A stretch of 64,000 nt of DNA from an uncultured delta proteobacterium. Its GTDB lineage: Bacteria; Myxococcota_A; Polyangia; Palsa-1104. Position 1 is the stretch's first letter. Each line of letters starts with the position of its first letter. This document shows, piece after piece, positions 1-64,000 of this stretch. Below the pieces are notes generated by a model, which saw only the letters and a program-made list of their open reading frames with translations, had not been told where the DNA came from and did not search any database. The stretch covers positions 875,673 through 939,672 of the forward strand of contig CAWFMP010000002.1 of NCBI GenBank assembly GCA_963816965.1, written 5' to 3'. The position numbers were made by a program, and so were the translations under genes.

Positions 1-13
1 GCGAAGGCGGGGG

Positions 14-427
14 TCATTTCTCCGTCGGCAGCCCGCGCTGCTGCCACAGGCGCCAGCCGCCGGCGAGCGAGCGCACGCGCCTGTAGCCCATGCGCTGCAG
101 GTTGTCGGCCGCCAGCGCCGAGCGGAAGCCGCCGCCGCAGTAGAGGATCAGCTCCTCGTCCTTGTCGGGCGCCTGGGCGACGATGTCGCGCTCGATGACG
201 CCGCGGCCGATGTGCACGGCGCCGCGCACGCGACCGGCGCGCCACTCGTCGTCCTCGCGCACGTCGACGACGCGCAGGGCGTCGCCGCGCTGCTGCTTGG
301 CCAGCAGCTCGTCGATGGTGCATTCGACGATGCGGCTCTTGGCGTCGTCCACCAGGGCCTGGAACTCTTTCGAATGATCCATGATGGGGTTATAGTCCGA
401 ATACGACAATGCCGGCATCGCTGACAC
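14..427 (-). CDS. rhodanese-domain sulfurtransferase
   Basis: 137-aa ORF; rhodanese active-site loop LYCGGGFRSALAADNL with catalytic Cys; diverges from the add gene. Confidence 0.8.
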   Translation of the reverse strand: MSAMPALSYSDYNPIMDHSKEFQALVDDAKSRIVECTIDELLAKQQRGDALRVVDVREDDEWRAGRVRGAVHIGRGVIERDIVAQAPDKDEELILYCGGGFRSALAADNLQRMGYRRVRSLAGGWRLWQQRGLPTEK

Positions 428-1515
428 TCGATTTTTTGGAACGACTCCCCAAGACCGATCTGCACTGCCACCTCGACGGCAGCCTGCGCATCACCACCAT
501 CCTCGACCTCGCCGCCAAGCAGAAGGTCAAGCTGCCGGCCGACGATCCGGACAAGCTGTTCAAGCACATCTACGCGGGCGAACGTTGTCGCTCGCTCGAC
601 GATTACCTGAAGGCGTTCGACATCACGCTCTCGGTGCTGCAGACGGAGGAGGCGCTCTACCGCGCCGCCTACGAGCTGGCCGAGGACTGCGCGCGCGAGA
701 ACGTGCGCTACCTCGAGGTGCGCTACTCGCCGATGCTGCACACCCAGCGCGGGCTCAAGCTGGCGCCGATCGTCGAGGCGGTGATCCAGGGGCTGCGCGC
801 CGGCGAGCGCGACTTCGGCGTGCGCTCGGGCGTCATCCTGTGCGGCATCCGCTCGATCGATCCGGCGATGTCGCTGCGCATGGCCGAGCTGTGCGTCGCC
901 TTCAAGAACCGCGGCGTCGTCGCCTTCGACCTCGCCGGCGCCGAGTACAACTATCCGGCCAAGGACCACAAGCAGGCGTTCCAGCTCATCCTCGACAACA
1001 ACGTCAACTGCACCGCGCACGCGGGCGAGGCCTACGGGCCGGAGTCGATCGCGCAGGCGATCCACTATTGCGGCGCGCACCGCATCGGCCACGGCACGCG
1101 CCTGCGCGAGAACGGCGATCTGCTCAACTACTGCAACGATCACCGCATCCCGCTCGAGATCTGCCTTTCGTCGAACATCCAGACCCGGGCGGCGCCCGAT
1201 CTGGCGTCGCACCCGCTGCCCTTCTTCTACACCTACGGGCTGCGGGTGACGATCAACACCGACAATCGACTGGTCACCGATACCACGGTGTCCAAGGAGC
1301 TGCTGCTGGTACACCAGCAGTACGGCTTCGCGCTCGACGATCTGAAGGAGCTCATCATCAGCGGCTTCAAGTCGGCCTTCTTGCCCTATCGCGAGAAGGC
1401 GGACCTGCTCAAGAAGGTCACCGCGGAGCTGGCGCAGATCCGTGAGCCGACCGAAGCGGCCGACAAACGGGTCGCGCAGCAGCCCGTGACGGCCGCCGCG
1501 AAGCCGTTAAGCTGA
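409..1515 (+). CDS. add: adenosine deaminase
   Basis: 368 aa; N-terminal metal-binding motif LPKTDLHCHLDGS, HAGE and SxNTDN-like motifs typical of adenosine/AMP deaminase family. Confidence 0.9.
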   Translation: MPASLTLDFLERLPKTDLHCHLDGSLRITTILDLAAKQKVKLPADDPDKLFKHIYAGERCRSLDDYLKAFDITLSVLQTEEALYRAAYELAEDCARENVRYLEVRYSPMLHTQRGLKLAPIVEAVIQGLRAGERDFGVRSGVILCGIRSIDPAMSLRMAELCVAFKNRGVVAFDLAGAEYNYPAKDHKQAFQLILDNNVNCTAHAGEAYGPESIAQAIHYCGAHRIGHGTRLRENGDLLNYCNDHRIPLEICLSSNIQTRAAPDLASHPLPFFYTYGLRVTINTDNRLVTDTTVSKELLLVHQQYGFALDDLKELIISGFKSAFLPYREKADLLKKVTAELAQIREPTEAADKRVAQQPVTAAAKPLS

Positions 1516-1549
1516 TTTTTCGCGCGATTTCGATTACAATCAGCGCGTC

Positions 1550-2344
1550 GTGTCGCCCCATACTCCCTTATCGCAAATGCTCGACGGGCACCTGCCTACG
1601 ATCTGGAACTTCTGCTCCCGCATGACCCTGTCCGCGAACGATGCCAAGGACGCCACGTTCGAGACCTTCGAGCGCGCCGCCTCCAGCCCGCATCCCCCGT
1701 CGGACGACAAGGACATGGAGCTGTGGCTGCTCAAGATCGCGGCCCACGTGGTCGAGAAGCGGCTGCCGCCGACGCCCGAGGTCGACTTCGACCTGCTCGA
1801 CGAGACGCTGCGCTCGGAGGCGACGCGCACGCACGAGGTCTCGTCGCTGACCACGCCCGAGCGCGAGTTCCTGTTGTGGGAGCTCAAGCAGGGCTGCATG
1901 ACCGCGGTCATCAACTGTCTGTCGCCGGGCGAGCGGGTCGCCTTCGTCATGTCGTCGGTGATGTCGAAGTCCGACGAGGAGGCGGCCAAGGCGCTCGGCA
2001 TCAAGGTGTCGGCGTTCAAGGTGCGGCTGTCGCGCGCGCGCAAGAAGATCGGCGACTACCTGGCGCCCCGCTGCGAGCACATCGATCCGCGCAACCCGTG
2101 CCACTGCCCGTCGCGCATCGGCATCGCGCTGTCCAAGGGGTTCATCGCGCCGCCGCAGACGTCGGTGGTGCACCTGCGCACGCCGCAGCGGCCGTTCGAT
2201 CAGGAGATCAAGTCGCGCGACGCCACCAAGATCTTTCAGACGCTGCCGCCGGCGGAGGTGCCGGCGGAGCTGGTAGAGAAGCTCCGACAGGCGGTATCGT
2301 CCGGCGCGTGGACCCAGAAGGCCGCCGCCGCTCCGCGCAAGTAG
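1550..2344 (+). CDS. ECF-type sigma-70 family factor with C-terminal Cys/His-containing extension
   Basis: 264 aa; region-2-like N-terminus and region-4 HTH (LSPGERVAFVMSSV...ALGIKVSAFKVRLSRARKKI) followed by CEHIDPRNPCHCPSR; start uncertain. Confidence 0.55.
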   Translation: MSPHTPLSQMLDGHLPTIWNFCSRMTLSANDAKDATFETFERAASSPHPPSDDKDMELWLLKIAAHVVEKRLPPTPEVDFDLLDETLRSEATRTHEVSSLTTPEREFLLWELKQGCMTAVINCLSPGERVAFVMSSVMSKSDEEAAKALGIKVSAFKVRLSRARKKIGDYLAPRCEHIDPRNPCHCPSRIGIALSKGFIAPPQTSVVHLRTPQRPFDQEIKSRDATKIFQTLPPAEVPAELVEKLRQAVSSGAWTQKAAAAPRK

Positions 2345-2412
2345 CTCGCGCGGCGAGGCTGCACGGCATGCCGTGGCGATGGCGATGGCGATGGCGCCAG
2401 GGGGGCACTGAC

Positions 2413-2530
2413 GGCCCCGCGCGCACTGCCCCGCTGGGCTCAAACAGTCCTCGCCGCCGGGGCGCTGTGCTCGATTCGGGCCCTTGCCTGTGCTGCGGAG
2501 CTCGCCCAGCGGGGCAGTGCGCGCGGGGCC
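2413..2530. repeat. MITE-like dispersed element, family A, copy 1 (perfect 27-bp terminal inverted repeats GGCCCCGCGCGCACTGCCCCGCTGGGC)
   Basis: Near-identical copies at 10651-10768, 24047-24230, 34209-34328 (inverted), 62150-62330; intergenic. Confidence 0.8.
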
Positions 2531-2586
2531 TGCGTGCTCTTGGATGGGGAGCGGTTGCGGCGAGCGGCGGGCCGCGGTGCCGCTGG

Positions 2587-3774
2587 GTGGGGCTGGTGCT
2601 GGTTTTGTTGGCGGCGGGGCCGGTGCGGGCGCAGGTGTCGCGGGGGTCGGCGGTGCCGGTGCACGAGATCTATGCGTCGTGCTCGGGGGACGGGATGCCG
2701 CCGCCGGTGCGGGAGCACGCCGACACGCGCGTGCCGCCGTATAGCTTGCAGCTGTCGGCGCTGGTGCAGGCGTGGGGCGCCGCCTTCGCCGGGCGCGACG
2801 TGCGCCAGACCGACCTCGACGCCGTCGACGGCGCGGGGCTCTACCTCGGCGTGGCGCGCCTGGGCGCCTGCGGTCTTCTGCGCACGCCGAGCGGGCCCAT
2901 CTCGTGGACCGTGGTCTACGAGCCCTTCTCGCTGGACGAAGACGCGCATCCCGATCACCGCGCCTGGGGCCGCATCGTCGCCGCCGAGCTCGGCTTCGCT
3001 CCCTGGAGCTGGCTGACGATCTCGGCGGGCATCCGCAAGGTCGCGTTCAGCTACGGCCACGACGAGCCGCTGGAGCTGCGCGCGCTGCCGATCATCCCCT
3101 ACGTGTCGCAGTCGGTGGCGCCCGATCGGCGCGCCGGGATTACGCTCGACGACGACTTTGGCGCTGCGCACGTGGTCATCGGCGTCTACGAGGGGGCGCG
3201 CGATCTGAGCATCACCGACGACGGCGGCATGCTCCTCGCCGCGCGCCTGGTCGCCGAGCCCATCGGCCCCGTCGGCAACACGGTCTCGACCCGCGGCGAC
3301 CCGGCGGTGTGGCGCCGGCGGATGCGCTTCGCCATCAACGCGTCGATCCTGTATCAGTACGCCAACGGCGCCAGCAACTATGCGCTCGCCGCCGATGGTG
3401 CGCTCCATTGGGGGCCGGTCGGCCTGGCCGGCGAGTACGTGTTCGCGTCGGACACCACCGTGGAGGCGCCGGTGCGCCTGCTGCCGTATCCGGCGCCGGC
3501 GCGGCAGGGGTTGTGGGCCCAGGCGGCGGTGATGCTGTGGCGGCCGTGGATCGAGGTCAGCGCGCGCTACGACTGGTTCGACAACCCGGCGCAGGCGGGG
3601 CAGCGCTTCCACGCCGTCACCGCGGGGCTCGATCTGTACGGTGGGCGCCTGCTCAAGCTGCAGGCGGTCTACACGCACAAGTTCCACTACGGGCTGGCCG
3701 CCGTCGGCGCCCCGGACATCGACGACGACGTGTTCCTGCTGGTCGGCCAGCTCGCGCTCGAGCGGACCTTCTGA
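2587..3774 (+). CDS. putative outer-membrane beta-barrel protein
   Basis: Signal-peptide-like N-terminus (GLVLVLLAAGPVRAQ), alternating amphipathic strands, C-terminal ...LALERTF ending in Phe as in OMP barrels; the upstream part of the long ORF 1723-3774 overlaps the sigma gene and repeat and is discarded; start approximate (GTG). Confidence 0.5.
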   Translation: MGLVLVLLAAGPVRAQVSRGSAVPVHEIYASCSGDGMPPPVREHADTRVPPYSLQLSALVQAWGAAFAGRDVRQTDLDAVDGAGLYLGVARLGACGLLRTPSGPISWTVVYEPFSLDEDAHPDHRAWGRIVAAELGFAPWSWLTISAGIRKVAFSYGHDEPLELRALPIIPYVSQSVAPDRRAGITLDDDFGAAHVVIGVYEGARDLSITDDGGMLLAARLVAEPIGPVGNTVSTRGDPAVWRRRMRFAINASILYQYANGASNYALAADGALHWGPVGLAGEYVFASDTTVEAPVRLLPYPAPARQGLWAQAAVMLWRPWIEVSARYDWFDNPAQAGQRFHAVTAGLDLYGGRLLKLQAVYTHKFHYGLAAVGAPDIDDDVFLLVGQLALERTF

Positions 3775-3861
3775 GCAGCCCCCTCCGTAGACCGCGCGCG
3801 GGGGTTCCGGTACCGTGGAAGGTCGCTGCTATCCGGCCGTAGACCCACACTGGAGGCGCGC

Positions 3862-5649
3862 GTGGCCCACGTCGTCGGCATCGATCTCGGCACCACCAAC
3901 TCGCTGGTCGCGCACATGCGCGCGGACCGGCCGGAGATCATCGCCAGCCAGGCGGGCAAGCGGCTGACGCCTTCGATCGTCGGGCTCGACAAGCACGATC
4001 AGATCCATGTGGGCGAGACGGCGAAGAACCAGCTCATCGCCATGCCCGACCGCACCGTGGCCGAGGTCAAGCGGCTCATGGGCTCGCCGGCGCAGGTCAA
4101 GCTCGGCGCCCGGCAGTACACGCCACAGGAGATCTCGGCGTTCATCTTGAAGCGGCTCAAGGAGGACGCCGAGCGCAGCCTGGGCGAGGCGGTCGCCGAG
4201 GCGGTCATCACCGTGCCCGCCTACTTCACCGACGCGCAGCGGCAGGCGACCAAGGACGCGGGCGAGCTCGCCGGGTTTCGCGTCGATCGCATCCTGAACG
4301 AGCCCACCGCGGCGGCGCTGGCCTACGGGCTCGACCACCTCGACCAGGAGCAGTTCGTCCTGGTGTACGACCTGGGCGGCGGCACCTTCGACGTCAGCGT
4401 GCTCGAGATGTTCGAGGGCGTGCTCGACGTCAAGGCCTCGGCCGGCAACAACCACCTGGGCGGCGGCGACTTCGATCGCGCGGTGGCCGGGTGGCTGGCG
4501 CGCGAGTTCGAGACCGCGCACGGCATCGACCTGCGGCAGGACGTCAAGGCGATGGTGCGGCTCAAGCAGGCGGCGGAGCAGGCCAAGATGGATCTGTCGT
4601 CGATGACGGCGACGACCATCATGCTGCCGTTTCTGGCGGTCAAGGGGGCCGAGCCGCTGTCGCTCGAGACCGAGCTGACGCGGCCCAAGCTCGAGGAGCT
4701 CATCGGCGCCATGATCCGCTCCACGCTGGAGCCGGTGGAGTCGGCGCTGCGCGACGCCAAGCTCGACAAGGCGCGCATCACCGACGTCGTGCTGGTGGGC
4801 GGCAGCTCGCGCATCCCGCTGGTGCAGTCGCTCCTGCACGACTACTTCGGCAAGGAGGCGCGGCGCGGCGTGCACCCCGACGAGGCGATCGCGCTCGGGG
4901 CGGCGGTGCAGGCGGGGCTCAAGTCGGGCGCCATCTCGACCGAGCGCGGCATCATGATCACCGACGTCTGCCCGTTCACGCTCGGCGTCGAGGTGGTGGC
5001 CAACGCCGGCTCGCAGAAGATGGGAGGCATGTTCTCGCCCATCATCCCCCGCAACTCGACGGTGCCGGTGTCGCGCACCGAGGTCTACTCGACGACGGGC
5101 GATCAGCAGCGCGTCGTCGACATCAAGGTGTACCAGGGCGAGTCGCGGCTGGTGAAGAACAACACCTTCCTCGACTCCTACTCGATCGACGGCATTCCGC
5201 CGGCGCCGGCGGGGCACGAGAAGGTGGCGATCACCTTCACCTACGACGTCAACGGCATCCTCAACTGCAAGACCAAGATCGTGTCGACCGGCAAGGAGGC
5301 GCTGCTGGTGGTCGACAAGTCGGCGCAGCGGATGTCGGAAGGCGACAAGGGGCGGGCCCGGGAGCGGCTCGACGGCGAGTGGAAGGGCGAGCCGCGAGGT
5401 GCGGGCGCCGGCGCTGCGCCGCCGGCGGCGACCGGCGCACCGCCGGTGGCGACCGGCGCACCGCCGGTGGCGAGCGCGGGCGAGGGTGGCGCGCTGGTGG
5501 CGGCGGCGCGGGCGAAGCTTGCCAATGTCGACGCGAGCCACAAGGGGAAGATCGAAGCGCTGGTGGCGCAGCTCGAAGGGGCGAGTGACGCAGCGACCCG
5601 GGCGCGCGCCGACCGCGAGCTGGCGCAGCTCTTGTTCGAGCTCGACTAG
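3862..5649 (+). CDS. Hsp70-family chaperone (HscC-like, short C-terminal lid with low-complexity tail)
   Basis: 595 aa; VGIDLGTTNS, DLGGGTFDVSVLE, VLVGGSSRIPLVQ motifs; GGAGG Shine-Dalgarno before GTG start; first gene of coupled 4-gene operon. Confidence 0.9.
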   Translation: MAHVVGIDLGTTNSLVAHMRADRPEIIASQAGKRLTPSIVGLDKHDQIHVGETAKNQLIAMPDRTVAEVKRLMGSPAQVKLGARQYTPQEISAFILKRLKEDAERSLGEAVAEAVITVPAYFTDAQRQATKDAGELAGFRVDRILNEPTAAALAYGLDHLDQEQFVLVYDLGGGTFDVSVLEMFEGVLDVKASAGNNHLGGGDFDRAVAGWLAREFETAHGIDLRQDVKAMVRLKQAAEQAKMDLSSMTATTIMLPFLAVKGAEPLSLETELTRPKLEELIGAMIRSTLEPVESALRDAKLDKARITDVVLVGGSSRIPLVQSLLHDYFGKEARRGVHPDEAIALGAAVQAGLKSGAISTERGIMITDVCPFTLGVEVVANAGSQKMGGMFSPIIPRNSTVPVSRTEVYSTTGDQQRVVDIKVYQGESRLVKNNTFLDSYSIDGIPPAPAGHEKVAITFTYDVNGILNCKTKIVSTGKEALLVVDKSAQRMSEGDKGRARERLDGEWKGEPRGAGAGAAPPAATGAPPVATGAPPVASAGEGGALVAAARAKLANVDASHKGKIEALVAQLEGASDAATRARADRELAQLLFELD

Positions 5650-7268
5650 TGGCCCACCCGTTCGTCGACGAGCTCAAGCGCGAGGTGGTGCTCCATCCGG
5701 ACGACGCGGCGGCGCGCTATCGGCTGGCCGAGGCGCTCTTCGCCGACGGTGACTTCGCGACCGCGGCCAAGCAGCTGGAGAAGGCCATCAAGCTCGACGG
5801 CGCCGACCGCAACGCGCGCCGCCTGCTCGCCAGGTCGTACGAGCGCGCCGGCCGCGGGCCCGACGCGCTGCGCACGCTCGAGGAGCTGGCCCGGCGCGCG
5901 CCCGACGACGTGTCGACGCGCGAGGAGCTCTACGAGCTGTTTCTGGCCCAGGGGCGCATCGACGACGCGCTGGTGCACGCCGAGGAGGCGGCACGGCTGT
6001 CGCCGCTCGATCCCAGGCGCCATCGCACGACCGCCGACCTGTATCGGATGAAGCGCCTGTTGCCGCAGGCGCGCGCGGCGCTGGAGCGGGCGCAGCAGCT
6101 GGCGCCGGAGGATCCGCACCTTGCCGCCGAGCTGCGCGAGCTCTACCTCGAGCTGGGCGACGACGCCGCCTGCGCGCGCGTGGCCGGCGTGCGCGATCGC
6201 GGCTACTTTCTCGCGCAGGCCCGGGCGGCGCTCGACTCCGCGGCGCTCGCCGGGGCCACCCGCGACGGGGCGCTCGCGCAAGCGGCGGTCGCGCTGCGCG
6301 CGGGTGAGCTCGGCGCCGTCAAGCGCGCGCTCATGATCGCGACCGCGGCGGACAAGGGGGCGGCGGCGTACGAGTTCTTGCGCGGCGAGGTGCTGCTCAT
6401 CGAGGGCGAGGCCGAGCGCGCCGAGAAGGCCTTCCGCGCCGTGGTCGCGCGTGCCGACGACTTCGGGCTCGCCTACAACCGCCTCGGTGATCTGTTGCAG
6501 CATCGCGGCGAGCTGCGGGCGGCGGTCGGGTTCTACGAGTTGGCGCTGCGCCATGCGCCCGACGACGCCAACGCCGCCGAGGACCTGGGCGACGTGCTGG
6601 CGACGCTCGGCGAGCGCGAACGAGCCATCGCCATGTACCGCGCTGCCGCCGACCGCGATCCCAGCTCCCGCGCCGCCGACAAGCTGCGCTCGCTCGATGA
6701 CGCCGCGCGCGTGGCCGCGGCGACGGCGCCCGCCATCGGCAAGATCGGCGTGCTCGGCTGGACCCCATCGGGGGGCGCGGTCTCGCCGCTGGAGGCGGTC
6801 GCCGTAGTCGGGCACGGGCAGCTCATCTTCAGCGGCAACGTGGGGCCGACCTCGCGCGAGGCGGGCCTGGTGGCGTTCTCCTGCCTCAAGCTCAAGGCGC
6901 GCGACCTCGGCATCGGCGAGCTGGTCGCCAGCTACGATCTGCACCTGCACTTCACCGACACCGAGGTGGGCAAGGACGGGCCGTCGTCGGGGCTGGCGCT
7001 GGTGCTGGCGGGGATCAGCGCCTATCAGCAGCGGCCGGTGCGCGCCGGGCTGGCGGCGACGGGGGAGATCACGATTCACGGCGACGTCAAGCCGGTGGGC
7101 GGCATCCACGAAAAGATCGTCGCCGCGCACCTGGCTGGCTTCCGCACGGTGCTCATGCCGCGGCGCAACCTCAAGGAGGCGCGCGAGCTGCCGCCGGAAG
7201 TGGCATCCAAGATGGAGATCGGGTTCGTCGATTCGGTGGCCGAAGCGATCGACCGGGCGCTGGTGTGA
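5649..7268 (+). CDS. TPR-repeat protein with C-terminal Lon-type (S16) peptidase domain, no AAA+ ATPase
   Basis: 539 aa; N-terminal TPRs; C-terminal KDGPSSGLALVLAGISAY (catalytic Ser) and GEITIHGDVKPVGGIHEKIVAAHLAGFRTVLMPRRN (catalytic Lys) match Lon proteolytic domain; GTG start overlaps Hsp70 stop (TAGTG). Confidence 0.85.
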   Translation: MAHPFVDELKREVVLHPDDAAARYRLAEALFADGDFATAAKQLEKAIKLDGADRNARRLLARSYERAGRGPDALRTLEELARRAPDDVSTREELYELFLAQGRIDDALVHAEEAARLSPLDPRRHRTTADLYRMKRLLPQARAALERAQQLAPEDPHLAAELRELYLELGDDAACARVAGVRDRGYFLAQARAALDSAALAGATRDGALAQAAVALRAGELGAVKRALMIATAADKGAAAYEFLRGEVLLIEGEAERAEKAFRAVVARADDFGLAYNRLGDLLQHRGELRAAVGFYELALRHAPDDANAAEDLGDVLATLGERERAIAMYRAAADRDPSSRAADKLRSLDDAARVAAATAPAIGKIGVLGWTPSGGAVSPLEAVAVVGHGQLIFSGNVGPTSREAGLVAFSCLKLKARDLGIGELVASYDLHLHFTDTEVGKDGPSSGLALVLAGISAYQQRPVRAGLAATGEITIHGDVKPVGGIHEKIVAAHLAGFRTVLMPRRNLKEARELPPEVASKMEIGFVDSVAEAIDRALV

Positions 7269-7279
7269 AAGGACGAACG

Positions 7280-9907
7280 ATGGGCAACGCCTCGCACAAC
7301 TTCTACGAAGTCCTCGGGATCGATCGCGCCGCCGACGAGCGGGCGATCAAGAAGGCCTACTTCGCGCTGGTGCGCAAGTTCCCGCCGGAGACGCACCCCG
7401 AGGAGTTCCAGCGCATCCGCGAAGCGTACGAGGTGTTGGCCAATCCGCACTCGCGCGCCGACTACGACGCGGTCAACCAGTACGATCAGTACGGCGCCGA
7501 GGTCTCGGCGCACCTGAAGGCCGGCACCGAGGCGATGGAGCACGGCGACTGGCCGCGCGCGCAGGCGGAGCTGATCGCGGTGCTCGAGCAGCAGCCGCAG
7601 CTGCACTTCGCGCGCGACCTGCTCGGCATGGCCTACCTGAACGCGCACCGCCCGGCGGACGCGATGCGCGAGTTCAAGCGGCTCGTCGAGGCCGAGGCGG
7701 GCAACCCCGTCTATCACCTGCACCAGGGCTACGCCCATTATGCGCAGAACCAATACGCGCCTGCGCTCGACTGCTATCGAGAGGCGCGCAAGCTCGACCC
7801 GTCGGACACGCGCTCGCTCGTCGCCACCGCCGACTGCCTGGTGGCGCAGAAGCAGTACGAGCCGGCGCTGTTGGAGCTCGACCGCGCCATCGGGCTCGAC
7901 GGGCAGGTCGACTTCAACGACTTCGTGTTCTTCATGCGCAAGGTGCAGATCCAGCTCCTGCGCGACCGCGGCGATCTCGCCGAGCAGGAGCTCGATCAGA
8001 TCTTCAAGATCCTGCCCGACGACGCCGAGACCAAGAAGTACGTGGCCACGCGCCTGGCGTCGCTGGCGTCGGATCTGTTCGCCATGAAGCGCTCGGCCGA
8101 CGCCAACCGCCTGCTCGGGCGCTGCCGCAAGCTCGACCCTTCGCGCAAGTCGATGGAGTACACCTTCCCCGCGCGCACCAGGCTGCGCATCGACGCGCTG
8201 CCGGAGGCGTCGCGCAAGTGGCTGGCCAGGCGCGCCACCGAGCCGGGGCCGGGCAAGCTCAAGCACAACGCCAAGGCGGGGCCGGTGCTGCTCTTGCTGC
8301 TCGCCATCGGCGTGCAGCTCGCCGCGCTCAACGCCGGGTTCAACACCCGGCGCGCCTGGGACGGCGAGGAGCGCGCCCTCATGTTCCTGCTCCTCGTCGC
8401 GGCGCCGCTGCTCTTCGCGCTGGCGCTGCGGCGCATGCGCCGCGTCTCGCGCTCTCCCTACGGCAAGTACACGGCGCTGCATCCCTGCCACCTGTTGCAG
8501 GTGGAGATCGACCGGCTGACGGTGTGGCCGTTGGTCAACCTGCACGACGTGTCGCTCACGCACCACTCGACCAACGGCGTCTACTCGCACACCATGTGCC
8601 GGCTCAACTTCGCCGGCACCGTTTGCAACATCACCATCCGCGGGCAGCAGGCGGCGGTCGATTGGGCCAACCTCGTGCTCGAGCAGCGGCGCAAGGTGCT
8701 CGACCTCATGAGCGTGGGGCTGCTCGAGGCCGAGGAGGGCTTCGACCTGGTGCCGCCGGCGTTGCTGCAGCCGGGCAAGGCGGGGCCGCCGGCGCCGAAG
8801 GACCCGTCGGCGCGCAAGTGGTACCTCGTGGCCGCCGGCCTCGGGGTGGTCATGTTCTCCGCCGCCGTCCCGCTCAACGTCGGCGCCGCCGAGCGCTACG
8901 CCTGGACCTCGGTGTCGCGCTATCCGACCCTGCCCGGGTACCGCGACTACATCGCCGCCTTCCCGTCGGGCGCACACGCCTCCGAGGCCAGGCTGCGCAT
9001 CGACGAGGCGTACGAGCGCGCCATCGCGCAGTACCAGGCGCGCGCGGGCTCGACCTCGGCGGGCTCGAGGGCGATCGTGGCCGTCCTGCACGCGCTGGAG
9101 GCGGCGGGCGGTCCGGCGGTCAACGTCACCTACGCGCCGCAGATCGACTTCAGCGCCGTCCGCGCCTTCCCCGATCGGGGGATCATCGACGCCGAGCCGG
9201 CGTTCACGCCCGCGCAGAACAAGGCGCGCGAGCACAGCATCACCTCGGCCCTGCGCGAGGCGTTCGGCAACGTCGTCGGCTACGACGTCCTCGACTTCGA
9301 CGACGGCGTCTCCTCGTACGCGTACGACTACGAGAATCGGCGGCCGCACGCGCGCACCAGGGGGCCGATCACCTTCGCCATCCAATATCGGGTCGGGCCG
9401 TCGGGCACGGTCTACGAGTCGACCACGGGCACGGCGCGCAAGTTCTACGGCATCCTGTTCGACTGGCAGCTCGCCATCACCGACGAGAAGGGTGTGGAGC
9501 TGTACAAGACGCAGCTGTCCTCGGCGCCGGCCAAGAACATCCGCTACACGACCAGCGGCTACGTGCCGAGCGACATCCTGCCCTACACGAAGATGGCGGA
9601 GTCGGCGTTCAGCGAGTTCGGGCGCAAGCTGGCGGGGGACTTCGGCATCAGCATTGCCAAGCCGGCCGACGCCGATTTCGCCGACGATGCGCCGCCGCCG
9701 CCGCCGCCGTCGGCTGCCACGACGGCGTCGCTGCCGGCTTCGCCGCCGACCGCGGCGGCGCCCGCGCCGCCTTCGCGCGCCGCCATCCCGGGCTACAGCC
9801 CCGAGCTGCAGAAGGCGCTCGACGACATCGCCAGGCACGGTCGGATGTCGGACGAAACGCGGCGCCTGCTGCTCGACCTGCAGAACAAGCAGCGACCGCA
9901 GCGGTGA
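7280..9907 (+). CDS. J-domain (DnaJ-like) co-chaperone with TPR repeats, three predicted TM helices and Pro-rich C-terminal region
   Basis: J domain NFYEVLGIDRAADERAIKKAYFALVRKFPPETHPEEFQRIREAYEVL with HPE in place of canonical HPD; AAGGA SD 6 nt before ATG 7280 (alternative GTG 7265 overlaps upstream stop); hydrophobic segments at aa ~335-400 and ~520. Confidence 0.85.
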   Translation: MGNASHNFYEVLGIDRAADERAIKKAYFALVRKFPPETHPEEFQRIREAYEVLANPHSRADYDAVNQYDQYGAEVSAHLKAGTEAMEHGDWPRAQAELIAVLEQQPQLHFARDLLGMAYLNAHRPADAMREFKRLVEAEAGNPVYHLHQGYAHYAQNQYAPALDCYREARKLDPSDTRSLVATADCLVAQKQYEPALLELDRAIGLDGQVDFNDFVFFMRKVQIQLLRDRGDLAEQELDQIFKILPDDAETKKYVATRLASLASDLFAMKRSADANRLLGRCRKLDPSRKSMEYTFPARTRLRIDALPEASRKWLARRATEPGPGKLKHNAKAGPVLLLLLAIGVQLAALNAGFNTRRAWDGEERALMFLLLVAAPLLFALALRRMRRVSRSPYGKYTALHPCHLLQVEIDRLTVWPLVNLHDVSLTHHSTNGVYSHTMCRLNFAGTVCNITIRGQQAAVDWANLVLEQRRKVLDLMSVGLLEAEEGFDLVPPALLQPGKAGPPAPKDPSARKWYLVAAGLGVVMFSAAVPLNVGAAERYAWTSVSRYPTLPGYRDYIAAFPSGAHASEARLRIDEAYERAIAQYQARAGSTSAGSRAIVAVLHALEAAGGPAVNVTYAPQIDFSAVRAFPDRGIIDAEPAFTPAQNKAREHSITSALREAFGNVVGYDVLDFDDGVSSYAYDYENRRPHARTRGPITFAIQYRVGPSGTVYESTTGTARKFYGILFDWQLAITDEKGVELYKTQLSSAPAKNIRYTTSGYVPSDILPYTKMAESAFSEFGRKLAGDFGISIAKPADADFADDAPPPPPPSAATTASLPASPPTAAAPAPPSRAAIPGYSPELQKALDDIARHGRMSDETRRLLLDLQNKQRPQR

Positions 9908-10392
9908 CCGCGAGGCTCCTCGTCGTCGGCAACTCCGGCTCGGGGAAGTCGAGCTACGCCCGGCGCGTGGCCACGGCCGGCGGCGCCACCTACCTCGCGC
10001 TCGACTCGATCGTGTGGGAGCCGCACCAGATCGGCGTCGAACGGCCGCAGGCGGACGTGCGCGCCGATCTGGCGGCGTTCCTCGCCGCCCACGAGCGCTG
10101 GGTCATCGAGGGGTGCTACGGCGAGCTCATCGCGTGCGCGCTTCCGGCCTGCTCCCGGCTGCTGTTCCTGAATCCGGGGCTGGCCGCGTGCCTGGCCAAC
10201 AATCGGCGCCGGCCGTGGGAGCCGCACAAGTACGACTCGCCGGACGATCAGGCGCGCCTGCTGCCGAACCTGCAGGCCTGGGTCGAGAGCTACTACACGC
10301 GCACGGACCCATGGTCGTACGCGTACCATCGGCGGCTGTTCGACGGCTTCGACGGCGACAAGCGCGAGATCCGCGACCTCGGCGAGCTCTAG
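9904..10392 (+). CDS. small P-loop NTPase / nucleotide kinase-like protein
   Basis: 162 aa; Walker A LLVVGNSGSGKSS; GTG start overlaps J-protein stop (GTGA); last gene of the coupled operon. Confidence 0.75.
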   Translation: MTARLLVVGNSGSGKSSYARRVATAGGATYLALDSIVWEPHQIGVERPQADVRADLAAFLAAHERWVIEGCYGELIACALPACSRLLFLNPGLAACLANNRRRPWEPHKYDSPDDQARLLPNLQAWVESYYTRTDPWSYAYHRRLFDGFDGDKREIRDLGEL

Positions 10393-10558
10393 CAGGGTGT
10401 TGAAGAACTCGCTCCGCGTCGCCGCGCTTGGTCTTTTCGGCAATCGCTTCGTTGCTCCTCGGTCAGTTCCCGAAGGGGAGCTTCCCTCGTCGCGCCTCGC
10501 GCTTCGCGAAAATCCACGTCGCGCGGCTCGGTCCGGAGTTCTTCAACACCCTGCTAGG
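10389..10558. repeat. MITE-like element B1 with perfect 22-bp terminal inverted repeats (CTAGCAGGGTGTTGAAGAACTC)
   Basis: 170 bp; begins on the stop codon of the P-loop gene; internal GC-rich stem; could double as terminator. Confidence 0.7.
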
Positions 10559-10650
10559 CTCTGACGATTCATCACATCTCGGTTCGAGCTCTACGAAGGG
10601 TTCGGCCTTCAAACCGCGTCGCATCGAGAGCGCGCCAAAACGCCACCTCC

Positions 10651-10768
10651 GGCCCCACGCACGCTGCCCCGCTGAGCTCGAACAGTCCTCGCCACCGGAC
10701 TGCTGTGCTCGATTCTGCCCCTTGCCTGTGCTGCGGAACTCGCCCAGCGGGGCAGTGTGCGTGGGGCC
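10651..10768. repeat. family A MITE-like element, copy 2
   Basis: Same 27-bp TIR architecture with a few substitutions. Confidence 0.8.
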
Positions 10769-10970
10769 TCAGTGCTCGCGTGAAAGCCCAGACCCGCTGC
10801 TGCAGCTTCGTCCGGGTCCCTGGACGCCGTTTTCCCAAGAGCCCATAGAGCGGGCGGTCGTCGGCGCCGTCTTGACGGGCGTCGAGGAGCGCTCGTCGCG
10901 AAGCGACGTTGCCGGCGACGAGTCCGAGGGCCCGGACGTGCCGCCGGCCTGTAAGGCCGCCGGCGTAGCG

Positions 10971-11041
10971 GCCCCTCGGCGCCAACCGGCGACACCGCTC
11001 CCGCCCGCGGCCCCTCGGCGCCAACCGGCGACACCGCTCCC
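10971..11041. repeat. direct tandem repeat, 39-bp unit x ~1.8 (GCCCCTCGGCGCCAACCGGCGACACCGCTCCCGCCCGCG)
   Basis: Seen directly in the sequence; non-coding region. Confidence 0.7.
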
Positions 11042-11117
11042 CATGGCGTGGCGTTTGGGCGCGATCACGAGGCGACGCGGTTCGTTCAATCAAATGCGGA
11101 GACGTGATGAATCGTGA

Positions 11118-11319
11118 GAGCTCTAACCCCAGGGTTCGCTTCGATTGACCTGCTGCGGACGATCCGCGCGGTCGCCTCGAGGACTACGTCCTCGCTCCCT
11201 CGGTCGAAATACCGACGGGTATTCCTCGGTCGGTTGCTCCGGTCGCATCCACGATCCGCCTCACGCGGCTGGCCCTCGCCAGCTCAACCGAAGCGAACCC
11301 TGGGGTTAGGCTAGAGCTC
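11118..11319. repeat. MITE-like element B2 with ~26-bp terminal inverted repeats (GAGCTCTAACCCCAGGGTTCGCTTCG)
   Basis: ~200 bp; abuts stop codon of the GNAT gene; shares the GAGCTCTA/TAGGCT end motif with B1. Confidence 0.7.
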
Positions 11320-11808
11320 CTCGCGGAGGATGCCGAAGAGCCACTCGTCGACGAAGCGGCCGCGCTTGCGCACGGCGCGGCGGATGGTGCCCTCGAGCGT
11401 GAAGCGGTTCTTCTCGAAGACGCGGCGCGAGGCGACGTTGCCGACGAAGACGGTGGCCTCGAGCTTGGCCAGGCCGACGCGCTCGAACGCAAAGCGCGTC
11501 GCCAGGCGCACGGCTTCGGTGCCGTAACCGCGGCCGTGGTGCGCATGGCCGATCCACAAGCCCATGTCGCCGCGGAAGTCGTTCTCGGGCCGCACGTCGA
11601 GCGTGCCCACGGGCTCGTCGCCGGCGACGATGGCGAACATGTGCAACTCGCCGCGCGCGACCCTGCTCGAGCGATCGCCGATCGCCTCCCGAAAGTCGTC
11701 GAGCGACTCGGGGCCGTCCCACTGGAGCGTGTCGGAAACGTCGGTGCCGGCGACCAGCGGGTAGAGCCGGTCAGCGTCTTCGGCGCGGATGGGGCGCAGG
11801 GTAATCAC
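11311..11808 (-). CDS. GNAT family N-acetyltransferase (RimJ/RimL-like)
   Basis: 165 aa; acetyl-CoA-binding motif region HHGRGYGTEAVRLATRFAFE. Confidence 0.85.
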   Translation of the reverse strand: MITLRPIRAEDADRLYPLVAGTDVSDTLQWDGPESLDDFREAIGDRSSRVARGELHMFAIVAGDEPVGTLDVRPENDFRGDMGLWIGHAHHGRGYGTEAVRLATRFAFERVGLAKLEATVFVGNVASRRVFEKNRFTLEGTIRRAVRKRGRFVDEWLFGILREEL

Positions 11809-11863
11809 GCTGCGATTGTATCAGGCGGCGGCCCTGCCGGGCAGGCGGCGCCGGGCGGAGCGG

Positions 11864-13053
<1,190 letters not shown>

Positions 13054-14463
13054 CGTTCGCTTCCTAGGCGCGCTTCGCGCCAGGTACTCGATGAGATCGA
13101 TCTTGGTGATGACGCCGACGAGATCGTCGCGCTCGAGCACGCACACCAGCTTGGCGTCGTTGAAGATGTTCTTGCAGCAGCTGGATCTTGGTCTGCGGCG
13201 TCACCGTCGCGTAGTCGGCCTCGACCAGATCGTCGATCGGCGACGTCCAGTCGACCCCGGCTGCGTCGAGCAGGTAGTTCGAGCAGATCGATCTCGCGTC
13301 ACCAGGCCCGACAGGCGCCCGCTGCTCCAGCACCGGCATCTGCGAGATGCCGTGCTCCTTGAGCAGGCCGATCACCGTCGCGCAGCGTGTCGCCGCGCTT
13401 GGCGGTGATGATGCGCGCGCTGCGTGCTTCGTGCGCGAGCAGGTCGCGCACCGTGCCCAGCGGATCCTCCTCGTCGAGGAAGCCGTTCTCGCGCATCCAC
13501 TCGTCGTCGAAGATCTTCGACAGGTACTTCTGCGCCGCAGTCGGGCAGGAGCACCAGGATGTTCTTCTTGTCGTCGCCGAGCTGCTCGGCGTACTTGATG
13601 GCGCCCGCCACCGCCGCGCCGCACGAGCCGCCGCAGAACAGCCCCTCCTGCGCGCACCAGCTCGCGCGTCATGCAGGAAGCACTCCTTGTCGTCGACGCG
13701 CATGATCTCGTCGATGATCTTGAGGTTCATCGTCGCCGGGCAGGAAGTCCTCGCCGATGCCCTCGACGTAGTAGGTGAACGGCTTGGTCATGCGGCCGGT
13801 CTTGACGTACTCGTAGTAGAGCGAGCCGATCGGATCGACGCCCACCACCTGGAAGCCCGGCTTCTTCTCCTTGAAGTAGCTTGCCGCAGCCCGAGATCGT
13901 GCCGCCGGTGCCCATGCCGGCGACGAAGACGTCGATCTCGCCGCCGGTCTGCTCCCAGATCTCCGGGCGCCGTCGAGACGTAGTGCGCCTCGGGGTTGGC
14001 CGGGTTGTGGTACTGGTTCGCGTGGAACGAGTTCGGCGTCTCCTCGACGAGCCGCTTGGTCACCTCGTAGTAGCTGCGCGGATCCTCGGGCTCGACGGCG
14101 GTCGGGCAGATGACCACCTTGGCGCCGAACGCGCGCAGGCCGGCGATCTTCTCGTTCGACATCTTGTCGGGCATGACGAAGATGCACTTGTAGCCGCGCA
14201 TCGCGGCCACCAGCGCCAGCCCGACGCCGGTGTTGCCGCTGACGTCGCCTCGACGATCGTGCCGCCCGGCCCGAGCAGCCCGCGCCGCTCGGCGTCGCGG
14301 ACGATGTTGCATCGCCACGCGGTCCTTCATCGAGCCGCCCGGGTTCAGGTACTCGAGCTTGACGTAGATGTCGCTCTTGACGTGCGCGGCGACCTTGTTG
14401 AGCTTGACGATCGGCGTGTGAGCCGATGGCGTCGAGGACGGTGGCGCGAGCGCCTTTCATCAT
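13054..14463 (-). pseudogene. cystathionine beta-synthase (PLP domain + CBS pair), reading frame broken several times
   Basis: [101 protein letters not shown] and C-terminal CBS-domain segment [15 protein letters not shown] lie in alternating frames; two compensating shifts only ~80 nt apart near 14200-14290. Confidence 0.7.
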
Positions 14464-14503
14464 GTGCGATCGGGTATCACGATTGCGCCGCGATGTTAAG
14501 CAG

Positions 14504-15553
14504 ATGCCGGTGCGAGCCGGGGGCTCGTGCTACCGTAACGGCGTGGCCGACCACCTCCTCGACGTCCTCGACGCGGCCTACCGCCTCGACGGTGACGACC
14601 GGCAGTGGCTCGATCGGATCGCGCGCTCCGTGCAGCGGCAGATCGACCCCCGCCGCACCGGCGTCGTGTCCTTCCTCTATTCGCTGTCCAGCGACGGCAG
14701 GGTCACGCCCTCGAACGTGCTCAGCTACGACGTGCCCGAGCCCTACGGCGCCATCCTGGGCCAGATTCCGCTGGCGCTGCCGCCCTGGTACGTGCGGGAG
14801 ACCTTCGCGCAGCATCCGTGCGGCTCGGCGGTGCACACCGGCACGGAGCAGGCGCGGGCGCTGGCCCGCATGCAGATGCGCGAGGCGTTCGGCGCCATCG
14901 GCTGGCGCGATCTGTTCGTCGTCAACGGGCTCGACCCCACCGGCTTCGGCGTCTACGTGGCGGCGATGCGCCGGACGGCGAAGGCGCCGCCGCGGCCGCT
15001 GTGCACGCGCTGGACCCGGCTGGCCGTGCACCTGGCGGCGGCGTGGCGCCTGCGCCGCACCCTGCGCGACGTCGGCGCGCGCTCGGCCGACTCCGCCGAG
15101 GCGGTGCTGGCGCCCGACGGCCGCGTGGCGCACGCCAGCGAGGCGGCGCGTACCCGTCAGGCGCGCCTGGCCCTGGCCGCGGCGGCGCGCACCATCGATC
15201 GCGCGCGCACGCGGCGCGGCCGCCGCCAGGCCGATCGCGTCGTCGCCGAGTGGACCGGGCTCATCGAGGCGCGCTGGACCCTGGTCGATCACTTCGAGGC
15301 CGACGGCAAGCGCTGGCTCCTGGCGCGGCGTAACGACGTCGCCGGCGTCGGCGAGGCGGCGCTGAGCCCGCGCGAGCTGCAGGCGGTCGCCTTCGCCGCG
15401 CTGGGCCACGCCAACAAGCTGATCGCGTACGAGATGGGCATCGCCGCCGAGACGGTGCGCGTGCTCCTGCACCGCGCCGCGCGCAAGCTGGGCGCGCGCG
15501 ACCGCGAGGAGCTCATCACCCGCGCGCGCCTGCAGTTTACGCCGACCTTGTAA
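14504..15553 (+). CDS. LuxR-family transcriptional regulator (C-terminal HTH)
   Basis: C-terminal LSPRELQAVAFAALGHANKLIAYEMGIAAETVRVLLHRAARKLG; N-terminal domain unassigned; start chosen at ATG 14504 after upstream gene end. Confidence 0.7.
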   Translation: MPVRAGGSCYRNGVADHLLDVLDAAYRLDGDDRQWLDRIARSVQRQIDPRRTGVVSFLYSLSSDGRVTPSNVLSYDVPEPYGAILGQIPLALPPWYVRETFAQHPCGSAVHTGTEQARALARMQMREAFGAIGWRDLFVVNGLDPTGFGVYVAAMRRTAKAPPRPLCTRWTRLAVHLAAAWRLRRTLRDVGARSADSAEAVLAPDGRVAHASEAARTRQARLALAAAARTIDRARTRRGRRQADRVVAEWTGLIEARWTLVDHFEADGKRWLLARRNDVAGVGEAALSPRELQAVAFAALGHANKLIAYEMGIAAETVRVLLHRAARKLGARDREELITRARLQFTPTL

Positions 15554-15703
15554 ACGAATTTTTACTACGCCGCGGTGCGTCTTCCGGCCTACCCTTTTCG
15601 GGCGGAGGGGGCCGTCGTCGGCGGCACGAGGGGAGCCGCCGACGGCGGGCGAGGGGTTGGCTCAGCCGAGCTGGATCCAGGATCCGGCGAGCGGGATCAT
15701 CCC

Positions 15704-15946
15704 CTACAGCGGCCGGTAGTCCGTCGGTGGCGGCGGTCCGTAGGACTCGCAGGCGATGCACAGGTTCTGCAACGCCACGCTGGCGATCGCCCAGCTCGCG
15801 CTCGTCGAGTACCCGGCCGAGACGCGGGTGATGCCGACGCTCTCGAGCTTGCGTGCCGCGGTCAGCGGCTCGCTAGCCTCGGCCCGCGACGACGTCGCCA
15901 GGCAGCAACAGAGGAGCGCCCACGCGATGCGATGCGAGCTGCGCAT
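15704..15946 (-). CDS. small secreted hypothetical protein
   Basis: 80 aa with clear signal peptide MRSSHRIAWALLCCCLATSSRAEA; no homology recognised. Confidence 0.35.
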   Translation of the reverse strand: MRSSHRIAWALLCCCLATSSRAEASEPLTAARKLESVGITRVSAGYSTSASWAIASVALQNLCIACESYGPPPPTDYRPL

Positions 15947-16027
15947 GCCCCGTCGAGGAGCAACCGGCGTGCCCGGCCCGAAGTGTGCGGAAGGTCGTGG
16001 AGCGGCGGGGAAGCTTCGACAGCGCGG

Positions 16028-16525
16028 CTACAGCTCTTCGTCGCTCTTCTGCTCGCCGAACAGGTGCGCCATCGCCTTCTCCTCGATGACGTCCTGCATG
16101 CGCGCGCCGCCGTAGCGGGCCACGATGCGGTCGTCGTACTCGTCGGCGACCAGGGCGATGTCGTGCACCGTCGCCACCAGCTCCTTGACGTCCATCGAGT
16201 CGCCGCCCAGGATCGAGTGGCCGAACATCACCAGGTTCCCGTCGGGGATGAAGGCGAAGGCGCCGAAGCGGAGCTGCCCGTTCAAGATGAGCAGCTGGCG
16301 GAACAGCGAGGGCTCGGCGTTGACGCCCGCCACCACCTGCGCCACCACGCGCACCAGCGCGCGCTCGTTCAGCTTGCCCTTCGGCCCCGACGGCACGACG
16401 CTGATCATGACGTAGCTCGACCCCTGCTTGACGACGTAGAGGCGCTCGTCGACCTTGCGGTAGGCGGGGCTCTTGCCGAGCGTCTTCTCGATGGCGGTGC
16501 AGCTCGTGGCGACGGCGTTGGACAT
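16028..16525 (-). CDS. YbjN-domain protein (putative sensory-transduction regulator fold)
   Basis: 165 aa; overall resemblance to YbjN/T3SS-chaperone-like family. Confidence 0.65.
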   Translation of the reverse strand: MSNAVATSCTAIEKTLGKSPAYRKVDERLYVVKQGSSYVMISVVPSGPKGKLNERALVRVVAQVVAGVNAEPSLFRQLLILNGQLRFGAFAFIPDGNLVMFGHSILGGDSMDVKELVATVHDIALVADEYDDRIVARYGGARMQDVIEEKAMAHLFGEQKSDEEL

Positions 16526-16592
16526 GGTTGCAAGACGCTAGCACGCGGGCCCGCCGGCTGTCAGCAGGCAGCTCTGGGGCGGCGCGCGCCCT

Positions 16593-17360
16593 TCAGAAGC
16601 CGCGGGCCGTCGGCGGCAGCGGCTCGGGCCGGGACCACTCCTTGACGTCGCGGCTCGAGCGCACGAACGACGCCGCGCCCGGCGCCCACAGGGTCACGCC
16701 CACCACGCCGAGGGTGACGCCGAGAAAGCCCCAGCCGATCTCGGTGGCGGTGTCGAGCGAGACGTCGGTCAGCGCCCAGGAGAAGACGCCGATGCCGGCG
16801 ACGCTCATGGGCACCCCGATCGCCATGAGCACGATCGCGCGCGTGCGCCGCGCCTTGGCCTCTCGCAGCCGCACCTCGCGGGAAGCCTGCGGCGGCGGCG
16901 CGTAGTACGGCGGTTGATAATACGGCTGGCGATAGGCCGGCGGCGCCCCGACGGGCTGCGCCGGCGGCACCGGCTGCGCCGGGCGGGTCGTCGGCGCCGG
17001 CGGGGGCGGCAGATCCTGGCGCTTGCGATCGCTCTCGGCGCGCTCGTGCAGCTTCGCCTGGAACTGGCGATCGTCGTCGCTGGTAGGGGCGCCGGCGAGC
17101 TCGAAGTACTTGTCGAACGCGAGCGCCGCCTCTTGATAGCGGCCGAGCCGCTCGTAGGTGGCGCCGATGTTGTAATACAGGTTCGGCGCCGGCAGGATCG
17201 TGTTGGCGCGCTGATAGGCCGACAGCGCCCGTTCGTAGTCGCCGCGCTCGAACGCGGCCTTGCCCTCGGCGAAGGCCTGCTTGGCGTCATCGATGGGCGC
17301 GGCGCGGGCGGGCAACGCCCACAGCACGGCGAGCAGGGCCAGGGCGCGTGCGATCATTGT
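16593..17360 (-). CDS. secreted TPR-repeat protein with Pro/Tyr-rich linker and C-terminal membrane anchor
   Basis: Signal peptide MIARALALLAVLWALPARAAP; TPR-like AYQRANTILPAPNLYYNIGATYERLGRYQEAALAF; C-terminal hydrophobic helices; the remainder of the long antisense ORF to 19193 is spurious. Confidence 0.7.
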   Translation of the reverse strand, partial: TMIARALALLAVLWALPARAAPIDDAKQAFAEGKAAFERGDYERALSAYQRANTILPAPNLYYNIGATYERLGRYQEAALAFDKYFELAGAPTSDDDRQFQAKLHERAESDRKRQDLPPPPAPTTRPAQPVPPAQPVGAPPAYRQPYYQPPYYAPPPQASREVRLREAKARRTRAIVLMAIGVPMSVAGIGVFSWALTDVSLDTATEIGWGFLGVTLGVVGVTLWAPGAASFVRSSRDVKEWSRPEPLPPTARGF

Positions 17361-17381
17361 CACACCCGTAGTTAACCGCGA

Positions 17382-19091
17382 TTGATCTTGTGGGAGCAAG
17401 AGGCGAAGATCACGCTCGTGCGGCGCGCGTTCTTCATCGCCTGCGTGCTCGGTTGCGCCGCAGCCGCGCGAGCCCAATCCTCGACGGTGCTCGAGTGGCC
17501 GCCGCGGCCGCCGCCCGACATGGCGGCGCCACCGGCGCGGGCCCCGCCCGACCTGGGCGCGCCGCGGAGCGACCTCGGGCGGCCCGCCGCCCCGTCGGAC
17601 ATGGGGGCGCCCGACGCCCGGCCGCCGGGCCCCGCGCCGTCGACGACGGGCCCCGGCGGCATCAAGGCCATCGACGTCCCCGCCGGCAAGACGTTCGATC
17701 AGGTCGCGCTGCCCAAGGGCACCATCACCTCCGCCGACTCGCGCGGCATCGGCGACGTCATCACCGACGTCAAGGTGGTCGACAACACGCGCACCGACTC
17801 GGAGACCGTGCGCTACATCGCCGGCGTCAAGCCGGGCGAGATCCTCACCGCCGACCTCGTCGAGCAGGTCAGGGAGCGCCTGCTCACCGTCGGGCTGTTC
17901 AAGGACGTCAACGTCTACTGGGAGCCGTCCGTTCCCGGCGCCAGCGCCGGCCAGCGCCTCGTCCTCAGCGTGCACGACAAGCTGAGCTGGATCGTCGCGC
18001 CCATCTTCCACTACTCGACCGGCGACTACGGCGGCGGCCTCGCCTACGCCAACTCCAACCTGCTCGGCACCAACAAGAAGCTGCTGCTCATCGCCCAGTA
18101 CACCACGTCGACCAGCTTGCTCTTCTTCGCCTTCCTCGATCCCAACATCCGCAACTCGCGCTTCTACTACCGCGTCGACGCCCTGTTGCGCCGCGACAAC
18201 ATCTGGGAGTACGCGGCGGGCAACATCGGCGACCCGCGCATCGAGCGCACCACCGCCCTGGACACCTTCGGCGCCGCCGCGCTCGCCGGCGTCAACTTCA
18301 CGCGCCACCTGCACTTCGACCTGCGGCTGAAGATCTACTACGACAACGTCGAGACGCCGCAGTGCTTCAACACCACCACCTCCGACGGCTCGGGCACGCC
18401 CGACGTCGTCGCCGAGCAGGGCGGCAACTGCCTGGCGCCGTCGCGCTCGGGCTGGGACAACACGCTCACGGCGCACGTCGGTTACGACGGTCGCAGCAAC
18501 GTCTACGGCGTACTCCACGGCCTGCTCATCGACACCACCTACCAGTACGGCGCCAGCTGGCTGGGCACCGGCCAGGACTACCACCTGCTCTCGCTCTACG
18601 GCGCGTACGCCTGGCGCTTCTTCAAGGAGCACAACCTCATCCTGAAGCTGGGCGCCGACGTCTTCTTCGACCCGCCGTTCAAGATGGAGGTCGAGACCGG
18701 CGGTCCGCTCATGCGCGGCCTCGTCTTCCGCCAGTACCGCGGCGACACCGACGCCCGGGCGACGCTCGAGTACATCCTGCCGCTGTTCACCGTCTACGGG
18801 CTGTCGGTGCGCATGATCGGCTTCTACGACACCAACCTGACCTGGTTCCGCTCCCTGCCCGATCAGTCGTCGCCGCTGGCGCGCCTGGTGACGCACGGCT
18901 CGAATTTCCGCGACTACCTGCCCGACACCCCGTCGGGCGTGGTGCGCGAGTCGTGGCACAACGGCCTCGGCGGCGGCCTGCGGCTCTATCTGCGCGGCGT
19001 CATCCTGCCGCTGCTCGGCGTCGACTTCGCCTACGGCCTCGAGGGCAACGAATTCCAATGGTACATCTCGATCGGCTCGACGCTGGACTAA
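17382..19091 (+). CDS. Omp85 (BamA/TamA)-family outer-membrane protein, POTRA + beta-barrel
   Basis: Signal peptide RRAFFIACVLGCAAAARAQ; POTRA-like VKVVDNTRTDSETVRYIAGVKPGEILT; C-terminal barrel strands; diverges from the TPR gene. Confidence 0.75.
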   Translation: MILWEQEAKITLVRRAFFIACVLGCAAAARAQSSTVLEWPPRPPPDMAAPPARAPPDLGAPRSDLGRPAAPSDMGAPDARPPGPAPSTTGPGGIKAIDVPAGKTFDQVALPKGTITSADSRGIGDVITDVKVVDNTRTDSETVRYIAGVKPGEILTADLVEQVRERLLTVGLFKDVNVYWEPSVPGASAGQRLVLSVHDKLSWIVAPIFHYSTGDYGGGLAYANSNLLGTNKKLLLIAQYTTSTSLLFFAFLDPNIRNSRFYYRVDALLRRDNIWEYAAGNIGDPRIERTTALDTFGAAALAGVNFTRHLHFDLRLKIYYDNVETPQCFNTTTSDGSGTPDVVAEQGGNCLAPSRSGWDNTLTAHVGYDGRSNVYGVLHGLLIDTTYQYGASWLGTGQDYHLLSLYGAYAWRFFKEHNLILKLGADVFFDPPFKMEVETGGPLMRGLVFRQYRGDTDARATLEYILPLFTVYGLSVRMIGFYDTNLTWFRSLPDQSSPLARLVTHGSNFRDYLPDTPSGVVRESWHNGLGGGLRLYLRGVILPLLGVDFAYGLEGNEFQWYISIGSTLD

Positions 19092-19107
19092 GCCCCGGTC
19101 GGGCACT

Positions 19108-21123
19108 ATGATCGCTCGTTCGCCGATGCGTTTCTGCCCCTTTTGCGCGCAAGACAACCCCGACGACGCCCGCGAGTGCGTGCACTGCGGCAAGCGTCTC
19201 CCCGTGCTGCGTCACGCGCCGGCGCGCCCATCTCCGTCGGTGCACAAGCCGCCGGCGCCGCGGCCGGCGCCGCCACGGCCGGCCCCGCGCGCGCCGTCGA
19301 TGGCCCCGCCCCTGACGAGCTCGGCGCCGCAGGCGTTCGCGCCCACGGCGTTGCCGGGCACGCTGCCGCCGGTGCGGCCGCACGCGTCCAGCAACGGCCC
19401 GGCCAAGTCGGCGCCCGGCGACGCCACGCTCAAGCCGATCTCCGACGCCGAGGAGACGCACGAGGTGATCTCGCCCCCGATGGCGGCGAGCAAGTCGGCG
19501 CCCACCGGCACGCTGCTCGGCATCCCGGCGCAGGAGATTCCGGGCTCGAACCATCCGGCGTCGCACGGCGACAGCGAGCGGCGCACCACCAAGCCGCTCT
19601 CGCTCGCCGACGTGGCCAAGAAGGGCAAGCGCGGCGCCGCCCCCGACTTCGACGACGACGACGACGCGCAGACGGCGGTGCAGGCGCCGGCCACCATCGT
19701 CGACGACCTGCCGACCTCGCCCACCCCGCGGCTCGATCCGGAGCTCGACGACAACGCGCCCACCAGCGCGCGTCCGGCGCCGCGCTCGCGTCCGCTCGAT
19801 CGCATGTCGACGACGCCGACCTCGAGCTCGACGGTGCCGAACCGACCGGCGCCGCTGCCCAAGCGACCGACGCCGCTGCCGTCGATGCCGACGCGGCCGA
19901 CCTCGTCGCCCCCAGCCCCGGGGATGGCGCCCACCAAGCCGACCAAGCTCCCGTCGGGCGCGATGCCGGAGCCGCTGCCGCCGCCGCCGCGCGTGGGCAA
20001 CGACGAGGGCGCCTTCCCGCAGCTCGACGTCGGGCCGACGCCCGCGCTGCCGACGATGGCGCTGCCGCCGATGCCCGAGCATCCGCGGTCGGGCTCGATT
20101 GTTGACGCAGTCAAGTATCTGCTGCCGCTGGCCAAGGCGATCTGGGCGCGCAAGCAGGCGCAGGAGGCGATTCGCACGCTGCTCCACGGCGACCAGCGGC
20201 TGCTCGACAGCGTGCTGCGCGATCTCGGTCGCGTCGCCCGCGAGCAGCAGGTCAGCGCGCCCGCGATCGCCGAGGAGATGCGGCGTGTGATCGCCGAAGA
20301 GGAGCGCCGCGCCGCCGCCGATCAGGCGCTCGCCGACAGCGATACGGCGAAGAAGAAGGAAGAGGAGCGCTGGCACTTCGACCAGGGCGAGCGCCTGTCG
20401 GACCTGGCGCGACGCGAAGCCGAGCTCAAGGTCACCGACGAGGATCTACGCAAGAGCGCCGAGGTGCGGCGCGGCCACGAAGCCGAGCGCGCGAAGATCG
20501 ACGCGCAGATCCGTGCCGCCGAGAAGCGCGCCGCCGCCGCCGACGCCAAGGCGGCCAAGGCGGAGGTGACGCCGCCGGAGAAGGGCGGCGGGCCCAACAC
20601 GGCGGCCAACGCCCGCGCCGAGGCTGCCGAGGCGCGCAAGGAGGCGACCGCGCTCATCCCCGCCCGCGACGCGGCGCGCGCCGAGGTCGACAAGCTCGAG
20701 CAGCCCATCGGCGAGTTGACCAAGAAGATCACCGACGGGCGCGCCACGCTGGTGCAGAAGCGCCGCGAGCTGCAAGAGGCCAAGGCCACGCACGAACGGA
20801 CCCTGACCGAGCTCCAGACCGCGCGCGAGCAGGCCGCCGCCGAGCGCGACGCCGCCGAGCGCGAGCTGACGCAGCGCTTCGTCACCGCGGGCACGCTGCT
20901 CAACCTCAACCGCGTCGAGCACCCCAAGCTCCAGCCGCTCTTCGCCCGCATCGACGAGGTCCGCAGCGGCGTCAACGCCCGCGAAGCCGCCATCGTCCGC
21001 CTCGAATCCGAACGCCGCCTCTACGACCGCGGCGCCGTGCAAAAGGGCCTCCTCACCGTCGGCATCGCCTTCGGCACCCTGATCCTCCTCACCATCATCC
21101 TCATCGTCCTCGTCAAGCGTTAG
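19108..21123 (+). CDS. zinc-ribbon / Pro-rich / coiled-coil protein with C-terminal TM anchor
   Basis: N-terminal FCPFCAQDNPDDARECVHCGKRL; ~300 aa of P/A/S-rich low complexity; long coiled coil; C-terminal LLTVGIAFGTLILLTIILIVLVKR. Confidence 0.7.
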   Translation: MIARSPMRFCPFCAQDNPDDARECVHCGKRLPVLRHAPARPSPSVHKPPAPRPAPPRPAPRAPSMAPPLTSSAPQAFAPTALPGTLPPVRPHASSNGPAKSAPGDATLKPISDAEETHEVISPPMAASKSAPTGTLLGIPAQEIPGSNHPASHGDSERRTTKPLSLADVAKKGKRGAAPDFDDDDDAQTAVQAPATIVDDLPTSPTPRLDPELDDNAPTSARPAPRSRPLDRMSTTPTSSSTVPNRPAPLPKRPTPLPSMPTRPTSSPPAPGMAPTKPTKLPSGAMPEPLPPPPRVGNDEGAFPQLDVGPTPALPTMALPPMPEHPRSGSIVDAVKYLLPLAKAIWARKQAQEAIRTLLHGDQRLLDSVLRDLGRVAREQQVSAPAIAEEMRRVIAEEERRAAADQALADSDTAKKKEEERWHFDQGERLSDLARREAELKVTDEDLRKSAEVRRGHEAERAKIDAQIRAAEKRAAAADAKAAKAEVTPPEKGGGPNTAANARAEAAEARKEATALIPARDAARAEVDKLEQPIGELTKKITDGRATLVQKRRELQEAKATHERTLTELQTAREQAAAERDAAERELTQRFVTAGTLLNLNRVEHPKLQPLFARIDEVRSGVNAREAAIVRLESERRLYDRGAVQKGLLTVGIAFGTLILLTIILIVLVKR

Positions 21124-21210
21124 CGCTTTTCGCCCAAGAAGGCCGACCTCCTCCGCATCAAGCGCCACCGTCGCGCAGCGCGCGCTCGGCCGTCCCGCGT
21201 CCGCGCCTGC

Positions 21211-22044
21211 CTAAACCGCCGCCCGCTGCTGATCCCGATCCTTCTTGATGCGGAGGATGTCGGCCGCCGTCTCCTCCACGGCCTTGCCGGTAATATCGAT
21301 CACCGGCCACGACGGATTCTGCCGAAACACCGACTGCGCGTACGCGATCTCCTGCGAGATGTGGTCGCGCTGCCCGTACGACGTATCCGCCGGCATGCCC
21401 AGGTGCTTGAGCCGCGCCTGCCGGATCTGCAGCAGCGCCTCGGCCTTGATGGTCAGCCCGAAGACGCGCTCCTGATCGATCGCGAACAGCTCGGCCGGCG
21501 GATCGATCCCCAGCACCAGCGGCACGTTCGCCACCTTGAAGCCCTTCTGCGCCAGGAACGTCGACAGCGGCGTCTTCGACGTGCGCGAGATGCCGACCAG
21601 CACCAGATCCGCCTTGGGCAGGTTGCGCGGCTCGCGCCCGTCGTCGTTGCGCACGGTGAACTCGACCGCCTCGATGCGCCGGAAGTACTCGTCGCCGATG
21701 GTGTGCAAGAGGCCGGGGACGCCCTTGGGCTGCGTCCCCAGATACGACGACAGCTTGGCCATGAGCGTGCCGATGAGATCGACGGCGTCGACGTTCTCCT
21801 CGTCGCACAGCCGGCGCAACAGCTCGCGGTGCGCCGTCGACACCACGGTGAACACCACCAGCGCCTTCATGTGCTTGGCCCGGTTGACGATCGAGCGCAT
21901 CTCCGCCTCCAGCCGCACGCGGGTGTACATGCGCAGCTGCACCGGCACCGTGTTGAACTGCAGCAGCGCCGCGCGCACCACCTTCTCGGCCGTCTCGCCG
22001 GTGGCGTCGGAGATGACGAAGATGAGCCGGGGCTCGCCCATGAT
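21211..22044 (-). CDS. PEP synthetase / pyruvate phosphate dikinase regulatory protein (PSRP, kinase/pyrophosphorylase, DUF299)
   Basis: 277 aa; LIFVISDATGETAEKV N-terminus and P-loop-like GISRTSKTP characteristic of YdiA/PSRP family. Confidence 0.85.
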   Translation of the reverse strand: MMGEPRLIFVISDATGETAEKVVRAALLQFNTVPVQLRMYTRVRLEAEMRSIVNRAKHMKALVVFTVVSTAHRELLRRLCDEENVDAVDLIGTLMAKLSSYLGTQPKGVPGLLHTIGDEYFRRIEAVEFTVRNDDGREPRNLPKADLVLVGISRTSKTPLSTFLAQKGFKVANVPLVLGIDPPAELFAIDQERVFGLTIKAEALLQIRQARLKHLGMPADTSYGQRDHISQEIAYAQSVFRQNPSWPVIDITGKAVEETAADILRIKKDRDQQRAAV

Positions 22045-22071
22045 CCGCGGCGGATGGTAGCATGCGCGCAA

Positions 22072-23472
22072 ATGCGCGTACTCATCGTCGTTTGCTCTTT
22101 CGTCACACTGTTCGGGATCGTGGTCGCCTGCAACGGCCCCGACCAGGGGCCGCGCTCGACGCTGTCGACCGATCAGGCGGCGGCCGCACGCCAGGCGTGC
22201 ATGTTCGGCGCCGGCACGCTGCCCGGCTTGTCGCAGGCCAAGGACGCGCCGCTCGGCAGCGAGATGCCCATCGACACCATCGTCGTCCTGATGATGGAGA
22301 ACCGCTCGTTCGATCATCTCCTGCAGAACCTGCCCGCCTTCGGCCAGCCCGACGCCGAGGTCGCCCCCGCCAACGTCACCAACCCCGACGCCGACGGCAC
22401 GCCCCGGCCCACCTACCACCTGGCCGAGTACTGCTTCGACGACACCTCGCACGGCTGGACCGACGTGCACACCGAGTGGGACCAAGGCGCCATGGACGGC
22501 TTCGTCGTCGCCAACAACCACAACGACTCCGCGCCCGCCGACGGCAAGCGCGCCATGGGCTACTACACCGAGCAGGATCTGCCGTTCTTCTACAGCCTGG
22601 CCAACACCTTCGCGCTCGCCGATCACAACTTCTCGTCGGTGCTCGGCCCGACCTTCCCCAACCGCGAGTACCTCTACGCCGCCACCTCGTTCGGCCACAT
22701 CGGCAACGACGTCTTCGGCGACGAGGAGCCGACGCTGTTTCAAGAGCTGGTGAACGCCAAGGTCGACTGGCGTATCTACTACACGGACCTGCCGGGCGCC
22801 TTCATCTTCCTCGGCACGCTCTCGGCCTACCTCGACAACACCAACAGCATCGGGACCTTCTTCAGCGACGCCCAGGCGGGCATGCTCGGGCAGCTCAACT
22901 TCGTCGATCCCACGCTCGGCAAGGGCGGCTACAGCCGCGACGACTTCCATCCGCCGGGCGACGTGCAGGAGGGCGAGAAGTTCCTCAGCGACGTGGTCAC
23001 CGCGCTCATGCAGTCGCCGCAGTGGTCGCACAGCGCGCTCATCGTCACCTTCGACGAGCACGGCGGCATCTACGACCACGTGCCGCCGCCGCCCGCCTGC
23101 GCGCCCGACGCCATCGCGCCCATCACCAACCCCAACGACAACGCGCCGGGCGACTTCGCCAACTACGGCGTGCGCGTGCCGCTCATCGTCGTGTCGCCCT
23201 ACGCCAAGCCGCACTTCGTCTCGCACACGGTCTACGACCACACCTCGATCACCCGCTTCATCGAGACCCGCTTCAAGCTGCCGGCGCTGACCGCCCGCGA
23301 CGCCAACGCCGATCCGCTCACCGATCTCTTCGACTTCAAGAAGGCCGCGTTCGCCACGCCCCCGTCGCTGCCGACGCCGACCGTCGACCCGCAGAAGCTC
23401 GCCGACTGCCTGCAGCGCTATCCGGACGACGGCGGCATCGGCTTCAGCCCCGACATGGGCCCGCAGCCGTGA
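22072..23472 (+). CDS. phosphoesterase-family lipoprotein (non-haemolytic phospholipase C / acid phosphatase family)
   Basis: 466 aa; lipobox VVACNG; IDTIVVLMMENRSFDHLLQNL, CFDDTSHGWTD, FLSDVVTALMQSPQWSHSALIVTFDEHGGIYDHVPPP match phosphoesterase family. Confidence 0.85.
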   Translation: MRVLIVVCSFVTLFGIVVACNGPDQGPRSTLSTDQAAAARQACMFGAGTLPGLSQAKDAPLGSEMPIDTIVVLMMENRSFDHLLQNLPAFGQPDAEVAPANVTNPDADGTPRPTYHLAEYCFDDTSHGWTDVHTEWDQGAMDGFVVANNHNDSAPADGKRAMGYYTEQDLPFFYSLANTFALADHNFSSVLGPTFPNREYLYAATSFGHIGNDVFGDEEPTLFQELVNAKVDWRIYYTDLPGAFIFLGTLSAYLDNTNSIGTFFSDAQAGMLGQLNFVDPTLGKGGYSRDDFHPPGDVQEGEKFLSDVVTALMQSPQWSHSALIVTFDEHGGIYDHVPPPPACAPDAIAPITNPNDNAPGDFANYGVRVPLIVVSPYAKPHFVSHTVYDHTSITRFIETRFKLPALTARDANADPLTDLFDFKKAAFATPPSLPTPTVDPQKLADCLQRYPDDGGIGFSPDMGPQP

Positions 23473-24014
23473 GCGGGGCGCCGCAGCCGTCGCTGACGAC
23501 AGCGCGGCTGCGGCTACGCCCGCTTGCGCCCGACGACGCCGCAGCTCTGCAGCGCCACGCCGGCCGGTTCGAGGTCGCCGGCACCACCATCAACATCCCG
23601 CATCCGTATGCGGAGGGGGCGGCCGAGTCGTTCATCGCCGCGCAGACCCTCGGGTGGCGCGAGGATCGATCGGCCACGTGGGCGGTCACCCGCGATGGCG
23701 ACTTCATCGGCTGCGTCGGGCTGCAGCTGGTGTCGCGCGCTCACGCGCGCGCGCGCCTCGGCTATTGGATCGCCCACCCCGAGTGGAACCGCGGCTACGC
23801 GACCGAGGCCTGCCGCGCCGTCGTCGACTGGGCGTTCGCCGACGGCTGGCACCGGGTCGAAGCCGACCACCTGTGCCGCAACCCGGCGTCAGGCCGCGTG
23901 ATGCAGAAGCTCGGGATGCGCCACGAAGGGCGCATGCGGGCGTACTACCGGCGCTTCGACCAGTGGGAGGACGTGGAGCTCTATGCGCTCGTCGGGGGCG
24001 ACAGCGATCGCTGA
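23469..24014 (+). CDS. GNAT family N-acetyltransferase (RimJ/RimL-like)
   Basis: 181 aa; GTG start overlaps phosphoesterase stop (GTGA); WNRGYATEACRAVVDWAF motif region. Confidence 0.8.
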   Translation: MSGAPQPSLTTARLRLRPLAPDDAAALQRHAGRFEVAGTTINIPHPYAEGAAESFIAAQTLGWREDRSATWAVTRDGDFIGCVGLQLVSRAHARARLGYWIAHPEWNRGYATEACRAVVDWAFADGWHRVEADHLCRNPASGRVMQKLGMRHEGRMRAYYRRFDQWEDVELYALVGGDSDR

Positions 24015-24046
24015 GCGGCGGGTGGGCGGCGGTGGGTCGCACGGCC

Positions 24047-24230
24047 GGCCCCGCGCGCGCTGCCCCGCTGGGCTCAAACAGTCCTCGCCACCGGGACGTT
24101 GTGCTCGATTCCACCCCTTGCCGGTGCTGCGGAACTCGCCCCGCGGGGCAGCGCGCGCGGGGCCGGCCGTGCTCGCCTTGGGGGTGGGAACTCGCCCCGC
24201 GGGGCAGCGCGCGCGGGGCCGGCCGTGCTC
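24047..24230. repeat. family A MITE-like element, copy 3, with a tandem partial duplication of its right end
   Basis: Right-hand 45 bp (GGGAACTCGCCCCGCGGGGCAGCGCGCGCGGGGCCGGCCGTGCTCG) repeated twice. Confidence 0.8.
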
Positions 24231-24288
24231 GTCTTGGGGGTGGCGTCGTTTCTGCGGCGAGACACGCAGCGCTGGATTGGCGCGCCGG

Positions 24289-24747
24289 TCAGCGGCGTTT
24301 GGGGCGGGTGCGCAGCATCTGCAGGGTGCGGTCGATGCGGGCCTGGCGGGTCTCTTCGCGCTTGGCTTCGTTGATGGCGCGCACGTGCTCGCGGCGGTGC
24401 GACGGGGCCAGTGACTGCCACACGCGGCGCGCCAGGGCGTCTTTGCGCAGCGCTCGTGCCAGCGCCGGGGGGACGGTGTCTTCGGGCAGCGGCTCGTCGT
24501 CGCGCTCGATCTCGATCGCCACCGTGTCGCCTGCCTCGACGCCCGCCGCTGCGAGCGTCGCCTTGTGCACGCCCAGGTGGTAGCGCCCCGCGGACTTCAT
24601 GAGCGAGCTGCGATAGGCCGTGCCGGCGACGGTGCCGCGCACGCGCGTGCCGTGCTCGAGCTCCACCTTGGCGGCGATGTCGTCGGGGACCAGGACGTAG
24701 TGGCCGCCGCCCTCGACCGGTTCGATGCGGGCGCGAAAGCGGGTCAC
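24289..24747 (-). CDS. DUF1905 / YdeI-like protein
   Basis: 152 aa; GTG start overlaps stop of the radical SAM gene (GTGA); resemblance to YdeI/OmpD-associated family C-terminus. Confidence 0.65.
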   Translation of the reverse strand: MTRFRARIEPVEGGGHYVLVPDDIAAKVELEHGTRVRGTVAGTAYRSSLMKSAGRYHLGVHKATLAAAGVEAGDTVAIEIERDDEPLPEDTVPPALARALRKDALARRVWQSLAPSHRREHVRAINEAKREETRQARIDRTLQMLRTRPKRR

Positions 24748-25983
24748 GCGATCACCGGGAGGCGCCGCGCCGGCGCCGCCACGCCGTGGGCGGCGCGCCA
24801 GTCGATGACCCGCGGGCACTCGGGATCGGGCGCCGTGGCGTCGCCGCTGACGTGCATGGTGACCACGCGGCAGCCGCCGCGGCAGAGCGCCAGGTAGTCG
24901 CACGAGCGGCACGGCTCGGCGGCAGCCTCGCGCCAGCGGCGGAAAGGACCGAAGGCGCCCTCGTCGTCCCAGTAGCCGCCGATGCCGTCGACGCGCTGGT
25001 CGACCGGCGGCGCGAAGCTGCACGCCGTCAGCATCCCCGACGCCTTGGCGCCGACGAGCAGGTCGCCGCCGGCGCAGCCGTAGATGGCGAGCCACTGCAT
25101 CACCTTCGGCTTGATGCGGTGGTGCGTGACCATCGGCGTGTACGAGCAGTCGAGCCGCACCCGCAGCCGGTGCTTGCGCGCCAGCTTCAAGATCGCAGGC
25201 ACCAGCGCCCGATGCTGCTCGTCGGTGCAGCGGAGCGCCTCGTAGGTCTTGATGCCGCGCCCCGACGGCTTGAAGCGCAGAAGCTCCACCTCGCGCAGCT
25301 TGCGCTTCTTGGCGTAGGCGAAGACGCGCCCCAGCCCGTCGAAGCTGCCGCGCGTGACGACGCAGTTGATGCCGACGTGCTTGGTCGCCCGGCGCAGCGC
25401 CACCACCGCGCGATCGGCGCGCTCGAAGCCGTCGAAAGCCGCGCACGCGCGCGTAGTCCTCGCCGACGCCGTCGATCGACACGTTGATCTGCCCGAACAG
25501 CGGCGCCCAGCCGACCAGGCGCTCCAGCTCGGCCTCGCCGTACAGCCCCGACGTCGTCAGGTTGGGCACCAGGCCGCGGGCGCGCGCGTGCTCGGCCGCC
25601 TCGCCGAGCCACGGCAGCAGCGCCGACTCGCCGCCGCCGAGCGCCAGGTGGAACACGCCGCGCGCCGCCAGCGCGTCGATGGCCCGCTTCCAGTCGTCGA
25701 GGCCCCATTCGCCGGCGGCGCCGGTGGGGGTGGCGCCGGTGTAGCAGCCCTGGCAGCCCGCCTCGCAGCGGTTGGTCAGCTGCAGGTGCGCCTCGAGCGG
25801 AGCCGACAGCCGCGCCTCGCTCCAGCGCTCTTGCGGGTCCGCTTCGCCCCACAGCGGTGACGACCGATACCCGAGCCGCCGGGCCCGGTCGCGGTCCACG
25901 AAGACCAGGGCGCGCGGACGCTCGAGGTGCACGATGCCCCCAAATCTTTCGTAACGAAATCCACGTGGTGTGCGCCCGATCAC
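24744..25983 (-). CDS. radical SAM / SPASM-domain enzyme of the RiPP-maturase type (N-terminal RRE-like extension); one frame disruption near 25400
   Basis: N-terminal FRYERFGGIVHLERPRALVFVDRDRARRLG (typical of peptide-modifying rSAMs), CEAGCQGC CX3CX2C cluster, C-terminal SPASM cysteines CRSCDYLALCRGGCRV; N- and C-halves are in different frames. Confidence 0.7.
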
Positions 25984-26075
25984 GGCTATTTAGCGTAGCA
26001 TAGATAGGATCGCGTCTTTGCCGTGAGGCGCCGGTAACACTTTGGGCGCGTTGGCGAGTATTCGAGGGAGAGGGG

Positions 26076-26783
26076 ATGTCGCTCCTCATAGAGCGGCGCG
26101 AGCTGCTCGATCGGTTCAAGCGCGGAGAGCGACGGGCCCTCGAGGAGGTCTATCGCCACTATGCGCCCGAAGTCGCCGCGTTCCTGCAGCGCGGCTTCAC
26201 GTTTTCGTCCGCGGGGCGGCCGCTGCACTTCCGCGGCTACGCCCAGCCGTTCGACCTCGACAACGCGCTGCAGGAGACCTTCCTGCGCGCGTTCAAGGAG
26301 TCGGCGCGCAGTGGCTACGACGGGCTGCATCCGTACAAGAGCTACCTTCTGGCCATCGCCCGCAACCTCGTGCTCGACGAGTTCCGCAACCGCGAGGTGG
26401 CGATGAGCCCCTTCATCGATCAGCTCGACGGAGGCAGCGCGGTGCCGGAGTCGGCGGCGCGCGACGGTGAAGAGGCGGCGCCGGCGTCGACGGTAGGGGA
26501 CGCGCCGTCGGCCGGTGTCTCGGCGGAGCAGGAGTTCATGCGCCGCGAGCTCGGTCGGCTGTATGCGGCCTTCGTGGAAAGATTGGACGCCAGGGATCGT
26601 ACCTTCTTCCGCCATCGGTTCGAGGAGCAGGAGACCCAAGTGGACGCGGGGCAGGCCAGCGGGCTGTCACACATGCAGGCGCGCACGCTGGAGAAGAAGC
26701 TGCGCCGCGCCTTCCTCGAGTTCATGCAGACCAACGGCTACCTCGAGGCATACGCGACGACCGCGACGGCAAAAGCGACATGA
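26076..26783 (+). CDS. ECF sigma-70 family factor
   Basis: 235 aa; region 2 (ETFLRAFKESARSGYDGLHPYKSYLLAIARNLVLDEFRN) and region 4 present. Confidence 0.85.
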   Translation: MSLLIERRELLDRFKRGERRALEEVYRHYAPEVAAFLQRGFTFSSAGRPLHFRGYAQPFDLDNALQETFLRAFKESARSGYDGLHPYKSYLLAIARNLVLDEFRNREVAMSPFIDQLDGGSAVPESAARDGEEAAPASTVGDAPSAGVSAEQEFMRRELGRLYAAFVERLDARDRTFFRHRFEEQETQVDAGQASGLSHMQARTLEKKLRRAFLEFMQTNGYLEAYATTATAKAT

Positions 26784-27601
26784 GCCACGAGCGCTACATA
26801 AAGTTGATCGACGAGATGGTGGTCGGCGACGTTGCCACCGCCGATTGGAACGAGCTGCATCGCCACCTGGCCGGCTGCCCGTCGTGTCGCGCCCGCTACG
26901 ATCGCGTCGCGCTCGCCGAGCGGATGCTGCACGGTGGGCCCAAGGCGCTCGACACGCCGTCCTCGTCGACCCTCAAGCGCCTCGAAGGCGCGGTCCTCGG
27001 TGCCGCCGTGACGCCGGCGCCGGCCTGGCAGCGCGCGCTCGGCTGGTTCGCGCCCCCGCAGCGCTGGGCCGTCGGCGTGGCCGCGGCGGCGGCAGTGGTG
27101 GTGCTGCTCCCTTTTTTGGCGCGCTCACCAACGCCACCCGCAGGCGGGTTCCAGGCGCGCGGCGGCCCGACGAACGAGCGGACGGCGGGCCTGCGCGCGT
27201 TCTGCATCGGCGATGAGGGCGTCACGCCCCGCTGCGCGCGCACGACCCAGCTGCGCCTGACGGTGTCGAACGCGGGCAAGTTCCAGCGCGTCTTCGTCGT
27301 CGGCTTCGACGACGACTTCAACCCGAAGTGGTACGCCCCGCGCCCGCCCGAGCAGCAGTCGGTGGCCGCACCCGACGGGGTCGATCAGCAGATCGGCACC
27401 GCGGTGCGTCTCGGCGTCAACCACGATCCAGGCAAGGTGCGCATCTACGCCATCTTCTCCGACGCGCCGGTGACGACGCAAGAGGTGCAGGCCGCCGCCG
27501 ACCGCCTGCGCGAGCAGGGCAAGAAGCCGTCCCAGATCGAGTCGCTGCCGCTCTTGCGCACCGACGTCATCCAAAAGTCGCTGGTGCTGGACGTGGAATG
27601 A
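26780..27601 (+). CDS. anti-sigma factor, zinc-finger (ZAS-like) N-terminus, single TM, periplasmic C-domain
   Basis: ATG overlaps sigma stop (ATGA); HRHLAGCPSCRARYDRVALAERMLH; TM WAVGVAAAAAVVVLLPFL. Confidence 0.75.
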   Translation: MSHERYIKLIDEMVVGDVATADWNELHRHLAGCPSCRARYDRVALAERMLHGGPKALDTPSSSTLKRLEGAVLGAAVTPAPAWQRALGWFAPPQRWAVGVAAAAAVVVLLPFLARSPTPPAGGFQARGGPTNERTAGLRAFCIGDEGVTPRCARTTQLRLTVSNAGKFQRVFVVGFDDDFNPKWYAPRPPEQQSVAAPDGVDQQIGTAVRLGVNHDPGKVRIYAIFSDAPVTTQEVQAAADRLREQGKKPSQIESLPLLRTDVIQKSLVLDVE

Positions 27602-27620
27602 GCGCGCGCCGCCCACAGCC

Positions 27621-29394
27621 ATGAAGCGTGCCGTCGTCCTGGCCTCGCTTTTCGTGTGCGCCGCCGCGTCGGCGCGGACGAAGACCTACGCCATCATCGT
27701 CGCCGAGAATCGTTCGCTCGATCCCGGCGTCAAGCCGCTCCAGTTCGCCGACGACGACGGCGCCAAGACCTGGGAGCTCTTCTCGCTCTTCGCCGATCGC
27801 ACGGCGCTCTTCGTCGTCCTCGACACCGACAGCGCGCGGCTGCACCCCGACGCCGCCGCACACGCCGAGTCGCCCGAGCGCGCCGCCATCTTCGACAAGC
27901 TGGCCCGCTTCAACGCCGAGATGTCGCGCGACATCGATCGCGGCGACGAGCCCGAGCTCTTCTTCATCTACGCCGGCCACGGCGACGTCGACGGCAACGG
28001 GCAGGGCTACATCAACCTCCGCGACGCCAAGCTGACGCGCGCCGAGCTCTACCGCGACATCATCGCCCCCTCGAAGGCGCGCTTCGTCCACGTGGTCGTC
28101 GACGCCTGCAAGAGCTACTTCTTGGTCAACGCGCGCGGCGGGGGCAACCGGCGCTGGGTCGACGACGCCGTCCCCGCCGACGAAGGCGCGGCCGGCGACG
28201 CGCACCTGCAGGCGTTCCTCGAGGAGGAGCAGCTCGAGCGCCACCCGCGCGCCGGCGTCATCGTCGCCACCTCGGGCGATCAGGAGACGCACGAGTGGGC
28301 GCGCTATCGCGGCGGCATCCTCTCGCACGAGCTGCGCTCGGCGCTCTCCGGCGCCGCCGACGTCAACGACGACGGCCGCATCGAATACTCCGAGCTGCGC
28401 GCGTTCCTCGCCGCCGCCAACGCGCGCGTGCGCAACCCCGAGGCGCGCGTCGACGTGTTCGCGCGCGCGCCCGCGCTCGATCGCCATCACGCGCTCGTCG
28501 ACCTGCGGCGGGCGGCCCCGACGGCGCGCGCTTTCTCCACTTCGGCGCCGGCTTCGGCGGCCGCTTCTTCGTCGAGGACGATCGCGGCGTGCGCGTCGCT
28601 CGATCTCAACAAGGAGCCGGACGCCGTCGTTCGACGTCATGGTCTCGGCGCGCCACGCCTACTACGTGCGCTCCGACGATCAGGAGGCCGAAGCGGCTGC
28701 CGGCGACCGACGCGTCGACGTCGGCGACGCTGCCGTGGCACGCGCGCGCCATCGCCGCGCGCGGCGCGCATCGACGCCAGCTTCCGCAACGATCTCTACC
28801 GCGAGCCCTACGGCCGCGGCTTCTACGACGGCTTCGTCGCCACCTCGGGCGATCTGCCCGTCGAGGAGGGCGCCGCCGCTCGCTCGTCGCCACGGCGGCA
28901 CCACGCCCGCATCCGCGCCATCGCATCTCGATCGCCTACGGCGCTGTCGGGCGCGCCCGCCGGCGACAGCGGCCTGTCGAACGGCGTCGACCTGCGCTAC
29001 GCCTACCGCTTCTGGCGCGCGCTCGATCTCGGCCTCGCCGGCCAGGCCGGCTACGGCGCCAGCAGCCGCCGGCATCGCTGCGCGCGCGCCGCCGCGCTCG
29101 TCGTCGCTCGGCGCCGAGTGGCGTCCGGTGGCGCGGCTCGGCCTGCGCCTCGACACCGCCATCGGCTGGCAGCTCCTCTCCGGCAACGTGCAGCTCGGCG
29201 GCCAGCAGCTCACCGGCACCGAGCCGCGCGGCTTCCGCTACGAGCTCGCCGGCGGCATAAACATCAATGTCGACGGCAGCTTCGGCCTGTTCGCCCGCGG
29301 CGGCCTGGCGCTCGACGGCGTCTACCCGCACGGCTCGCCGTCGTCCCTCTCAGCCAACGGATTCCTCAATCTCGGCGTGCAGTTCTCACTTTGA
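27621..29394 (+). CDS. secreted caspase-like (C14 family) peptidase with C-terminal beta-rich domain; frame disruptions in the 3' half (28500-29200)
   Basis: Signal peptide; catalytic dyad context FFIYAGHGDVDGNGQGYINL and VHVVVDACKSYF; C-terminal region continues in two other frames. Confidence 0.7.
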
Positions 29395-29489
29395 TCGAAA
29401 AACTGCGCACTCGCCGTTAACAGTTTGGCGCTCCCCCTGCGTAGATGAAGTCAGATGTGAGCTTCGTCGGCTCACGAGGGGCACAAGCT

Positions 29490-30138
29490 ATGGCGAAGAC
29501 TGTAGCCGACTGCGCGCGGGGGAATTCGGCGGAAGAGGCGGCGCTGCTCGAGGCGCTGCTCGCCGCCAAGAAGAAGGTGCAGCACGACCGGCTGTGGGCC
29601 GACTTCGTGCAGCGCTACGAGCGGCTGATCGTCAGCTGCGTCGTCAAGGCGCTGCGTCGCTACGGCGCCACCTTCTCGCGCGACGACCTCGACGATCTGG
29701 TCGGCGACGTCTGGCTCGTGCTGCTGCGCGAGGACATGAAGAAGCTGCGCCAGTACGACGCGCACGCGCGGCTTCCGCATCGCCTCGTTCCTCGGGCTGG
29801 TCGCCACCAACGCCACCATCGATCACCTGCGCGCGCGCCAGGCCGAGGCGACGCCGCTCGACGACGTGATCGAGGACTACGCTTCGCTGCGCGCCGAGGC
29901 GCCGCGCGACGTGGTCGAAGCGCGCGAAGAGGCGGAGCTGGCGCGCGCGGCGCTGGCGCAGCTCTCGGGCGACGAGCGCGCCTTCGTGGTCGACTGCTTC
30001 CGCGACGAGCGCTCACCGGAGGAGCTGGCGCGCGCGCTCGGCGTCACGACCAACACGGTGTACAGCCGCAAGTTCAAGATCCGCGAGAAGCTGCAGAAGA
30101 TCGTCCGCACCCTCGACGGCGCGCCCGTCGCGGCGTAG
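29490..30138 (+). CDS. ECF sigma-70 family factor (one frame disruption near 29770)
   Basis: Region 2 WADFVQRYERLIVSCVVKALRRYG...LDDLVGDVWLVLLRE and region 4 LSGDERAFVVDCFRDERSPEELARALGVTTNTVYSRKFKIREKL lie in adjacent frames. Confidence 0.7.
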
Positions 30139-30204
30139 TTTCTGGGCGGGGAGGCGGCGCGCGGATCGGCTTCATCGAACGCGCCGGCGCCGTTCATCGC
30201 AGCG

Positions 30205-31580
30205 CTAACGTTGCGCGGCGCCAGTCGGGCGACACCCAGCGACGGAAGCTGATGAAGTTGTCGAGGCGCGCGGCCTGCTTCTCGACGGTGAGGCCGTCGG
30301 CGCGCACGATCTGGAAGCTGCGCTGCGATCCACGGCGCCAGCGTGCCCGGCTGCCCGAGCGGACCGGTCATGCGCGCCTCGCGCGCGACGCAACAGGCGC
30401 GTGCCGTCGGGCGACCAGCCGGCGGGCTCGACGTAGCCGACATCGGGATCGATCGCCGCCGGCGCCAGCGTCTCCTCGTCGTGCCCGCGCCGCAGCAGCA
30501 CCAGCTCCGTCCACGCCGGCAGCGGCGACTGCGCGAACACCACGCGCGTCGCCGCGCGGCGACATCCGCACCGACGACGGCCAGACCACGGCGTAGGTGC
30601 AGTGCTCGACAGCTTGGCGAAGCGCACGCAGGTCTCGCCCGGCTTGCCCGCGGTGATCTCGACCCGCGCCGTCGCGTGCCGCCGGCTCTGCCGCCCAGCG
30701 CACCGCGCCCACGCGCAGCGCCGCCTCGTCGTAGCGAAGCGTGTCGTCGTCGGCGAGCTCGGGCTTGTCGACCAGCGCCAGCGCGCGCTCCGCCCGCTCC
30801 TCCGAGGCGCGCGCCCCCTTCCAATCGCCCTTGCGCGCCTGCACATACGCAACCTCGGCGCGCACCGACGCCGCGCGGATGCGCACCCGATTGGCCAACC
30901 ACGCCGGCAGCGTCTGCGTCGTCGACCCGGTCGAGCACGTCGGCCTGCCATGCGCTCAGCGTCTCCCGATCCGCCGCCGCCAGCGCCGGATCGACGCAGG
31001 CGGGATCGGTCAGCGCCAGCGCCGCCCGCGCCTTGGCCGCCGCCGCCGCCGGCAGCGCCAGGACGCGCCGAAAGGCCTCGCCGTCGTAGCAGGTGCGCGC
31101 GCGCCCGTCGCGCTCGAACGAGCGGAACTTCACGCCGTAGCTCTCCGCCACCTCGATCTGCGCCGCCAGCGTCGCGTCGTTCGGCCGCGCCCACTTCGAC
31201 GACGCGCGCCGCCCCAGCCGCTCGGCCATGCCGCCGAGCGCGTCGAACACCTCGGGCCCGACCGCGCTCGCCGGCGCCGCGCGCAAGAACAGCGCCGCGT
31301 AGCCGATGCCGAGCGACTCCAGCCCCGGCTGGTCGCGCACGAAGTCGATGACCGCCGCCAGATCGCGGCGCCGACGTCTCGTCGACCGGGTAGCGTGCGC
31401 ACCTGCGACGGCCGCACGTAGCCCGGCCGCTCGTGCCGGTGATCGTAGACCTGCAGCCAACCCTGCCGCTCGCCGCGCACCTCGAGCCAGTCGCCGGCGT
31501 ACAGCAGCGTCTGCCGCGCCGCCGTCTCCTTGGCCGCCGCGCGCAGCGGCGTCGCGTCCTGGGTCACGATCGCAGCGACG
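30205..31580 (-). pseudogene. hypothetical protein (reading frame broken several times; boundaries uncertain)
   Basis: Coherent peptide stretches (DLAAVIDFVRDQPGLESLGIGYAALFLRAAPAS..., ANRVRIRAASVRAEVAYVQARKGDWKG..., IDPDVGYVEPAGWSPDGTRLL) occur in three frames on the minus strand. Confidence 0.3.
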
Positions 31581-31598
31581 CAGCGCCAGCGCGCAGCA

Positions 31599-32872
31599 TC
31601 ACTCTTCTCCGTCGCCGGTCGCCTTGGCCGCCTCGGCCGCCTTGGCCGCCGTCGGCGCGCGCCTGATCCATGCGCTGCCCGAGGAGCCCGCCGGCGAAGA
31701 AGCCGCCCGCCGACGGCGGCGCGATGATCACCTGGATCTTGTCCGACAGCTTGTCGGCCAGCGTCTTCTGGATCAGCAGCGGGTTCTTCTGGATCAAGCG
31801 CCGCCTCGCGCGCCATCTGCTGCGCCGACGCCCTGCCGGTCACGTCGATGCGGTAGGCGTCGGCGTCGGCCAGCTTGCGCCGCGAGTCGGCCTCGCCCCC
31901 GGCCTCGATGCGTCGCGCCTCCGCCTCCGCCTCGGCCTGCTTGAGCCGCGTCACCTTCGACGCCTCCGCCTCGAGCCGCCGCTGCTCGATCTCCTTCTCC
32001 TTGAACGGCAGCACGTGCTTCATCGCCTCCTCGCGCGACTTGGCGGCGATGATCTCCTCCTGCCCCGCCGCCTCGGCCGCCTTCTCGCGCTTGACCTTGT
32101 CGGCGTCGGCGTCGAGCTCGGCCTCCTTGACCTCCTTGTCCTTGAGCTCGAGCGTGTAGCGCATCTTCTCCGCCGACAGCTCCTCGGCCAGCAGCGACTC
32201 GAGCCCCTTTTTGTAGTCCTCGGGCAGATCGACGTTGCCGATGAACACGTTGCGCACGACGATCCCGTCGGGCAAGAGGTCCGGCTTGAGCTGCTCCTCG
32301 ATCGCCTTCTGGATCTCCGCCCGCTGCGTGGAGAAGATCTCGCGCACCGTGTGCTTGGCGAAGGTGCGATGCAGGACGCCGTCGACCACCGGCTCGACCA
32401 GCTCGCGCCCGACGTCGGCCGGCAGCTCCTCGGCGACGGTGACCACGCGCGCCGGATCGAGCGCGTAGCGCACCGCCACGTCGACGCCGATGCTCAGCCC
32501 CTCGACCGTCTGGAAGGGCGCGTCGCCGTCGGCGCGCTGCGAGCGCTCGGGGCGATAGATCTGATCGCGCAGGGGAAAGCGCCGCAGCTCGTGCATGCCG
32601 GGCACCACCAGCGCCCACCCTTCGTGCAGCTTGTCGACGTGCCCGGTCAGCCGGTTGACGCGCACGCCCACTTCGCCGGGGTTGATGGTGCGCACCGGCC
32701 GCATCCAGATGAACCCGGCCGTCAGCCCACACAGCGACAGCACGGCCAGGATCCGCCGTCCGCGCTCGTGCTGCACCAGCTCGATGACCCCGAGCACCGC
32801 CGCCCACGACGTCGCCCGCACCAGGTAGCCGACCTTCGCCAACCGCGCACCGAAACGCTTGAGCACCTGCAT
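31599..32872 (-). CDS. SPFH / band-7 (prohibitin-HflK/C-like) membrane protein with long coiled-coil; frame disruption near 31790
   Basis: N-terminal TM then PGEVGVRVNRLTGHVDKLHEGWALVVPGMHELRRFPLRDQIY...; C-terminal ...IQKNPLLIQKTLADKLSDKIQVIIAPPSAGGFFAGGLLG in another frame. Confidence 0.75.
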
Positions 32873-32931
32873 GTTCGCCCTCCGCGCGCGCGGCTCGGTG
32901 CACGCCGCGCGCCGGCGACAAGCGCGCGGAT

Positions 32932-34113
32932 CTACTCGGCGCGCGTCTGGGCGGACACGGCGGGCGTGTACGCCGCGCCACGCGACAGGTGCAGCCCCAC
33001 GGCCACCAGGCAGACCGCGAAGCAGCTCGACCACAGCGCCACCGAGCCGAAGTGGCCGAGCACCAGTGAGCCGAGCGCGGGCGCCAGGCAGGACGCCGCG
33101 CCCCAGGCCATCGAGTAGACGCCCTGGTAGGTGCCGCGCAGCGTCGTCGGAGCGAGGTCGGAGACGATGGCCGGCGACACCGGCGAATAGAGCAGCTCGG
33201 CGGTGGTCCAGGTGACCACGGTCAGCGCGTACCAGGCCGTCGAGTGGCCGGCGCCGGTGAGCCCGAAGCCGATGCCTTGGAGCAGCGCCGCCACGGCGAG
33301 CACGCGCCCGCGATCGAAGCGCTGCACCAGGCCAATCGCCGTCGGCTGCAGGAGCACGATCATGACGCCGTTGATCGCCAGCAGCCAGCCGTAGGTGACC
33401 GGCGCGATGCCGTGATCGCGCAGGTCGACGGGGAGGGTGGAGTTGCCCTGCGACCCGACGAACATGACCAGGAACTGCGCCAGCACGAACGCCATGAACG
33501 CGCGATCGCGGAGCGGCACCCGCGGGTCCGGCCGCTCGCGCCGTTCGGCGTGGCGCTCCGGGTGGGTCTCGGGCACGCGCAGCCAGACGATGACGCCGAA
33601 CGCCAGCGTCGTCGCCGCGTCGCCGATGAACAGGAGCGTGAAGCTTCGCTCGGCCATGAAGCCGGCGATCATCGCCGCGCCGGAGAAGCCGAGGTTGACC
33701 GCCCAGTAGAGGTAGCCGTACGCGCGGGTGCGCTGGGCGGGCGGGATGATGTCGGCGATGGCCGCCTGCTGCGCCGGGCGGTACAGGTCGCTGCAGAAGC
33801 CGAGCAGCGGCGCCGACAGCGCGATGTGCCAGACCGCGCGCGCGAACCCGAGCTGCAGCATGGCGGCGGCGCCGAGGACGAAGCTGAGGATCATGGTGCG
33901 GCGGCGGCCGACGTGATCGGCGAGGTAGCCGCCGACCGGGCCGGAGGCGAACGACCCGGCGCCGTAGAGCGCGATGACCAGGCCGGCGCGCGCGACCGTG
34001 AAGTGGCGCGCCTGGGTCAGGTAGAGCGCGAGGAAGGTGTAGACGAAGCCACCCAGGCGGTTGATGAGCGCGCCCGTCCACAGGTACCAGAAGGTCCGGG
34101 GCAGCCCGCGCAC
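32932..34113 (-). CDS. MFS transporter
   Basis: 393 aa; 12 predicted TM helices; MFS signature-like GYLADHVGRRRTM. Confidence 0.85.
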   Translation of the reverse strand: MRGLPRTFWYLWTGALINRLGGFVYTFLALYLTQARHFTVARAGLVIALYGAGSFASGPVGGYLADHVGRRRTMILSFVLGAAAMLQLGFARAVWHIALSAPLLGFCSDLYRPAQQAAIADIIPPAQRTRAYGYLYWAVNLGFSGAAMIAGFMAERSFTLLFIGDAATTLAFGVIVWLRVPETHPERHAERRERPDPRVPLRDRAFMAFVLAQFLVMFVGSQGNSTLPVDLRDHGIAPVTYGWLLAINGVMIVLLQPTAIGLVQRFDRGRVLAVAALLQGIGFGLTGAGHSTAWYALTVVTWTTAELLYSPVSPAIVSDLAPTTLRGTYQGVYSMAWGAASCLAPALGSLVLGHFGSVALWSSCFAVCLVAVGLHLSRGAAYTPAVSAQTRAE

Positions 34114-34208
34114 GCGCGCAGTCTAAATCAGCATCTCCCCGCCGAAGCCCGAAAACGCCGCTCCTCACTGGTGGAGCTCGCCGCCGCCGCGTCCGCGTCG
34201 GCTGCACT

Positions 34209-34328
34209 GAGGCCCCGTGCGCTCTACCCCGCTGGGCGAGTTCCGCAGCACAGGCAAGGGGCCTAATCGAGCACAGCGGCCCGGTGGCGAGGACTGTTTG
34301 AGCCCAGCGGGGTAGAGCGCGCGGGGCC
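34209..34328. repeat. family A MITE-like element, copy 4 (inverted orientation)
   Basis: Reverse complement matches copy 1 including TIRs. Confidence 0.8.
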
Positions 34329-34365
34329 GGACGTAGCGCTCGGCGCCCTCCGCTGTCGGTCTGCT

Positions 34366-36279
34366 CTACTGCGAGAGGATCAGCACCTGATAAGGCCCGA
34401 GTTGCAGCGACCCCATCTGGGCGAAGCCGTCACGCGCCGTCGCCGTCGTGGCGACATCCGCCGTCGGCGTAGCGGGGAAGTCGGCCGAGTACTTGGCGTC
34501 GTTCGACGAGAAGCGCACCTTCCACGCGCCCGCGTGCGGCAGTCCCAGGTCGTAGCGGGCAAACGGCTTGGCGCTGAAGTTGGCCACTACGATCACGTCG
34601 TCGCCGGCGCCGCCCGCATCCCAGCGGCGATAGGCGATCACCTTCGCCGTGTCGTTCACGTGGAACACCGAGACGTTGTTGCCGCGCAGTCCGTGCGTGT
34701 GGCCGTCGCTGTCGTGGCGCAGGCGGATGAGATCGCCGTACAAGCGAAGGATTCCCGCGTAGGTCGTCTGCTTGGACCAGTCGAGCGGCGTGGTGCCGTC
34801 GAAGTGGCCGTTCTCGAGGAACTCCTGGCCCATGAAGATCATGGGCACGCCGGGCGCGGTCATGACGATGGCGGCGCCGAGCGTGGAGCGCTGGCGCGCG
34901 ACCAGCGAGCCGGCGTTGCCGGGCGAGATCATCTCGGGGATGCGTGACTTGCCGTTGGCGACCTCGTCGTGGTCCTCGGTATAGAGGATGCGCTGGCCCG
35001 GGGCGCCGTTGTACTCGTGCATGATGGCGCCGGCGATGGCCGCCATCGAGCGATCGCTGTCGTTGGCGGTGATGATGTTGTCGTCGACGGGATGGAAGAA
35101 CGCGGCGTCCCACTGGGTGTCGAACCCGAGGCCGCCCTTGGCCGTCGTCTGGGTCACGTCGTCGGCCGTCTGCAGATCTTCGGCGATCTGCAGCTTGCGC
35201 GGTGTCAGCGCGTGCACCGCGTCGTTGATCTCGCGGAGCAGCGACGCGCCGTCCGGGATGGGGACGCCCGCCGAGCCCCAGGTGGTGGCGCGGATGCTGA
35301 TGGTCGAGTCCCAGCGCAAGCCGTCGGCGCGGTACTCGTCGAGCCACTCGACGGCGTTGTCGCGGATGAAGGCGCGCACGTCGCCGTCGGAGAAGTTGGG
35401 GCGCGGCCCCCACGGCGTCGATTTGCGCGTGTCGTCGGTGTAGAAGTAGGCGTTGTCGGTGCAGTCGCCGTCCCAGCACCACAAGCCCGTCTTCGACGAG
35501 TAGTGGTTGTGGACGATGTCGATGTAGACGGCGAGGCCGCGCGCGTGGGCGGCGTCGATGAAGGCCTTGGCGTCGTCGGGCCCGCCGTAGACGTTGTGCA
35601 CCGCGAAGGGCCACGATGGGTTGTAGCCCCAGGTCGTGTCTGTCGCGCACAGCACCGGCGGCATGATCTCGACGGCGTTGATCCCGAGGCTGGCCAGGTA
35701 GTCGAGCTTCTGCGCGGCCGCGGCCCAGGTGCCGATCGTCGTCGGCGTGGCCCGGGCGAAGGTGCCGAGGTGCAGCTCGTAGATGACGGTGTCGTCGAGC
35801 GGCGGCGGCGCGAAGGTGGCGCTCTTCCAGACGTAGGCGCGCGGATCGACGATGATGCTGTGGCCGTTGGTGGCGGCGGTCAGCTGGCGCGCGCGCGGGT
35901 CGGCGTGGGTGACGCTGCTGCCGTCGGCCAGCGTGACGGTGTAGGCGTACTGCTGCCCGACCATCGCGCCGGCGACGTCGGCCCAGAAGAAGCCCTTGCC
36001 GTCGGCGGCGAGCGCGTCGGCGCCGGCGCTCCAGGCGTTGAAGTCGCCGACGACGGAGACCTGCGCGGCGTGCGGCGCCCAGACGCGAAAGAAGACGCCG
36101 CCCGGATGCGGCGTGGCGCCCAGCGGTCCGCCCCCGGGAAGCGCGGCATCGAAGTCACCGCCGCCATCGCTGGCGGGCACCGCCGCGTCGTCGGCAAGGG
36201 CGCCCGCGTCGAGCACGTGCAGCCGGTAGGTCCCGCAGCCGACGGCGAGCGAGGCAAGGCACACGATCGCCGCACGCAT
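34366..36279 (-). CDS. GH13 alpha-amylase-family lipoprotein with N-terminal CBM48-like domain
   Basis: 637 aa; lipobox LAVGCG; FRVWAPHAAQVSVVGDFNAW (CBM48-like); GH13 regions GINAVEIMP, GLAVYIDIVHNH, GLRWDS, FMGQEF. Confidence 0.85.
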   Translation of the reverse strand: MRAAIVCLASLAVGCGTYRLHVLDAGALADDAAVPASDGGGDFDAALPGGGPLGATPHPGGVFFRVWAPHAAQVSVVGDFNAWSAGADALAADGKGFFWADVAGAMVGQQYAYTVTLADGSSVTHADPRARQLTAATNGHSIIVDPRAYVWKSATFAPPPLDDTVIYELHLGTFARATPTTIGTWAAAAQKLDYLASLGINAVEIMPPVLCATDTTWGYNPSWPFAVHNVYGGPDDAKAFIDAAHARGLAVYIDIVHNHYSSKTGLWCWDGDCTDNAYFYTDDTRKSTPWGPRPNFSDGDVRAFIRDNAVEWLDEYRADGLRWDSTISIRATTWGSAGVPIPDGASLLREINDAVHALTPRKLQIAEDLQTADDVTQTTAKGGLGFDTQWDAAFFHPVDDNIITANDSDRSMAAIAGAIMHEYNGAPGQRILYTEDHDEVANGKSRIPEMISPGNAGSLVARQRSTLGAAIVMTAPGVPMIFMGQEFLENGHFDGTTPLDWSKQTTYAGILRLYGDLIRLRHDSDGHTHGLRGNNVSVFHVNDTAKVIAYRRWDAGGAGDDVIVVANFSAKPFARYDLGLPHAGAWKVRFSSNDAKYSADFPATPTADVATTATARDGFAQMGSLQLGPYQVLILSQ

Positions 36280-36306
36280 GTCCGCCTCCCGTAACTCAGG
36301 GAAGCG

Positions 36307-36525
36307 TTACGCCGCGGGCGGCGTGCTGTCAAGCGTTCGCTGGTCGCCCGCCGCCGGCGGCAGGGCGGGCCGGGCCCGCCGCGCGCGCAGAAACAGCGAG
36401 ATGATCGGCGTCAGCAACGCGATCGCCGCCATCCCGAAGAGCAGAAACGTCACGTCCACGCCCAGCGACGACGAGTTGGGGTTGTACCCCCACTTGACCG
36501 CCAGGATCCGCCCGCGCTTGGCCAT
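36307..36525 (-). CDS. small membrane protein (72 aa), hypothetical
   Basis: ATG overlaps stop of upstream Cys-rich lipoprotein (TGATG); one TM helice VDVTFLLFGMAAIALLTPIISLFL. Confidence 0.35.
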   Translation of the reverse strand: MAKRGRILAVKWGYNPNSSSLGVDVTFLLFGMAAIALLTPIISLFLRARRARPALPPAAGDQRTLDSTPPAA

Positions 36526-36986
36526 CACATGTCCGCAGTGCAGGCGTTCGCCTGCGCCACGCACTTGTGGCACTCGTCGGGGTTCTGCGACGGCGAGCAG
36601 CTCGCGCTCTCGGGCAGGTAGGTGTTGTTGATGCAGGTGTTGCAGGCCATGCTCAGCATGCCCGTGGCGTCAGGGGCGCAGACCATGCCCATTGCCGTCG
36701 GGCAGTACTGAACGAAGCAGCTCTGCAGGTCGTTCTCGAGCGCGACCGCGGTCGGCGTGGACATGTTGCGGCACATGAAGACGCACGCCTTGGTCATGCA
36801 CGCGCGCTCGCAGGCGTTCAGGGCCGAGCAGTTGTAGGCGCCGTAGAGATCGAGGCCCGCGAGATCGAAGATGTGCTGGGTCGCCATGTCCGGCACCGGG
36901 GCGGCGGCGTCTTGGGTGTTGAAGTCGCCGTTCAGACAGCCGGCGACGAGGAAAGCGGGAAGGACGAAACGGAGGAGGGCGCTCAT
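36525..36986 (-). CDS. Cys-rich secreted lipoprotein (paralogue A)
   Basis: 153 aa; lipobox LVAGCL; 19 Cys; C-terminal ...CVAQANACTADM. Confidence 0.6.
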   Translation of the reverse strand: MSALLRFVLPAFLVAGCLNGDFNTQDAAAPVPDMATQHIFDLAGLDLYGAYNCSALNACERACMTKACVFMCRNMSTPTAVALENDLQSCFVQYCPTAMGMVCAPDATGMLSMACNTCINNTYLPESASCSPSQNPDECHKCVAQANACTADM

Positions 36987-37000
36987 GCCCTCCTATTAAA

Positions 37001-37597
37001 TCACATATCGTTGAGGCAGGCGTTGAACGCCGTCATGCACATCGTCTGCGCGCCCGTGCAGTCCGCGCCGGTCGGCATCGAGCACATGCCCGTCGGCGGG
37101 CCGGGGTTCGCCGGATCGACGCTGATGTCGTAGATCCAGATGTTGCGCGCCTGGTCGAGGCAGGGCAGGCACGACGTCGACATATAGCCGGTCGCGCTGC
37201 AGGCCGCGTAGGTGCTCCCCGGATCGCAGAGCAGCGATGAGCCGGCCATGCCGGGCACCGGGAGCTGGATGCACTTGCCGGTCATCATGTCGGCGTTGCC
37301 GATGCAGTAGTTCTGGCCGCAGATGACGGCGTTGTTCCACTTCGTGGCGCTGCCGGCCTTCGCGTTCTTCGAGCACTGCGTCGCGCAGGTGTTGATGTCC
37401 GTGCCGCCGCTGATGCAGGTGTAGACGCAGTTCGCGACGCCCATGCAGTTGGTCTTCGCGATCGCCATGTCCTGGGTGCCGCCCGAGCCGGCCATGTCCT
37501 TGCCCATGTCCCCGCTGCTGTTGTTCGAGTTGCCGCAGTTCGCCAGAGCGAACCCGCCGACCGCCGCCACCGCCAAAGCCAAGAACGTATGACGCAT
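37001..37597 (-). CDS. Cys-rich secreted lipoprotein (paralogue B)
   Basis: 198 aa; lipobox ALANCG; many Cys; C-terminal ...CMTAFNACLNDM parallels paralogue A. Confidence 0.6.
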   Translation of the reverse strand: MRHTFLALAVAAVGGFALANCGNSNNSSGDMGKDMAGSGGTQDMAIAKTNCMGVANCVYTCISGGTDINTCATQCSKNAKAGSATKWNNAVICGQNYCIGNADMMTGKCIQLPVPGMAGSSLLCDPGSTYAACSATGYMSTSCLPCLDQARNIWIYDISVDPANPGPPTGMCSMPTGADCTGAQTMCMTAFNACLNDM

Positions 37598-37747
37598 TGA
37601 AACCTCCGGTAATATGTTGCAACTCCACGTCCTTGATACGATGTGTGGCCGATCACGTAAAGCGAAAAACGCGCAATTTGCGCACGGAAGTGTGCATTTT
37701 GCCGCGCGGTGCGGTTTTTTTCGACCGGCGTGTTAAAAAACGCGCCG

Positions 37748-39047
37748 TGTCCCGGGTCGTCTACCAGGTTTTCGTGGCCGCCTTCGGCGGGCTCGACGGC
37801 GTGACCGCGCACCTCGATCACGTCGCCGCGTTCGGCGCCGACGCGGTCTACCTCACCCCGATCTTCACGTCGCCGTCGTCGCACAAGTACGACACCGTCG
37901 ACTTCGACCGCGTCGATCCCGCGCTCGGCGGCGAGGCGGCGTTCGACCGGCTCGTCGCCGCCTGCCGCGCGCGCTCGCTCGGCCTCGTCCTCGACGGCGT
38001 CTTCAACCACGTCGGGCAGGGGCATCGCTGGCTCGCACGAGCACCCGGATTGGTTCAGCGGCAGCGACTGGCGCGGCTTTCCGTCGCTGCGCGAGCTCGA
38101 CACCACGAACCCGGCAGTGCGGCGCGCCTGCTGCGACGTGGTCGCGCGCTGGACCGCGCGCGGCGCCACCGGCTGGCGGCTCGACTGCGCCAACGATCTG
38201 GGCCTCGGCTTCGCCGGCGAGCTGGCGCGGGCGGCGCGCGAGGCCGGCGCCACCGACGGCGTCATCGGCGAGGTGATGGCCTACGGCGCCGGCTGGGCGC
38301 GCCCCCGGGAGGGCGGGCTCGACGGCGTCATGAACTACTGGCTGCGCGCCACCGCGCTGGCGCTGGCCTCGTCGTCGGCGCCGGCCGGATCAGCTGCAGC
38401 AGCGCGCTCGATCGGCTCGCCGCCGAAGAGGACCCGCCGCGCGCTTGCAGGCGTCGTGGTCGCTGCGTCGGCTCGCACGACACGCGCGCGCCTGGCCACC
38501 GCGCTCGACGACGACGCGGCGCGGATTCGCCTCGCGCTCGCGCTGGCGTTCGTCTATCCGGGCGTGCCGATGATCTACTACGGCGACGAGCTCGGCATGC
38601 ACGCCGCCGGCGATCCCGACAATCGCCGCCCGCTGCCCCCGCCGCCGACCTGGGACGAAGATCGGCGCGCGCTCGTCGGCGGCGCTGGGCGCGCTGCGCC
38701 GCCAGGAGCCGGCGCTCGCGCACGGCCGCTACGTGTCGCTGGCGCAGCCGGGCAGCGACGTCGTCGCCTTCGCGCGCGTCACCGACGATCCCGCCGAGAC
38801 GCTGCTGTTCGTCGCCAACGCCACGCCGCGTCCGATCGCGCGCACGCCTGTTCGTGGCGCTGCCGCTGATGCTCGACGCGCTGCCGCTGCACGATCTGCT
38901 CGAGCCGGCGGCGCCGGCGCGCCGGATGTCGATCGGGCACGCTCGACGTCACCCTGCCGGGCCACGGCTGCGCTGGTGCTGCGCCCGCGCGATACCAATC
39001 CGGGCGGCTATCGATTCTTCAAACCCGTGCTAGATTTCCGGCCGTGA
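37748..39047 (+). pseudogene. cytoplasmic GH13 alpha-amylase-family enzyme, reading frame broken at least 3 times
   Basis: VVYQVFVAAFGG (GH13 N-terminal signature), VYLTPIFTSPSSHKYDTVDF, LVLDGVFNHVGQGHRWL, GWRLDCANDLG, VMNYWL, then C-terminal segments in other frames. Confidence 0.65.
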
Positions 39048-41418
39048 AAAAGCTGGTCGACTTCGCTCGCCGGCACCGCCGAGAAGCGCATCGCCTTCGC
39101 GCTCATCTGCCTGCTGCGCGGTCGTCTACATCCCGCTCGCCGGCAACTACGGCCTGTGGGATCCGTGGGAGTCGCACTACGGCGAGGTCGCGCGCCAGAT
39201 GGCGCAGCGCAACGACTGCGATCAGCCTGTGGTGGCCCGGCTCGCCGCAAGATCGCCCGGAGTTCTGGTCCAAGCCGGTGCTCACCGAGTGGCTGATCGC
39301 GCTGTCGATGAAGCTGTTCGGCCTCGAGTGGGCGCCACGCCGCCCGCGAACCAGATGGTGGCCAGCTGGCGCGCCCGAGTGGGCGGTGCGCCTGCCGGGC
39401 ATCCTGCTCGTCGATCGCGTCGGTCTGGGCGGTGTGGCAGCTGGTGCGCCGCCTCGCCGGGCGTCGCGCCGGCGGTGCTGGCGGCGCTGGTGCTGGCGAC
39501 GTCGTCGCAGTGGGCGTTCATCACGCGCCAGGCGATGACCGACATGCCGTTCGTCTCGCCGATGACCATCGCGCTCTGCTTCGCGGCAATCGCGCTCATC
39601 GGCCCCGAAGAGGAGTTCGAAGCCGAGCTGCCGCGCACTCAGCTGCGCTACGGCCTATCGGTGCCGCGCGCGACGGCGTGGTGGGTCTTCTTCGCGCTCT
39701 TCTCGGTCTGCACGCTGCCGCAGCTGATCGTCTTCTCGATCCAGCTGCACGATGTCCGGCAACATCCTCGGCTTCCACGTGCGCACCATCGGCCTGGTGC
39801 CCATGCTCATCTACTTCGCCGCCTACTTCGGCGGCGTGTGGTGGTGCGCGCGCGCGAAGAATCGTGCGCCAGCTCTACCTCTTCTCCGCCTACGTGCTCT
39901 GCGGCCATGGCGACGCTGGCCAAGGGGCCGGCCGGCATCGCGCTGCCCGGCATCGTGCTGGTGGTGTGGCTGGTGGTCGCCGGGCGCTGGCGCGACATCT
40001 ATCGCAAGCTCGAGATCCCGCGCGGCGCTGGTCCTGTTCATCGCCGCCGCGCTGCCCGTGGTACCACGCGATGCTCATCCGCCACGGCGCGCCGTTCTGG
40101 AAGGAGTTCATCGGCGACAACTACGTGCACCGCGCCGAGGGGCGCCACGGCGATCGCGGCACGTTCGAGTACTACCTGCAGTACATCGGCTACGGCATGT
40201 TCCCCTGGTCGGGCATCGCCACGCTCGGCGCCGCGCTCGGCTTCTCGCGGCTGCGCGAGAAAGTCGCCGCGCGCGCAGCTCATCGGCTTCGCGCTGGTCT
40301 GGTTCCTCGTCGACTTCACGACGGTGTCGCTGGTCAACACCAAGTTCCACCACTACATCCTGCCGGCGCTGCCGGCGCTGGCGGTGCTTGGCGGGGCTGT
40401 TTCTCGACGATTTGTTGCGCGCGCCGACCAAGGCGCAGCTGTGGGGCATGGCGCTGTTGGCGATGCCGCTGACCTTCTTGTGCGGGGCGCGATCTGTCGG
40501 CGTTCCCGCCGCGCCTGCTGTGGCAGTTCAACTACGACTACGTCAACACGCCCGGCACCGGGCGGCCGTGGCCGCTGGTCTCGCAGTACGGCGATCGCTA
40601 CGAGTACGGCTTTCAGATCCTGGTGTTCGCCATCGCGGCCGCGCTCGCCGTCGGCGGCTTGACGCTGGTGGCTTGGCTGTCGCGCAAAGAGCCCGACGAG
40701 GCCAGGCGCGCGCCGACGGTCGACGGCAGCCAGCCGCGCCGCTTCGCGCTGATCACCGGCGTGCTGCTGGTGGTCGTCGCTCGCCGTCGGCATCGCGCTC
40801 GGCCCGGCGACGCCCAACGGCGCGGCGCCGGTGATCGACCGCTGGGCGTGGCTTTTGCCGACGCTGCTCATGCTGCCTGGCTCGGGGCGCCTGGCGCGCT
40901 CTGCTCGTGCCGCGCATCGCCGCTGCCGCGCAGCATCCTGGTCTGGCTCGTGGGCGCCGTCGCGGTGGTCTGGACCGGCTTCATCCTCGACAAGGTGCTG
41001 GTCGAGCTGTCGCCGCACTGGGCGCAGAAGCACGTGATCGCCGTCCTACTACGCCAAGCGCAAGGGGCCCGAGGAGCCGCTCATCGCCTGGCAGCTCTAT
41101 TGGCGCGGCGAGAACTTCTACACGCGAACGAGATCTACGATCCCCACAAGCCGCAGGCGGAGAAGACGGTCTTCCTCGGCGATCGCAACGTCGAGAAGAT
41201 GCAGGCCTACTTCAAGGCGCACCACGGGCGAGCGCGTCTTCTTCGTCGTCGAGCGGGTGCGCTTCGAGGCGCTGCGCGGGCTGCTCCCCGTCGAGGCGCG
41301 GCCGACGCTGCAGGTGGTGGACCGGAGCAACAACAAGCTCTACCTGGCGACGGCGCAGCTCGGCCAGTCAGCCCCGCTCGGGACCCGAACGGAACGTCTC
41401 GATCACGATATCCGTTAG
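39047..41418 (+). pseudogene. GT39/GT83-type (ArnT/PMT-like) integral-membrane glycosyltransferase, reading frame broken at least 6 times
   Basis: GNYGLWDPWESHYGEVARQMAQRND, SLWWPGSPQDRPEFWSKPVLTEWLIALSMKLFGLEWA, many TM segments and C-terminal YYAKRKGPEEPLIAWQLYWRGENFYT...TLQVVDRSNNKLYLATAQLGQ scattered over three frames. Confidence 0.65.
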
Positions 41419-42484
41419 CCCCGTCGCCTGCACCGCGAGGAACATCAGCGCCAGGACGGCGAGCACGATCGCGGCGCTGCGGCCGAGGCGCGCCGCCAGC
41501 GAAATCGGGCCGCGCTCGAGGCGCGCGGCGAAGCTGAGCGAGGTCAGCCATACCACGGCGCCGCCGCCGACGGCGATGCCGCTGGTGGCCAGGCCGATGG
41601 CCCGGTTCTCCGTCAGCGCGGCGGTGACGAACAGGATGGCGACGGGCAGGTAGTAGAGCAGCTCGAGCGGCACGCGGCGCAGGCGCGCGCGCGGGACGAC
41701 GGCGCGCAGGTGCAGGAACGCGAACGCCAGCAGATAACAGATGCAGACGGCGACGAGGATGGCGCGCACGACCCAGCTCACCGAGTCGGCGAGACCCTCC
41801 TGGCCGGCGCTGTGCGCGATCGGATCGCTCATGGCAGCGAGCTGGCGGTACAGCACGCGCGCGGCGAAGGGATGGCCGCGCGACAAGAGGATGTCGGCCC
41901 GCGCCTTCTCGGCCCGCCGCGCCCACTCACTCGACGGGAAGCGGCGCTCGAGCTCGGAGTAGCGCGCCATCGCCTCGCCCCAGCGGTGCGCTTCGGCGAG
42001 CCGCTGGCCCAGCCAGAAGAGCGCGCGATCGGCGAGCGCGAAGGTCGGGCCATTTGGTGAGCAGCGCCTCCATGCGCGCGCGCGACTCGGCGCGCGGCCG
42101 CGCGGCCGCCCCGGCGAGGATGTCGTCGTACTCGCGCAACGGCTCTTCGCCGGTGGTGAGCGAGCGCGCGAGAAAGTCGGCGCGCGTGCTCGCCCGGCGC
42201 GACAGGCGGCTCGACGGGTAGCGCGTCGCGACCTCGGCGTACAGTCTGCGGGCGCGAACCGGATCGGAGAGGCGCGACTCGGCGACGACCGCGGCCTCGA
42301 AGAGCGCGTCGGGCGCGAAGGAGTCGTTGGGTAGCTCGTGGCCGAGCTGCTCCAGCGCGGCGGCCGCAGCGGAGAACTGTCCCTTGGCCTCGAGCGCGGT
42401 CCCGGCTTCGAAGCGCTGCTGCGCCGTCTCCGCGCGCGCCAGACCGCCGCAGGCGATCACGGCGACGAGGATTGCGGCGCGCAT
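41368..42484 (-). CDS. secreted TPR protein with C-terminal multi-TM domain (one frame disruption near 41970)
   Basis: Signal peptide MRAAILVAVIACGGLARA; TPR-like repeats; second half (MARYSELERRFPSSEWARRAEKA..., TM helices) in adjacent frame. Confidence 0.6.
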
Positions 42485-42496
42485 GGCGCGAGCTTA

Positions 42497-43033
42497 CTAC
42501 GCGACGGCCTTGCGCGCTTCGTCGAGCAGTGTGACCAGCGGCGGGTGGTGGCCGCCGGTCTCCGACTTGAAGCGCCAGGTCACTTCACCGTCGCGGCGGA
42601 TGATCATGGCGCCGCCGAGCTGCCAGGGATCGCCGGCCGTGGTGCGCTGCGGATGCTTCAGGTACGACTTGACGCCGTGCAGCCACGACGACGGGTGCAG
42701 CGTCGCGCCCATCGATCGCTTCCAGCCGGCCGCCCGATAGGACGCCAGCGCCTGGTCGACGAGGATCGGCAGCGACTCGGCTTGCAGGTGCCGCTGGAAG
42801 TCGCGCGCCTGCGCCGGCGTGCCCGAGCCGATGACGTAGGGCTCGACGGCGATGGTGCGCAGCTCCCCGACGTGCGGCCGCAACTCGGCCACCTGCTCCT
42901 GGCAGAAGGTTCAGCCGAAGTGGCGCACCCACAGGACGAGCGCGGGCCGGTCGCGCCACAGCGCGCGCATCGCGCGCGGGCGGTCATCGGTGTCGCGCAG
43001 CTCGACCGTGGCCAGCTCGTCGCCGACGCGCAT
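42497..43033 (-). CDS. PRX-like2 (AhpC/TSA-related thioredoxin-fold) redoxin; candidate selenoprotein with in-frame UGA (RHFG-U-TFC)
   Basis: Translation reads ...PALVLWVRHFG*TFCQEQVAELRPHVGEL... with TGA (plus-strand 42911-42913) exactly where the first Cys of the CxxC motif is expected; 7-bp-stem hairpin GUGGCCG-AGUUG-CGGCCGCAC begins about 21 nt downstream; ATG overlaps upstream gene stop. Confidence 0.55.
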
Positions 43034-44058
43034 CAGAAGGGCAGCACGCCGACGGTGTCGCCGGGCGAGACGGAGAGCAGCTTCAGGGTCGCCGCCGGCA
43101 GGCCGACGTCGCCCCCTTCGAGGCGGAAGCGCGAGCCGGCGGCGGCGAAGTGCGGCGCGCGGTCGTGCTCGACGGAGACCAGGCCCATGAGCGGCCCGAC
43201 GTCCTCGCTCGCGGGCAGCGCCACCACGCGCGCGCTCCGGGTCGCTTTGACCAGCGTGATGTCGTCGGTCTTGGCGATGAAGTGCGGGCCGCCGTCGAAC
43301 GGATCGATGCGGTCGGCGTACTCGAAGCCGATGCGGCGCAGCATCTTCTCGACGCCCTTGGTGTCGGGCCCGACCTGACCGATGAGCTCCTGCACCGGCT
43401 CGGGCAGAAGCGAGATGTAGATCGAGTCGGCCGGGAACAGCGCGCGGATGAACTCCTTGTTCGTCTGCGAGACGCGATCCGCCTCTTGATAGCGACATGC
43501 CGGTGAAGTGGCGGCCGAGCGCCTCCCACAGCAGCGAGGTGCCGTCGGCGTTCGAGCGGCGGCAGCAGCTCCGAGAGCACCTCGTCGCGGAACGAGGCGC
43601 GGTGCAGCCCGATGTAGAGGAAGCGCACGTAGGAGAGCCACTTGCCGAGCGCCTCGGTCTGGCGGCGGTAGTCGGGGTGCAGCACCAGCCCGCCGATCTC
43701 GGTCGGGCCGTTGTAGTTGTAGCCGATGCGCAGCACCTGGTGGATGAAGTGCTTGTCGAGCGTCTCGGAGTAGCGCTCGTCCTGCATGACGTCGAAGAAG
43801 ATGTGCGGCGCGCGCCGCGTGCCGTGCTGCGCGTGGATCATCGAGGTGCCGATGATCTTCTGCTCCGCGTCGTCGATGAGGACGAACAGGTACTCGCGCT
43901 TGAAGACGTCGAGCTGGCCGTTGAAGGACTTGCGCGACTGCTCGATCAGCTTCTCGAGGATGCGCGCGATCGGCGGGCAGGTTCACGGTGTCGAGGTGTG
44001 ACGCGACAGCGTGGAGCCCTTCCAAGTCTTCGGGGAAGACCTCGCGGATCCGGTACAT
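43033..44058 (-). pseudogene. arginine N-succinyltransferase (AstA/AruF) family protein, reading frame broken
   Basis: C-terminal LLPEPVQELIGQVGPDTKGVEKMLRRIGFEYADRIDPFDGGPHFIAKTDDITLV aligns with AstA; central region (HPDYRRQTEALGKWLSYVRFLYIGL...) in another frame. Confidence 0.65.
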
Positions 44059-44088
44059 TTGGGCGCACCCTCGACGGAAAAAGGGAGG

Positions 44089-44958
44089 CTACACCTGACC
44101 CGGGGGCCAGGCAAGCGGCGGCACCGCCCGGGGCCACAGGCGGATCGGTGAGCGCAACGGCATGTTGGCCAGGTCGACCAGCACGCGGGCGAGCGCGTCG
44201 AGCAGCGGCGGCGTCAGCTTGCGCTCGGGCAACAGATACGCGTAGTTGATGATCTTGATCGGCGCCTGACCGGTGGTGGCGCGGCGCGCGTTCTCCTGGT
44301 CGATCCAGTCGAGGATGTGTGGCAGCGCGACGACGGTGGCCGCCTGGATGTCGTGAAACAGCACGATGGCGCGGCCGTGCAGCGTCATCAGGTGCCGCTC
44401 GACGTAGGCTTCGATCTTGGGCGCGTTGCGCAGGCGCCAGTCCTGCGGGTCGATGTCCCAGCCGATCGGCTTGATGCCCAGCCCGCCCAGCACGGCGTTG
44501 AGCTGCTTGCAGTGCGCGCCGTAGGGGGTGCGGAAGAGATCGGGGCGCTGGCCGATGGCGTCCTCGATCAGCTTGGCGTTGCCTTCGATCTCCTGCCACG
44601 CCTGCTTGATGTAGAAGTGGCCGCACAAAAAGTAGTGATGGATGGTGTGGTTGCCGACGGCGTGGCCGCGACGCAGCTCCTCGCGCACCAGCTCGCGCGA
44701 CTTCTCGGCGTTGGCGCTCGTGCCTTGCAGGTGCATGCCGAGGACGAAGAAGACCGCCTTGATGCCGTGCTGGTCGAGGGTGTCGAGGATCTTGGGCGTC
44801 TTGTCGACAGCGGGGCCGTCGTCGAAGGTGAGGAGGATTTCGGGTGGGGCGTTCTTGCCGGCGCCGGCCGCATCCTTGGCCGGCGCCGCGAACGCAGAGG
44901 TCGCGAGCAACGTGGCAAGGATGAACGCGGCTTGTCGCACGAACCTTGAGGCTATCAC
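44089..44958 (-). CDS. secreted polysaccharide deacetylase (NodB-homology domain)
   Basis: Signal peptide; TFDDGP and HTIHH motifs. Confidence 0.85.
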
Positions 44959-44988
44959 TCAGCCGTCGTGCGGCAAGTAGTTGCGTGG

Positions 44989-45490
44989 CTAGAAGGGGAT
45001 GTCGTCGTCGCTGGGAGGGCCGCCGAACTCGCCGCCGCCGCCGCCGCCGCCGCTCTCGCCGCCCCCTTCGCCGCCACGTCCGCGAGGCGGCCCGTAGCCG
45101 CCGCCGCCGCCGCCGCCAGGTCCAGCCGCCGCCAGGTCCACCGCCGCCAGGTCCACCGCCGCCGAGGAACTGCACCGTGTTGGCGACGATCTCGGTCATG
45201 TACTTCTTCTCGCCCGAGCTCTTGTCGTCCCACGAACGCGTCTGCAGGCGCCCTTCGACGTAGACCTGCCGTCCCTTGTCGAGGTACTGCGCGCAGTTCT
45301 CGCCCTGCTTGCCCCAGACGACGACGCGGTGCCACTCGGTGCGTTCCTGCTTCTGCTGGTTCTTGTCGGTGAAGCTCTCGTTGGTGGCGATGCGCATCTC
45401 GCACACCGCCTGGCCCGACGGCAAATACTTCAGCTCCGGCTTGGCGCCGAGGTTGCCGATCAGGATCACCTTGTTCACGCTGCCCGCCAT
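44989..45490 (-). CDS. ssb: single-stranded DNA-binding protein (frame disruption inside Gly-rich tail)
   Basis: [40 protein letters not shown]...[19 protein letters not shown]; canonical DDDIPF C-terminus only recovered after a frame change in GGGGPGGGG repeats. Confidence 0.85.
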
Positions 45491-45562
45491 GGTCGCCAGC
45501 ATGCGGTCGCCGCGCGAATTGGTCAAGTGTTCAGTACGGAAAATCTGCTACCTTTCCACGCC

Positions 45563-46345
45563 ATGTTTCGCGAGCTGCGAGTCGCCGTGGTGATCCCGGC
45601 GTTCAACGAGGAGCTGAACGTCGCGCGCACCGTGCGTGACGTGCCGGCGTGGGTCGATCACGTGCTCGTCGTCGACGATGCGTCGCACGATTCCACCTTC
45701 TTGGAGGCGTCGCGCCTGCGCCGCCGCGGGCTCGAGGTCTTGCAGCACCCGCGCAACCGCGGCGTCGGCGCGGCGATCGCCACCGGCTACCGGCGCGCGC
45801 TCGAGCTCGGCGTCGACGCGGCGGTGGTGATGGCCGGCGACGGCCAGATGGATCCGGTCGATCTGCCGGCGCTGCTCGCGCCGGTCGTCGACGGCGCCGC
45901 CGACTACGTCAAGGGCAACCGCTTCGCCCACGCCGACGTCTGGCGCGTCATGCCGCCGGCGCGCGTGGTCGGCAACGTTGCGCTGTCGCTCCTGACCCGG
46001 CTGACCAGCGGCTACTGGCACCTCTTCGATTCGCAGTGCGGCTACACGGTCGCGTCGCGGCGGGCGTTGGCGGTCATCGACGCGGCGGGTCTGTTCCCGC
46101 GCTACGGCTATCCGAACGATCTGCTGTCGCGGCTGAACGCGGCCGGCCTGCGCGTGCGCGACGTGCCGGTGCGTGCGATCTACGGCGCCAACTGGCGCTC
46201 GGGCATTCGCCTGTCGACGGTGGTGTACCCGATGTCGTTCGTGCTGGTGCGATCGTGGATGCGGCGCCTGCTGGCCAAGCGGACGACGCCGGTGGAGATC
46301 GCCACGCCGGCGGAGGCGGCCGCCGAGTGCGCATCGGCGTCCTGA
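45563..46345 (+). CDS. GT2 family glycosyltransferase (polyprenyl-phosphate sugar transferase-like)
   Basis: VAVVIPAFNEE...VDHVLVVDDASHDST...MAGDGQMDP. Confidence 0.85.
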   Translation: MFRELRVAVVIPAFNEELNVARTVRDVPAWVDHVLVVDDASHDSTFLEASRLRRRGLEVLQHPRNRGVGAAIATGYRRALELGVDAAVVMAGDGQMDPVDLPALLAPVVDGAADYVKGNRFAHADVWRVMPPARVVGNVALSLLTRLTSGYWHLFDSQCGYTVASRRALAVIDAAGLFPRYGYPNDLLSRLNAAGLRVRDVPVRAIYGANWRSGIRLSTVVYPMSFVLVRSWMRRLLAKRTTPVEIATPAEAAAECASAS

Positions 46346-47400
46346 CCACCTCGTATCCGCGCGACGCCGACGACGCGGCGGGCGCGTTCGTCGCCGGCTT
46401 CGCGCGCTGGCTGGCGGCGCATGTCGGCGACGTCGACGTCGTGTGCGCCGACGGCGCGCGGCCGCTGTTCTATCGCGGCGGCGCGCCCGAGGCGCTCAAG
46501 CAGGGACGCTGGGCCGAGGCGGCGGCGTTCAGCGCCCACCTATTGATGGAGGCCCGGCGGCGCCGCCGCGCCTGGGACGCGGTGGTGTCGCACTGGCTGG
46601 TGCCGTCGGGCGCCGTCGCCGACGTCTGTGCGCCGGCGCGGCACCTGGCGATCGCGCACGGCTCCGACGTGCGCCTCTTGTCGTCGCTGCCCGGAGGGCG
46701 GGCGCTGGTGCGGCGGCTGGCGCGGCGCGCCGAGCTGGTCTACGTCGCCGACGCCCTGCGCGTCGAGGGCGCGCCCGGGCGCGTGGTGCCGATGGCCATC
46801 GACGTGGCGCCGATCGCTGCGGCCACGACCGCCGCGGCGCGTCTCGCCGCGCGGGCGCAGCTCGGCGTCGACGGCTTCGTGGTCGCCTTCCTCGGCCGCT
46901 TGATCCACGACAAGGGCGCGGATCTGGCGATCGATGCGCTGCCTGCGGACGCCACGCTGCTCATCGGCGGCGACGGACCCGAGCGCGCGTCTCTGGTGAG
47001 ACGCGCGGCCGGGCGCCGCGTGCGCCTGCTCGGCCATGTCGCCGGCGACGCCAAGCTGGCGCTGCTCGCCGCCGCCGACGCGCTCGCCATTCCCTCGCGC
47101 ATCGACGGCGCACCGACGGTGGCGCTGGAGGCGCTCGCCGCCGGCCTGCCCATCGTCACCACCCGCGCCGGCGGCCTGCCCGAGCTCCTCGACGATCGGG
47201 TCGCCATCTTTTGTGAAGCCCGCGCCGAGGCGTTCGCCGACGCGCTCGCGCGATTGCGCGACGACGCGCGGCTGCGCACAACGATGTCGAGCGCTTGCCG
47301 CGCGCTCGCGCCCGCGCACGATTGGTCCGTCGTGGCGCCGCGGCTGTGGAATCGATCGGTGATCCGCGATCCAGGTTGCCTTCGCACGATCCGTGTGTAG
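46330..47400 (+). CDS. GT4 family glycosyltransferase
   Basis: GTG start overlaps upstream stop; C-terminal GT4 motif region IPSRIDGAPTVALEALAAGLPIVTTRAGGLPELL. Confidence 0.8.
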   Translation, partial: RIGVLTTSYPRDADDAAGAFVAGFARWLAAHVGDVDVVCADGARPLFYRGGAPEALKQGRWAEAAAFSAHLLMEARRRRRAWDAVVSHWLVPSGAVADVCAPARHLAIAHGSDVRLLSSLPGGRALVRRLARRAELVYVADALRVEGAPGRVVPMAIDVAPIAAATTAAARLAARAQLGVDGFVVAFLGRLIHDKGADLAIDALPADATLLIGGDGPERASLVRRAAGRRVRLLGHVAGDAKLALLAAADALAIPSRIDGAPTVALEALAAGLPIVTTRAGGLPELLDDRVAIFCEARAEAFADALARLRDDARLRTTMSSACRALAPAHDWSVVAPRLWNRSVIRDPGCLRTIRV

Positions 47401-47415
47401 ATAATCTACGCACCG

Positions 47416-47979
47416 ATGACGACTCCGTCGCCGGACTGTGAAGTCACCTTCATCGTGCGCACTCTCGACGACGAGGAGCGCATCGGCTACCTGCTGGGTC
47501 GCATCGCCCGCTACCTGTCGGCACACGAGCTGTCGGCGGAGATCATCGTCGCCGACGAAGGCTCGGGCGACAACACGGTGGCCGTGGCGGTGATGCTGCG
47601 CCGCCGGATCCGCGAGATCGCGGTGCTGCACGCCCCGCCCGGCGCCGGCTTCCGCGACGCCTGCCAGCGCGCGCGCGGCCGCGTCATCGTGCTCGCCGAC
47701 GCGCGCACCGACGCGCCGCTCGGACCGGTCGGCTACGCGCTCGGCCGGCTGCGCGAAGGGCTCGACGTCGTCGCGCTCGGCGGCCGCTATCTGGTGATGC
47801 GGCGCACTCGCGCCTGGCGCGCGTTCGACGCCCTGGTCGGGCGCCGCGATCCCGCCGCCGTCGAGGCGCGCTTTTTGCGACGGGCGCGACAGCTCGGCCT
47901 CGCCTGCGCAGTGACGCATCGCACGCGCCGCCGCTCGTGGTTGCGCCTGTTCCGGCTGCCGCGCGCCGTCGGCGCCTAG
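47416..47979 (+). CDS. small GT2-like glycosyltransferase
   Basis: 187 aa; EVTFIVRTLDDEERIGYLL...SAEIIVADEGSGDNT resembles GT2 N-terminal fold. Confidence 0.55.
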   Translation: MTTPSPDCEVTFIVRTLDDEERIGYLLGRIARYLSAHELSAEIIVADEGSGDNTVAVAVMLRRRIREIAVLHAPPGAGFRDACQRARGRVIVLADARTDAPLGPVGYALGRLREGLDVVALGGRYLVMRRTRAWRAFDALVGRRDPAAVEARFLRRARQLGLACAVTHRTRRRSWLRLFRLPRAVGA

Positions 47980-48010
47980 CAAGCGCCCAGCCCCGATGCT
48001 ACGTTATTGA

Positions 48011-49079
48011 GATGGACCTTCTGGCAACGCCGGGAACGATCCTGCTCGCCATCCTGGCGCTCGGCATCCTCATCATCGTTCACGAAGGCGGCCACTTCCT
48101 CATCGCCCGCCTCTCGGGTATGCGCGTCGACCGCTTCTCCATCGGCTTCGGCCCCAAGCTCTTCAGCTTCAAGCGCGGCGAGACGATCTATCAGATCGCG
48201 GCCGTCCCGCTCGGCGGCTTCGTCCAGATCGCGGGGCTGAACCCGGGCGAAGAGGGGATGTCGGCCAACGATCCGCGCGCCTATCCCAATCGTCCCGTGT
48301 GGCAGCGCCTGGCGACCATCTTCGCCGGACCGGCGACCAACTACGTCTTCGCCGCGATCATGCTCATCGGCATCTTCCTCGCCTGGGGCGTGCCGGGGCT
48401 GGGCAAGGCGCCGCTGGTCGACGAGGTGGTCGACAAGTCGCCGGCCGCGGCCGCCGGCTTCCAGCCGGAGGACGAGATCAAGGCGGTCGACGGCAAGAAG
48501 GTCGACGACAGCAACCAGGTGCTGCCGATCGTCAACGCTTCGCAGGGGCGCCCCATCGTCGTCGACATCGTGCGCAACGGCAAGCCGATGGCGATCACCG
48601 TCACACCGGCGAAGAACGGCAGCGGCTACTTGATGGGCGTCAAGCTCGGCGGCGTGCAGACCTGGGAGCAGGTGCCGACCGGCACCCGCATCCAGGAGGC
48701 GCTGACCTATCCGTTCCGCTACTCCGCGTTCGTGCTGCAGATGTTGGTCGCCGGCGGCGTCAAGCAGATCTGGCAGCAGGGCTCGGGCCCGGTCGGCATC
48801 GTCAAGGAGATGCGCAAGCGCATCGAGCACGGGCCCAAGCAGGGGTTGATGCTGATCGCGATGATCTCGATCTACCTGGGCCTGTTCAACCTCTTGCCGC
48901 TGCCCGGCCTCGACGGCGGGCGGCTGGTGTTCCTCGGTTGGGAGGCGGTGTCACGCCGGCGCGTCAACGAGCGCATCGAGCAGACGGTGCATATGGTGGG
49001 CGTGCTCATGTTGCTCGGCCTCATCATCGTCATCACCTTCAAGAACGACATTCCCTGGCGCAGCTGGTTCCACCTATGA
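48011..49079 (+). CDS. rseP: RIP zinc metalloprotease RseP (site-2 protease, M50) with PDZ domain
   Basis: 356 aa; HEGGHF HExxH motif, PDZ region, C-terminal LPLPGLDGG motif. Confidence 0.9.
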
Positions 49080-49093
49080 GCGCGCGGCCGTAG

Positions 49094-49768
49094 ATGCGCA
49101 AGCGTCCGGGTCCCGCGGGTCGCCGCGCGCGGCGGCCGTCGTCCGCGCTGGTCGGCGACACCAAGGAGCAGATCCTCGCCGTCGCCGAGGAGCTCTTCGC
49201 GCAGAAGGGCTTCGCCGGCGTGCGCACGCACGAGATCGCCGAGCGCGCGGGCGTCAACAAGGCGATGATCTACTACTGGTACCAGTCGAAGGAGCAGCTT
49301 CTGCGGGCGGTCCTGCAGAAGATCCTCTTCGAGCTGATCGCGCTGTCGCAGGAGATCCTGGCGCGCCAGCTGCCTGCCGTAGAAGTGCTGGAGGAGTTCT
49401 ATCGCGGCTTCTTCTACTACACGGCGCGCCATCGCAACTTCTCGCGCCTGACGACGATGGATCTCGGCTCCGAAGGCGGCTACCTGCGCACCATGTTCGA
49501 GAGCTTCTTCCGCCCGCTGTTCGAGCGCGGCGTGCGCTTCATCGACGTCGCCGTCGAGCGCGGAGAGCTCAAGCCGGTCAACGCGCGGCAGCTGCTCATC
49601 ACCGTCTACGGCATGACCATCGCCTACTTCGCCGACGCCAACCAGGTGGCGCTGCTCTATGGCGTCAAGGACGCCCTCGACGACAAGCTGCTCGAGGAGC
49701 GCTTGCAGGCCAACCTCGACTTCATCTTCGCCGCCGTCGGCGCCAGGCGCCCCAGCAAGAGCCGCTGA
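49094..49768 (+). CDS. TetR family transcriptional regulator
   Basis: N-terminal HTH ILAVAEELFAQKGFAGVRTHEIAERAGVNKAMIYYWYQSKEQLL; true start may be an internal GTG. Confidence 0.85.
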   Translation: MRKRPGPAGRRARRPSSALVGDTKEQILAVAEELFAQKGFAGVRTHEIAERAGVNKAMIYYWYQSKEQLLRAVLQKILFELIALSQEILARQLPAVEVLEEFYRGFFYYTARHRNFSRLTTMDLGSEGGYLRTMFESFFRPLFERGVRFIDVAVERGELKPVNARQLLITVYGMTIAYFADANQVALLYGVKDALDDKLLEERLQANLDFIFAAVGARRPSKSR

Positions 49769-49799
49769 CGCAATCGACGCTGACGCCGGCGCGATGAGG

Positions 49800-50000
49800 T
49801 CCTAAGGGCAATGCGGTTCACAGTCGGCGGGTCAACCGGCCGGCGTGGGCCGCGGAGGTCGTGAGGCGCCTGGTGCTACGTCGAAGTCGCGCCTGTCCAT
49901 CGCAGCAGGCGTCGAGCGGAGGCAGCGCCCCTTGCTACCTCCGCGGCCCAAGCCGGCCCGCTACGACTCGGCCAAAGTGAACGGCATTGGTCCTGAGGGC
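49800..50000. repeat. dispersed repeat family C, copy 1
   Basis: Shares GGGCCGCGGAGGTCGTGAGGCGCC and GGTACTACGTCGAAGTCGCGCCTGT blocks and AATGCCGTTCAC-type ends with 61920-62150. Confidence 0.65.
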
Positions 50001-50029
50001 CCCGTTCGAGCGTACAATATGGCGGGGCG

Positions 50030-52792
50030 ATGGAGCGCATCTCGCACTATCGGCTGGTGGCGAGGCTGGGCAGGGGCGCGATGGGCGAGGTGTGGCGCGC
50101 CGTCGACGAGCGCCTCGGCCGCGCCGTGGCGCTCAAGCTCCTGCCGGTGGCGCGCGCCTCCGAGCAGAAGATGCAGGCCCGCCTGCTGCGCGAGGCGCAA
50201 GCGGCGAGCGCGCTCAATCACCCGGGCATCGTCACCGTGCACGACGTCGGCTCGTGGCACGGGCAGATCTTCATGGTCATGGAGCTGGTCGACGGCGAGC
50301 CGCTGTCGGAGCTGGCGCGGAGCGGCCTGGCGCCGGCGGAGGCGCTGCGCCTGTGCGCCGACGCGGCCGAGGCGTTGGCCACGGCCCACGAGCGCGAGAT
50401 CCTGCACCGCGACATCAAGAGCGACAACCTCATGCGCACGCGCGACGGGCGCATCAAGGTGCTCGACTTCGGCCTGGCGAAGCTGCGCGCGCAGCCGGAG
50501 GCGAGCGCGGCGCCGGAGCAGCCGCCGGGCGGCGTGCCCGGGGTGGCCGAGCTGGCGGCGGTGGCGGAGACGCTCGACTCGACGTCGCGATCGGGCGGGC
50601 CGTCGACGCCGCCGACCGATCCGGACGCGCTCGGCAAGCTGCGCGGCGAGGAGGCGGCGCAGCCTTTTCCGCCGCTGTCGGCGTCGTCGCCGGCGGAGAG
50701 CCTGACGATGGCCGGCGCGCTGGTCGGCACGCCGGTGTACATGTCGCCCGAGCAGACCGACGGCACGCCCGGGGACGCGCAGTCCGAGGTGTGGTCGCTC
50801 GGCGTCGTCCTGTACGAGCTGCTCGTGGGCAAGCGGCCGTTCGAGCGGGCGTCGATCCCCGAGGTGTTGCAGGCGATCCGCTCGCAGCACCTGGTGCGAC
50901 CGTCGCTGGCGGCGCCGGCGCGGGCGATTCCGGCGCGGCTCGACGCGGTGGTGCTCAAGGCGCTGGCGCGCGATCGCAAGCAGCGCTACGCCGACATGCG
51001 CGCGTTCGCCGCGGCCCTCCGAGCGGCGCGCCGGCGGCTCGCGGGCGCGGACACCGGCGGCGAGCCCGTGATCCGCCCCCGGCGGCGGCTGCTCGTAGCC
51101 GCCGCGGGCGCGCTCGCGCTTCTGGGGACGCTCGGCGGCTACGCGCTCTTCGGCCGCCATCCGCCGCCGCCGCCACCGCTGCCGCTCGTGCTGGCGGCGC
51201 CCAAGGTCGAGCCGTCGCTGGTGACCGTGAGCGGCACGCGCCGCATCACCTTCAACGCCGGTTGCGAGGAGTACCCGAGCTTCACGCCCGACGGGCGGAC
51301 CATCGTCTTCGACGGCGTGATGGAGAACGACTACGAGCTGGGCGCGCTCGACCTCGCCTCCGGCACCACCCGGCGCCTGACGCACGAGCCGGGCTGGGAC
51401 TACGGCGGCGCCGTGTCGCCCGACGGCCGCTGGATCGCCTACGTGCACACCTCCGATTCCGGACGCGAGATCCGGGTCCTGCCGATCGAGGGCGATCGCG
51501 GCGGGGCGCCCCGCCGGCTCGGGCTGAGCTCGTCCGGCTTTCCATCGTGGACGCGCGACGGCGCCGTGATCGTCGGCGAGGGCGACCAGATCTTGCGCTG
51601 GACGCTCGACGCGCACGGCGCGCGCAGCCAGACCATCGCGCGCTTGCCGGCCGGCGCCGTCGATCGCTACGTCGCCCAATTCTCCGACGGCAACCTGGTG
51701 GCGCTGTGGCAGCCGCAGTACGCGGCGAACGTGGTCGTCGTCGGCGAGCTGGCGCTCGGCCGGGCGGCGCGCGCCGTCGAGACGCTGCCGCTGGACTCGA
51801 TCGGGCTCATCGTCGCGCCGTCGCAGGCGGGCTATTTCTACGGGCGTCACCACGCCAACGCCAACGAGCTGGTGCGGCGGCGCTTCGGCGGGGCGGCGGA
51901 GACGGTGCCGGGCGATGTCACGCCGGCCAGCGGCCTCAGCATCTCGCCCGACGGCAAGCGGCTGGCGTACTCGACCTGTCGGGAGTCGGGCGTGATCGCG
52001 CGCTTGCGGCCGGGCCGCCCGCCCGAGCAGTTGATGACCGCGGGGAACTGGCGCGACATCTGGCCGGCGCCGGTCGACGATCGGCGCGTCCTGTTCGAGA
52101 GCGATCGCGCGGGCGTGGTGCAGGTCTGGCTGCTCGACGTCAAGTCGCGCGAGGCGCGGCCGCTGGCCGCGGCGTCGTCGTCGCACCCGGGCGTGTCGCC
52201 TGACGGCAAGTGGCTCGCCTACAGCGGCGGCGACGAGCCGGGCATCCACGTGATGGCGCTGAGCGGCGGCGCCGTGACGCGCGTGACCAGCGACGCCGCC
52301 GACGGCGAGCCGCAGTTCAGCTTCGACGGCAAGACCATCGTCTTCGAATCGACGCGCGAGCGCGGCGGCGCGCGCGTCTACGCCGTCGCTGCCGCCGGGG
52401 GCCCGGTGCGCGCGCTGTCGCCCGTCGGCGCGCTGTCGCCGGCGGCGTCGCCGACGGAGGATCGGGTGGTCTTCGTGCTCCCGACCGAGCGCGGGCGGGT
52501 GGTCATGTCGACGACGCTCGAGGGGCGTGCGCCGGTGCCGCTGATCCCCTCGCTGGCGGCGGGCGATTGGCTCAATCCACGCTTCTCGCGCGACGGCAGG
52601 AAGCTGCTCGTGGTGCGCAAGACCGCCGAGGTCGTCGAGGTCGAGCTGAGGACGGGCGCCGCGCGCGTCGTCTATCGCGCCGGGCTCGAAGGCATCGGCG
52701 AGGCCACCTACGCGCCCGACGGCTACGGCCTCATCGCCTCGGTACAGCTATGGAACGGCGACCTCTGGCTCGCCGACGGCACCTTCCGCTAG
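50030..52792 (+). CDS. Ser/Thr protein kinase with TM segment and C-terminal TolB-like beta-propeller repeats
   Basis: 920 aa; kinase subdomains (GRGAMGEVW, HRDIKSDN, DFGLAK, SPEQ); hydrophobic helix ~aa 360; repeated SPDG[KR] propeller motifs. Confidence 0.9.
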   Translation: MERISHYRLVARLGRGAMGEVWRAVDERLGRAVALKLLPVARASEQKMQARLLREAQAASALNHPGIVTVHDVGSWHGQIFMVMELVDGEPLSELARSGLAPAEALRLCADAAEALATAHEREILHRDIKSDNLMRTRDGRIKVLDFGLAKLRAQPEASAAPEQPPGGVPGVAELAAVAETLDSTSRSGGPSTPPTDPDALGKLRGEEAAQPFPPLSASSPAESLTMAGALVGTPVYMSPEQTDGTPGDAQSEVWSLGVVLYELLVGKRPFERASIPEVLQAIRSQHLVRPSLAAPARAIPARLDAVVLKALARDRKQRYADMRAFAAALRAARRRLAGADTGGEPVIRPRRRLLVAAAGALALLGTLGGYALFGRHPPPPPPLPLVLAAPKVEPSLVTVSGTRRITFNAGCEEYPSFTPDGRTIVFDGVMENDYELGALDLASGTTRRLTHEPGWDYGGAVSPDGRWIAYVHTSDSGREIRVLPIEGDRGGAPRRLGLSSSGFPSWTRDGAVIVGEGDQILRWTLDAHGARSQTIARLPAGAVDRYVAQFSDGNLVALWQPQYAANVVVVGELALGRAARAVETLPLDSIGLIVAPSQAGYFYGRHHANANELVRRRFGGAAETVPGDVTPASGLSISPDGKRLAYSTCRESGVIARLRPGRPPEQLMTAGNWRDIWPAPVDDRRVLFESDRAGVVQVWLLDVKSREARPLAAASSSHPGVSPDGKWLAYSGGDEPGIHVMALSGGAVTRVTSDAADGEPQFSFDGKTIVFESTRERGGARVYAVAAAGGPVRALSPVGALSPAASPTEDRVVFVLPTERGRVVMSTTLEGRAPVPLIPSLAAGDWLNPRFSRDGRKLLVVRKTAEVVEVELRTGAARVVYRAGLEGIGEATYAPDGYGLIASVQLWNGDLWLADGTFR

Positions 52793-52815
52793 GGGTGTCG
52801 GACCCCCCCCTAGCC

Positions 52816-53346
52816 TCACGGGCAGCGATAGGCGGTGCCGGTCGTGGGCAGCTCGAGCCGCACATAGTTGGCGCCCATGCCGCGGGCGCGCTGCTTGAGC
52901 TTCTCGCGCGCGCCCTCGACATCGCCGAACCAGATCGCCTCTTGCACCGGGCCCAGCTCCTGGCACGCGTCGGGCGGATCGCTCTTCATCAGGCGGACGT
53001 CGCCGCGTGGCGGCCGGCTGGGCAAGAGCGCGTACGGCTCGCCCGACGGCGCCGCCACCGGACAGCGATAGAGCGTGCCGCCGGCCGGCATCTCCAGCCG
53101 CACGTAGTTGGCGCCGCGGCGCACCGCGAACTCGCGCAGCTTTCGGCGCGCACCCTCGAAGTCGCCCCAGACGATCATCTCGTAGTGCGTGCCGACCTCG
53201 ACGCACGCCTCGGCGGGATCGCGCTTCATCAGCTGCACGGCGGCCACCGCCTGGGGCGCCACCGCCGGCTCCGCGGGCCGGGTCTCCTTCTCGGAGGAGG
53301 CGCAGCCGGACAGTGCGATCAAGATCACAGCAACTTGCTTCGTCAT
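52816..53346 (-). CDS. lipoprotein with duplicated DUF4156-like domain
   Basis: Lipobox LSGCAS; internal duplication (...EACVEVGTHYEMIVWGDFEGARRKLREFAVRRGANYVRLEMPAGGTLYRCP / ...DACQELGPVQEAIWFGDVEGAREKLKQRARGMGANYVRLELPTTGTAYRCP). Confidence 0.7.
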   Translation of the reverse strand: MTKQVAVILIALSGCASSEKETRPAEPAVAPQAVAAVQLMKRDPAEACVEVGTHYEMIVWGDFEGARRKLREFAVRRGANYVRLEMPAGGTLYRCPVAAPSGEPYALLPSRPPRGDVRLMKSDPPDACQELGPVQEAIWFGDVEGAREKLKQRARGMGANYVRLELPTTGTAYRCP

Positions 53347-53397
53347 GGTCGGACCTCCATACCAGATCGTTATCGGAGGTCGGGAGAAAAAGTTGCG

Positions 53398-54289
53398 TCA
53401 GGGCTCCTCGGGCGGGACCGGCTGCACCCGCTGCGGCGCCGCCGAGAGATAGGCGCCCCAGGCGACGCCGACCAGCGTGACCGCCGCGCCGGCGATGGCC
53501 AGCGGCACCGGGCGCTCGCCGAAGAAGATGCGCCCCAGCACCATCGCCGACACCGGCGTGAGCTGAAACAGCACCCCGGCGGCGGCGGCGGGCAGGTCGC
53601 GCAGCGAGTGGGTCATCATCAGCTGGGCGGCGACGCTGGTGACGCCGACGCCGACGACCATGATCCACTCCGCCGGCGTGGGCGCGACCAGATGGTGCGA
53701 CGCGGGCACGCCGGTGAACAGCGCGCCCGCCAGGCAGAAGGCGGCGAAGATCTCCCAGACGCCGTCGGTCTTGCGGACCTCGCGAATGGTCGCCACGGCC
53801 GCGCCGGACAAGATCGCCGAGGCGATGCCGACCAGCTGCCAGCGGCCGAGCGCGACGCCACCCGGCGGCGCGTCGGCGACGATGACCACGGCGACGCCGA
53901 GCGTGGTCACCGCCAGCGCGCCGAAGGTGCCCAGCCGCACGCGCTCGCCCAGAAACAGCCACGCCCACAACGCCGCGAACACCGGCGCCGTGTAGTTGAG
54001 CAGCGTCGCCATACCGACGGCGAGGTGCTCGATGGCGAGGAAGTAGCAGAGCACGGCCGCGCCGCCGAGCACGCCGCGCAGCCCGAGCCCGCGCCAGTTG
54101 TGCGCGCGCATGCGGATGCGCGTGGCGGCGACTCCGCAGGCGATCAGCCCCACCGAGAAGCGCACGAAGGCGATCTCGGGGCCGGGCAGCCGAGCCGCCG
54201 CCGCTTTGGCGAGGATGGCCATGACGCCGAACAACAACGCTGCCAGGGTCATGAGCGCCGTCGCCGACGCGAGCGGGTGGCGATTCATG
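53398..54289 (-). CDS. EamA/DMT family transporter
   Basis: 10 predicted TM helices; two EamA-like halves; start taken at MNRHPLASATAL. Confidence 0.8.
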
Positions 54290-54304
54290 CTAGAGCTGGG
54301 TTCG

Positions 54305-54979
54305 ATGCCGGCGCGGCTGTTTTCGCTTCTGCTCCTGCTGCTCACGCGAGACGGCGTTCTGCATCGCTTCGACGGGCATCATGACACGACCGCCCCGGCC
54401 GCGCGCGCGACCGCGATCGCGGTGGTGGGCGGTCATCGGGTCGCCGTGCTCGCCGGCGATCGCCTGACCCTCGACGGGCGGGCGCTGCCGGGCCACTTCG
54501 CCCGCGTGCGCGCGCTGGCCGGCGGCGCGGCGCTGTGGGGGCTCACCGATGCCGGGGTCGTGACCATCGATCTCGCCAGCGGCAAGCAGGTGCTGGCGCT
54601 GGTGGCGCCGCACGCGCACCTCATCGCCGCCGACGGCAGCGACGCCTTCGCCGAGGTCGACGGACGCATCGGCCAGATCGGAGCCGAGCTGCGCTGCAAG
54701 GTGGCGGGACGGCCGATCGCGCTGGCCGCCGGAGACGGCAAGCTCTTCGTCGCCACCAGGGAGGGGCCGCTCTGGGAGGTCGACCGCGACTCCTGCCGCG
54801 CACGCGACCTCGGGCTCGGCGGCTGGTGGGGCACCCTCGCGCTCGCCTGGGCCGACGACGGGCTGTACGCCGTCACCGTCGCCGGCAAGCTGTGGCGCAT
54901 CGATCCGGCGCGACGGCAGAAGACGATCGTCGCCATGGACGGCTGGCAGGGCGCCATCGATCTCTCGGTCTTACGATAG
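54305..54979 (+). CDS. hypothetical secreted protein
   Basis: Signal-peptide-like MPARLFSLLLLLLT; no recognisable family. Confidence 0.4.
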   Translation: MPARLFSLLLLLLTRDGVLHRFDGHHDTTAPAARATAIAVVGGHRVAVLAGDRLTLDGRALPGHFARVRALAGGAALWGLTDAGVVTIDLASGKQVLALVAPHAHLIAADGSDAFAEVDGRIGQIGAELRCKVAGRPIALAAGDGKLFVATREGPLWEVDRDSCRARDLGLGGWWGTLALAWADDGLYAVTVAGKLWRIDPARRQKTIVAMDGWQGAIDLSVLR

Positions 54980-54991
54980 ACTACGCGGAGC

Positions 54992-57044
<2,053 letters not shown>

Positions 57045-57058
<14 letters not shown>

Positions 57059-58370
57059 GCTCCCGACGCTGGTCGTCTGGTTCGGCGTCGTGTCGCTTCT
57101 GACCGACGTCGGCACCGAGATGATCTATCCGCTGCTGCCGCTCTTCCTCTCCAACGTGCTGCACGCGCCGCGCACCTTCATCGGCGCCGTCGAGGGCGCG
57201 GCGGAGGCGACCGCGTCGCTGCTCAAGCTGGTCTCGGGACGGCTGAGCGATCGCCTGCGCCGCCGCAAGCCGCTCACGGTGGCCGGCTACGGGCTGTCGT
57301 CGCTGGTGCGGCCCCTGGTGGGGCTGGCGACCCATCCGTGGCACGTGCTGGCCACGCGGGTCGCCGATCGGGTGGGCAAGGGCGTGCGCTCGAGCCCGCG
57401 CGACGCGCTGCTCGCCGACGCCACCGACCCGGCGCAGCGCGGGCGCGCCTACGGCTTTCACCAGGCGATGGACAACGCCGGCGCGCTCGTCGGCCCGCTG
57501 GTCGCCACCGCGCTGCTGGCCGTCGGCTTCGAGATGCGCAGCGTCTTCTTCTTCGCCGCCGTTCCGGGCGCGCTGGCGATGGGTGCGCTCATCTTCGGCG
57601 TGCGCGAAGAGCCGCGCAGCGGCAGCGAGGTCGCCCGGGCCAAGGCGCGCAGCGCGGCGCCCTTCAGCCCGACGCTGAGCCGCTACCTCGTGTGCGTCGC
57701 GCTCTTCGGCCTCGGCAACTCGTCCGACGCCTTTCTATTGTTGCGCGGCCAGCAGGTCGGCGTCCCCGTCAAATGGATCCCGCTTCTGTGGATGGCGCAC
57801 AACGGCACCAAGGCGGCGCTGTCGACCTGGGCGGGCGGGCTCTCCGATCGCATCGGCCGCCGCCGCGTCATCATCGCCGGCTGGACGCTCTACGCGGCCA
57901 CCTACCTCGCCTTCGGCTTCGCGTCGCACGCGTGGCAGATCTGGGCGCTGTTCGTCGTGTACGGCGTCTACTACGCGTTCGTCGAGGGTACCGAGAAGGC
58001 GCTGGTCGCCGACCTGGTGCCCGCTGGCGCGCGCGGCCGCGCCTTCGGTTGGTTCAACGCGGTCGTCGGCCTGGCGGCGCTGCCGGCTTCGCTGGCATTC
58101 GGTGCGCTCGCCGATCGCTTCGGCGCGCGCGTCGCGTTCACGGTGTCGGCTTCGCTGGCGGCGGCGGCGAGCTTGTGGCTGCTGCTGCTGGTGCGGCCGC
58201 CGCGGAGGGCGCCGCCTTCGGGGGCGTTGTCGGCGCAGGAGCCGGCTTCGGGAGCGCCGGCTTCGGGAGCGCAGCCTTCGGAGGCGTCCCCGGCGGTGGA
58301 GGCGCCTTCGGGGGCGCCGTCGTCGGCGGCGCTGTCGCCGGAGGTGCCGTCGCCGGAGGTGCCGTCATAG
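57045..58370 (+). CDS. MFS transporter with Ser/Pro/Ala-rich C-terminal tail
   Basis: 441 aa; 12 TM helices; tail encoded by tandem GGAGG[CT]G[CT]CGTCG repeats that continue past the stop. Confidence 0.8.
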
Positions 58371-59244
58371 GAGGCGTCGTCGTCGGAGGTGCCGTCGTCG
58401 GAGGCGTCGTCGCCGGAGGTGCCGTCGTCGGAGGCGTCGTCGCCGGAGGCGTCGTCGCCGGAGGCGTCGCCGCCGGCTCGCTGATGTCGATCTGCGGCAG
58501 CTCGTCGATGCGCGGCATCACCACCACCTCGATGCGCCGGTTGAGCGTGCGCCCCTCGGGCGTATCGTTGGTGGCGAGCGGATCGAACTCCGAGTAGCCG
58601 GCCGCCGCCAGCCGCCGCGGATCGACGCCTTCGCCCTGCAGAAAGCGCACGACCGTGACCGCGCGCGCCGTCGACAGCTCCCAGTTCGACGCGTACGGCG
58701 AGCTCTTGATCGGACGATTGTCGGTGTGCCCGGCGACGAGGAAGTCGCGATCGGCGATCTCCTTGAGCGCTTGCGCCACCTCCTTGAGCGCACGCTCGCC
58801 GTCCGGCTTGAGCGTGGCCTGCCCGGGATCGAAGAGGATCGCGTCGCCGAGCTTGACCAGCATCTTGCCCTTGCGCACCTCGACCGCCAGCGTGCCGGCG
58901 CCGATGGCGTCGCGCAGCCGCGCCACCAGCGTCCGGTAGAGCTCGTTGCGCTGCTCGGCCTGCGCGTGCGCCCGGCGCAGCGCGTCCATCTCGTGCTGCG
59001 TGGCCTGCAGGTTGTTGGCGAGCTTGGACGCGTCGGCGCGCTGGCGCGCGATCTCGTCGTCGCGCTCGTCGCGATCCTTGCGCAGCTGATCTTCGCGCGC
59101 GTGCGAGGCGCCGAGCTGGTTCTGCGCCTGCCCGAGCTCGGCCTGGCACTTCTCGACCTCGGTCACGCGCGTGTTGTACTCGGCCTGCGAGACACCGCAG
59201 CCGGCGGCGCAGGCGAGGAGTAGGGCGCAAAGTCGAAGCGGCAC
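58138..59244 (-). CDS. OmpA-family lipoprotein (coiled coil + OmpA C-like domain + Pro/Thr-rich tail)
   Basis: Lipobox LLACAAGCG; VAGHTDNRPIKSSPYASNWELSTARAVTVVRFL; PATTPP repeats; 3' end overlaps MFS gene convergently within the repeat tract. Confidence 0.8.
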   Translation of the reverse strand: MPLRLCALLLACAAGCGVSQAEYNTRVTEVEKCQAELGQAQNQLGASHAREDQLRKDRDERDDEIARQRADASKLANNLQATQHEMDALRRAHAQAEQRNELYRTLVARLRDAIGAGTLAVEVRKGKMLVKLGDAILFDPGQATLKPDGERALKEVAQALKEIADRDFLVAGHTDNRPIKSSPYASNWELSTARAVTVVRFLQGEGVDPRRLAAAGYSEFDPLATNDTPEGRTLNRRIEVVVMPRIDELPQIDISEPAATPPATTPPATTPPTTAPPATTPPTTAPPTTTPPMTAPPATAPPATAPPTTAPPKAPPPPGTPPKAALPKPALPKPAPAPTTPPKAAPSAAAAPAAAATSSPPPPAKPTP

Positions 59245-59311
59245 GGCAGCTTAGCGTAGCCGACCGCGCTAAAAATTGACAGGTGGGTAGACGTAGTTGA
59301 ATATCCTACAT

Positions 59312-61918
59312 ATGGGTTCTCGGTCTGAGCGTGCTCTTGGGTCGACGTCAACGGGGTCGCGCGGGCGGGAAGTGGCGGGGATCGTCCTACTTGGCCTGGC
59401 GATCTTCGTCGGCCTCAGCGTCGCGTCGCTGCAGCTCGGCTCCGGCACGCTGATGGGTCCGTGCGGCGCCACCGTCGGGCTCGGCGTCTACGCGCTGATC
59501 GGTGTCGGCGCCTATCTGGCGGCGCTCGGCCTCGGCTTCGCGGCGCTGCGCTGCCTGCAGGGGCAGCCGGTGCGCGTCAAGTCGATCGGCTTCTGGGCCG
59601 CGCTGGGCAGCGGCATCTCGGCGGCCATCTTGCTGCACCTGGCGCTCGGCACCCATCGCCTGCGCGGCCACTCGCCGGGCGGTGCGCTCGGCGAATACGG
59701 GGCGGAGCTGCTCATCGCCTTCGTCGGGCGGGTCGGCGCCGCGCTGGTCGGCGTCGTCCTGCTGGCGGTGTCGCTGGTGCTGTCGACGTCGCTGTCGTTC
59801 CGCACCATCCCCTCGCTGCTGATGGCCGCCGGCCGCGGCGCGCTCGGCGTCTTGACCCGGGGGCTGCAGCTCATCTTCCCGGCGCACGACGAAGATGAGG
59901 ACGAGAGCGAGGTCGAGGTCGAGGCCCGGCCGCCGAAGAAGCTGCGCGGCAAGAAGGAAGAGGACGCCACCGTCGCCGAGGAGGGCGTGGAGGTCGACGA
60001 GGCCGACATCCTCGCCGCCGAGCAGGCGCTCGACGCCATGGCCAAGCTCAAGCGCAAGCAGCGCAAGCGCGACGACGAGCCGCAGGTGATCCGACTGCCG
60101 CAGGTCGGGGCCAGCGCGGCCGAGCTCGGCAACGCGCCGATGGAGATCATCGACAACGAGAAGACCGAGATCAGCAGCTCGGGGGCGCCGGTGCCCGACG
60201 AGCTGGGGCCGAAGATCGTCGAGCCGCTGGCGCTCAAGAAGAAGGAGCTGGCGCAGAAGGTGCCGGAGGCGCCCAAGCCCGACTTCATCCCCGCGGCCGG
60301 CGGCTACCACCTGCCGGACACCTCGCTGCTCGACTACGAGGAGTCGCACGACGACAAGCTCGACAAGGGCGCGATGCTGGCGCTGGCCGAGAAGCTGCAA
60401 AAGACGCTCGCCGACTACGGCGTCAAGGGCAACGTGGCGGAGATCCACCCCGGGCCCGTCGTCACGATGTACGAGTTCGTGCCGGCGCCGGGGACCAAGC
60501 TGTCGAAGATCTCGGCGCTGTCGAACGACCTGGCGATGTCGCTGGAGGCGCTGCGCGTGCGCATCGTGGCGCCGATCCCGGGCAAGGGCGTCGGTCGGCA
60601 TCGAGGTGCCGAACAAGACGCGCGCGACGGTGTACCTGAAGGAGATGCTCGTCGACGAGCACGTGCAGAAGGCCAAGTCGAAGCTGACCATCGGCCTCGG
60701 CAAGGACATCGCCGGGCGCGCCGGTCGCCGTCGACCTGGCGAAGATGCCGCACCTGCTCGTCGCCGGCACCACCGGCTCGGGCAAGTCGGTCGCGGTCAA
60801 CGGCATGATCTGCTCGCATCCTCTTCAACTGCGACGCCCGAAGAGGTGCGCATGATCATGATCGACCCGAAGATGGTCGAGCTGTCGATCTACGAGGGCA
60901 TTCCGCACCTGCTGCTGCCGGTGGTGACCGATCCGAAGAAGGCGAACCTGGCGCTGCGCTGGGCCGTCGACGAGATGGAGCGGCGCTACGAGCTGGTCGT
61001 CGAAGTCGGGCGTGCGCGACATCCTCGCCTACAACAAGAAGATCGAGAAGCTGCTCGCCGACGGGCCGCTCAAGCCCGAGTCGAAGAAGATCAAGATCTA
61101 CGTCGAGGGCGACGACGGGCAGAAGAGCGAGGTCGAGGTCGTCGGCCAACGAAGCGGCGGTGCGCGAGGCCGGCGGCGTCGTCGACGCCGAGGTGCGCGA
61201 CGAGATCTCGGCGGCCCACGCGGCCATGCAGAAGGCTGCAGCAGACGCGCCGCCGCCGCCGCGCAAGCTGCCCTACATCGTCGTCATCATCGACGAGTTC
61301 GCCGACCTGATGATGGTGGCGCCCAAGGACGTCGAGACCTCGGTGGCGCGCATCGCGCAGAAGGCGCGCGCCGTCGGCATCCACCTGCTCCTGGCGACGC
61401 AGCGGCCGTCGGTGGACGTGATCACCGGGCTCATCAAGGCCAACTTCCCGTCGCGCATCGCGTTCCAGGTGGCGTCGAAGATCGACTCGCGCACCATCCT
61501 CGATCAGCAGGGCGCCGAGAACCTGCTCGGCATGGGCGACATGCTGTTCACCGATCGCGGGCAGGCGCTGCGCCGCGTGCACGGCGCGCTCGTCACCGAC
61601 GTCGAGATCAAGCGCATGGTCGACTTCCTCAAGCTCCAGGGGCAGCCGGTCTACGACATGGACATCCTGAAGCCGCGCGTCGACGAAGAGGGCGACGGCG
61701 AGGGCGGCGGCTTGCCCGAAGAGGGCGACGATCCGCTCTACGACCAGGCGGTACGGCTGGTGTGCGAGACGCGCATGGCCTCGGTGTCGATGATCCAGCG
61801 CCGCTTGCAGATCGGCTTCAACCGCGCCTCCCGCCTGGTCGAGCGCATGGAGCGCGACGGCATCGTCGGCGCCCCCAACGGCTCCAAGCCCCGCGAAGTC
61901 CTCGCCCAGGCGATCTAG
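59312..61918 (+). CDS. ftsK: DNA translocase FtsK/SpoIIIE (reading frame broken ~5 times between 60590 and 61150)
   Basis: N-terminal TM helices, acidic linker, then FtsK motor segments ([99 protein letters not shown]) and gamma domain ([21 protein letters not shown]) found across alternating frames. Confidence 0.85.
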
Positions 61919-61919
61919 C

Positions 61920-62150
61920 CCCGATGCCGTTCACTTTCGGCGGGTAGTAGCGGGCCGGCCTGGGCCGCGGAGGTCGTGAGGCGCCATCCCGGCGTCGGAA
62001 GCCGGCGCAGTCGCCGCCGCTTCGGGGCGGCGTGCGCCTCCATCGGGCCGCTCGAGGTCGCGCTGCGCGTTACGCGGCCCTCTACGCCGCCGGGAGGGCG
62101 CCTCACGACCTCCGCTCACGGGCGCCTGGTACTACGTCGAAGTCGCGCCT
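61920..62150. repeat. repeat family C, copy 2, carrying a ~110-bp internal insertion with its own inverted repeat
   Basis: GCGGAGGTCGTGAGGCGCC ... GGCGCCTCACGACCTCCGC inverted pair flanks the extra segment absent from copy 1. Confidence 0.6.
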
Positions 62151-62330
62151 GTGCTGCGGAGCTCGCCCAGCGGGGCAGAGCGCACGGGGCCTCTGTGCAA
62201 CCCAAGCGGGCGCAAACTGAAGACCTGAACCGGGGAGGCGATCGGGCTGGCAGGCAAGGGGTCGAATCGAGCACAGCGGTCCGCTGGTGAGGACTGTTTG
62301 AGCCGAGCGGGGCAGAGCGTGCGGGGCCGG
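62150..62330. repeat. family A MITE-like element, copy 5 (rearranged: right-end fragment + inverted copy with ~50-bp insertion)
   Basis: GTGCTGCGGAGCTCGCCCAGCGGGGCAG... followed by inverted CAGGCAAGGGGTCGAATCGAGCACAGCGG...GACTGTTTGAGCCGAGCGGGGCAGAGCGTGCGGGGCC. Confidence 0.7.
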
Positions 62331-62350
62331 ACGTGCCCTGCCCGGAGCGC

Positions 62351-63445
62351 CTACAAAGAGCGCCTACGACGTCGGACGCCGTAGTAGGTCAGCCACGCGG
62401 CGGCGAGCAGCAGCCACAGCCACAGCGCTCCGCCGACCGTGTCGCGGCCGCCGATGGCGCAGCCGTGATGGGCCATCGGCGGAGCGCACATGCTCTTGCC
62501 GTTGACGTCGCTGCACTGCGTGCCGGTCGGGCAGCCCGAGCTCATCGCCGACGGATCACACGGCTGCGCGCAGATCTTGCCGCTGCCACCGTCGAGGCAG
62601 GGCAGCGAGCCGCAGTCGCTGTCGCTGGTGCAGGCGCCGCCGGGGGCGACGGGCGGCGGGTCGAACATCGCCACGTACGAGTCGACGAAGCTGGCGTAGG
62701 CGTCGATGCGCGTGTCGGTCGAGGCCATGTCGACCGGGCAGCCGACGTAGCCGACCTGCGTGATGCCGATGATGCGCTCGGTGCCGTCGAGCGGCAGCAA
62801 CGTGGGGCCGCCCGAGTCGCCCTCGCAGTTGGAGTGCATCTTGTCGTACAGGGTCAGCGTCTGCGCCTGGAAGTCGAACAGCGCGGTCGGCGCCTGGTGG
62901 CGCGTGCCGGCGGTGGCGCCGGTCGAGTCGTTGCCCATGGTCAGCCCGTAGCCGACGATGCGCACCGCCTGCCCCTTGGCGCTCGTCGGCAGGGCGAAGT
63001 GGTTGAACGGGATGGGCGTGATCGCCGTCGGCGTGGCGAGGATGAGCACGCCGACGTCGTCCTGGTCGCCGCCGGTCATCGGGTTGTAGCCGAACGTCGG
63101 CACGAAGTGCGACTCGGTGACCTTGATGAGCTCGTCGGCCGGCGGCGCGCTGTTGGGCAGCATGGTGCCGGTGAAGATGGTGAACTGCGCGCCGGCACCG
63201 ACGGTGTCGGGCGACATGCAGTGGGCCGCGGTCATGACGACGTGGGGCGAGATGACCTCGCCGGTGCACAGCGAGCCGGTCGACTGTCCGGGCACCTGGG
63301 CGAACACCAGCACCACCGCCGGATCGCCGTCGTCGACGGTGCCGTTGATGATCGACTGTTGGAGCTGTCCCGGCGGCGGCGTCCCCGTGCAGGCGGCGAG
63401 CGCGAGCGCGGCCAGGACGATGAGGCGATGGTTCCTGTGCGTCAT
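62351..63445 (-). CDS. secreted trypsin-like (S1) serine protease with Cys-rich linker and MYXO-CTERM-type sorting tail
   Basis: Lipoprotein-like signal; TAAHC and GDSGGP catalytic motifs; C-terminal GCAIGGRDTVGGALWLWLLLAAAWLTYYGVRRRRRSL. Confidence 0.85.
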   Translation of the reverse strand: MTHRNHRLIVLAALALAACTGTPPPGQLQQSIINGTVDDGDPAVVLVFAQVPGQSTGSLCTGEVISPHVVMTAAHCMSPDTVGAGAQFTIFTGTMLPNSAPPADELIKVTESHFVPTFGYNPMTGGDQDDVGVLILATPTAITPIPFNHFALPTSAKGQAVRIVGYGLTMGNDSTGATAGTRHQAPTALFDFQAQTLTLYDKMHSNCEGDSGGPTLLPLDGTERIIGITQVGYVGCPVDMASTDTRIDAYASFVDSYVAMFDPPPVAPGGACTSDSDCGSLPCLDGGSGKICAQPCDPSAMSSGCPTGTQCSDVNGKSMCAPPMAHHGCAIGGRDTVGGALWLWLLLAAAWLTYYGVRRRRRSL

Positions 63446-63497
63446 GGGTGGATGATAGTCGGAATATTCGGTGGCTGTGAACGTCTATACTGTCGTC

Positions 63498-64000
63498 ATG
63501 CGAACGATGGTGGTGTTGGCGGCGCTGGCCGCGGTGGCGCAGGCCCAGGAGAAGAAGCCTGCGGGGGCGGCGACGGTCGTCGCCCGCGTGCAGAAATACT
63601 ACGACTCCACCCGCGATCTGCACGCGAAGTTCGAGCAGCATGTCGACACGGCCTCGCGCGCCCCGTCCAAGGCGTCGGGCGAGGTGTGGCTGAAGAAGCC
63701 GGGCAAGATGCGCTGGGACTACGCCACGCCGGAGAAGAAGCTCATGGTCTCCGACGGGTCGACGCTATGGGTCTACGTGCCCGAGGACGAGCAGGCGTAC
63801 CGGCAGGATCTGCGGGGCAACGCGCTGCCGGCGCAGGTGTCGTTCCTGCTCGGCGAGGGCCGGCTCGACAAGGAGTTCGACGCCAGCCTGACCAAGCTCG
63901 ACGGCGTCGCCGCCGACGACCTGGCGCTCAAGATGGTCCCCAAGGTCGGCACCACCGCGTACCGCTACATCGTCTTCGTCGTCGACGGCAAGAGCGGGCA
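63498..64000 (+). CDS. lolA: outer-membrane lipoprotein carrier protein LolA (3'-truncated by window end)
   Basis: Signal peptide MRTMVVLAALAAVAQA; VQKYYDSTRDLHAKFEQ and GKMRWDYATPEKKLMVSDGSTLWVY typical of LolA. Confidence 0.8.
   Translation, partial: MRTMVVLAALAAVAQAQEKKPAGAATVVARVQKYYDSTRDLHAKFEQHVDTASRAPSKASGEVWLKKPGKMRWDYATPEKKLMVSDGSTLWVYVPEDEQAYRQDLRGNALPAQVSFLLGEGRLDKEFDASLTKLDGVAADDLALKMVPKVGTTAYRYIVFVVDGKSG

What the first reader, a model, noticed from the sequence alone, without database searches (positions are those of the whole stretch)
2413..2530. Family A: dispersed 118-bp element with perfect 27-bp terminal inverted repeats, five copies in 64 kb
Copies lie at 2413-2530, 10651-10768, 24047-24230 (with a partial tandem duplication), 34209-34328 (inverted) and 62150-62330 (rearranged, with insertion). 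They share GGCCCCGCGCGCACTGCCCCGCTGGGC at one end and its reverse complement at the other, and all are intergenic. Density is about one per 13 kb. Such a sequence can fold into a long hairpin, as REP/BIME or MITE elements do. It may affect mRNA stability or termination and provide homology for rearrangements.
Basis: seen in the sequence. Interest (0 to 1): 0.55.

Follow-up and report, generated by a model that had tools for sequence, protein, structure and literature searches.

The report
Palindromic intergenic repeat with conserved core
This is a real, previously undescribed family of about 134-bp hairpin-forming repeats that has been inserted just after genes in an uncultured myxobacterium; it is an ordinary kind of small non-coding mobile repeat, except that related bacteria keep the middle of the element while its long, almost perfectly paired arms have entirely different sequences.

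Summary
The window holds four intact copies and one rearranged copy of a palindromic element of about 134 bp. Each has 27-35-bp inverted arms around a 64-66-nt asymmetric core. All copies lie in non-coding DNA, and none is expected by chance.

The window comes from an uncultured Polyangia (Myxococcota) genome. It is 98-99% identical to a 4.33-Mb ENA metagenome contig.

Orthologous intergenic sites in relatives are empty, so copies arise by insertion or are lost by deletion. No transposase lies in the window, no target-site duplication was found, and nothing in Rfam matches.

Copies in three other Polyangia lineages keep the core (81-88% identical, or its two ends in a short variant). Their arms are unrelated in sequence (35-67% identity) yet still pair almost perfectly: 20 of 25 arm pairs changed on both sides and 98% stay paired. 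The arms show no excess of G·U wobble, so the pairing looks like DNA-level complementarity rather than RNA-level selection.

All eight copies have the same core end facing the stop codon of a gene transcribed towards them.

Best reading: a new family of MITE-, ERIC- or BIME-like palindromic repeats, co-transcribed as 3'-UTR hairpins. It is not a REPIN and not a classical TIR-defined MITE. Genome-wide copy number and the mobilising enzyme remain unknown.

The parts
2405..2538 (+). Copy 1. Arms 2413-2439 and 2504-2530 (27/27 complementary), core 2440-2503, outer GCAC/GTGC extension. It starts 60 nt after the stop codon of the ECF sigma gene (1550-2344, +), which is followed by another + gene.
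   Evidence: CM 125.5 bits
10643..10776 (+). Copy 2. Arms 10651-10677 and 10742-10768. Two arm positions changed on both sides (G-C to A-T), plus one G.T and one A.C. It lies in a non-coding stretch of about 900 bp, 250 nt after the + gene that ends at 10392.
   Evidence: 130.6 bits
24039..24172 (+). Copy 3. 34 of 35 stem positions paired, including a compensated multi-base patch in the outer stem (GGCC/GGCC). It starts 24 nt after the stop codon of the + gene that ends at 24014.
   Evidence: I12; 127.2 bits
24187..24242 (+). 56-bp tandem duplicate of the right end of copy 3 (end of core, right arm and 22 nt of flank), 98% identical to 24131-24186.
   Evidence: (D12)
34203..34336 (-). Copy 4, between the stop codon of the GlgB-like gene (34366, -) and the start of the MFS gene (34113, -). 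The orthologous spacer is 17 and 26 nt, with no element, in two relatives.
   Evidence: 136.6 bits
62251..62338 (-). Copy 5, main part: left arm plus the 5' two-thirds of the core, ending at ...CCCCTTGCCTG. It lies 13 nt after the stop codon of the trypsin-like gene (62351, -).
   Evidence: D17, I4-I6; 32.9 bits
62147..62198 (+). Copy 5, detached part: the 3' third of the core (GCCTGTGCTGCGGAGCTCG), the right arm and GTGC. It is inverted relative to the main part and separated from it by 52 unrelated bases, consistent with a small local inversion of about 112 bp.
   Evidence: (D6, I8)

Best explanation
Family A is a non-autonomous, proliferating palindromic intergenic repeat. It resembles MITE, ERIC and BIME-type elements and belongs to an uncultured Polyangia (Myxococcota) lineage.

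The unit is a DNA palindrome with 27-35-bp arms around an asymmetric 64-66-nt core.

Shown:
- Copies are gained or lost at orthologous sites.
- They sit in non-coding DNA, 5-70 nt after a stop codon in seven of eight cases (250 nt for copy 2).
- The same core end always faces the stop codon of a gene transcribed towards the element.
- The arms stay complementary while their sequence turns over completely between lineages.
- The core, especially its ends CTCARACAGTCCTCG and CTGCGGRA..ACTCG, stays fixed.

Inferred:
- (a) The arms are kept perfect by a DNA copying process, namely intramolecular template switching (quasipalindrome correction), not by RNA-level selection. Mismatches show no G.U excess, and multi-base patches change on both arms together.
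- (b) The core carries the sequence-specific sites needed in cis, either for mobilisation by an enzyme encoded elsewhere or for binding a host protein. This would explain why it is constrained.
- (c) Because the element lies in the sense orientation in 3' UTRs, it is transcribed with the upstream gene. It then forms a perfect RNA duplex of about 30 bp, which would act as a 3' barrier to exonucleases, a pause or termination site, or an RNase III target.
For: - Repeat is real and non-random.
- Extremely stable fold on either strand.
- Non-coding position.
- No transposase among the genes of the window.
- Empty orthologous sites: the GlgB-MFS spacer is 263 nt with the element in the source genome, against 17 and 26 nt in relatives with 76% and 80% GlgB identity. 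The TPR-TspO spacer is filled in L002 and is 53 nt and empty in L010. The PpsR-downstream site is filled in L018 and empty in the source genome.
- Homologues with other arms: L002, L018, a Kofleriaceae MAG, and the L011 short variant.
- Arm covariation: 20 of 25 pairs changed on both sides, 98.2% of cells paired, 0 of 500 shuffles reach this, and slid controls fall to 37-53% paired.
- Identity between lineages: arms 35-67%, core 81-88%.
- Non-Watson-Crick cells in the arms: 1 G.T, 3 A.C and 2 pyrimidine-pyrimidine.
- A close relative (at least 90% protein identity) carries at least two more copies at a locus absent from the window.
- Template switching is documented to homogenise and extend inverted-repeat arms (abstracts of PMC8604942, PMC13100816 and PMC7202029).
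Against: - No mobilising enzyme was identified and no consistent target-site duplication was found, so the mechanism of spread is unknown.
- Only 109 kb of the source genome could be read. All five copies are in the window and none is in the other 45 kb, so genome-wide abundance is unproven.
- Only four lineages are available. Two of these copies (L002 and L011) share a site and may be one ancestral insertion.
- A core as conserved between lineages as between paralogues, together with the 8-of-8 orientation bias, could instead point to a host function at the RNA level.
- No expression data exist.
Confidence: 0.55

Rival explanations
1. The conserved core is a functional RNA or RNA-level protein-binding module. 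It is displayed on a long closing stem in the 3' UTR of many unrelated genes. Examples would be a processing, stability or sponge element, or a 3'-UTR-derived small RNA released by RNase III. On this reading the multiplication of copies is secondary.
For: - The core is 81-88% identical across lineages whose neighbouring proteins are only 70-84% identical, while the flanking arms are scrambled.
- The boundary between arms and core is at exactly the same bases in all lineages.
- All 8 copies have the CTCAAACAG end nearest the stop codon of a gene transcribed towards them, and copy 4 flips together with its genes.
- RNAalifold proposes an inner helix UCCUCGCCAC/GUGCUGCGGA with a G.U kept in 6 of 7 sequences and two pairs changed on both sides. 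In the L011 short variant this helix continues as a perfect stem.
Against: - The core alone folds no better than shuffled sequence on either strand (z +0.19 and +0.70).
- The inner helix is mostly invariant, so it carries little covariation.
- My alternative three-way-junction model is contradicted by a G-to-C change in the copy translated in P0241.
- The arms show no G.U enrichment, which RNA-level selection would allow.
- No Rfam family matches, even at E up to 10.
- There is no room for a promoter: the element starts 8-60 nt after stop codons.
- The upstream genes share no function.
Confidence: 0.2
2. It is a REPIN. Two inverted REP sequences would be mobilised as a single-stranded DNA hairpin by a single-copy REP-associated tyrosine transposase (RAYT) encoded elsewhere in the genome.
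For: - The architecture is similar: two inverted units of about 27 nt, a spacer of about 64 nt, and about 118-134 bp overall.
- It is extragenic and forms a long hairpin, and compensatory changes across the hairpin are common. All of this matches the description of REPINs (PMC3116915).
- There is no target-site duplication, as expected for HUH/Y1 transposition.
Against: - The arms are not palindromes on their own (z +0.27 and -0.38) and carry no conserved GTAG-like foot.
- In REPINs the REP ends are the most conserved part and the spacer the least. Here the reverse holds between lineages.
- There are no REP singlets, meaning arms without a core, in 109 kb of the source genome.
- There is no Y1 transposase in the window.
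Confidence: 0.1
3. It is a classical MITE: an internally deleted derivative of an insertion sequence, moved by a DDE transposase that recognises the 27-bp terminal inverted repeats.
For: - Small size, no coding capacity, terminal inverted repeats 81-96% conserved among the five copies in the genome, dispersed copies and empty sites in relatives.
- A second family in the same genome does look like a classical TA-flanked MITE, so such elements are active in this lineage.
Against: - No consistent direct repeat flanks the copies at any plausible boundary.
- The arm sequence is not conserved in related lineages, while the interior is.
- Paired changes on both arms would not be expected if the two ends evolved independently.
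- No parent IS lies in the window, and the element has no match in the plasmid collection.
Confidence: 0.1
4. It is a host DNA-level site: a chromosomal palindrome with a central protein-binding region, like BIME-1/RIP elements with their IHF site. It would be kept for nucleoid organisation or topology rather than as a selfish element.
For: - It has the same layout as BIME-1: two inverted palindromic units around a conserved linker (my own knowledge of BIMEs).
- The core is conserved in sequence but is not structured.
- Three direct GNNCTCG motifs are spaced 21 and 35 bp apart in the core (read from the sequences).
Against: - No match to a known binding consensus was found. IHF, LexA, sigma-54 and parS were checked by eye only.
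- A DNA-level binding site does not predict the orientation bias relative to transcription.
- Close relatives lack the element at the same sites.
Confidence: 0.05

Closest known systems
ERIC / IRU elements of enterobacteria (about 127-bp imperfect palindromes)
   Same: Similar size. The whole element forms one long hairpin. It is intergenic and lies within transcribed regions. It is non-coding, with no known transposase. Its sequence is conserved across species although copies sit at different loci. Copy number is lineage-specific. (These ERIC properties are from my own knowledge.)
   Different: No sequence relationship is evident, though this was not formally tested. In ERIC the whole palindrome is conserved. 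Here only the asymmetric centre is conserved and the arms are replaced. The host is a high-GC myxobacterium.
[quoted passage not shown]
   Same: Two inverted units of about 27 nt around a spacer. Hairpin of about 120-130 nt. Extragenic. Compensatory changes across the hairpin (PMC3116915).
   Different: The arms are not themselves palindromic. No singlets occur. The conservation pattern is inverted: core above arms between lineages. No RAYT gene was seen.
Correia elements / NEMIS of Neisseria
   Same: A repeat of about 100-150 bp with inverted ends of about 26 bp. It is co-transcribed with neighbouring genes and forms perfect double-stranded RNA that RNase III cuts (my own knowledge). This is the closest model for what the transcribed element would do.
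   Different: Correia elements have conserved terminal repeats, a TA target duplication and an IHF site. None of these was found here.
BIME-1 / RIP elements of E. coli
   Same: Two inverted palindromic units around a conserved central linker that binds a protein (IHF). They lie at the 3' ends of genes (my own knowledge).
   Different: The BIME units are REP palindromes. The arms here are not. No IHF-like consensus was recognised in the core.
Quasipalindrome correction by template switching
   Same: It explains arms that stay perfectly complementary while drifting, multi-base patches changed on both arms (copy 3), the small inversion at copy 5 and the tandem duplications of arm pieces (abstracts of PMC8604942, PMC13100816 and PMC7202029).
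   Different: It is a mutational process, not an element family. It does not explain the conserved core or the spread to new sites.

Membership tests
Classical MITE (DDE transposase-dependent) | Terminal inverted repeats | tested here: met
   Arms of 27-35 bp are 25-27 of 27 complementary in all four intact copies.
Classical MITE (DDE transposase-dependent) | Direct target-site duplication of fixed length flanking each copy | tested here: not met
   Boundaries were scanned over -14 to +14 nt. Only 3-6-nt GC-rich matches appeared, at inconsistent offsets. The true ends are uncertain, so this is a weak negative.
Classical MITE (DDE transposase-dependent) | A parent insertion sequence with the same ends | not testable with these tools
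   No transposase lies in the window and the element has no match in the plasmid collection. The rest of the genome could not be searched.
Classical MITE (DDE transposase-dependent) | The ends are the conserved, enzyme-recognised part of the family | tested here: not met
   Between lineages the arms are 35-67% identical, about the random level at this GC content. The core is 81-88% identical.
REPIN / REP-RAYT | Each end is a REP: an imperfect palindrome able to form its own hairpin | tested here: not met
   Single arms fold no better than shuffles as DNA (z +0.27, -0.38, -0.17, -1.15).
REPIN / REP-RAYT | The doublet forms a hairpin with compensatory changes | tested here: met
   20 of 25 arm pairs changed on both sides and 98.2% of cells are paired.
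REPIN / REP-RAYT | The spacer is less conserved than the REP ends | tested here: not met
   Within the genome the core (88-92%) is about as conserved as the arms (81-96%). Between lineages the core is far more conserved.
REPIN / REP-RAYT | A cognate RAYT gene in the genome, usually flanked by REPs | not testable with these tools
   None in the 64-kb window or in the 45 kb of other loci from the source contig. The 4.3-Mb contig could not be scanned.
Intrinsic (Rho-independent) terminator | GC-rich hairpin directly followed by a run of T | tested here: not met
   The bases after the right arm are TGCGTGCTCTTGG, TCAGTGCTCGCG, GGCCGTGCTCGCC and TCAGTGCAGCCG in copies 1-4. None has a T run. Only L002 has TTTT, at +12.
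Any Rfam RNA family | Match to a curated covariance model | tested here: not met
   0 matches at gathering score in the whole window. At E up to 10 on copy 1 there are only chance hairpin matches to animal miRNA models, 10-19 bits against cut-offs of 38-74.
Integron attC site | Conserved R''/R' core sites (RYYYAAC ... GTTRRRY) at the outer ends, a variable centre, and arrays next to an integrase | tested here: not met
   The outer ends vary and the centre is conserved. Copies are 8-28 kb apart, and no integrase is among the genes.
ERIC / IRU | Sequence homology to the enterobacterial ERIC consensus | not tested
   No ERIC consensus was available in the tools. The resemblance is in architecture and evolutionary behaviour only.

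The most novel reading that the evidence does not exclude
The element is not simply selfish DNA. It would be a conserved sequence module of about 45-66 nt displayed at the tip of a self-correcting DNA palindrome. The arms are free to drift because a copying process keeps them perfect. The core is under purifying selection because, in the sense-strand 3' UTR transcript or in extruded single-stranded DNA, it is the recognition site for a dedicated protein. That protein could be a new hairpin-specific mobilising enzyme or an RNA-binding regulator. Such a thing would be a new class of element, defined by structure plus core rather than by its ends.
Probability: 0.2. Interest if true: 0.65.

Novelty: new member of a known kind. 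Interest (0 to 1): 0.38.

Why it matters
- It adds a repeat family for a poorly known, uncultured branch of myxobacteria. I found no described family that matches it.
- It is a clean natural example of long inverted repeats that stay perfect while their sequence turns over completely around a fixed centre. This bears on how palindromes are maintained in bacterial genomes, and on the risk of reading 'compensatory change' as proof of RNA structure.
- It has practical effects. One short-read contig ends inside the element (L018) and another ends about 40 nt short of copy 5. Gene callers read through it, so its translation is already in protein databases as part of a 468-residue and a 338-residue 'protein'.
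- If the core proves to be a protein-recognition site, it would give a handle on a mobilisation or 3'-UTR regulatory system in Polyangia.

Tried and rejected
- **Rfam.** The whole window at gathering score and copy 1 at E up to 10 gave nothing meaningful.
- **tRNA or tmRNA relation.** None found.
- **Exact-pattern scans of GTDB genomes.** The first pattern gave 0 hits. The second gave 8 hits, of which only the Kofleriaceae contig is real. Both patterns required TGTGCTCGATT. At least one true copy, the one translated in P0241, has CTGCTCGATT instead, so these scans undercount.
- **Metagenome scan.** One hit, L002.
- **Viral scan.** Four hits in low-GC phage contigs that match only the pattern itself. 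Rejected as chance.
- **Plasmid collection.** No match.
- **Three-way-junction model of the core** (hairpins ACAG-UCC.../...GGR-CUGU and CGAUUC.../...GAACUCG). It shows no covariation, is contradicted by the P0241 copy, and the core does not fold better than shuffles. Dropped.
- **The arms of L002 as swapped versions of the window arms.** This rests only on low-complexity resemblance and was not pursued.
- **The core as a mobile unit that inserts into pre-existing dispersed palindromes** (as IS1397 does into BIMEs). No arms without a core occur in 109 kb.
- **Homology between the core and the second MITE family of the genome.** The local alignment score is within the shuffled range.
- **Searching protein databases with the translated element to count copies.** Only one hit, and the search missed the known 468-residue ORF through copy 1. 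The method is insensitive.
- **Extending the window.** The look-up at the left end failed. The one at the right end returned a contig without DNA.
- **Binding and promoter consensus sequences.** Sigma-54, ECF-type promoter, IHF, LexA, parS and attC core-site motifs were checked by eye in the core. None fits.

Full report

Yes. The 27-nt arm has 10 matches at up to 3 mismatches, against none expected. A 34-nt core pattern has exactly five matches. The repeat finder recovers the same five places.

- Copy 1 (2413-2530) has perfectly complementary 27-nt arms.
- Copies 2, 3 and 4 have one or two mismatches in the arms.
- Complementarity and conservation run outward to GCAC-N4-GGCCCC ... GGGGCC-N4-GTGC, so the unit is about 134 bp.
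- Copy 3 is followed by a 56-bp tandem duplicate of its right end (D12).
- Copy 5 is split. Its 3' third and right arm lie inverted, 52 bp away from the rest, as after a small inversion.

Codon-position GC shows that every copy is in non-coding DNA. The copies differ from one another by 4-19% and have unique flanks, so they are not assembly duplicates.

**2. Where does the window come from?**

A protein of the window is encoded on ENA contig ERZ25039538:contig_11713 (4.33 Mb). That contig is 98.3-99.1% identical to the window, and copies 1, 2 and 4 are at the same places.

Names attached to homologous proteins place the organism in Polyangia/Myxococcota. The window has about 70% GC.

None of its genes is a transposase (gene tables). 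It holds no tRNA and no Rfam match.

**3. Are copies inserted?**

Three orthologous sites show presence in one genome and absence in a relative.

- *Copy 4 site.* In the source genome the GlgB-like and MFS genes are 263 nt apart, with copy 4 between them. In two relatives with 76% and 80% identical GlgB the same genes are 17 and 26 nt apart, with no element.
- *TPR gene site.* The element in the JGI contig L002 lies between a TPR gene and a TspO gene. A relative with an 84% identical TPR protein has a 53-nt spacer there and no element.
- *PpsR site.* The Kofleriaceae contig L018 has the element after a PpsR-like gene. The source genome has that gene with an empty 88-nt spacer.

So copies appear or disappear at given sites.

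A close relative of the source, with at least 90% protein identity, has at least two more copies. They were read through by a 338-residue ORF whose GGDEF part has no counterpart in the window.

Abundance in the source genome is unknown. Another 45 kb of the same contig (L007, L021) has no copy, so the window density of one per 13 kb is probably above the genome average.

**4. The unexpected part: the core is conserved, not the ends.**

Copies in other lineages keep the core but carry unrelated arms.

| Copy | Arms | Pairing | Core |
|---|---|---|---|
| L002 | GCGGGGGCAACGAGGGGCGCGCGCGCGG / complement | 27 of 28 paired | full, 66 nt |
| L018 | ..CAGAGCTGCCCCGCCCCG / complement | 17 of 18 readable before the contig ends | full, 72 nt |
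| L011 | TGACCGCGCACGTCTGTGCGGGTCCGTGCCGCG | 33 of 33 paired | short, 44 nt |

The L011 core keeps only the two ends, CTCAGACAGTCCTCG and CTGCGGGAGATAACTCG.

Between lineages the arms are 35-67% identical and the core 81-88%. The core is therefore as similar between lineages as between paralogues within the window.

On an alignment of seven copies, the outer stem gives these counts:
- 25 pairs, of which 20 changed on both sides;
- 98.2% of cells paired;
- no shuffle out of 500 reaches this;
- slid controls fall to 37-53% paired.

Compensated changes also occur within the window. One arm position is A-T in copy 1, G-C in copy 3 and T-A in copies 4 and 5. Copy 2 has two G-C to A-T pairs. Copy 3 has a compensated multi-base patch in the outer stem.

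**5. Is the pairing at DNA or RNA level?**

The few non-Watson-Crick cells in the arms are one G.T, three A.C and two pyrimidine-pyrimidine on the plus strand. There is no excess of wobble on either strand. RNA-level selection would tolerate wobble and let it accumulate.

I therefore read the arms as a true DNA inverted repeat, kept perfect by a copying process. The literature documents that intramolecular template switching at imperfect inverted repeats homogenises and extends the arms and can invert the spacer (abstracts of PMC8604942, PMC13100816 and PMC7202029). This would also account for the tandem arm duplications (copy 3, and the triplicated arm pieces in P0241) and for the small inversion at copy 5. 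It is inference, not a demonstration.

The sharp boundary between arms and core falls at the same bases in every lineage. Together with the recurrence of variation at the same few core positions, this indicates purifying selection on the core.

**6. What is the core?**

- It does not fold better than shuffled sequence on either strand.
- A three-way-junction model I proposed has no covariation and is contradicted by one copy.
- RNAalifold's inner helix is mostly invariant.

So the core looks like a sequence-specific site rather than a compact fold. It contains three direct GNNCTCG motifs. No known binding consensus that I checked by eye fits.

**7. Orientation and position.**

All eight copies have the CTCAAACAG end nearest the stop codon of a gene transcribed towards the element. 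The distance is 5-70 nt in seven of eight cases and 250 nt for copy 2. These are copies 1-5, L002, L011 and L018.

Copy 4 is flipped together with its flanking genes. With about seven independent sites, this has a chance probability of about 0.01.

It implies that the element is transcribed in one sense, as part of 3' UTRs. There it must form a duplex of about -100 kcal/mol. No run of T follows the arms, so it is not a canonical intrinsic terminator.

**8. Comparison with known kinds.**

It behaves like ERIC, Correia and BIME-type palindromic intergenic repeats.

- It fails two defining tests for a REPIN: the arms are not palindromes on their own, and the ends are not the conserved part.
- It fails two for a classical MITE: there is no target duplication, and the ends are not conserved across the family.
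- It is not an attC site, a terminator or an Rfam family.

I file it as a new family of a known general kind. About one chance in five remains that the conserved core marks something more specific: a protein-recognition module on a self-correcting palindrome.

**9. Limits.**

- Only 109 kb of the source genome and four other lineages were seen.
- The exact-pattern scans undercount, because true copies can differ in the bases the patterns required.
- There are no expression data.

Noticed in passing
window 11123-11309; also L021 13009-13195 and L007 9354-9540 (same genome): A second, unrelated repeat family of about 187 bp with terminal inverted repeats TAACCCCAGGGTTCGCTTCG. Its ends start with TA and it abuts or overlaps stop codons (the TAA of the TPR and DctP genes lies inside the repeat). 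There are three copies in 109 kb, in both orientations. It looks like a classical TA-targeting MITE. In the source genome it occupies the very site, just after the TPR gene, where L002 and L011 carry Family A (I9, 65, 79).
   Followed up: partly
L011 12023-12132 (ENA ERZ25039463 contig_35948): A short variant of Family A with a perfect 33-bp stem of unrelated sequence and a 44-nt core that keeps only the two core ends. It sits at the same position after the TPR gene as the full-length copy in L002, so the two may descend from one ancestral insertion.
   Followed up: partly
window 49905-49990 and 61921-62006: An 86-nt inverted repeat pair, 77% complementary (CCTCCGCGGCCCARGCCGGCCCGCTAC...AAAGTGAACGGCAT). 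One copy lies just upstream of the Ser/Thr kinase gene. The other lies about 140 bp from copy 5. Its nature is unknown (I7, 79).
   Followed up: no
window 2368-3774 (called gene in L020 18036-19442); protein P0241: Gene callers read through the element. A 468-residue ORF in the ENA record starts upstream of copy 1 and includes it. A 338-residue 'GGDEF protein' in NCBI/ENA contains translations of two copies plus triplicated arm pieces. The element therefore contaminates protein databases.
   Followed up: partly
L018 6270-6388 (contig end); Logan contig of ERR12036782: One short-read contig stops inside the element: the Kofleriaceae MAG contig ends 19 nt into the right arm. A 2.9-kb Logan contig ends 43 nt after the trypsin gene that precedes copy 5, close to the element. 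This suggests that the repeat or its hairpin breaks short-read assemblies.
   Followed up: no
window 24354-46313 and 1312-21840 compared with L001 and L020: The window differs from the ENA contig by 0.9-1.7%, with many small indels: 80 and 41 gap openings in 22 and 20 kb, for example an 11-nt GAGTCGGTTTT present only in L001 near copy 4. Several genes look frameshifted, for example overlapping long ORFs 21361-23472 and 22062-24014. This suggests either long-read assembly errors or a very close strain.
   Followed up: partly
window 58196-58480: A long array of imperfect 15-bp periodic repeats (GCCGTCGTCGGAGGC-like) inside overlapping ORFs on both strands. It is probably a low-complexity repeat region of a protein (D1/D3/D5).
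   Followed up: no
window 2369-2392: A short hexanucleotide run (GATGGC repeated four times) lies immediately upstream of copy 1.
   Followed up: no

What the first reader, a model, noticed from the sequence alone, without database searches (positions are those of the whole stretch)
3862..10392. Translationally coupled four-gene operon: Hsp70 - TPR/Lon-peptidase-domain protein - TPR membrane J-protein - P-loop NTPase
Four consecutive plus-strand genes are joined by overlapping stop and start codons (TAGTG, then an ATG 12 nt after the stop with an alternative GTG giving a GTGA overlap, then GTGA). This implies tight stoichiometric co-expression. The content is unusual. It starts with an HscC-like Hsp70 whose lid is replaced by a low-complexity tail. 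Next comes a protein in which TPR repeats (typically substrate- or partner-binding) are fused to a stand-alone Lon S16 proteolytic domain with catalytic Ser and Lys intact and no AAA+ unfoldase. Then follows an 880-aa J-domain protein (HPE, not canonical HPD) with its own TPR array, three predicted TM helices and a Pro-rich tail. The last gene is a 162-aa Walker-A kinase-like NTPase. The arrangement suggests a dedicated membrane-associated chaperone-guided proteolysis module. The E. coli hscC-djlB/djlC locus (HscC with two J-domain partners) is a distant analogue, but that locus encodes no Lon-like peptidase or P-loop kinase. The operon sits next to a repeat-dense stretch of the kind seen near mobile accessory DNA. 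As a four-gene unit it does not match any named system I know of.
Basis: partly seen in the sequence, partly recalled or inferred. Interest (0 to 1): 0.8.

Follow-up and report, generated by a model that had tools for sequence, protein, structure and literature searches.

The report
Myxobacterial Hsp70–Lon peptidase–membrane J-protein module
Three of the four genes (an HscC-like Hsp70, a TPR protein ending in a Lon-type peptidase with no ATPase, and a membrane-spanning J-like protein) form an uncharacterised cluster conserved across Myxococcota and sometimes fused, which suggests a chaperone-driven protease at the inner membrane; the fourth gene, a small kinase-like protein, is a local add-on.

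Summary
The four + strand ORFs, their overlapping junctions and their domain content are real. Comparative data change the unit.

- **Conserved core.** Hsp70 -> TPR-Lon_C -> J/TPR membrane protein is kept in this order in all 31 myxobacterial loci recovered. These span Polyangia, Corallococcus, Anaeromyxobacter and MAGs, and the junctions are mostly 0-7 nt gaps or 4-nt overlaps. One clade fuses Hsp70 directly to TPR-Lon_C.
- **Fourth gene.** The 162-aa P-loop gene accompanies the core only in this genome and one sister genome. It belongs to a very large, widespread kinase-like family.
- **Alternative fourth gene.** 22 other loci carry a different gene, X, a roughly 600-aa membrane-anchored protein. 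X is present where the J protein lacks the periplasmic C-terminal domain found here.
- **Hsp70.** It shares HscC's indels and C-terminal end.
- **J domain.** It is DjlB/DjlC-type, but the canonical triad position reads PPE.
- **Peptidase.** The Lon domain is LonA-type with an invariant Ser446/Lys489 dyad.
- **J-protein topology.** Cytosolic J + TPR, a TM hairpin, a PH-like domain, a third TM, then a periplasmic LptE/PelC-like domain.

There is no defence-system match, no phage copy and no description in the literature searched. The most likely function is an Hsp70-coupled, membrane-tethered peptidase with periplasmic input. The substrate is unknown.

The parts
3862..5649 (+). Gene 1: HscC-like Hsp70 (595 aa). 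It has the NBD, SBD-beta, a P/A/G-rich linker (aa 509-546, nt 5386-5499) and a conserved C-terminal helical segment ending ...LLFELD.
   Evidence: Pfam HSP70 5e-172. It scores below the NCBIfam DnaK and HscA cut-offs. It shares HscC's 24-aa and 4-aa NBD deletions and HscC's C-terminal end. The C-terminal motif is conserved in about 25 loci.
5649..7268 (+). Gene 2: TPR repeats (aa ~1-350) fused to a LonA-type S16 peptidase domain (aa 359-539, nt 6723-7265). It has no AAA+ module, no TM segment and no signal peptide.
   Evidence: Pfam Lon_C 3e-43 plus many TPR models. The closest solved relatives are LonA protease domains, 5.5e-39. 185 homologues were found; every one that carries an organism name is from Myxococcota. 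About 35 clusters at 50% identity exist in 1.84 billion representatives.
6984..6986 (+). Codon of the catalytic Ser446 (TCG) of the Lon domain.
   Evidence: Invariant in alignment A1. It aligns to the Ser of KDGPSAG in solved Lon.
7113..7115 (+). Codon of the catalytic Lys489 (AAG) of the Lon domain.
   Evidence: Invariant in alignment A1. It lies 43 residues after the Ser, as in E. coli Lon S679/K722, and aligns to GG.KEK*.
7265..9907 (+). Gene 3: polytopic J-like/TPR protein, 880 aa from GTG 7265 or, more probably, 875 aa from ATG 7280.
   Evidence: Pfam DnaJ 2e-14 plus TPR. 95 family members were found; every one that carries an organism name is from Myxococcota. It lies directly downstream of TPR-Lon_C in all 31 loci.
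7298..7468 (+). J domain of the DjlB/DjlC type. It shares their 6-aa deletion after the triad. The canonical HPD position reads PPE.
   Evidence: BLASTP against DjlC 1e-05. Alignment with DnaJ, DjlB and DjlC. Motif counts.
7502..8164 (+). Cytosolic TPR array of the J protein.
   Evidence: Pfam TPR_2, TPR_16 and TPR_19. Conserved in alignment A2.
8270..8437 (+). Transmembrane hairpin (TM1 aa 336-360, TM2 aa 368-391).
   Evidence: Hydropathy scan. Lys/Arg-rich flanks on the cytosolic side are visible in the sequence.
8453..8716 (+). The most conserved part of gene 3: a PH-like seven-strand plus helix domain, cytosolic, lying between TM2 and TM3.
8819..8890 (+). TM3 (aa 519-542).
   Evidence: Hydropathy scan. 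A long helix in the AF2 model.
8930..9640 (+). Predicted periplasmic region: helical hairpins followed by an alpha/beta domain of the LptE/PelC/CsgG-N/LpoB-like lipoprotein fold.
9904..10392 (+). Gene 4: 162-aa P-loop NMP/shikimate-kinase-like protein. It is a lineage-specific addition and not part of the conserved module.
   Evidence: Walker A GNSGSGKS. AF2 pLDDT 92.8, with Foldseek matches to shikimate, adenylate and gluconate kinases. At least 4200 homologous clusters exist in many taxa. It is adjacent to the module only here and in L039.
10379..11309 (.). Intergenic block of three inverted-repeat (MITE-like) elements: 10389-10557 (22-nt perfect arms), 10558-11121 (nested arms I6 and I2) and 11123-11309 (46-nt arms). 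These are neighbours of the module, not part of it.
   Evidence: the repeat finder. Further copies of two of the elements lie 1.3-2.4 kb upstream of the window start in the same contig, at 95-97% identity. No Rfam match.

Best explanation
The conserved unit is a three-protein machine specific to Myxococcota.

**Shown**
- The three genes are kept in the same order, tightly coupled and sometimes fused.
- The residues of the Hsp70 ATPase site and the Lon Ser-Lys dyad are conserved.
- The J-like protein spans the membrane. Its J, TPR and PH-like parts are cytosolic, and it has a periplasmic LptE/PelC-like domain.

**Inferred**
- The polytopic J-like protein tethers a dedicated HscC-type Hsp70 to the inner membrane and selects clients through its TPR or PH-like domains.
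- The Hsp70 uses ATP to capture or unfold the client.
- The Hsp70 hands the client to the TPR-Lon_C protein, an ATP-independent peptidase derived from LonA. In effect Hsp70 does the job of the missing AAA+ module.
- The periplasmic domain of the J protein, or the separate membrane protein X in lineages that lack that domain, couples the activity to the state of the cell envelope.

It is open whether the outcome is bulk degradation of membrane-proximal clients or site-specific processing of a regulator. The client is unknown. Gene 4, the small kinase-like protein, is a recent neighbour that became translationally coupled in this lineage.
For: - **Synteny.** tblastn of the window proteins on 31 myxobacterial loci found by a genome scan shows the same order in every locus whose flank is present. 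L036, L039, L040 and L042 show the same.
- **Junctions.** Most are -4 to +7 nt.
- **Fusions.** Hsp70 is joined directly to TPR-Lon_C in P0112, P0114, L023 and P0442, which come from different assemblies.
- **Catalytic residues.** The Lon dyad is invariant. The Hsp70 catalytic residues are invariant.
- **Subtype.** The Hsp70 is HscC-type by indels, and the J domain is DjlB/DjlC-type.
- **Localisation.** Genes 1 and 2 have no TM segment; gene 3 has three.
- **Fourth component.** Gene X and the periplasmic domain of the J protein are complementary across loci.
Against: - No interaction, activity or phenotype was measured, and no complex could be modelled with these tools.
- The canonical His of the HPD triad is replaced (PPE), so classical stimulation of the Hsp70 ATPase is not assured.
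- My idea of an EEVD-like Hsp70 tail that binds TPR did not hold. The conserved C-terminus aligns to the end of the lid helices of DnaK and HscC.
- One J homologue (P0186, an Archangiaceae MAG) stands without the other two genes next to it.
- Stand-alone S16 peptidases known from the literature (my own knowledge: CalpL, SepM, birnavirus VP4) act without a chaperone.
Confidence: 0.5

Rival explanations
1. The module is a trans-envelope signalling device that works by site-specific cleavage. The periplasmic domain senses an envelope cue, and the Lon-type peptidase makes one defined cut in a regulator, such as an anti-sigma-like or transcription factor. Hsp70 and the J protein act only as a gate or holder of that regulator. 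There is no degradative unfolding.
For: - From my own knowledge, ATP-independent S16 peptidases are typically processing enzymes; the weak PADLOC CARF_LON hit at 4.6e-05 reflects this relationship.
- The J protein has a sensor-like periplasmic domain.
- In the window's clade an ECF-type sigma gene sits just upstream: window 1577-2344, and also L002, L023, L031 and L039.
Against: - The sigma gene is linked only in one clade. It is absent upstream in Corallococcus, L040 and L042.
- The Lon domain is closest to degradative LonA, not to CalpL or SepM.
- No candidate substrate gene is conserved in the cluster.
Confidence: 0.22
2. The module is an anti-phage or abortive-infection defence system built on an Hsp70-like ATPase and a Lon-like effector.
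For: - BrxL (1e-16) and CARF_LON (4.6e-05) match the Lon domain in PADLOC, and PDC-M61B matches the Hsp70 weakly (4e-04).
- In several Corallococcus species, type I restriction-modification genes or a STAND-kinase gene lie immediately downstream.
Against: - The PADLOC hits are at domain level only, and genes 3 and 4 have none.
- The module keeps fixed chromosomal neighbours: Thg1-like upstream and RNase H downstream in Corallococcus; a sigma gene, a beta-barrel gene and Cys/Met genes in the window's clade. The defence genes are inserted next to it in only some species.
- It is present in every Corallococcus species recovered, so it does not show the patchy distribution typical of defence genes.
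- No relative was found on viral contigs.
Confidence: 0.08
3. One reading: all four genes, including the P-loop kinase-like protein, form one obligatory stoichiometric system.
For: A GTGA overlap joins gene 3 and gene 4 here, and the same 4-nt overlap occurs in the sister genome L039.
Against: - Gene 4 has no homologue in any of the other loci, even at E < 1.
- Its family has at least 4200 clusters in unrelated taxa, including Xanthomonadaceae.
- Close relatives L002, L003 and L009 (83-87% identity in gene 2) lack it.
Confidence: 0.07
4. The genes are ordinary proteostasis genes that happen to be adjacent and have no joint function.
For: Each domain family is common when taken alone.
Against: The same order is kept across classes of Myxococcota down to 40-45% identity, stop and start codons overlap, and natural fusions exist.
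Confidence: 0.03

Closest known systems
E. coli HscC with DjlB/DjlC (hscC-djlC-ybeU-ybeT-djlB-ybeR-ybeQ locus)
   Same: - A specialised non-DnaK Hsp70 is encoded next to its own J protein.
- The Hsp70 shares HscC's two NBD deletions and HscC's C-terminal end.
- The J domain shares the 6-aa deletion of DjlB/DjlC and the Glu at the third triad position.
- By my own recollection (not checked here) DjlB and DjlC are membrane-anchored, like gene 3.
- The E. coli locus also encodes TPR-like Sel1-repeat proteins, YbeQ and YbeT.
   Different: - The E. coli locus has no peptidase.
- Here the J protein is 880 aa with a TPR array, three TM segments, a PH-like domain and a periplasmic domain. Outside the J domain it shows no similarity to DjlC.
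- The triad is PPE, not HPE.
- Identity to HscC (39%) is lower than to DnaK (43%).
LonA (ATP-dependent protease La)
   Same: The peptidase domain is clearly LonA-type, at about 1e-38 to Thermus and Meiothermus Lon, with the Ser-Lys dyad in place.
   Different: The N-terminal domain and the AAA+ unfoldase are absent and TPR repeats stand in their place. NCBIfam lon scores 143 bits against a cut-off of 608.
Stand-alone or re-purposed Lon-like domains (BrxL of BREX, CRISPR-associated CalpL, SepM)
   Same: An S16-type domain is used without a canonical Lon AAA+ engine. There are weak PADLOC and NCBIfam matches over that domain only.
   Different: The scores are far below those for LonA. There are no BREX genes and no SAVED, CARF or PDZ domain, and the partners are an Hsp70 and a J protein.
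Eukaryotic Hsp70-CHIP triage (a TPR co-chaperone that routes Hsp70 clients to degradation)
   Same: The logic is similar: a TPR protein links an Hsp70 to a degradative activity. This is an analogy from my own knowledge.
   Different: There is no homology. The effector is a peptidase, not a ubiquitin ligase. The EEVD-type tail recognition that I looked for is not supported, because the conserved Hsp70 C-terminus is the end of the lid helices.
Myxococcus xanthus stkABC
   Same: An Hsp70 gene comes first in a three-gene cluster of a myxobacterium.
   Different: StkB is a 141-aa SCP2-like protein and StkC an 89-aa protein, with no Lon and no J domain (PMC4319316). It is not the same system.

Membership tests
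Hsp70 (PF00012) | Full NBD and SBD-beta matching the family model above threshold | tested here: met
   573.6 bits against a cut-off of 20.6.
Hsp70 (PF00012) | ATPase catalytic residues (DnaK D8, K70, E171, D194, T199, D201) | tested here: met
   The equivalent residues D8, K70, E147, D170, T175 and D177 are invariant in the alignment with DnaK and HscC.
DnaK (equivalog) | Score above the NCBIfam DnaK cut-off, with a complete lid and a disordered tail | tested here: not met
   PRK00290 scores 605 against a cut-off of 648, and TIGR02350 scores 597 against 823. Only residues 1-489 match. The helix-B region is replaced by a linker and there is no tail.
HscC-type Hsp70 | NBD deletions relative to DnaK, and a C-terminus that ends at the lid helices | tested here: met
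   The 24-aa and 4-aa deletions are shared, and LFELD aligns to HscC AIEIP at the very end of both proteins.
HscC-type Hsp70 | Groups with HscC rather than DnaK in a phylogeny | tested here: inconclusive
   No tree was built. Pairwise identity is 39% to HscC and 43% to DnaK.
J-domain protein (PF00226) | Four-helix J domain matching the model above threshold | tested here: met
   53.6 bits against a cut-off of 27.8, over aa 12-68.
J-domain protein (PF00226) | His-Pro-Asp triad between helices II and III | tested here: not met
   The canonical position reads PPE (SPE or NPE in a few members). The nearby HPE is shifted by four residues, and its His is replaced by A, E, F, C or Q in some members.
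DjlB/DjlC-type J protein | HPE triad and a short loop into helix III | tested here: inconclusive
   The 6-aa deletion and the Glu are shared, but His is replaced by Pro. Malinverni et al. 2023 list HPE as the DjlB/DjlC variant (PMC10410713).
LonA protease | S16 domain with the Ser-Lys dyad | tested here: met
   S446 and K489 are invariant and align to solved Lon.
LonA protease | AAA+ ATPase module and N-terminal domain in the same chain | tested here: not met
   Only Lon_C and TPR models match. TIGR00763 scores 143 against a cut-off of 608.
BREX BrxL | Full-length BrxL and accompanying BREX genes | tested here: not met
   Only positions 518-677 of the 680-position model match. TIGR02653 scores 56 against a cut-off of 628. 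No BREX genes lie nearby.
Known anti-phage defence systems (PADLOC-DB 2.0) | All components match the models of one system | tested here: not met
   Genes 3 and 4 have no hit, and genes 1 and 2 have only domain-level or weak hits.
NMP/shikimate-kinase-like P-loop kinases (gene 4) | Walker A motif and the kinase fold | tested here: met
   GNSGSGKS is invariant. Foldseek probability is 1.0 to shikimate and adenylate kinases, with TM-scores of 0.5-0.6. The Pfam AAA_33 score of 23.2 is below the cut-off of 27. The substrate was not determined.

The most novel reading that the evidence does not exclude
This would be a new class of energy-dependent protease in which an Hsp70 (with a J-like partner), rather than an AAA+ ring, powers substrate delivery to a Lon-type Ser-Lys peptidase. 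The machine is tethered to the inner membrane and gated from the periplasm through an LptE/PelC-like sensor domain or the alternative protein X. The natural Hsp70-TPR-Lon_C fusions would be single-chain versions of it.
Probability: 0.3. Interest if true: 0.85.

Novelty: new variant of a known kind. Interest (0 to 1): 0.62.

Why it matters
All known energy-dependent proteases of bacteria pair a peptidase with an AAA+ unfoldase. Hsp70 is known to cooperate with them only indirectly. A conserved, sometimes fused, pairing of an Hsp70 with a Lon peptidase that has lost its AAA+ module would be a direct chaperone-protease coupling in bacteria.

It would also give the poorly understood HscC/DjlC branch of Hsp70 systems a concrete biochemical output to test. 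The J protein adds a transmembrane link to the envelope. Its J domain lacks the canonical His, which makes it a natural test case for how strictly HPD is needed.

The system is restricted to Myxococcota, a phylum with large proteomes and complex envelopes.

Tried and rejected
1. I recalled that M. xanthus stkA-stkB-stkC might be this operon. The paper shows that StkB is SCP2-like and StkC is a small protein, so I rejected it.
2. I proposed that the conserved Hsp70 C-terminus (LLFELD) is an EEVD-like peptide for the TPR domains. Alignment shows it is the end of the lid helices, homologous to DnaK LMEIA and HscC AIEIP. I dropped this as specific evidence.
3. I tested whether gene X is a split-off version of the C-terminal domain of gene 3. 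There is no sequence similarity; the best E-value is 2.5. Only complementary presence remains.
4. The apparent 1150-aa Hsp70-TPR-Lon fusion in L016 is a reading-frame artefact, because the bridging segment is Arg-rich junk. L023, P0112, P0114 and P0442 are genuine fusions.
5. PADLOC gave no system-level match.
6. The viral contig scan found no relative.
7. Rfam at a permissive threshold found nothing in 3500-11500.
8. The promoter and terminator scan found nothing above the shuffle expectation.
9. The afdb50 fold library was unavailable.
10. The profile search of 1.84 billion representatives is swamped by giant TPR proteins after about 35 true family clusters. It carries no taxonomy, so it gave only a family-size estimate and one more fusion.
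11. Reviews and surveys of bacterial Hsp70s, J proteins and conflict systems contain no description of this cluster: PMC8215388, PMC8265645, PMC11019930, PMC10410713 and PMC7159879.

Full report
**What is in the window.** The region lies in DNA of about 71% G+C. Four + strand ORFs occupy 3862-5649, 5649-7268, 7265-9907 and 9904-10392. The junctions read TAGTG, GTGA (with an ATG 12 nt after the stop) and GTGA. Pfam gives:
- HSP70 (5e-172) for gene 1;
- many TPR models plus Lon_C (3e-43, aa 359-539) and no AAA domain for gene 2;
- DnaJ (2e-14, aa 12-68) plus TPR for gene 3;
- only a sub-threshold AAA_33 match over the Walker A of gene 4.

NCBIfam places gene 1 below the DnaK and HscA cut-offs and gene 2 far below the Lon cut-offs. 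PADLOC gives only domain-level hits: BrxL and CARF_LON on the Lon domain, a weak PDC-M61B hit on the Hsp70, and nothing for genes 3 and 4.

**Start codons.**
- The N-termini of genes 1 and 2 are conserved from the first residues in homologues.
- Gene 3 homologues begin at the Met that corresponds to ATG 7280. An AAGGA lies 8 nt upstream of it. The real junction there is probably an 11-nt gap rather than GTGA.
- Gene 4 has no alternative start near its conserved N-terminus, so its GTGA overlap stands.
- The ENA copy of the same contig has one extra T at window position 5473. That explains its shorter Hsp70 gene call. The window's frame yields the C-terminus conserved in all relatives, so the window's frame is right.

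**Is the cluster conserved?** A search with gene 2 found 185 proteins. Every one that carries an organism name is from Myxococcota. A scan of one genome per species with an alignment of these proteins returned 31 myxobacterial loci. They include Polyangia, Byssovorax, about a dozen Corallococcus species, Anaeromyxobacter and MAGs.

tblastn with the window's proteins shows Hsp70, TPR-Lon_C and the J protein in that order in every locus whose flank is present. Identities go down to 57%, 41% and 30% respectively. Four further contigs retrieved by exact protein look-up show the same arrangement. Most junctions are -4 to +7 nt, and the 4-nt overlap between genes 2 and 3 is the commonest state.

The scan used a single peptide pattern, so 31 is a lower bound and absences cannot be read from it. 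One exception was seen: an Archangiaceae MAG in which the J homologue stands alone.

**Fusions.** P0112 (856 aa), P0114, the ORF in L023 (861 aa) and P0442 join the Hsp70, just after SBD-beta and helix A, directly to the TPR-Lon_C protein. They come from different assemblies and have clean junction sequences. A fifth apparent fusion, in L016, is a frame artefact. Together with the strict synteny, these fusions are the strongest evidence that the Hsp70 and the peptidase work as one unit.

**Gene 4 is not part of that unit.**
- It has no homologue in any of the other loci, even at E < 1.
- It is adjacent, again with a 4-nt overlap, only in a sister genome (L039; 86% identity in gene 2, 73% in gene 4).
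- Its family comprises at least 4200 clusters, annotated as adenylate-kinase-family or shikimate kinase, in unrelated bacteria.
- Its model (pLDDT 92.8) resembles shikimate, adenylate and gluconate kinases at TM-scores of 0.5-0.6.

**A different fourth gene, X, in other lineages.** In 22 other loci the J gene is followed, often with a 4-nt overlap, by gene X. X is about 590-630 aa, with an N-terminal membrane anchor, a beta-rich region and weak TPR-like repeats. X is 31% identical between Minicystis and Corallococcus, so it is old. It is present where the J protein is about 800 aa or shorter and lacks the C-terminal domain described below. It is absent where the J protein is about 850 aa or longer, as here. 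The fusion clade is the exception. No X homologue exists in the 64-kb window.

**The Hsp70.**
- Against E. coli proteins it is 43% identical to DnaK and 39% to HscC.
- It shares with HscC a 24-residue and a 4-residue deletion in the NBD.
- It ends exactly where HscC ends (LFELD against AIEIP; DnaK continues after LMEIA).
- The ATPase catalytic residues are invariant.
- A P/A/G-rich linker (aa 509-546) replaces the helix-B part of the lid. The last roughly 45 residues align to lid helices C-E and are highly conserved across loci (...LD.ELT.LLF[DE]L).
- So the lid is remodelled, not deleted. I withdrew my idea that the C-terminus is a free TPR-binding peptide.

**The peptidase.** The Lon domain is closest to bacterial LonA protease domains (5.5e-39 to 7p6u), well ahead of BrxL or RadA. 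Ser446 and Lys489 are invariant, are spaced 43 residues apart as in E. coli Lon, and align to the catalytic motifs. The protein has no TM segment. A profile search of 1.84 billion representatives recovers only about 35 clusters with this architecture.

**The J protein.** Aligned with E. coli DnaJ, DjlB and DjlC, its J domain shares the 6-residue deletion of DjlB/DjlC after the triad. At the triad itself it reads PPE, where DnaJ has HPD and DjlB/DjlC have HPE. HPE is a known rare variant typified by DjlB/DjlC (PMC10410713). A Pro in place of the His has, to my knowledge, not been characterised.

Hydropathy gives three TM segments. An AlphaFold model of aa 385-880, built with 29 homologues (pLDDT 83), shows four elements:
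1. a seven-strand plus helix domain between TM2 and TM3;
2. a long TM helix;
3. helical hairpins;
4. an alpha/beta domain.

**Genomic context.**
- In the window's clade an ECF-type sigma gene precedes the module, joined in most of these loci by a signal-peptide-bearing beta-barrel-like protein. Cys/Met metabolism genes follow it.
- In Corallococcus, Thg1-like genes precede the module and RNase H and zinc-ribbon genes follow it. In some species type I restriction-modification genes or a STAND-kinase gene are inserted right after gene X.
- The module is therefore chromosomal and vertically inherited. The variable DNA lies beside it, not around it. No relative was found on viral contigs.
- In this genome the 0.9 kb after gene 4 holds three inverted-repeat elements. 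Two of them recur nearby in the same contig at 95-97% identity, so they are MITE-like.

**Interpretation.** The evidence supports a dedicated three-component machine: an HscC-type Hsp70, a membrane-spanning DjlC-type J-like protein that positions it, and a LonA-derived peptidase that lacks its own ATPase and is bound to the Hsp70 (covalently in some lineages). A periplasmic element is supplied either by the J protein or by X.

The most economical mechanism is Hsp70-assisted proteolysis or processing at the inner membrane under envelope control. This is an inference: no interaction, activity or client is known. The main rival is site-specific regulatory cleavage. That rival differs only in the kind of proteolysis. 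A defence role is unlikely on present evidence.

**Literature.** In the papers I could search, the cluster is not described. This covers the bacterial Hsp70 review, two M. xanthus Hsp70 studies, the J-protein survey and the conflict-system survey with Hsp70-containing systems.

**Verdict.** It is a new variant of the specialised Hsp70/J-protein theme, with a protease output that has not been described. Interest is moderate to high.

Noticed in passing
window 10379-11309: Three inverted-repeat elements lie in a row between gene 4 and the acetyltransferase gene: 22-nt perfect arms 125 nt apart, nested 23-nt and 35-nt arms spanning 564 nt, and 46-nt arms 95 nt apart. Two of them recur at 95-97% identity 1.3-2.4 kb upstream of the window start in the same contig, so they look like MITEs.
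   Followed up: partly
window 5473 (against L035): The ENA copy of this contig has one extra T inside the low-complexity linker of the Hsp70 gene. This truncates its gene call to 575 aa. The window version restores the conserved C-terminus.
   Followed up: yes
window 11885-14420 (against L035): This stretch, which holds the Cys/Met metabolism genes, differs from the ENA copy of the same contig by well over a hundred mismatches and many 1-nt indels. The flanks are nearly identical. The cause could be an assembly or polishing difference, or strain variation.
   Followed up: no
window 1577-2344 and 2368-3774: An ECF-type sigma factor with a Cys-rich C-terminal extension (CEHIDPRNPCHCP) is followed by a 468-aa protein with no Pfam match. 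That protein has a signal-peptide-like N-terminus and a C-terminal Phe, which suggests an outer-membrane beta-barrel. The sigma gene precedes the Hsp70 module in L002, L023, L031 and L039, and the beta-barrel-like gene in L002, L023 and L039; neither does so outside this clade.
   Followed up: partly
L036 16005-21521; L013 15681-19067; L012 12439-16371: In Corallococcus the site just downstream of the module's fourth gene X is variable. Type I restriction-modification genes or a kinase-STAND NTPase gene are inserted before conserved RNase H and zinc-ribbon genes.
   Followed up: partly
L037 (E. coli K-12 676000-688000): The E. coli hscC neighbourhood is a duplicated set: Sel1-repeat protein, DUF1266 protein and J protein (ybeQ-ybeR-djlB and ybeT-ybeU-djlC). 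TPR-like partners may therefore be a general feature of HscC-type systems.
   Followed up: no
L041 9001-18340: In an Archangiaceae MAG the J-protein homologue is separated from the module. A different Hsp70 (612 aa) is paired with a 421-aa AAA protein, and a ClpB-like gene lies nearby.
   Followed up: no
L040 11638-15837: In the MAG clade that lacks gene X, the J gene is followed by a 1399-aa protein with FG-GAP repeats.
   Followed up: no

What the first reader, a model, noticed from the sequence alone, without database searches (positions are those of the whole stretch)
10389..11319. About 0.9-kb non-coding island packed with three different inverted-repeat (MITE-like) elements and a 39-bp tandem repeat
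Between the operon's last gene and the convergent GNAT gene there is no credible ORF. The interval instead contains element B1 (170 bp, perfect 22-bp TIRs, starting on the stop codon), a family-A element, a 39-bp direct repeat and element B2 (~200 bp, ~26-bp TIRs, ending on the GNAT stop codon). B1 and B2 share GAGCTCTA and TAGGCT end motifs, suggesting a common transposition machinery or target. Such dense clustering marks a recombination or insertion hotspot. It may also supply terminators for both convergent transcription units.
Basis: seen in the sequence. Interest (0 to 1): 0.6.

Follow-up and report, generated by a model that had tools for sequence, protein, structure and literature searches.

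The report
Mobile-repeat pile-up between convergent genes
A 0.9-kb gene-free gap in an uncultured high-GC, myxobacterium-like genome holds at least five small hairpin-forming repeat elements, one of them a miniature IS5-type transposon sitting exactly on a stop codon; this is an ordinary kind of bacterial insertion hotspot.

Summary
Window 10393-11310 lies between a kinase-like gene and a convergent GNAT gene. It has no coding signal and is built almost wholly of inverted-repeat modules.

B1 is a genuine MITE. Its 19-nt ends, GCAGGGTGTTGAAGAACTC, are the terminal repeats of 1.3-1.5-kb IS5-family insertion sequences, and of other short elements, in several phyla. These ends are always flanked by TA, mostly within CTAG. 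In 10 of 17 public ends, and at B1's left end, the flanking TA plus the element's G forms a gene's TAG stop codon.

Family A is a dispersed 133-nt hairpin repeat, with 7 copies in 84 kb of this genome.

- The "spacer" is another dispersed repeat, family M. Its right arm carries the 39-bp duplication.
- An outer inverted repeat, "C", encloses A and M.

B2 has one 80 %-identical relative in another metagenomic contig and is distantly similar to B1. The C arms remain orphans.

B1 and B2 sit in the same 12-nt site, GAGCTC-TA-GGCT. The likely history is serial insertion into rare CTAG sites at gene ends. No canonical terminator, promoter or Rfam RNA is present.

Verdict: new members of known kinds, of modest interest.

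The parts
9904..10392 (+). Kinase-like gene (P-loop, AAA_33 / shikimate-kinase-like, 162 aa). It is the last gene of the HSP70-Lon/TPR-DnaJ operon. Its TAG stop at 10390-10392 lies inside CTAG.
   Evidence: Gene call in L001.
10389..10557 (.). B1, a MITE with IS5-family terminal repeats. The element proper is 10392-10554 (163 bp, GCAGGG...CCCTGC). It is flanked by TA at 10390-91 and 10555-56, each within CTAG. The left TA plus the element's first G forms the gene's stop codon.
   Evidence: Arms; fold -91.8 kcal/mol, z -8.65. The same 19-22-nt end occurs on IS5-family insertion sequences and on other MITEs.
10557..10585 (.). Outer-left arm of inverted repeat 'C' (GGCTCTGACGATTCATCACATCTC...). 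It pairs with 11095-11123.
   Evidence: I5 (23 nt, 91 %); alignment. No other copy was found.
10586..10611 (+). Insert present only in the left C arm: GAGCTC-TA-CGAAGGGTTCGG. It looks like a solo B2-type end at a third GAGCTC-TA junction.
   Evidence: GAGCTCTA-N1-6-AGGGT occurs 3 times in the window, all in the island (0 expected). AGGGTTCG occurs only here and in the two B2 ends.
10612..10646 (.). Inner-left arm of 'C'. It pairs with 11048-11082. Part of it also precedes the family-A copy in L075.
   Evidence: I2 (35 nt, 89 %). Window 10615-10643 matches L075 9689-9717 at 90 %.
10643..10775 (+). Family A copy: a 133-nt hairpin repeat with 27-35-nt GC-rich arms and a conserved 64-nt loop.
   Evidence: Five copies in the window and two in L075. 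Fold z -7.47. Four stem pairs show compensatory changes.
10793..11019 (+). Family M copy: a dispersed palindromic repeat that folds into a Y shape. Its right arm is degenerate here.
   Evidence: 79-83 % identity over about 230 nt to L075 9962-10185 and L076 10179-10408; the core is 86-92 % identical. Consensus fold has 5 compensatory pairs.
10968..11041 (+). 39-bp tandem duplication (two perfect 35-nt copies), lying where the right arm of the M copy should be.
   Evidence: D1; comparison with the other M copies.
11048..11082 (.). Inner-right arm of 'C'.
   Evidence: I2.
11095..11123 (.). Outer-right arm of 'C', ending ...GTGAGAGCTC just before the TA at 11124-25. Base 11122 is T here and G in L001.
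   Evidence: I5.
11123..11309 (.). B2, a near whole-length palindrome. The element proper is 11126-11306 (ACCCCAGGG...CCCTGGGGT). It is flanked by TA at 11124-25 and 11307-08.
   Evidence: I1; fold -109.1 kcal/mol, z -7.05. A second copy lies at L077 10152-10311, 80 % over 161 nt, with its left boundary also at a TA. Distant similarity to B1.
11311..11808 (-). GNAT acetyltransferase gene (165 aa). Its stop codon, CTA at 11311-11313, lies inside a third CTAG.
   Evidence: Pfam Acetyltransf_3, E 1.6e-24; gene call.

Best explanation
The gap is a graveyard and landing pad for non-autonomous repeat elements. It is not a gene and not a known RNA locus.

**Proposed history**
- The two convergent genes probably once ended 1 nt apart, as ...GAGCTC-TAG-G-CTA-GAGCTC....
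- In this 71 % GC genome the tetranucleotide CTAG is about six-fold under-represented. About half of the surviving sites are TAG stop codons.
- IS5-type transposases insert at Py-TA-Pu, mostly CTAG. Gene ends are therefore almost the only targets, and insertions there are harmless.
- Step 1 (inferred): an element with the C arms, now enclosing a family A-family M composite, entered the TA at the kinase gene's stop codon. Its termini are G(A)GCTC...GAGCTC, so both new junctions again read GAGCTC-TA-GGCT.
- Step 2: B1 entered the left junction and B2 the right one. That B1 is an IS5-type MITE is shown; the order of events is inferred.
- B1's termini (G...C) re-create both the TAG stop codon and a CTAG on each side, so the gene stays intact and the site stays targetable.
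- Later decay added the 39-bp tandem duplication in M's right arm and a solo B2-like end in the left C arm.

**Effect**
Any present function is most likely a by-product. Very stable hairpins sit directly after two convergent genes and could impede read-through or 3' exonucleases. This was not tested.
For: **Non-coding**
- Codon-position GC spread is 0.02-0.25, against 0.40-0.58 in the flanking genes.
- No Pfam hit, no called gene, no Rfam family.

**B1 is an IS5-type MITE**
- The exact 19-mer end found 63 stretches of DNA (64 matches) in the species-representative genomes.
- 17 of those 64 matches are preceded by TA. None of the other 47, which lie in coding sequence, is.
- The TA-flanked ends belong to two kinds of element. 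Some are 97-277-bp elements with the inverted partner ...TTCAACAnCCTGC-TA (L006, L007, L026, L028, L033, L047, L049, L051, L059). Others are 1276-1512-bp elements (L030, L039, L055).
- The L039 ORF is an IS5-family transposase: NCBIfam NF033581 at 262 bits against a cut-off of 140, plus Pfam DUF772 and DDE_Tnp_1.
- IS5 duplicates Py-TA-Pu, most often CTAG (PMC5493358).
- MITEPsy1 is a proven IS5-derived MITE with the same target (PMC3189936).

**Stop-codon landing**
- In 10 of the 17 public ends, the flanking TA plus the element's G is the in-frame TAG of a 177-632-codon ORF, for example RuvB in L006 and L026. B1's left end is an eleventh case.

**CTAG scarcity**
- 14 sites against 85 expected. 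About half are gene stop codons.

**Same target for B1 and B2**
- Both sit in GAGCTC-TA...TA-GGCT.
- TA occurs at only 1.1 % of positions, yet it sits at all four module boundaries.

**Other modules are dispersed repeats**
- Family A has 7 copies in 84 kb.
- Family M occurs in L075 and L076, and the A-M composite recurs 357 kb away on the same chromosome.
- B2 has an 80 % copy in L077.
- B1 against B2 gives 125 of 199 aligned columns identical. This beats all 1469 native control segments.

**Real sequence, variable spot**
- The island is present with only 2 SNPs in an independent public assembly.
- Relatives with conserved synteny carry other genes here and no island.
Against: - No empty site is available. 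The nearest relatives are only about 72 % identical in protein, so the order of insertions and the 1-nt ancestral spacer are reconstructions.
- TA is self-complementary. TA flanks on B2 and C therefore extend the palindromes and are not independent proof of a target-site duplication.
- The C outer arms have no second copy anywhere I could search.
- The B2 tip 19-mer gave only unrelated hits in JGI metagenomes, viral contigs and plasmids.
- No second B1, B2 or C-arm copy and no IS5 transposase occur in the 84 kb of this genome that I could read.
- Families A and M show no target-site duplication but do show compensatory stem changes. This hints at a different mobilisation route, or at selection on structure.
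- Both genes ending in GAGCTCTAG is an unexplained coincidence. In L001 one GAGCTCTA reads GAGCGCTA.
Confidence: 0.7

Rival explanations
1. The island is a BIME-like mosaic of REP-type repeats. On this reading families A, M, E and perhaps C and B2 are spread by a REP-associated tyrosine transposase or by recombination. They would be kept because their hairpins serve the cell, for example as mRNA 3' ends, transcription barriers or protein-binding sites. B1 would be the only classical MITE.
For: - A and M have no target-site duplication.
- Both show compensatory stem changes: 4 pairs in 4 copies of A, matched by 1 of 500 shuffles, and 5 pairs in 3 copies of M.
- They recur together as an A-M composite in another convergent gap.
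- A second repeat island, with families E and A, lies at 61915-62340.
- A occurs about once per 12 kb.
Against: - No RAYT gene was seen, although none was searched for genome-wide.
- The arms lack the GTAG head of classical REPs, and the units are long (133-230 nt) with conserved loops.
- With so few copies, arm co-variation can also come from hairpin-templated repair.
- No functional data exist.
- This reading does not explain the TA boundaries or the shared 12-nt site of B1 and B2.
Confidence: 0.3
2. One or more modules, family M or A especially, are genes for structured small RNAs or cis-regulatory RNA elements. The island would then be a cluster of RNA genes.
For: - Very stable folds.
- Compensatory changes.
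- The M core is 85-92 % conserved between different metagenomic genomes.
Against: - No Rfam match, even at a permissive threshold.
- No sigma-70-like promoter or intrinsic terminator.
- Copies occur in both orientations relative to neighbouring genes, with tandem arm duplications and truncations typical of selfish repeats.
Confidence: 0.1
3. The gap is a decayed protein-coding gene, for example a second GNAT or the DUF4336 gene that relatives carry at this position. The palindromes would be incidental.
For: - Relatives carry DUF4336 or a small ORF at this position.
- There is a weak 28-nt, 86 % match to the GNAT gene and a 'GNVASRR' peptide match at E 0.03.
Against: - No codon-phase signal and no Pfam hit.
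- tblastn with the neighbours' proteins finds nothing.
- About 85 % of the interval is accounted for by repeat modules.
Confidence: 0.03
4. The island is an assembly artefact: palindromic mis-joins from long-read metagenome assembly.
For: - The source is a metagenomic contig.
- A nearby tract (11885-14419) differs from the public copy by 34 one-base insertions.
Against: - The island is present in the separate ENA assembly with only 2 SNPs.
- The arms are imperfect (83-91 %), unlike fold-back artefacts.
- The modules have independent copies in other loci and other genomes.
Confidence: 0.02

Closest known systems
IS5-derived MITEs, e.g. MITEPsy1 of Pseudomonas syringae (PMC3189936)
   Same: B1 is short, non-coding and carries about 18-19-nt terminal repeats identical to those of IS5-family insertion sequences. 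It inserts at CTAG, with CTAG present on both sides. Transposase would have to be supplied in trans.
   Different: The terminal sequence differs: GCAGGGTGTTGAAGAACTC against GGAAGGTCTGAAAAAGCC. B1 is 163 bp and GC-rich. Flanks across the family fit a 2-bp TA duplication (13 of 13 elements) at least as well as the 4-bp duplication of IS5 (9 of 13). Mobility and copy number in this genome are not shown. The recurrent position exactly on TAG stop codons was not described for MITEPsy1.
Clusters of BOX, RUP and SPRITE repeats in Streptococcus pneumoniae (reviewed in PMC10969869)
   Same: Several unrelated small repeat families are bunched in one intergenic region and inserted next to or into one another.
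   Different: The organism, the sequences and the GC content are different. Here the boundaries coincide with TA/CTAG sites at two convergent stop codons.
REP / BIME / REPIN elements (PMC3116915, PMC3184786)
   Same: Families A and M are abundant extragenic GC-rich palindromes. They occur singly, as inverted doublets (M in L076) and in mosaics.
   Different: The units are much longer (133-230 nt) and have conserved loops. They lack the GTAG head, and no RAYT gene has been identified.
Correia / ERIC-type hairpin MITEs (from general knowledge)
   Same: These are whole-length foldback elements flanked by TA, lying near gene ends, and able to act as RNA structure once transcribed.
   Different: There is no sequence similarity. 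No terminator or RNase III role has been shown here.

Membership tests
MITE of an IS5-family insertion sequence (applies to B1) | Short element without coding capacity | tested here: met
   163 bp, no coding signal.
MITE of an IS5-family insertion sequence (applies to B1) | Terminal inverted repeats shared with an autonomous IS that encodes a transposase | tested here: met
   The same 19-22-nt end bounds 1276-1512-bp elements. The L039 ORF scores 262 bits on NF033581 (IS5 family; cut-off 140) and matches DUF772 and DDE_Tnp_1.
MITE of an IS5-family insertion sequence (applies to B1) | Family-typical target and duplication (Py-TA-Pu, usually CTAG) | tested here: met
   CTAG is present on both sides of B1. 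Across 13 two-ended relatives the flanks are TA/TA in 13 and CTAG/CTAG in 9. The IS5 target is taken from PMC5493358.
MITE of an IS5-family insertion sequence (applies to B1) | Several copies in the host genome, with a cognate transposase available in trans | not testable with these tools
   Only 84 kb of the source genome could be read. It holds no second copy and no IS5 transposase. The source genome was not among the species-representative genomes scanned.
MITE (applies to B2) | Terminal inverted repeats, flanking duplication and copies at unrelated sites | tested here: inconclusive
   The tips pair perfectly over 21 nt and are flanked by TA. One copy at 80 % identity lies in an unrelated context, L077, and its left boundary is also at a TA. 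No parent IS was found, and tip searches gave only chance hits.
MITE (applies to the C outer arms) | Copies elsewhere, or a parent IS | tested here: not met
   No second copy in the window, the fetched loci, the viral scan, plasmids or the protein-level searches.
REP / REPIN (applies to families A and M) | Abundant extragenic palindromes dispersed in one genome | tested here: met
   Family A has 7 copies in 84 kb, all intergenic. Family M has one full copy each in the window and in L075, a fragment in L075, and two copies in L076 from another genome.
REP / REPIN (applies to families A and M) | Short REP units (about 20-35 nt) with a conserved GTAG-type head, paired in inverted orientation | tested here: not met
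   The arms begin GCAC/GGCCCC, not GTAG. Family A units have a 64-nt conserved loop.
REP / REPIN (applies to families A and M) | Associated RAYT (Y1 transposase) gene | not tested
Intrinsic (Rho-independent) terminator | GC-rich hairpin followed by a T/U run | tested here: not met
   0 sites in 10200-11500 on either strand.
Any Rfam RNA family | Match at or above the gathering score | tested here: not met
   None in the window. The only sub-threshold match is a chance mir-330 hit at E 0.61.

The most novel reading that the evidence does not exclude
The most novel reading concerns IS5-type elements whose termini are G...C.
- Insertion at a C-TA-G stop codon re-creates the TAG stop of the host gene.
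- It also re-creates a CTAG target on each side of the insert.
- In high-GC genomes, where CTAG survives almost only at stop codons, gene ends would then behave as self-renewing landing pads that grow into tandem arrays like this one.
- The co-resident families A and M, whose stems show compensatory changes, would be kept because their hairpins insulate convergent transcription units.
Probability: 0.25. Interest if true: 0.5.

Novelty: new member of a known kind. Interest (0 to 1): 0.3.

Why it matters
- It gives a concrete, sequence-level example of how target preference (CTAG) and genome composition (71 % GC, CTAG depleted) combine to funnel transposable elements onto stop codons without damaging genes.
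- It shows how one insertion can seed a cluster of further insertions.
- It documents four previously undescribed repeat families (A, M, B2 and E) in an uncultured Myxococcota-like lineage. It also documents an IS5-family terminal sequence shared from Dehalococcoidia to rhizobia.
- In practice, such islands cause spurious gene calls. P0121, P0122 and P0124 are ORFs called across M or B2 copies. The islands can also confuse assembly and annotation.
- The finding does not reveal a new kind of system.

Tried and rejected
- **GNAT or neighbour pseudogene in the gap.** tblastn with GNAT, the kinase, DUF4336, the small ORFs and the Cys/Met enzyme gave nothing significant.
- **GAGCTCTA as a genome-wide element signature.** Rejected: the 5 sites outside the island are Glu-Leu-Tyr codons.
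- **Element copies in syntenic loci of relatives.** None found.
- **Exact-end scans.** The B2 tip, the C tip and the A core gave 0 hits in viral contigs. The B2 tip in JGI metagenomes gave 3 unrelated hairpin or coding hits.
- **Plasmid BLAST.**
  - The B1 end recovered rhizobial IS ends, for example S. meliloti L073.
  - The B2 hit (Ralstonia) and the C hit (Rhizobium) were chance matches in or beside genes.
- **Literature search for the B1 end sequence.** Only unrelated primers turned up.
- **Protein-level search with the reverse-strand ORF of the island.** No hits.
- **P0123**, a third protein matching the translated island ORF, could not be located on a contig.
- **Tandem Repeats Finder** did not report the 39-bp duplication, which has only 1.9 copies. 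It is nevertheless exact.
- **One giant 940-bp palindrome** was considered, because B1 and B2 lie mirror-symmetrically about position ~10845. Rejected: B1 and B2 are only about 63 % alike, whereas the C arms are about 90 % alike. Insertion at both regenerated junctions explains the symmetry.
Full report
**Setting.** The window has 70.7 % GC. Its genes and their best homologues ('Polyangia bacterium', 'Kofleriaceae bacterium') point to an uncultured Myxococcota-like organism.

The same locus occurs on a 4.33-Mb metagenomic contig, ENA ERZ25039538 contig_11713, fetched here as L001. Over window positions 1312-21840, L001 is 99.1 % identical to the window. The island differs at only two bases: 10474 (A in the window, C in L001) and 11122 (T in the window, G in L001).

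The island lies between two convergent genes:
- a 162-aa P-loop kinase-like gene at 9904-10392 on the + strand, the last gene of an HSP70-Lon/TPR-DnaJ operon;
- a 165-aa GNAT gene at 11311-11808 on the - strand.

**Check of the observation.**
- B1 (10389-10557) has 22-nt arms that are 100 % complementary.
- The family-A copy (10643-10775) has four further copies in the window.
- The direct repeat is two perfect 35-nt copies spaced 39 nt apart.
- B2 (11123-11309) has 46-nt arms at 83 %, with the first 21 nt perfect.
- GAGCTCTA lies to the left of both B elements and TAGGCT to their right.

The modules fold far better than dinucleotide shuffles:

| Module | Free energy (kcal/mol) | z-score |
|---|---|---|
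| B1 | -91.8 | -8.65 |
| B2 | -109.1 | -7.05 |
| A | -80.3 | -7.47 |
| 10558-11121 | -325.2 | -8.94 |

The interval is non-coding.
- The spread of GC content between the three codon positions is 0.02-0.25 inside the island, against 0.40-0.58 in the flanking genes.
- The 229-aa and 173-aa ORFs have no Pfam family.
- The public gene caller placed no gene there.
- There is no Rfam match.
- There is no sigma-70 promoter or intrinsic-terminator consensus.

Three corrections apply.
- B2 stops 2 nt before the GNAT stop codon.
- The right-hand GAGCTCTA reads GAGCGCTA in L001.
- Five of the nine GAGCTCTA sites in the window are ordinary Glu-Leu-Tyr codons.

- An outer inverted repeat, 'C', encloses the middle of the island. 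It pairs 10557-10585 with 11095-11123 (91 %) and 10612-10646 with 11048-11082 (89 %).
- The supposedly unique 'spacer' at 10793-11019 is itself a dispersed repeat, which I call family M.

Family M was found indirectly. I used the spurious 229-aa ORF as a protein query and fetched the contigs of its hits. This gave L075, which lies 357 kb away on the same chromosome, and L076, from another metagenomic genome.
- M matches them at 79-83 % over about 230 nt. The core is 86-92 % identical.
- The whole segment from family A through family M recurs in L075: window 10641-11027 matches L075 9770-10185, again inside a convergent intergenic gap.
- M folds into a Y shape with a 30-bp outer stem. Five pairs show compensatory changes among only three copies.
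- The 39-bp tandem duplication sits where the window copy's right arm should be.

**B1 is an IS5-family MITE.** An exact scan of one genome per species with the 19-nt end GCAGGGTGTTGAAGAACTC returned 63 stretches of DNA holding 64 matches.
- 47 matches lie in coding sequence. None of them is preceded by TA.
- The other 17 are all preceded by TA, mostly by cTA.
- Thirteen of those 17 ends have an inverted partner, ...TTCAACAnCCTGC, followed by TA.
- The partners define short elements of 97-277 bp in uncultured 'delta proteobacterium' MAGs, a Burkholderiales MAG and an unclassified MAG (L007), whose end matches B1 at 97 % over 33 nt.
- They also define 1276-1512-bp elements in L030, L039 and L055.
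- The ORF of the L039 element is an IS5-family transposase: NCBIfam NF033581 at 262 bits against a cut-off of 140, plus Pfam DUF772 and DDE_Tnp_1.
- The same end occurs on rhizobial plasmids.

[quoted passage not shown] MITEPsy1 is an experimentally mobile IS5-derived MITE with the same target (PMC3189936). B1 has CTAG on both sides. Across the relatives the flanks are TA/TA in 13 of 13 and CTAG/CTAG in 9 of 13. The duplication may therefore be 2 bp, with G...C belonging to the element.

**Why it sits on the stop codon.** CTAG occurs 14 times in the window against 85 expected. About half of these sites are TAG stop codons of likely genes.

Among the 17 genuine element ends in public genomes, the flanking TA plus the element's first G forms the in-frame TAG of a 177-632-codon ORF in 10 cases. 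Examples are RuvB in L006 and L026, and a 274-aa ORF next to the full-length IS in L039. B1's left end in the window is an eleventh case.

An element with G...C termini therefore restores both the host stop codon and a CTAG on each side. This step is read directly from the sequences. Whether the pattern reflects targeting or survival of harmless insertions is not resolved.

**B2 and C.**
- B1 and B2 lie in the same 12-nt context, GAGCTC-TA[element]TA-GGCT.
- The motif GAGCTCTA-N1-6-AGGGT occurs three times in the window, all in the island, against 0 expected.
- The third occurrence (10586) is a solo B2-like end inside the left C arm.
- TA occupies only 1.1 % of positions, yet it sits at all four module boundaries.
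- B2 is not unique. A profile-free protein search with its 66-aa ORF found P0124 (E 1.2e-8). Its contig, L077, carries a copy at 80 % identity over 161 nt, and homology there also starts at a TA.
- B1 and B2 align with 125 of 199 columns identical. This is better than any of 1469 native control segments (z 5.6), which suggests distant common ancestry.
- The C outer arms have no relative in any search.

Removing everything between the first and last TA gives ...GAC CTC GGC GAG CTC TAG G CTA GAG CTC CTC.... That is two convergent stop codons 1 nt apart. In relatives the kinase gene also abuts or overlaps its convergent neighbour, in L002 and L004, so this ancestral state is plausible. Why both genes end in GAGCTCTAG remains unexplained.

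**Family A.** It has seven copies in the 84 kb of this genome that I could read, all intergenic and in both orientations. No target-site duplication is visible. Four stem pairs carry compensatory changes among four full copies, a level reached by 1 of 500 shuffles. With M and a further family E (61921-62145 and 49811-49990), it forms other repeat islands, for example 61915-62340. A and M may be REP/BIME-like rather than MITEs. This is the main rival for those modules and does not exclude the MITE reading of B1.

**Relatives.** Genomes with conserved synteny, about 72 % identical in the kinase protein, carry DUF4336 or a small ORF in place of GNAT. They have no island and no element copies. The junction is therefore variable, but these genomes are too distant to serve as empty sites.

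**Verdict.** The gap is a non-coding insertion hotspot filled with small palindromic repeats. It is richer than described, with at least five modules. One module is now firmly assigned to the IS5 family. The shared target motif reflects insertion at CTAG/TA sites that are concentrated at stop codons. The terminator idea lacks sequence support. The phenomenon belongs to known kinds (IS-derived MITEs, REP-like mosaics, repeat clusters), so interest is modest.

Noticed in passing
window 11885-14419: Against the otherwise 99.9 %-identical public contig L001, this tract carries 126 substitutions and 34 extra single bases. It covers exactly the Cys/Met-metabolism PLP enzyme gene and the PALP/CBS gene. 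Both genes are frameshifted in the window and intact in L001. Possible causes are a pseudogenised allele, a strain mixture or a polishing artefact.
   Followed up: partly
window 61915-62340 and 49811-49990: Another palindromic repeat family, E, starts right after a CTAG stop codon at 61915-61918. It lies next to a split family-A copy (62147-62338). Together they form a second repeat island between convergent genes.
   Followed up: partly
window 24131-24242; L075 ~9712-9795: Family-A copies carry local tandem duplications of one arm. The right arm is duplicated (56 nt, two copies) at 24131-24242. A 28-nt fragment of the left arm is present three times in L075.
   Followed up: no
window 52788-52813: CTAGGGGTGTCGGACCCCCCCTAG is a 7-nt-armed mini-palindrome bounded by two CTAG sites. 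The first CTAG contains a gene's TAG stop codon. It could be a transposon footprint or a small hairpin.
   Followed up: no
L076 10054-10180 (- strand) and 10236-10399 (+ strand): Two family-M copies lie head to head in another metagenomic genome, like a REPIN-type doublet. The inner hairpin of M switches between GTCGC-GAA-GCGAC and CGCCC-GCA-GGGCG, which is a fully compensated stem.
   Followed up: partly
L006, L026, L028, L033, L049, L051, L059 (uncultured 'delta proteobacterium' MAGs): A family of roughly 97-185-nt composite mini-elements carries the IS5-type end. It includes a 62-nt unit and a 36-nt end-to-end hairpin (GCAGGCGTTGAAAA-TTAC-TTTTTCAACAGCCTGC). Most sit on TAG stop codons.
   Followed up: partly
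window 58196-58480: A long run of 15-nt periodic, GC-rich repeats, probably coding for a low-complexity protein segment.
   Followed up: no
P0121 (L076), P0122 (L075), P0124 (L077): Public 'proteins' of 138-204 aa with no Pfam domain appear to be ORFs called across family-M or B2-type repeat copies. They are probably spurious gene predictions.
   Followed up: partly
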